From the UHGV virus genome UHGV-1353861: a stretch of 5,555 bases of DNA. The stretch is one strand, 5' to 3'. This document shows, one piece after another, positions 1-5,555 of this stretch. This DNA is from a virus. The notes beneath the pieces were generated by a model. That model had not been told where the DNA came from, made no database searches, and saw only the letters and a list, made by a program, of their open reading frames with translations. A program made the translations under genes and the position numbers. The first letter of the stretch is position 1; the number at the start of each line of letters is the position of its first letter.

Positions 1-383
1 TTTAATGTCTGCGGATCTTGAGTAATTAAAATAATATCTTTGTTCTGATGACCATGTGTTCTTAAATCCTTGATCATAGGATTTTGCGACATTTGCCCAT
101 TATCTTCATATTCAGGACGTTTATGAATCTCATCCATGAATATAATTGAGTTATTCGGTACATCACGCCAGTCAGCAGGTGCAGGCTTAATAAAATCACA
201 TTTATCAGCATGACCGTTAATGTCTGAATAAATCTCACGAACAATATCTTTTTCAGGATCAAACTTTCCTGAATCAATGCGCTTTTGTATTTCTAAATTT
301 TTTAAATGATAGTCATACGCCATTTTTACAGAAAACTGACTTTTGCCATGTCTAGGCTGACCGACAATCATATAAATAGCCAT
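1..383 (-). CDS. Zot / pI-family filamentous-phage assembly NTPase, N-terminal ~127 codons; the ORF runs off the window start
   Basis: The minus-strand translation from the ATG at 383..381 reads MAIYMIVGQPRHGKSQFSVKMAYDYHLKNLEIQKRIDSGKFDPEKDIVREIYSDINGHADKCDFIKPAPADWRDVPNNSIIFMDEIHKRPEYEDNGQMSQNPMIKDLRTHGHQNKDIILITQDPQTL. It carries a P-loop (GQPRHGKS), a Walker-B-like IIFMDE and an ILITQ sensor-like segment, all typical of Zot/pI N-terminal domains. The start overlaps the upstream stop as TAATG. The ORF is absent from the supplied track because it is still open at the window edge. Confidence 0.85.
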   Translation of the reverse strand, partial: MAIYMIVGQPRHGKSQFSVKMAYDYHLKNLEIQKRIDSGKFDPEKDIVREIYSDINGHADKCDFIKPAPADWRDVPNNSIIFMDEIHKRPEYEDNGQMSQNPMIKDLRTHGHQNKDIILITQDPQTL

Positions 384-670
384 TATTGAGCCCTACCAAA
401 AGAAATTTTATTAATCATGAGCGTTACTTTTAAAGTACATGCACCAACAATAATTGACAGTCCATAATCAATATTGGCTAGAGAAAGAATCTGTAAAACG
501 TCAGCAGACATTCGCCCCCACTCAGTTTGAGCGTATCCAATAAGTTGTTGAAACAAAGTCATAACAACAGCACTGGAGAAGATGCCAAGCCCTAGACCTT
601 TCAAAACTGTTTTACCGAACTTGCTTAATGTCCAGTCTGCAACTGATACGAGAATTGCTTTTAAGCTCAT
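383..670 (-). CDS. pVI-like minor coat / membrane protein (95 aa)
   Basis: This is a 95-aa hydrophobic protein with several predicted TM segments. It sits between the pIII-like and pI-like genes, as gene VI does in Ff phages. Its ATG at 670..668 overlaps the pIII stop as ATGA, and its stop overlaps the pI start as TAATG, which suggests translational coupling. The call rests on position and hydropathy only. Confidence 0.55.
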   Translation of the reverse strand: MSLKAILVSVADWTLSKFGKTVLKGLGLGIFSSAVVMTLFQQLIGYAQTEWGRMSADVLQILSLANIDYGLSIIVGACTLKVTLMINKISFGRAQ

Positions 671-2022
671 ATTTCACCATCCTCGCCCTTACGACCCACA
701 CCAACAATAATCAATGCACCGGAAAGAAATCCAATAAGCGGTGCAACAAAAGACCATTTATCAGCTAACTGACAAATTGGCTCATAACTAATTTCTGTTT
801 CTCCACCAGTACCGATATTAATAGAAACTGGAATAGGTGCAGGACAGCCGGGAACACCTTTGAAAGTTGATGTATCTAAAGCACCAATATCTATTTCCTT
901 GATTTCAGGAGGATCATTATCAGAATCTTCAATTTCATCATTTTTTGCCCAATCTTTGGCTTCTGCCCAAGCTTCGGAAATTGATGTTTCCCATTCTTCA
1001 GCTTTTGAATTAGCTGTTTCCCACCACTCAGTTAATGTATTCGGAAAAGTAATAACGGTTTGAGCAGCTTCACAAATAGTTGGTGCCCAATTACAAAAAA
1101 TAGGAAATGTTAGAGAAAGATCAGTAGCTTCGGGATTTGCTTCATTTGGCTTTGCTTCTCCTTGCGCTTCATTGGCTTTTTCAGCTTCGGCAGCATCGGC
1201 AGGCTTTGTAGTTGCATTGGCTTCTGCTTGTGAAGCAATAGGACGTGCTTTAGCATCATCTTTTTCAGCTTCTGCAACAATATCAGCAGCAGCGGCAGTA
1301 GTAGCAGCTTGAGCAGCAGTATCACCGCCAGCAGCATTTGAAATTACTTTTTGTGCAACAACATCAAGAGGGATGGATTTTTCTTTATCTTTTTCAGCAG
1401 TAGGATCATAAGCAGGATTAGCAAGCCTAGAGCCTTCATTTGATCGCATTGGTGAACCATTTGCAGTTAAGTTACACCAGAAGTAACTTGTTCTATCTTG
1501 AGTAGTATCAACCTTATAAACAGTAGAACCGAGTGTATTTAAAGCAGTTACAAGCGCAGAACAAGCAGCCGATGGAGAATCAGCTTTTACAGATTTACCA
1601 AATTGACTAATTGAATATATATATTGATCAGTTGGATCAATAGAGCCATCAGAAGCAGACGGATCAGAATATTTAATCTGATTATTAGCAGGATCAAGAA
1701 CCCAATCTACAGAACCTAGCAATTGCTCAACAGCTACAGACAAAGCATAACCAGCAGCACCACGCGCAAGAACTTTAGCAACACTGGTAGCCGTTGGAGT
1801 AATTTTTACTGATGATTCTTTTATAAATTTTTTGCCATTAATGACAACATTTTTTGTAGCGTCATAAACACTAGAAGCACCTTGAGCGACTGGATTCTTT
1901 AGTTCCCAGCCACCGACAGCAGCATGAGCTGTATTTGTAAAAAATAGAGAGTAAACGAGAAGAATTGAGATTATTTTTCTTAGAAAAGTTTTGATCCAAC
2001 GATGATCCACATGATTATGCAT
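667..2022 (-). CDS. pIII-like minor coat / adsorption protein (451 aa)
   Basis: The N-terminus has a signal peptide (MHNHVDHRWIKTFLRKIISILLVYSLFFTNTAHA|AVGG). A long Ala/Glu/Lys-rich low-complexity linker follows the N-terminal domains. A C-terminal membrane anchor (FVAPLIGFLSGALIIVGVG) is followed by a short charged tail. The gene is immediately downstream of the major coat gene. A strong SD (AGGGG) lies 7 nt upstream of the ATG. Confidence 0.7.
   Translation of the reverse strand: MHNHVDHRWIKTFLRKIISILLVYSLFFTNTAHAAVGGWELKNPVAQGASSVYDATKNVVINGKKFIKESSVKITPTATSVAKVLARGAAGYALSVAVEQLLGSVDWVLDPANNQIKYSDPSASDGSIDPTDQYIYSISQFGKSVKADSPSAACSALVTALNTLGSTVYKVDTTQDRTSYFWCNLTANGSPMRSNEGSRLANPAYDPTAEKDKEKSIPLDVVAQKVISNAAGGDTAAQAATTAAAADIVAEAEKDDAKARPIASQAEANATTKPADAAEAEKANEAQGEAKPNEANPEATDLSLTFPIFCNWAPTICEAAQTVITFPNTLTEWWETANSKAEEWETSISEAWAEAKDWAKNDEIEDSDNDPPEIKEIDIGALDTSTFKGVPGCPAPIPVSINIGTGGETEISYEPICQLADKWSFVAPLIGFLSGALIIVGVGRKGEDGEI
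1125..1410. repeat. GCW/GAA-rich trinucleotide low-complexity tract encoding the pIII Ala/Glu/Lys linker
   Basis: The tract contains runs such as gcagcagcggcagtagtagcagcttgagcagcag and repeated gcttctgcttg, gcttttgcttc and gcttcggcagcatcggc. Alternate frames of this tract produce the spurious L/K-rich 75-aa ORF 1110..1337 and the + ORF 860..1063. Confidence 0.6.
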
Positions 2023-2114
2023 ATATATGCCCCTAAACTTTCAATATCCATTTTCATTGATCTCACTGGAGAAGGCGAAAGCCCCTAAAAATATAAGGGC
2101 TTATCACCGATTTG

Positions 2115-2384
2115 TTACATTGCTGAACGTGCCCATTTGAATACTTTGATTACAACAACCAAAGACAAAACAGCCAGTCCGATTGCTGAAACAGTGGTCA
2201 CTCCATCTGTAATAGCGCCAACAACTGAAGAAACATCAATTTCAGCAGCGTTTGCATTGGTTACAAGTGCAGCAGATACAGCAGCCCCCAAACCATACTT
2301 TTTAACAGCAGCCATAAAATTTTTACGATTACCATAAGTTTTATTCATAGCATCATTTACTTGGTCTTGCGTTAAGTGATCCAT
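2115..2384 (-). CDS. Major coat protein precursor (pVIII-like), 89-aa ORF; mature protein about 43 aa
   Basis: The C-terminal 43 aa (AEIDVSSVVGAITDGVTTVSAIGLAVLSLVVVIKVFKWARSAM) have the classic major-coat layout: acidic N-terminus, hydrophobic helix, basic C-terminus. They are preceded by a signal-like MAAVKKYGLGAAVSAALVTNANA with an AxA cleavage site. The strong SD AAGGGG 7 nt upstream belongs to the first ATG at 2384. Alternative internal starts at 2348 (MNKTY) and 2315 (MAAVKK) cannot be excluded. Confidence 0.8.
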   Translation of the reverse strand: MDHLTQDQVNDAMNKTYGNRKNFMAAVKKYGLGAAVSAALVTNANAAEIDVSSVVGAITDGVTTVSAIGLAVLSLVVVIKVFKWARSAM

Positions 2385-2399
2385 GAGGATTCCCCTTAT

Positions 2400-2582
2400 T
2401 TATTTGAGTGCTTTAATGCACATTCTGATAACAAACACCGTTGCAAACACAAGTAGACATGCAAAGCCTATGGCATTACCCTCTACCAGTGTCAGTTTCG
2501 GCAATAAAGTAGGTGGAACCATTTCCACCCACTCAAGGCATTGGTTTGTTGTAATTTCGACGTTTTGACAGACCAATGCCAT
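2400..2582 (-). CDS. Small single-TM protein (60 aa), possible pVII/pIX-type minor virion protein or second coat-like protein
   Basis: The protein has a hydrophilic N-terminus, one TM (AIGFACLLVFATVFVI) and a basic tail (RMCIKALK), which is coat-like topology. It lies between ssb and the coat gene, where Ff phages carry genes VII and IX. Its stop is 15 nt before the coat ATG. The RBS is weak and the start is directly after a terminator hairpin, so confidence is low. Confidence 0.35.
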   Translation of the reverse strand: MALVCQNVEITTNQCLEWVEMVPPTLLPKLTLVEGNAIGFACLLVFATVFVIRMCIKALK

Positions 2583-2597
2583 TTCTTAAAGTCCAAT

Positions 2598-2622
2598 GAA
2601 AAAAACCTGTATTAAGACAGGT
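2598..2622 (-). terminator. Intrinsic terminator / attenuator after the ssb gene
   Basis: On the minus strand there is a hairpin ACCTGT-cttaat-ACAGGT (6-bp stem, 2622..2605) followed by TTTTTTT (2604..2598). The ssb stop codon TAA (2614..2612) lies in the loop. Confidence 0.5.
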
Positions 2623-2848
2623 CTTGAGAAGAAAAAATTAAAGAATTATTACGTTGATGAAGTTTTAACTGAGGAAGCGTTTCACCTGAATCAGCAAGAG
2701 CCATCAAAGTGGCAGAATCTTGTGCTTTATCAGGATTAATATATTTTCTTACTGTTTCTTGTACTTCTACAAAAAAATAAGGTGTAACACCATCTTTTTT
2801 AAAGCCTTTTTTTACTTGAGCTTGCTCAACAATAGTAATCATTGACAT
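2612..2848 (-). CDS. gV-like ssDNA-binding protein (78 aa)
   Basis: The N-terminus MSMITIVEQAQVKKGFKKDGVTPYFF follows the pattern of the M13 gV N-terminus (..VEIKPSQAQFTTRSGVSRQGKPYSL..). Size and position (first gene after rep) also fit. The SD AAAGGT is 8 nt upstream. The C-terminal half is less obviously gV-like. Confidence 0.5.
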   Translation of the reverse strand: MSMITIVEQAQVKKGFKKDGVTPYFFVEVQETVRKYINPDKAQDSATLMALADSGETLPQLKLHQRNNSLIFSSQDLS

Positions 2849-2881
2849 TTTTAGTACCTTTTTTCATTTATACGGTTAATA

Positions 2882-2944
2882 AATTAGTACAATTAGTATG
2901 TTGTCATGTTTTCATGTTGTCAATACAGCAAGTCAACAAGTTGA
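2882..2944. promoter_or_regulatory. Cluster of operator-like repeats in the rep-ssb gap
   Basis: The cluster holds a tandem AATTAGTAY x2 (2882-2899), a direct repeat ATGTTGTCA x2 (2899-2907 and 2914-2922) and a palindrome TCAAC-AA-GTTGA (2933-2944). All lie between the divergent starts of the ssb gene and the + strand 62-aa ORF. Confidence 0.4.
2895..2923 (-). promoter_or_regulatory. Candidate sigma70 promoter for the ssb/structural operon
   Basis: On the minus strand there is a perfect -35 TTGACA (2923..2918), a 17-nt spacer and a -10-like CATACT (2900..2895). This is about 45 nt upstream of the ssb ATG. Confidence 0.4.
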
Positions 2945-2985
2945 TAAAATATTTGTAGTTGTTTTTTTAAAAGGTTGAAATATAA

Positions 2986-3174
2986 ATGATTTCTGCATAC
3001 CTTCGGATTAAAAAAGACGAAGAAAAAGCATTGATGAATCTGTCACAAGAAGTAAACAGACAAAGATTGGATTTAAATCTCGGAGTTATAAAAGAAAGTG
3101 AAATTTTGCACGAGCTAATTAAACAAGCCTTTAAAAAAGCCCATGCAAAAAAAGGAGAAATTAAGCTAGATTAA
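2986..3174 (+). CDS. Putative ribbon-helix-helix (Arc/CopG-like) DNA-binding protein, 62 aa; only plausible + strand gene
   Basis: The N-terminus alternates polar and hydrophobic residues (SAYLRIK), consistent with an RHH beta-strand. It is followed by helix A, an NLG turn and helix B (VIKESEILHELIKQAFKKAH), which resembles the Arc C-terminus (NSEIYQRVMESFKKEG). The ORF fills an otherwise noncoding 310-nt gap and overlaps the rep 3' end convergently by 14 nt. The RBS is weak (AAGG with a 12-nt spacing). This is a by-eye fold assignment only. Confidence 0.35.
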   Translation: MISAYLRIKKDEEKALMNLSQEVNRQRLDLNLGVIKESEILHELIKQAFKKAHAKKGEIKLD

Positions 3175-4462
3175 AGTTAATCACTGGAGGAGGTTCACAA
3201 GCATCTGCAAAACGCGGGACAGAAATATCCATGTTGTTTATTTCCTCCAATATCAAAATCTCATATTCAGCAAGAGAATTAATAAGAACATCAGCAGATC
3301 CATTACCTAAAACACCGTTTAATTTATCTTGAGTAATACAATCTAAAAACTGAGCACGTTTTTTATATTTACAAAGAAGATGAAAAGCCAAATCTTCAAT
3401 ATTTGTTAAAAATTCAGCTTCATCTAAAGTTGAATCAGCAATTTCATCATCTGAAATATCTTTAATTGAAAAAGCATGTTTAAGACCACGAGAAAACACA
3501 AGCTGTCTAGCACCCTTAAAAGCAATCGCAAATTCTTGAAATAGTTTTGATGGAAGTTTATTTTCAAAAATAACTTCATCTTTTTCCGATAGCCTAAGCA
3601 GATCAAAAGGGGTAAAAGTTTCACGACCTTTTTTTACATGCCCTTTAGTCATTTCATGCTCAATGCCCCATTTGCCAACGTATTGATCAGCATATGTTCC
3701 ATCTCTAAAATCACAGGCTATAAATTTTTCTTCTTCTTTGACTTTTCGAATACCGACAGCAGCTAGCGATGCTCTCCAGTGATCAGCCATAACTTCATGG
3801 AGTGCAGAAAATTCATGAATAGATAAATATTTATCTGAAAATACTAAAATGTGATGGTGAGGATGCCAACCATTAGACCCGTATGTAACTTCATAGTTGG
3901 TGATGTGAAAACGCTTGCCTAGCATGTGATCAAAGATATAACGACCTTTACGATCAGAGAAAAACTTCTTCATAGCTTCTTTTTGTTTTTCGCGGAGAGT
4001 AGACAAGCGATCTTGAGCATAATGGGGATTTGTTAAGGTGATTAGATATGTATAGCCTTTAACATGTTCCTCAACAAAACGCGGTGCGCCTACAAATGTT
4101 TTCGATTGTTCTACTGGAGAGTAGAGAGTAATCCCATTTTTCCAGCGTTCATTAATGGTAGCTAATTCTAAACGTCTTTTTTCAGTAATCTTTTTTGCAC
4201 AGACAGGACAAACCCAAACAGATCCACATCGGATAACGTTTCCAAAATGCGCTTTTTTAGTTGATTCATTCCAACAAACATTAACTAATTCAGACTTATT
4301 AATTTTGCGCTTTAGACAATATTTAACGCGGAATTTATGTTGAAGTAATTTTGACGCTTGATCTTGTAAAAGGTAGTCAGTGAGCCGCTTTTGATCTATT
4401 GCGGAGTGAGATTTCGTAAGTATACCAAGAGACCCAAAAATTTGACTTACAGTGTTATTCAT
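3161..4462 (-). CDS. Rolling-circle replication initiator (pII-like / phage CRI-type Rep), 433 aa
   Basis: All three rolling-circle (RCR) motifs are present: motif I YLITLT, motif II HUH (GWHPHHHILVF), and motif III with two tyrosines spaced Y-x3-Y (TYADQYVGKWG). There is also an N-terminal Cys4 zinc-ribbon-like segment (VCW..IRCGSVWVCPVCAKK). This is the largest ORF and sits next to the intergenic hairpins. Confidence 0.9.
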   Translation of the reverse strand: MNNTVSQIFGSLGILTKSHSAIDQKRLTDYLLQDQASKLLQHKFRVKYCLKRKINKSELVNVCWNESTKKAHFGNVIRCGSVWVCPVCAKKITEKRRLELATINERWKNGITLYSPVEQSKTFVGAPRFVEEHVKGYTYLITLTNPHYAQDRLSTLREKQKEAMKKFFSDRKGRYIFDHMLGKRFHITNYEVTYGSNGWHPHHHILVFSDKYLSIHEFSALHEVMADHWRASLAAVGIRKVKEEEKFIACDFRDGTYADQYVGKWGIEHEMTKGHVKKGRETFTPFDLLRLSEKDEVIFENKLPSKLFQEFAIAFKGARQLVFSRGLKHAFSIKDISDDEIADSTLDEAEFLTNIEDLAFHLLCKYKKRAQFLDCITQDKLNGVLGNGSADVLINSLAEYEILILEEINNMDISVPRFADACEPPPVINFNLA

Positions 4463-4498
4463 TTATAATGCCTATATGTGTTCGCAGTACACAGATCC

Positions 4499-4531
4499 AA
4501 AAAACCCCGCCCGCCAAGTTGGGGTTTTTTT
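4499..4531. terminator. Bidirectional intrinsic-terminator-like hairpin; also predicted to form the 5' stem-loop of rep mRNA
   Basis: The sequence is AAAAAACCCC-gcccgccaagtt-GGGGTTTTTTT. A G/C stem is flanked by an A-run on one side and a T-run on the other, so either strand reads as hairpin plus U-tract. It lies about 200 nt downstream of the pI stop and about 35 nt upstream of the rep ATG. Confidence 0.5.
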
Positions 4532-4541
4532 CTGTCTAATG

Positions 4542-4571
4542 ATTTTGATGTTTTGTTGTCATATTGTCAAT
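4542..4571 (-). promoter_or_regulatory. Candidate rep promoter sharing a conserved motif with the ssb promoter
   Basis: On the minus strand there is a perfect -35 TTGACA (4570..4565), a 17-nt spacer and a -10-like CAAAAT (4547..4542). The minus-strand motif ATTGACAATATGACAACA matches ATTGACAACATGA..ATGACAACA upstream of ssb. The predicted transcription start falls at the beginning of the 4531..4499 hairpin. Confidence 0.4.
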
Positions 4572-4578
4572 AAGAGAT

Positions 4579-4635
4579 AGACACAACGCTTCGCGTCGCT
4601 TGCGCGCCCTCAGCCGACCGCGTCGCGTTGTGTCT
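4579..4635. other. GC-rich perfect 11-bp inverted repeat (stem-loop), candidate packaging signal or replication origin hairpin
   Basis: AGACACAACGC (4579-4589) pairs with GCGTTGTGTCT (4625-4635). A further 4 bp (4592-4595 with 4619-4622) pair after a 2-nt bubble. The 35-nt spacer is about 75 percent GC in an otherwise AT-rich genome. It sits in the intergenic region between pI and rep, where inoviruses carry the morphogenetic signal and origins. Confidence 0.5.
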
Positions 4636-4675
4636 TAGTTTCATTGTTATCTCCAATGGCTATTATCATTCGACG

Positions 4676-4699
4676 AAAATGGGAACCCCAACCCATTTT
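4676..4699. other. Perfect 8-bp stem hairpin AAAATGGG-aaccccaa-CCCATTTT just downstream of the pI stop
   Basis: The hairpin is seen directly in the sequence. T or U runs flank it on both strands (CCCATTTTC on one, the complement on the other). It could be a terminator for the pI operon or an origin hairpin. Confidence 0.4.
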
Positions 4700-4705
4700 C
4701 TGGCT

Positions 4706-4794
4706 GCTCCCGATTAAAATCATAAGGGAGCTTTGTAATCAGAGAGGAGAAGTTTCAGGATTCGTTTGCATCGGTTCGGGAGCACTCCGCTCCC
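4706..4794. repeat. Four clustered copies of the hexamer GGGAGC / GCTCCC, arranged as two inverted pairs
   Basis: The copies are GCTCCC at 4706-4711, GGGAGC at 4726-4731 (inverted pair, 14-nt spacer), GGGAGC at 4778-4783 and GCTCCC at 4789-4794 (inverted pair, 5-nt spacer). The second pair lies inside the last codons of the pI gene. A GC-rich hexamer recurring four times within 90 nt of an AT-rich genome suggests protein-binding iterons or origin structure. Confidence 0.4.
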
Positions 4795-5555
4795 TCTGTT
4801 CTTGTCGGTTTTGAGCAAAATAATTAAATGGTCTATATCCGGATAGCCATTTTTTACAATCGGCCTCAGATACGTTTTCCATGTAGTTTCCTTGCTGATC
4901 GACTGCCATTAATTTTCCACTGGAGAGCTGTATCACACCGGACATTCTTGGAAAATCTGTGGGCTGCACCTGCGGAACATAATCAAAGTCATACGGTTTA
5001 TTAGGATTATAAGAAACCGTTTGTACAGTACCGCTAGAAGTCACAGAAGAACCACTTTTAGAAAGGTCATTAAACCATTTGACACATTCCGGCTTCTCTA
5101 CATTTTTGCCCTTTCTGCATTCAATATCAGGATCGAATTTTGAATTATTAGAAACTGAATTATCTGTTTTTTGATTTGCTTGAGTTTGTTCTTTTTCTAC
5201 TTTTTCGCCTGTCATACCTGATACAGCATTACGAGCCAATTTATCACCACCTGACTTTGTAAATAAGAAATATGCAGCAGACATTAAAACAATAATGGCA
5301 ATAATTGCATAAATAAACTTGCTTTGAATCTTAAAGTTAATGGAAGTATGAGCAGATGCACTTGTATACATATCCTGCCATTTCTTCTTATAGAAAAATT
5401 TATAGCTATCTTGATACTTCACTGACCTTTCAGAAGCAGCAGCTTGCCACGGATCGCGAAGCCATCTTTCAAATTCGTAGATAGTTGCAAAATTTGGTTT
5501 TTGAATTGGACGTTTAACCAGGTGCATTTTTTCAATCAGCATTCTGATTGCTTTG
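4739..5555 (-). CDS. C-terminal part (about 271 codons) of a Zot/pI-family protein; the ORF is open to the window end and is most likely the continuation of the pI gene that starts at 383
   Basis: There is no in-frame stop between the listed ATG (5542) and the window end, where KAIR precedes the M, and there is no SD upstream of 5542. The topology is a cytoplasmic segment, one TM (FIYAIIAIIVLMSAAYFLF) and an approximately 173-aa periplasmic domain, matching the C-terminal half of Zot/pI proteins. Joining position 5555 to position 1 keeps both partial ORFs in one frame through the junction codon AAC. The result is a single 399-aa protein. Confidence 0.55.
   Translation of the reverse strand, partial: KAIRMLIEKMHLVKRPIQKPNFATIYEFERWLRDPWQAAASERSVKYQDSYKFFYKKKWQDMYTSASAHTSINFKIQSKFIYAIIAIIVLMSAAYFLFTKSGGDKLARNAVSGMTGEKVEKEQTQANQKTDNSVSNNSKFDPDIECRKGKNVEKPECVKWFNDLSKSGSSVTSSGTVQTVSYNPNKPYDFDYVPQVQPTDFPRMSGVIQLSSGKLMAVDQQGNYMENVSEADCKKWLSGYRPFNYFAQNRQEQRERSAPEPMQTNPETSPL

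Follow-up and report, generated by a model that had tools for sequence, protein, structure and literature searches.

A conserved antisense gene of an Acinetobacter inovirus encodes a candidate ribbon-helix-helix-like regulator beside tandem promoter-overlapping repeats

The repressors RstR of CTXphi and Pf4r of Pf4 are helix-turn-helix proteins of integrating phages. Each is encoded by the only antisense gene of its phage, divergent from the main operon and located in an exchangeable module. Other small phage repressors, such as Arc and Mnt of P22, belong to the ribbon-helix-helix (RHH) class and have operators that overlap divergent promoters. RHH proteins are obligate homodimers, intertwined such that the two N-terminal strands pair as an antiparallel ribbon, and they bind specific tandem or inverted repeats. 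RHH dimers bind cooperatively to at least two contiguous repeats of 7 bp, as omega of pSM19035, or of 8 bp, as MetJ. TraM is a tetrameric relaxosome accessory factor that binds oriT sites and has a C-terminal tetramerisation domain. On the plasmid pMV158, the small RHH repressor CopG (RepA) occludes the promoter of the rolling-circle initiator (PMC2724298). CopG is cotranscribed upstream of repB, binds a 13-bp pseudosymmetric element and is paired with the antisense RNA II against the rep leader. In the Pseudomonas phage PMBT54 (OR047306.1), ORF2 (WJZ46451.1) was annotated between rep and ssb, and its authors reported matches to the RHH-type proteins MatP and SeqA (PMC10534721). Acinetobacter filamentous phages were first characterised in 2024, and the literature on filamentous phages and prophages of A. 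baumannii that was compared here does not mention a repressor.

We analysed UHGV-1353861, a complete circular Acinetobacter-type inovirus genome of 5555 nt, which as a whole is the window referred to below. An initial annotation had proposed that a small antisense ORF between rep and ssb encodes an RHH repressor, and its features were found where it had placed them, apart from minor corrections. The genes of the locus and their signals are:

2612..2848, − strand: 78-aa ssb-like gene, first in the structural operon, at the gV/ssb position, matching phrog_21135
2625..2602, − strand: terminator-like hairpin after the ssb-like gene
2969..2974, + strand: Shine-Dalgarno-like AAAAGG, 11 nt 5' of the orf62 ATG
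2986..3174, + strand: orf62, 62 aa, ATG start
3161..4462, − strand: rep, HUH rolling-circle initiator distantly related to Rep_1; phrog_11698

As had been described, orf62 overlaps the 3' end of rep and is the sole antisense gene in the genome. It faces the 78-aa gene that opens the structural operon. The genes orf62 and rep are convergent, share 14 of the 189 nt of orf62, and no terminator was found between them. The gap between rep and the start of the next gene at 2848 exists but measures 312 nt instead of 310 nt. On the − strand, none of its ORFs reaches 30 aa; a trivial 38-aa TTG ORF at 2842-2958 on the + strand means that orf62 is not quite the only ORF there. The label rep was confirmed by the HUH motif HPHHHIL in the sequence and by Pfam Rep_1 in a 45%-identical relative. 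For ssb the position fits, but the 78-aa protein matched only phrog_21135 and no entry of Pfam, NCBIfam or PDB, and we call it a putative ssb by its position. When the whole window was compared with phage records by megablast, no match was obtained. In the plasmid collection, one Acinetobacter lwoffii prophage matched over the structural half of the window only, having 4707-5555 plus 1-2593 in common and not 2594-4706. The exchangeable replication/regulation module comprises 2.1 kb, at about 2594-4706. An Rfam search matched no family.

The orf62 gene is real, conserved and under purifying selection. Close homologues were found in 55 clusters with 66-89% identity, every one of them 62 aa long. 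A profile search gave 77 family members. Their contigs measure about 5.5-14 kb, the size of inoviruses, or are shorter fragments. A scan of the genome collection for orf62 homologues confirmed none. The order ssb-like(−)/orf62(+)/rep(−) was retained in 10 IMG/VR loci, even with a Rep that was only 44% identical. Loss of the reading frame in related phages had been named as a result that would speak against the gene. The frame is conserved, with codon-periodic substitutions and a low pN of 0.1-0.3, compared with a pS of 0.6-0.9 at which synonymous sites are saturated. Third codon positions varied in 55 of 62 codons, whereas second positions varied in 19 of 62. The start codon and the Shine-Dalgarno sequence are retained in the aligned relatives, the latter as AAAGGTTGAAA.

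Orf62 belongs to the PHROG family phrog_5642 (E 1e-16, residues 1-62 versus profile positions 4-66 of 68). The predicted layout consists of an extended segment (1-9), two helices (10-29 and 37-51) and a C-terminal beta-hairpin (52-61). In this monomer prediction, an N-terminal beta-strand leads into helix A and, after a short turn, into helix B, all within about 45 residues, which is the RHH topology. The residues S3-A4-Y5-L6-R7-I8 of the strand alternate between hydrophobic and polar or basic, which in RHH strands face the core and read the DNA, and S38 opens helix B, where RHH proteins have a conserved S, T or N that contacts phosphate. Among 22 diverse members, L6, R7 and S38 were each at least 90% conserved, and E12, N24 and H42 were invariant. 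The canonical RHH spacing G-x-S/T/N is absent from Orf62 (G33...S38). Two features are unusual for minimal RHH proteins: the length of helix A (20 residues) and the beta-hairpin at the C-terminus.

The earlier statement that the sequence fits an RHH profile thus holds for the predicted topology and the residue pattern, but not for family matches in Pfam, NCBIfam or PDB. No RHH family in Pfam was matched at E ≤ 1 by Orf62 or the 22 diverse members, the lone Pfam match of Orf62 being YbaB, below threshold, and none of the 77 database members had any precomputed Pfam domain, RHH or other. The NCBIfam search with Orf62 and the search of PDB sequences with phmmer and hmmsearch profiles gave no match. 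Neither the library-wide hmmsearch with 19 representatives nor the search with the 77-member profile produced a link to RHH proteins, and Foldseek of the predicted structure against PDB returned nothing significant (E > 2). A resemblance to Arc had also been claimed. BLASTP found no alignment at E ≤ 100 and hhalign gave a probability of 0.2%, and homology to Arc was rejected as lacking statistical support; the Pfam Arc family was absent from the Pfam scans of Orf62 and the members, and the similarity to Arc and Mnt is not significant. Orf62 is most likely an RHH-like DNA-binding regulator, and we treat it as a candidate for this class.

The DNA upstream of orf62 and of rep contains the following elements:

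2867..2897: conserved block TTTATACGGTTAATAAATTAGTACAATTAGT, including a tandem AATTAGTAY, part of the 5' leader predicted for the ssb-like mRNA
2895..2923, − strand: predicted promoter of the ssb-like/structural operon, with −35 TTGACA (2923..2918), 17-nt spacer and −10 CATACT (2900..2895)
2898..2921: candidate operator O1, three tandem 8-mers ATGTTGTC / ATGTTTTC / ATGTTGTC
2933..2944: imperfect inverted repeat TCAAC-AA-GTTGA (TCAACAAGTTGA), its right arm overlapping the TG of the extended −10
2942..2950, + strand: candidate extended −10 of the orf62 promoter (TGaTAAAAT)
4542..4570, − strand: predicted rep promoter, with −35 TTGACA (4570..4565), 17-nt spacer and −10 CAAAAT (4547..4542), overlapping O2
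4554..4569: candidate operator O2, a second motif cluster with two copies, TGTTGTCA TATTGTCA

Two direct repeats had been noted here. They are present as ATGTTGTCA at 2898-2906 and 2914-2922, but are actually the first and third copies in an array of three tandem 8-mers. Of the 25 positions of the O1 repeat, 23 were invariant across 8 phages with saturated synonymous sites, compared with 7 of 62 third codon positions. Relatives have 3-4 copies of the 8-mer and retain the register. Pairs of TTGTC spaced by 8 bp occur 3 times in the genome versus 0.46 expected, a number reached in 4 of 200 shuffles, and these pairs are confined, here and in every relative, to the DNA that precedes the ssb-like gene and rep. 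The placement of O2 about 90 nt upstream of rep recurs in relatives, and each of the two arrays precedes an operon start by about 50-105 nt.

The two arrays each coincide with one of the genome's four best sigma-70 matches. The promoter of the ssb-like gene, with a 10/12 match, is one of these four; both hexamers are invariant, and the −35, the spacer and the −10 are all within or touching the O1 array. As had been suggested, the 5' flank of orf62 is shared with this predicted promoter, the conserved repeats overlapping the best sigma-70-like match there. The motif is also common to the predicted rep promoter (10/12), where the two-copy cluster is found at 4554-4569. The −10 hexamers CATACT and CAAAAT are weak. 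The −35 consensus TTGACA is itself contained in the 8-mer on the sense strand; promoter function alone could therefore account for some of its conservation. In relatives with an extra RHH_9 gene, the rep-proximal array forms no good promoter, the promoter consensus being weaker. For orf62, the pattern TGnTAnnnT of the putative extended −10 was retained in 8 of 8 aligned phages. Its −35 would be at about 2922-2927, directly next to the last 8-mer and partly on top of the −35 of the divergent promoter. Since this −35 is weak, the promoter was missed by the consensus scan.

The tandem AATTAGTAY was found as described, as AATTAGTAC / AATTAGTAT at 2882-2899, and 23 of the 31 positions of the block 2867-2897 were invariant in the alignment of relatives. 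The 12-bp palindrome turned out to be imperfect, with 5-bp arms TCAAC/GTTGA around AA. Its left arm varies in relatives and the single-stranded fold of the region was no better than that of shuffled sequences, and it was rejected as a conserved operator or hairpin. The CAACTTG on the − strand of this inverted repeat was also rejected as a nick site; it is not conserved across relatives. On the viral strand of the rep-ssb gap, no convincing nick site of the pC194/phiX type TCTTGATA was found. The single-stranded DNA fold of the whole intergenic region was unremarkable (z +0.18). The zot-rep region, by contrast, is strongly structured (z −6.3) and is therefore the more likely site of the origin and the packaging signals.

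The distant homologues are always head-to-head with rep or with the structural operon, and each is the sole antisense gene; this divergent layout holds in 10 close and 7 distant loci. The initiators next to the homologues are of four or more unrelated families, among them Rep_1-like, Phage_CRI, Rep_trans and Rep3. In the subfamily with the strand YLR, the intergenic region has TTGTC arrays, with (S/N)FRL it has ACACAAAT-A-ATTTGTGT, and with NLKL two copies of ATTATGCCAGCATA. Since the initiators are unrelated and the repeats change with the N-terminal strand, the arrays appear to be tied to Orf62 rather than to Rep. For the Phage_CRI phage L016, a lone intergenic ATGTTGTCA was set aside; it is at most suggestive because the 9-mer also occurs by chance within coding regions of L019 and L022.

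As the sole antisense gene, divergent from the major operon and in an exchangeable module, orf62 has the position of the inovirus switch/immunity repressors, here represented by RstR and Pf4r. The distant homologues that are head-to-head with rep occupy the exact position of RstR. In contrast to RstR and Pf4r, orf62 has moved in this clade to the interval between the ssb-like gene and rep, in a genome that lacks an integrase gene. The initial annotation regarded this gene position as not described. It is not new, since PMBT54 has an annotated antisense RHH-like ORF between rep and ssb (PMC10534721). The PMBT54 ORF2, with 64 aa, also overlaps the 3' end of rep and has an RHH-type sequence pattern, and four tandem 8-bp repeats cover the predicted ssb promoter. 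However, ORF2 has no detectable sequence similarity to Orf62 and was rejected as a detectable homologue (hhalign probability 0.2%). The PMBT54 repeat differs (GTGTTnTC), also in its orientation relative to the small ORF, and an omega-like RHH_9 gene upstream of rep is absent from our phage. Orf62 differs from CopG in being encoded antisense to rep and downstream of it, in having the virion-gene promoter as its main predicted target and in lacking a Pfam RHH_1 match. Omega and MetJ are a precedent for three to four contiguous 8-mers as an operator, although Orf62 is unrelated to them in sequence, its helix A is longer and a beta-hairpin is added at its C-terminus.

Our preferred reading, with a probability of about 0.5, is that Orf62 is a small dimeric RHH-like DNA-binding transcriptional regulator of the 2.1-kb module in an episomal Acinetobacter inovirus. 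We infer that it binds DNA and represses the transcription of the virion genes and possibly of rep. With its invariant sequence MISAYLRI, the N-terminal strand of Orf62 dimers would enter one major groove after another along the ATGTTGTC 8-bp repeats, and the dimers would bind 2898-2921 cooperatively, like MetJ on its 8-bp met boxes and omega on its 7-bp heptads. Since O1 covers the −35, the spacer and the −10 of the leftward ssb-like/coat/assembly promoter, its occupancy would exclude RNA polymerase and lower virion production. The O2 array (4554-4569) may act likewise on the predicted rep promoter. The rightward orf62 promoter would be back-to-back with the repressed promoter, and the two are expected to be mutually exclusive because their −35 regions overlap; the switch may be bistable. 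Autoregulation of orf62 is possible since the bound array would be just upstream of its own −35.

Alternatively, Orf62 may regulate by DNA binding while the 8-mers are not its operator or its effect is not repression, which we consider unlikely. It could bind the inverted repeat 2933-2944 or the block 2867-2897, only autoregulate, or activate, and the 8-mers would then serve as promoter or UP-like elements, or be bound by a host factor or by an RHH_9 protein. The −35 consensus inside the 8-mer fits this, as does the unexplained block 2867-2897, which is as conserved as the repeats, and the second RHH gene (RHH_9/omega-like) upstream of rep in relatives and in PMBT54 would supply a potential binder. 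However, this phage has no RHH_9 gene and keeps both arrays, the copy number of the 8-mer varies between 3 and 4 with the register intact, as is typical of cooperative protein sites, and the inverted repeat has a left arm that varies. Somewhat less probable is that Orf62 is a replication accessory protein that serves the Rep nickase by bending or organising its DNA, much as the RHH proteins TraM and TraY assist relaxases, with the 8-mer arrays as iteron-like sites at or near the rolling-circle origin. The best structural match of Orf62 was indeed the N-terminal domain of TraM (pED208; PDB 3omy, 3on0), at a sequence identity of 7-8%. In addition, orf62 abuts rep, tandem direct repeats resemble iterons, PMBT54 with a 26% identical Rep likewise has 8-bp tandem repeats, and a role in replication was proposed by the PMBT54 authors for the positional analogue ORF2 (PMC10534721). 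Unlike TraM, Orf62 has only 62 aa and occurs in phages whose initiators are diverse, and its family accompanying at least four unrelated initiator families argues against this role. So do the positions of the two arrays, which each precede an operon start by about 50-105 nt and overlap a top-scoring promoter match, the lack of single-stranded structure in the array region compared with the zot-rep region, and the missing pC194-type nick site on the viral strand of the gap.

A lower probability still is given to Orf62 being a small helical protein that does not bind DNA, e.g. for superinfection exclusion or host modulation, whose antisense position merely provides independent expression. This would agree with the failure to match any sequence family with an assigned function and with the Foldseek result against PDB, and small non-regulatory inovirus proteins exist, such as the Pf inhibitor of type IV pili, according to the title of PMC8764522. 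It is very improbable that orf62 is untranslated and that its conservation reflects an antisense RNA or constraints on the rep 3' end. The 3' overlap of the convergent genes and the absence of an intervening terminator would allow this, but the overlap concerns only 14 of 189 nt, the substitutions are codon-periodic with saturated synonymous sites and a low pN, the length of 62 aa is constant in about 50 clusters, and the start codon and the Shine-Dalgarno sequence are conserved.

If Orf62 is the repressor preferred here, it may have a partner. CopG is paired with RNA II, and a candidate counterpart in this genome consists of:

4442..4531, + strand: candidate small antisense RNA against the rep leader, with promoter, stem-loop and terminator hairpin
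4442-4469, + strand: its promoter TTGACT-16-TATAAT, 11/12 match
4478-4492, + strand: its stem-loop
4499-4530, + strand: its terminator hairpin, followed by a T-run

The promoter is conserved in 10 of 10 relatives, and compensatory changes were found in 6 of 15 base pairs. It is conceivable, if doubtful, that Orf62 and this RNA form a two-tier, plasmid-like control circuit in an inovirus without integrase. From the 8-bp arrays, Orf62 would switch off the virion-gene promoter and dampen rep while its own back-to-back promoter stays on, and the countertranscript would set the Rep level.

A small repressor on promoter-overlapping repeats is a conventional mechanism; the protein family was previously unnamed. 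The results provide a functional hypothesis for the unannotated family phrog_5642, with its 77 members on inovirus-sized contigs. They name an exact candidate operator, the ATGTTGTC arrays, and two candidate target promoters, which makes the control of virion production directly testable. One small regulator family that travels with at least four unrelated initiators helps to annotate cryptic inovirus regulatory modules. If the two-tier circuit is true, the phage could persist as a silent, copy-controlled RF 'plasmid' and then switch to virion production, which would be the episomal equivalent of lysogeny. With the repressor relocated between rep and ssb, replication and production would be separately regulated.

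All large ORFs of the window are located on the minus strand. The Zot/pI gene starts at 383, leaves the left end and resumes in frame from 5555 to 4739 as a single 399-aa ORF. Since this ORF is unbroken across the 5555/1 junction, the window represents the entire 5555-nt genome in circularly permuted form. The genes are in the following order.

4462..3161, minus strand: rep, phrog_11698, with the HUH motif HPHHHIL; Pfam Rep_1 in a 45%-identical relative
2848..2612, minus strand: ssb-like gene of 78 aa, named by its gV/ssb position
minus strand, after the 78-aa gene: gene of 60 aa
minus strand, after the 60-aa gene: major coat protein gene, Pfam Phage_Coat_B
minus strand, after the coat gene: pIII-like gene
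minus strand, after the pIII-like gene: DUF2523/pVI-like gene
minus strand, last: Zot gene

A terminator-like hairpin at 2602-2625 (minus strand) overlaps the stop codon of the ssb-like gene and suggests attenuation between this gene and the coat genes. On the plus strand, a sigma-70-like sequence (2565-2592, 10/12 match) is found immediately 5' of a 47-aa ATG ORF (2596-2739) that is antisense to the ssb-like gene.

In the initial annotation, an antisense ORF had been noted in a 310-nt gap between rep and the ssb-like gene. The gap measures 312 nt, and its sole sizeable ORF is orf62 (2986-3174, plus strand, 62 aa), which overlaps the 3' end of rep by 14 nt. The protein matches phrog_5642 (function unknown, E 1e-16), and its homologues form 55 clusters at 66-89% identity, with a length of exactly 62 aa in essentially every one. 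The order ssb-like(-)/orf62(+)/rep(-) is kept in ten IMG/VR contigs, even with Rep at 44-46% identity. When nine genomes were compared, the synonymous differences were saturated (pS 0.6-0.9), whereas pN was 0.1-0.3, and 55 of the 62 codons varied at the third position against 19 of 62 at the second. The start codon and the Shine-Dalgarno sequence AAAGG are conserved. We conclude that orf62 is almost certainly a real gene.

The host genus is Acinetobacter, and the Orf62 protein is contained in A. baumannii and A. soli assemblies. Two of the A. soli entries, the 13.3-kb 'plasmids' CP119249 and CP119241, each contain the same phage genes in two copies, separated by about 6.67 kb. They seem to be replicative forms of an inovirus, present as tandem dimers, that were deposited under the name of plasmids. 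In its structural and assembly half (4707-5555 plus 1-2593), the window shares 84-93% identity with a prophage that is carried by the 186-kb A. lwoffii plasmid pmZS (NZ_CP019144.2) and flanked by ISAba32 copies. There, the module 2594-4706 with the ssb-like gene, orf62, rep and the non-coding regions is swapped wholesale for a II/X-family Rep and two different antisense small genes.

The proposal that Orf62 is a ribbon-helix-helix (RHH) protein was only partly sustained. A Pfam scan gave a sub-threshold YbaB match only, none of 22 diverse family members matched an RHH family, a Pfam domain is recorded for 0 of 77 database members, and profile searches of PDB and NCBIfam returned no match. The suggested similarity to Arc was not significant, and Foldseek found nothing with the structural model. 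Structure prediction told more. Two AlphaFold runs (monomer models, pLDDT 92-93) both gave two helices, 10-29 and 37-51, with a loop between them, followed by a C-terminal beta-hairpin (52-61). Confidence was lowest for the first nine residues, which were non-helical with a diverse alignment; an RHH strand, formed only upon dimerization, would usually look like this in a monomer model. Residues E12, N24 and H42 are invariant. L6 and R7 of the strand are nearly so, as is S38, with which helix B begins, and this pattern fits an RHH protein. We conclude that Orf62 has a predicted RHH-like fold with an extra C-terminal hairpin, that it represents a new family as judged by sequence, and that it is probably an RHH-like DNA-binding protein.

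The two direct repeats of ATGTTGTCA described in the initial annotation (2898-2906 and 2914-2922) are present but belong to three tandem 8-mers at 2898-2921 (ATGTTGTC, ATGTTTTC, ATGTTGTC). The tandem AATTAGTAC/AATTAGTAT was found at 2882-2899, and the 12-bp palindrome TCAACAAGTTGA (2933-2944) is imperfect, an inverted repeat in which 5-bp arms flank AA. Three TTGTC core pairs spaced 8 bp apart occur in the genome against 0.46 expected, at 2901-2921 and 4556-4568 only, and in every relative the pairs are confined to the same two places. In an alignment of eight phages with saturated synonymous sites, 23 of 25 array positions are invariant, as are 23 of 31 in the adjoining block 2867-2897 and 0 in the stretch 2951-2967. 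The relatives have three or four perfect copies of ATGTTGTC, and the array of an A. soli phage has the pattern of the window, ATGTTGTC/ATGTTTTC/ATGTTGTC. The block 2867-2897 (TTTATACGGTTAATAA...), nearly invariant like the array, lies within the 5' leader predicted for the ssb-like mRNA and might be a translational operator, another protein-binding site or a site for a host factor.

On the minus strand the array reads TTGACAAC ATGAAAAC ATGACAAC AT and provides a consensus -35 (2923..2918), a 17-nt spacer and part of the -10 CATACT (2900..2895) of a predicted promoter toward the ssb-like operon. A second, two-copy array (4554-4569) overlaps TTGACA-17-CAAAAT, the predicted promoter toward rep. 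The predicted ssb-like and rep promoters share a motif, as had been suggested, and both are within the four best sigma-70 matches of the genome. On the plus strand, the candidate extended -10 TGaTAAAAT (2942-2950) is kept as TGnTAnnnT in 8/8 phages; the -35 position that goes with it adjoins the last 8-mer and shares nucleotides with the leftward promoter's -35. Because of this overlap, the two back-to-back promoters are probably mutually exclusive.

Single-stranded DNA folding of the orf62/ssb-like intergenic region was not unusual (z +0.18), and the zot-rep intergenic region 4463-4738 folded far better than shuffled sequence (z -6.3). The origin and the packaging signals are more likely to lie in the latter; no nick site was identified. 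The zot-rep region also contains a GC-rich inverted repeat (4581-4636, GACACAACGC...GCGTTGTGTC), which was absent from the corresponding position of relatives. A small antisense RNA directed at the leader of the rep mRNA may be encoded at 4442-4531 (plus strand). Its promoter TTGACT-16-TATAAT (11/12 match) is conserved in 10/10 relatives, and the -10 directly abuts the rep start codon. A 4-bp stem-loop (4478-4492) is followed by a hairpin (4499-4530) with T7-9 on the plus strand, and compensatory changes affect 6 of 15 pairs. The candidate resembles the Rep-controlling countertranscripts of rolling-circle plasmids, and in Pseudomonas phage PMBT54 a hairpin of similar orientation (~118-150) precedes rep.

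Profile searches reached distant Orf62 members at 24-40% identity. In phages with a Phage_CRI initiator (L016-18, L024/25, L028), in Rep_trans phages (L026/27) and in Dulem virus 62, the homologue is the sole antisense gene, head-to-head with rep, and in L019, with an adjacent Rep3 gene, it is head-to-head with the structural operon. The RstR and Pf4r repressors occupy this position. The intergenic repeats vary among subfamilies with differing N-terminal strands.

strand YLR: TTGTC arrays
strand (S/N)FRL: ACACAAAT-A-ATTTGTGT
strand NLKL: two copies of ATTATGCCAGCATA

This pairing fits a sequence-specific regulator whose specificity would reside in the strand. One distant homologue, at 6001-6225 of an ENA metagenome contig (L025), is next to MipA and Cas2 genes and lies at the margin of an integrated prophage of Phage_CRI type, so that integrated inoviruses, too, contain members of the family. 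In most relatives and in PMBT54, rep is directly preceded, on its own strand, by an extra RHH_9/omega-like gene of 63-65 aa (L012, 3480-3677, minus; PMBT54, 7127-7318, plus), in a copG-repB-like layout; the window lacks this gene. In the relatives carrying it, the second TTGTC array is between its stop codon and the hairpin.

The Rep of PMBT54 is 26% identical to that of the window. Its ORF2 was annotated as an antisense 64-aa gene overlapping the rep 3' end between the rep and ssb genes, with reported MatP and SeqA hits and a suggested replication role (PMC10534721). ORF2 has a typical RHH pattern in its sequence and no detectable similarity to Orf62. As in the window, tandem 8-mers, four in number (1766-1797), precede ssb and overlap a predicted promoter. 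The antisense-ORF/repeat architecture is therefore common to both phages and partly described before, contrary to the earlier view that the gene position was new. New is the unannotated sequence family; its role, by analogy, would be the known one of a small phage or plasmid RHH repressor.

MetJ binds 8-bp met boxes and omega 7-bp heptads cooperatively, which is a precedent for Orf62 dimers that would bind the contiguous 8-mers cooperatively. Bound Orf62 would block the ssb-like/coat/assembly operon at its promoter and, less strongly, rep at its own, and the divergent promoter of orf62 itself would stay usable. Virion production would be down-regulated in an episomal phage without integrase. 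We give this full repressor model a probability of about 0.5. Orf62 might instead be an origin or replication accessory factor, but a Rep-specific accessory role is disfavoured by the subfamily repeats, which differ along with the N-terminal strands. It could also be a regulator that acts at other sites or has the reverse effect. Less probable still are a small protein that does not bind DNA and, very improbable in view of the codon pattern, a non-coding artefact. With the repressor model there is a first concrete hypothesis, open to testing, of how filamentous phages of Acinetobacter are regulated, and the Orf62 family can serve to mark the regulatory module in cryptic inoviruses.

Follow-up and report, generated by a model that had tools for sequence, protein, structure and literature searches.

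The gap between zot and rep in a viral DNA of 5,555 nt (the whole of this stretch is called the window here) holds a GC-rich hairpin, which raises the question of whether such a structure serves packaging of the phage, replication of its DNA, or neither. The window was found to be a complete circular filamentous-phage genome, because its joined ends close a 399-aa Zot ORF in frame. Zot, coat, pIII-like, and initiator families were identified in a family scan (Table 1), which bore out the filamentous-phage identity proposed in an earlier note on this DNA. All long ORFs are on the minus strand, in agreement with that note's assignment of the viral strand to the complement of the strand given. 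The initiator (Rep) contains the motifs LITLT, HPHHH, and YVGK, and Pfam family Rep_1 was found on its close homologues. It was 41 to 46% identical to the “protein rep” of non-mobilizable Acinetobacter and Psychrobacter plasmids of 2 to 2.6 kb, and based on this kinship, Acinetobacter or a relative is the most likely host. BLAST of the whole window against phage records returned no match, and a scan of reference genomes for Rep found nothing, so that no prophage or host was obtained by that route.

Table 1. Positions of the features discussed, in the window unless a related replicon is named
Feature	Position	Strand	Description
Zot-type assembly ATPase, 399 aa	383..1 + 5555..4739	minus	Family scan
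DUF2523 minor coat protein	670..383	minus	Family scan
pIII-like adsorption protein	2022..667	minus	Family scan
Inovirus Coat B major coat protein	2384..2115	minus	Family scan
Initiator (Rep), 433 aa	4462..3161	minus	Family scan
DNA block inside rep, CTCTTGGTATACTTACGAAATCT (codons LGILTKS)	4409..4431	minus	Near-invariant synonymous sites in 27 rep genes
Antisense promoter TTGACT-16-TATAAT over the rep start	4442..4469	plus	11 of 12 consensus positions, sigma-70-like
A-run/GC/T-run hairpin, AAAAAACCCC..GGGGTTTTTT	4499..4530		Reads as terminator of a conserved antisense transcript
Promoter-like TTGACA-17-CAAAAT with TGACAAYATGACAAC repeats	4542..4570	minus	Directly 3' of the GC hairpin
97-nt segment	4571..4667	minus	Replaced by CAAAA in L164 (Rep 91% identical)
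GC-rich 57-nt hairpin	4579..4635	minus	11-bp outer stem, GA/AA internal loop, 7-bp inner stem with bulged G, apical loop
24-nt core GTCGGCTGAGGGCGCGCAAGCGAC	4595..4618	minus	Near-identical in L008, pAT205-2, p8_060092, and pTR11_7
Apical 11-mer GAGGGCGCGCA, family consensus GAGGGCNCGCA	4601..4611	minus	Invariant except for the center base in 22 copies
Two small hairpins directly after the zot stop	4706-4731, 4675-4700 (9-bp perfect stem)	minus	Recur after zot in L163, L164, and L177
Type G element	L181 7186-7271; L182 ~4120-4200; L184 ~6390-6460; L001 6926-7008		Also in L183, L186, L189, L190, L193, and L194
Purine-run/CGACCGACCGA element	L011 2834-2931; L015 317-399; L156 83-176; L158 508-601; L172 428-520; L189 6827-6938		

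Between the stop codon of zot and the start of rep is a gap of 276 nt (positions 4463 to 4738), and the hairpin lies within it, with the last morphogenesis gene on one side and the replication gene on the other, where the earlier note had placed it; the gap folds into four hairpins, the GC hairpin among them. It was the only 40-nt stretch of the window with at least 65% GC and the only GC island of the genome, and the claim that its GC content is far above that of the window held (67% compared to 37% overall). The arms of the outer stem, AGACACAACGC (4579 to 4589) and GCGTTGTGTCT (4625 to 4635), are the 11-bp perfect inverted repeat already described, and a 2-by-2 internal loop separates the outer stem from the inner stem. 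The 4-bp extension reported along with the repeat exists but is larger, consisting of CGCG/CGCG plus TCG/CGA with a bulged G. The direct repeat of CGCGTCGC was also recovered (4592 to 4599 and 4619 to 4626), but not in the loop, to which it had been assigned; both copies make up the inner stem, and the second shares 2 nt with the outer stem.

Folding of the viral strand as single-stranded DNA (ssDNA), proposed earlier as a check, gave a stable hairpin of -20.3 kcal/mol (z = -3.64), and 0 of 200 dinucleotide shuffles were as stable; the given strand folded at -18.7 kcal/mol. No other 60-nt stretch of the genome folded as strongly (-20.5 kcal/mol for the hairpin, compared to a mean of -3.7 and a standard deviation of 2.3). 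Repeat, fold, and GC content confirmed the 57-nt hairpin as real. The 11-bp stem by itself is only mildly unusual and constitutes weak evidence, because 12% of dinucleotide-shuffled windows contained a perfect inverted repeat of at least 11 bp with a loop of no more than 60 nt. It is conservation in other replicons that lifts the hairpin above chance.

The 11-nt loop GAGGGCNCGCA occurred in 22 distinct copies in 252 kb of related low-GC loci, compared to 0.08 copies expected by chance. All 22 copies were in hairpins and on the rep/zot-sense strand, with none on the opposite strand. In a gapless alignment of 19 copies, 10 of the 11 loop bases were invariant, and the center base took all four values. 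Both pairs that close the loop were present in all 36 cells, each in four pair types (18 of the 19 copies being distinct), and they showed the compensatory changes among relatives that the earlier note had named as a further check (covariation score of 0.887 compared to 0.259 for shuffles, with 0 of 500 as high; slid registers, ≤0.208). The inner stem likewise differs between replicons, with GTCG/CGAC in the window and GACG/CGTC in plasmid p8_060092, and the loop tops hairpins with otherwise unrelated stems. The window's own version, GAGGGCGCGCA, is at the tip of another hairpin in L004, located between coat and pIII, and lies just inside the rep 5' end in small Rep-only replicons (L011, L015, and L173-176). 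Variants GAGGGCCCGCA and GAGGGCTCGCA top hairpins in pM131-9 and the Acinetobacter baumannii AB105 plasmid, and nine phages recovered through the window Zot carry the loop on yet other stems. A scan of viral contigs for GGCTGAGGGCNCGCAAG and CGAGGGCGCGCAGA returned matches only in contigs of at least 50% GC, with no hairpin context.

Across replicons, the motif is either noncoding or read in differing frames, and the only variable loop base is the first codon position in the window frame; the constraint therefore acts on the DNA and not on a peptide. A peptide encoded by the small ORF over the hairpin was rejected as the source of conservation for the same reason, as the motif is in other frames or noncoding elsewhere. 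The motif was found in noncoding DNA, at the rep 5' end, and at the rep 3' end, with distances between hairpin and rep ranging from ~20 nt to >2 kb. Copies in plasmids were mostly within the rep 5' end, in the first ~40 codons.

This distribution bears on whether the hairpin is a packaging signal, in which case assembly proteins would read the viral-strand hairpin for extrusion of the virion, and the carrier plasmids would be natural satellites, or phagemids, that travel in the coat of the phage. The packaging signal of Ff phages (hairpin A) is a long viral-strand hairpin that follows the last assembly gene and whose orientation matters; here, too, a 57-nt strand-specific hairpin of the viral strand is found in the zot-rep gap, and the uniform orientation of all 22 copies is consistent with such a role. 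The intergenic region of Ff phages contains the packaging signal and both origins, and the position of the hairpin therefore does not discriminate between packaging and an origin. Most of the more complete contigs recovered via the window Zot (41 to 92% identical) carry the loop, as packaging would predict. Furthermore, particles were reported to contain pTS236, a plasmid whose rep is of the same family (PMC3715749), and plasmids of this kind may thus not be packaging-free.

The carriers themselves argue against packaging, which is considered unlikely. The Ff signal is ~78 nt long and travels with the phage, whereas the copies here span 37 to 75 nt, are shared with plasmids, and are untied to a zot lineage; the element was neither restricted to packaged genomes nor found to travel with the morphogenesis module. 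Among Acinetobacter plasmids from cultured isolates, the loop was carried by pM131-9, the AB105 plasmid, pAT205-2, p8_060092, and pTR11_7. The rolling-circle plasmid carriers are 1.8 to 2.6 kb in length and contain no recognized virion (structural or assembly) genes. Some have only Rep with or without a small regulator, such as p8_060092 (1,791 nt), which codes only for Rep and a ribbon-helix-helix (RHH)-like protein (assigned by eye). No phage protein family was matched by any of 10 accessory ORFs, which were sampled from five related replicons with Rep only (two of these replicons have the motif). Presence of the loop was also independent of Zot similarity; carriers had Zot proteins 39 to 92% identical to that of the window (including L004 with 39% and L189 with 41%), but the loop was absent from L002 (45%) and L166 (42%). 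The usual location of plasmid copies inside the rep 5' end likewise counts against a packaging signal.

In most of these replicons, a single GC-rich hairpin dominates (-17 to -31 kcal/mol). It belongs to one of several sequence types and occupies various sites (the zot-rep gap, between pVI and zot, between coat and pIII, or the rep 5' end); related replicons L157 and L183 had no such hairpin. Three GC-hairpin types were common to phages and plasmid-type replicons, for example the CATCCCGTCGGCTCGCGCGGGTGCG type in phages L005 and L190 and Rep-only replicon L010. An encapsidation signal common to filamentous phages and the 1.8- to 2.6-kb Acinetobacter plasmids would make these plasmids natural phagemids and the GC-hairpin types alternative packaging specificities, which is quite unlikely. 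A three-part element termed type G, by comparison, was found right after zot in at least 10 phages, often together with a GC hairpin, that of the present loop family included, and never in plasmids. It consists of a covarying outer stem, a conserved TCAGGGGAAT, a variable inner hairpin, and a conserved AGGCGTAGTCT. Based on its placement, type G is a candidate for the packaging signal or another phage-specific site and a better packaging candidate than the GC hairpin; the window has no type G element. The L001 hairpin was rejected as a variant of the loop family, as it belongs to the separate type G element. In the simplest division of labor, hairpins that plasmids also carry would act in replication, and the element confined to phages would act in something that only phages do, such as packaging.

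Two other arrangements were observed in these relatives. Metagenome contig L008 (positions 1 to 9137) is a tandem array of ~3.5 related but nonidentical units of roughly 2.5 kb, each with its own type of GC hairpin besides an RHH-like gene, rep, and two small ORFs; the contig reflects either an array that has integrated or a chimeric assembly. A second recurrent element, usually near the rep 3' end, has CGACCGACCGA repeats after a run rich in purines (GAGGAGGAGG...; Table 1) and contains the same GAGGGCACGCA 11-mer in L022, L156, and L158.

The surroundings of the hairpin differ among the closest relatives. Rep relatives included five viral contigs at 74 to 87% identity and four more at 79 to 95%, and in BLAST comparisons these contigs kept the rep-proximal part of the gap without the GC hairpin. 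Between the zot-proximal hairpins and the promoter-like repeat, L164 has only CAAAA, and small ORFs occupy the hairpin site in L163 and L177; the hairpin thus belongs to DNA inserted at a site where cassettes vary. The 97-nt segment itself contains what is left of a small-ORF cassette (its ribosome-binding site and ATG) and then the hairpin. The junction CCAYTGGAGAnAnCAATG, which comprises the ribosome-binding site and ATG, was observed in the window (4642 to 4667, minus strand), L177 (~3925 to 3950), and L180 (2745, 2845, and 2990); it precedes short hydrophobic ORFs in relatives, and in the window the hairpin replaces the ORF.

Such an insertion, present or absent among close relatives, with a foreign base composition, varying positions, and a 24-nt core that is near-identical across unrelated flanks, could also be a selfish mobile hairpin, i.e., a miniature insertion that spreads among single-stranded replicons and has no role for its carrier. 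This is very unlikely, given that conservation is in the loop rather than at the ends, that the stems differ and covary, and that no target duplications or terminal repeats were found on inspection of the ends of the window insertion. The strict orientation bias and the presence of about one GC hairpin per replicon, not many, also speak against it. BLAST searches of plasmids and phages, with the hairpin and with two plasmid copies as queries, added three small Acinetobacter plasmids and otherwise gave chance-level matches. In the plasmid collection, the hairpin was recovered only from three small Acinetobacter plasmids, apart from one chance-level match to a large Burkholderia plasmid; this range, too, is at odds with a selfish element. 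An integron attC site or folded attP was rejected, since AAC and GTT in the window outer stem are absent from the other copies and no dif-like sequence was present.

Absence of the hairpin at this site in L164 and its replacement by a small ORF in L177 count against packaging as well, because both keep the hairpins adjacent to zot. The second of these (4675 to 4700) is identical in the window, L163, L164, and L177, and as the block recurs after zot in relatives, it travels with the zot end. The zot-proximal hairpins (4675 to 4731) are candidates for an operon terminator or a packaging signal, which would make them an alternative to the GC hairpin for packaging in the window. A conserved small hairpin, AGAGCRTCCCGNATGGGYGCGAACTG, with compensatory changes in its stem, holds the place of the 4675 to 4700 hairpin after zot in L002 (~4140 to 4170), L166 (~670 to 700), L179 (~3700 to 3725), and L180 (~2500 to 2525).

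The rest of the gap contains putative control elements of rep. A repeat similar to the TGACAAYATGACAAC type of the promoter-like site was observed at 2898 to 2945. The TGACAAYATGAMAAC repeats (4554 to 4572 and 2898 to 2945) overlap TTGACA boxes upstream of rep and between the gene for a 62-aa regulator and the next operon, respectively; relatives carry similar ones, and they look like shared operators or promoters. On the opposite strand, the antisense promoter over the rep start points into the hairpin at 4499 to 4530, and the pair was kept in 12 of 12 Rep_1 phages examined. Promoter and hairpin together predict a countertranscript of ~60 nt across the rep start and 5' end, which probably functions in copy control; such RNAs commonly set the copy number of rolling-circle replicons. 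The phiX174-like CAACTTG in the loop of the 4499 to 4530 hairpin was rejected as a plus origin, as plasmids differ there and the hairpin is explained as the antisense terminator, so that its loop need not be an origin.

A double-strand origin might instead include the GC hairpin, either as a cruciform with the Rep nick site or as a Rep-binding element. Many HUH-type initiators have nick sites laid out in this way, with a conserved loop on a GC stem that varies, and the plasmid copies lie 10 to 60 nt from a conserved CTTGGTATA block. The nonanucleotide stem-loop of geminiviruses and circoviruses also combines a conserved loop with a GC-rich, variable paired stem; there, however, Rep cuts within the loop, whose sequence follows the Rep family, whereas the loop here is independent of the initiator family. 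Carriers have initiators of four families (Rep_1, REP_ORF2-G2P, Phage_CRI with G2P_X_C, and Rep_trans), and phages with 79 to 91% identical Rep lack the motif and have other GC hairpins instead. The motif is therefore not Rep specific. Together with the wide range of loop-rep distances and the presence elsewhere of a DNA block that is universally conserved in the rep family, this makes a role in the double-strand origin extremely unlikely.

That block, within rep itself (4409 to 4431), was the sole DNA element common to the whole rep family in 27 rep genes from phages and plasmids. The LGIxTKS codons are CTT GGT ATA xxT ACG AAA TCT, with GGT in 27 of 27, CTT in 23 of 27, ATA in 19 of 22, and ACG in 22 of 27 sequences, whereas synonymous sites in other conserved Gly, Leu, and Thr columns of rep varied freely. 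Located 150 nt 3' of the hairpin, the block (CTTG/G) is a candidate for the nick region of the double-strand origin; the corresponding sequence for comparison is CTTG/ATA in pC194 and phiX174. The origin predicted for pTS236 is 12 bp long and precedes the UUG start codon (PMC3715749). Close to that predicted position, a small hairpin (4477 to 4492, minus strand) was observed just upstream of the rep ribosome-binding site in the window, and it is also present in L015, L013, and L160. Its stem covaries, with TGTGT/ACACA in the window and TGTAC/GTACA, TTGTA/TACAA, and GTTG/CAAC in plasmids, and plasmids repeat the 5' half of this type of hairpin after the ribosome-binding site.

Because the GC hairpin is on the coding strand and would be transcribed, a role at the RNA level was also considered, as a stabilizer, terminator, or attenuator or, in plasmids, as a brake on rep translation. 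The location of plasmid copies in the first codons of rep would suit the last of these. The L004 copy, which follows the coat gene and has A7 and T9 flanks, looks like a terminator, and a weak terminator-like match was found over the 3' half of the window hairpin. Most copies, including that of the window, have no T-run, and a terminator or stabilizing hairpin would not be expected to keep an 11-nt loop invariant while its stem changes freely. The positions of the copies are also very varied, no Rfam family matched the hairpin, and a tRNA scan found nothing relevant. A function in RNA is accordingly improbable, at about the same level as a selfish element.

The best explanation of the hairpin is a host-recognized single-strand origin (of the sso or ssi type), which in the phage would be the minus-strand origin; this is given about an even chance of being correct. 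The earlier note had offered a packaging signal or an origin, and of these the evidence favors an origin, of the complementary strand, while packaging is weakened by the plasmid carriers. Plasmid carriers and varied initiators argue against both a Rep nick site and a signal for assembly proteins. Plasmid pTS236, of the same rep family, makes single-stranded intermediates (PMC3715749), and replicons of this kind therefore need a function that starts the complementary strand. After infection or rolling-circle displacement, the plus strand would be coated by single-strand-binding protein, and the GC-rich stem would stay folded and expose the 11-nt loop. A host priming factor (primase, RNA polymerase, or a primosome protein) may then bind the loop and lay down the primer for complementary-strand synthesis. 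Specificity would reside in the loop, and the stem would need only to pair. The element would be an exchangeable cassette, one of several GC-hairpin types and usually present once per replicon, and in Acinetobacter-like hosts such cassettes would move among filamentous phages and small plasmids with rolling-circle replication.

Known single-strand origins share several of these properties. Origins ssoA, ssoT, ssoU, and ssoW are strand- and orientation-specific folded elements of the displaced strand, and the fold and fixed orientation of the loop copies agree with this. They are also exchangeable cassettes found with different Rep families; the window hairpin similarly behaves as a modular cassette that is independent of the initiator, given its four Rep families and the other hairpins of close Rep relatives. 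As in the window hairpin, ssoA has a short conserved sequence in a terminal loop and variable stems. The ssoA loop contains the hexamer TAGCGT/A (CS-6), and ssoA also has an RSB site, whereas the hairpin has AAGCGA and AAGCGT and no TAGCG, and no RSB-like site was identified in it. Hosts also differ from those of the sso plasmids, being Gram-negative Moraxellaceae here, and the element is often inside the rep coding region.

The minus-strand origin of Ff phages (f1/M13) is, like the window hairpin, a viral-strand hairpin structure in the gap between morphogenesis and replication genes, upstream of rep. Hairpins B and C of the Ff origin mimic a sigma-70 promoter, whereas here a single GC-rich hairpin bears an 11-nt loop motif; there is no sequence similarity, and the only promoter-like site is outside the hairpin (4542 to 4570). 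The G4-type and phiX174-type ssi signals are stable hairpins that single-strand-binding protein does not cover and that attract the priming proteins of the host directly, and they occur in phages and plasmids, as does the loop family; no sequence relationship was established with them, and the Escherichia coli primase triplet CTG adjoins the loop in only some copies. Several observations count against a single-strand origin: the lack of a GC hairpin in L157 and L183, the frequent type-A copies in Zot-recovered phages, for which packaging could account as well, the terminator-like look of the L004 copy, and stems that contain neither -35/-10-like hexamers nor a match to any known sso signature.

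In a literature search, no packaging signals or single-strand origins were found described for Acinetobacter filamentous phages or plasmids, nor was the GAGGGCNCGCA loop family. The kind of element is already known, and a sequence family with this distribution appears to be new. If packaging, the less likely reading, were true, clinically common small Acinetobacter plasmids could move in phage particles. If the hairpin is a single-strand origin, it would represent a recognizable class of such origins in Gram-negative rolling-circle replicons, with a fixed 11-base loop on a free stem. The loop would then be a marker for annotating replicons of Acinetobacter plasmids and filamentous phages and a handle for finding the host priming factor, and it could help to improve the stability of Acinetobacter rolling-circle vectors. 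It would also mean that phages and plasmids of this host group exchange replication cassettes.
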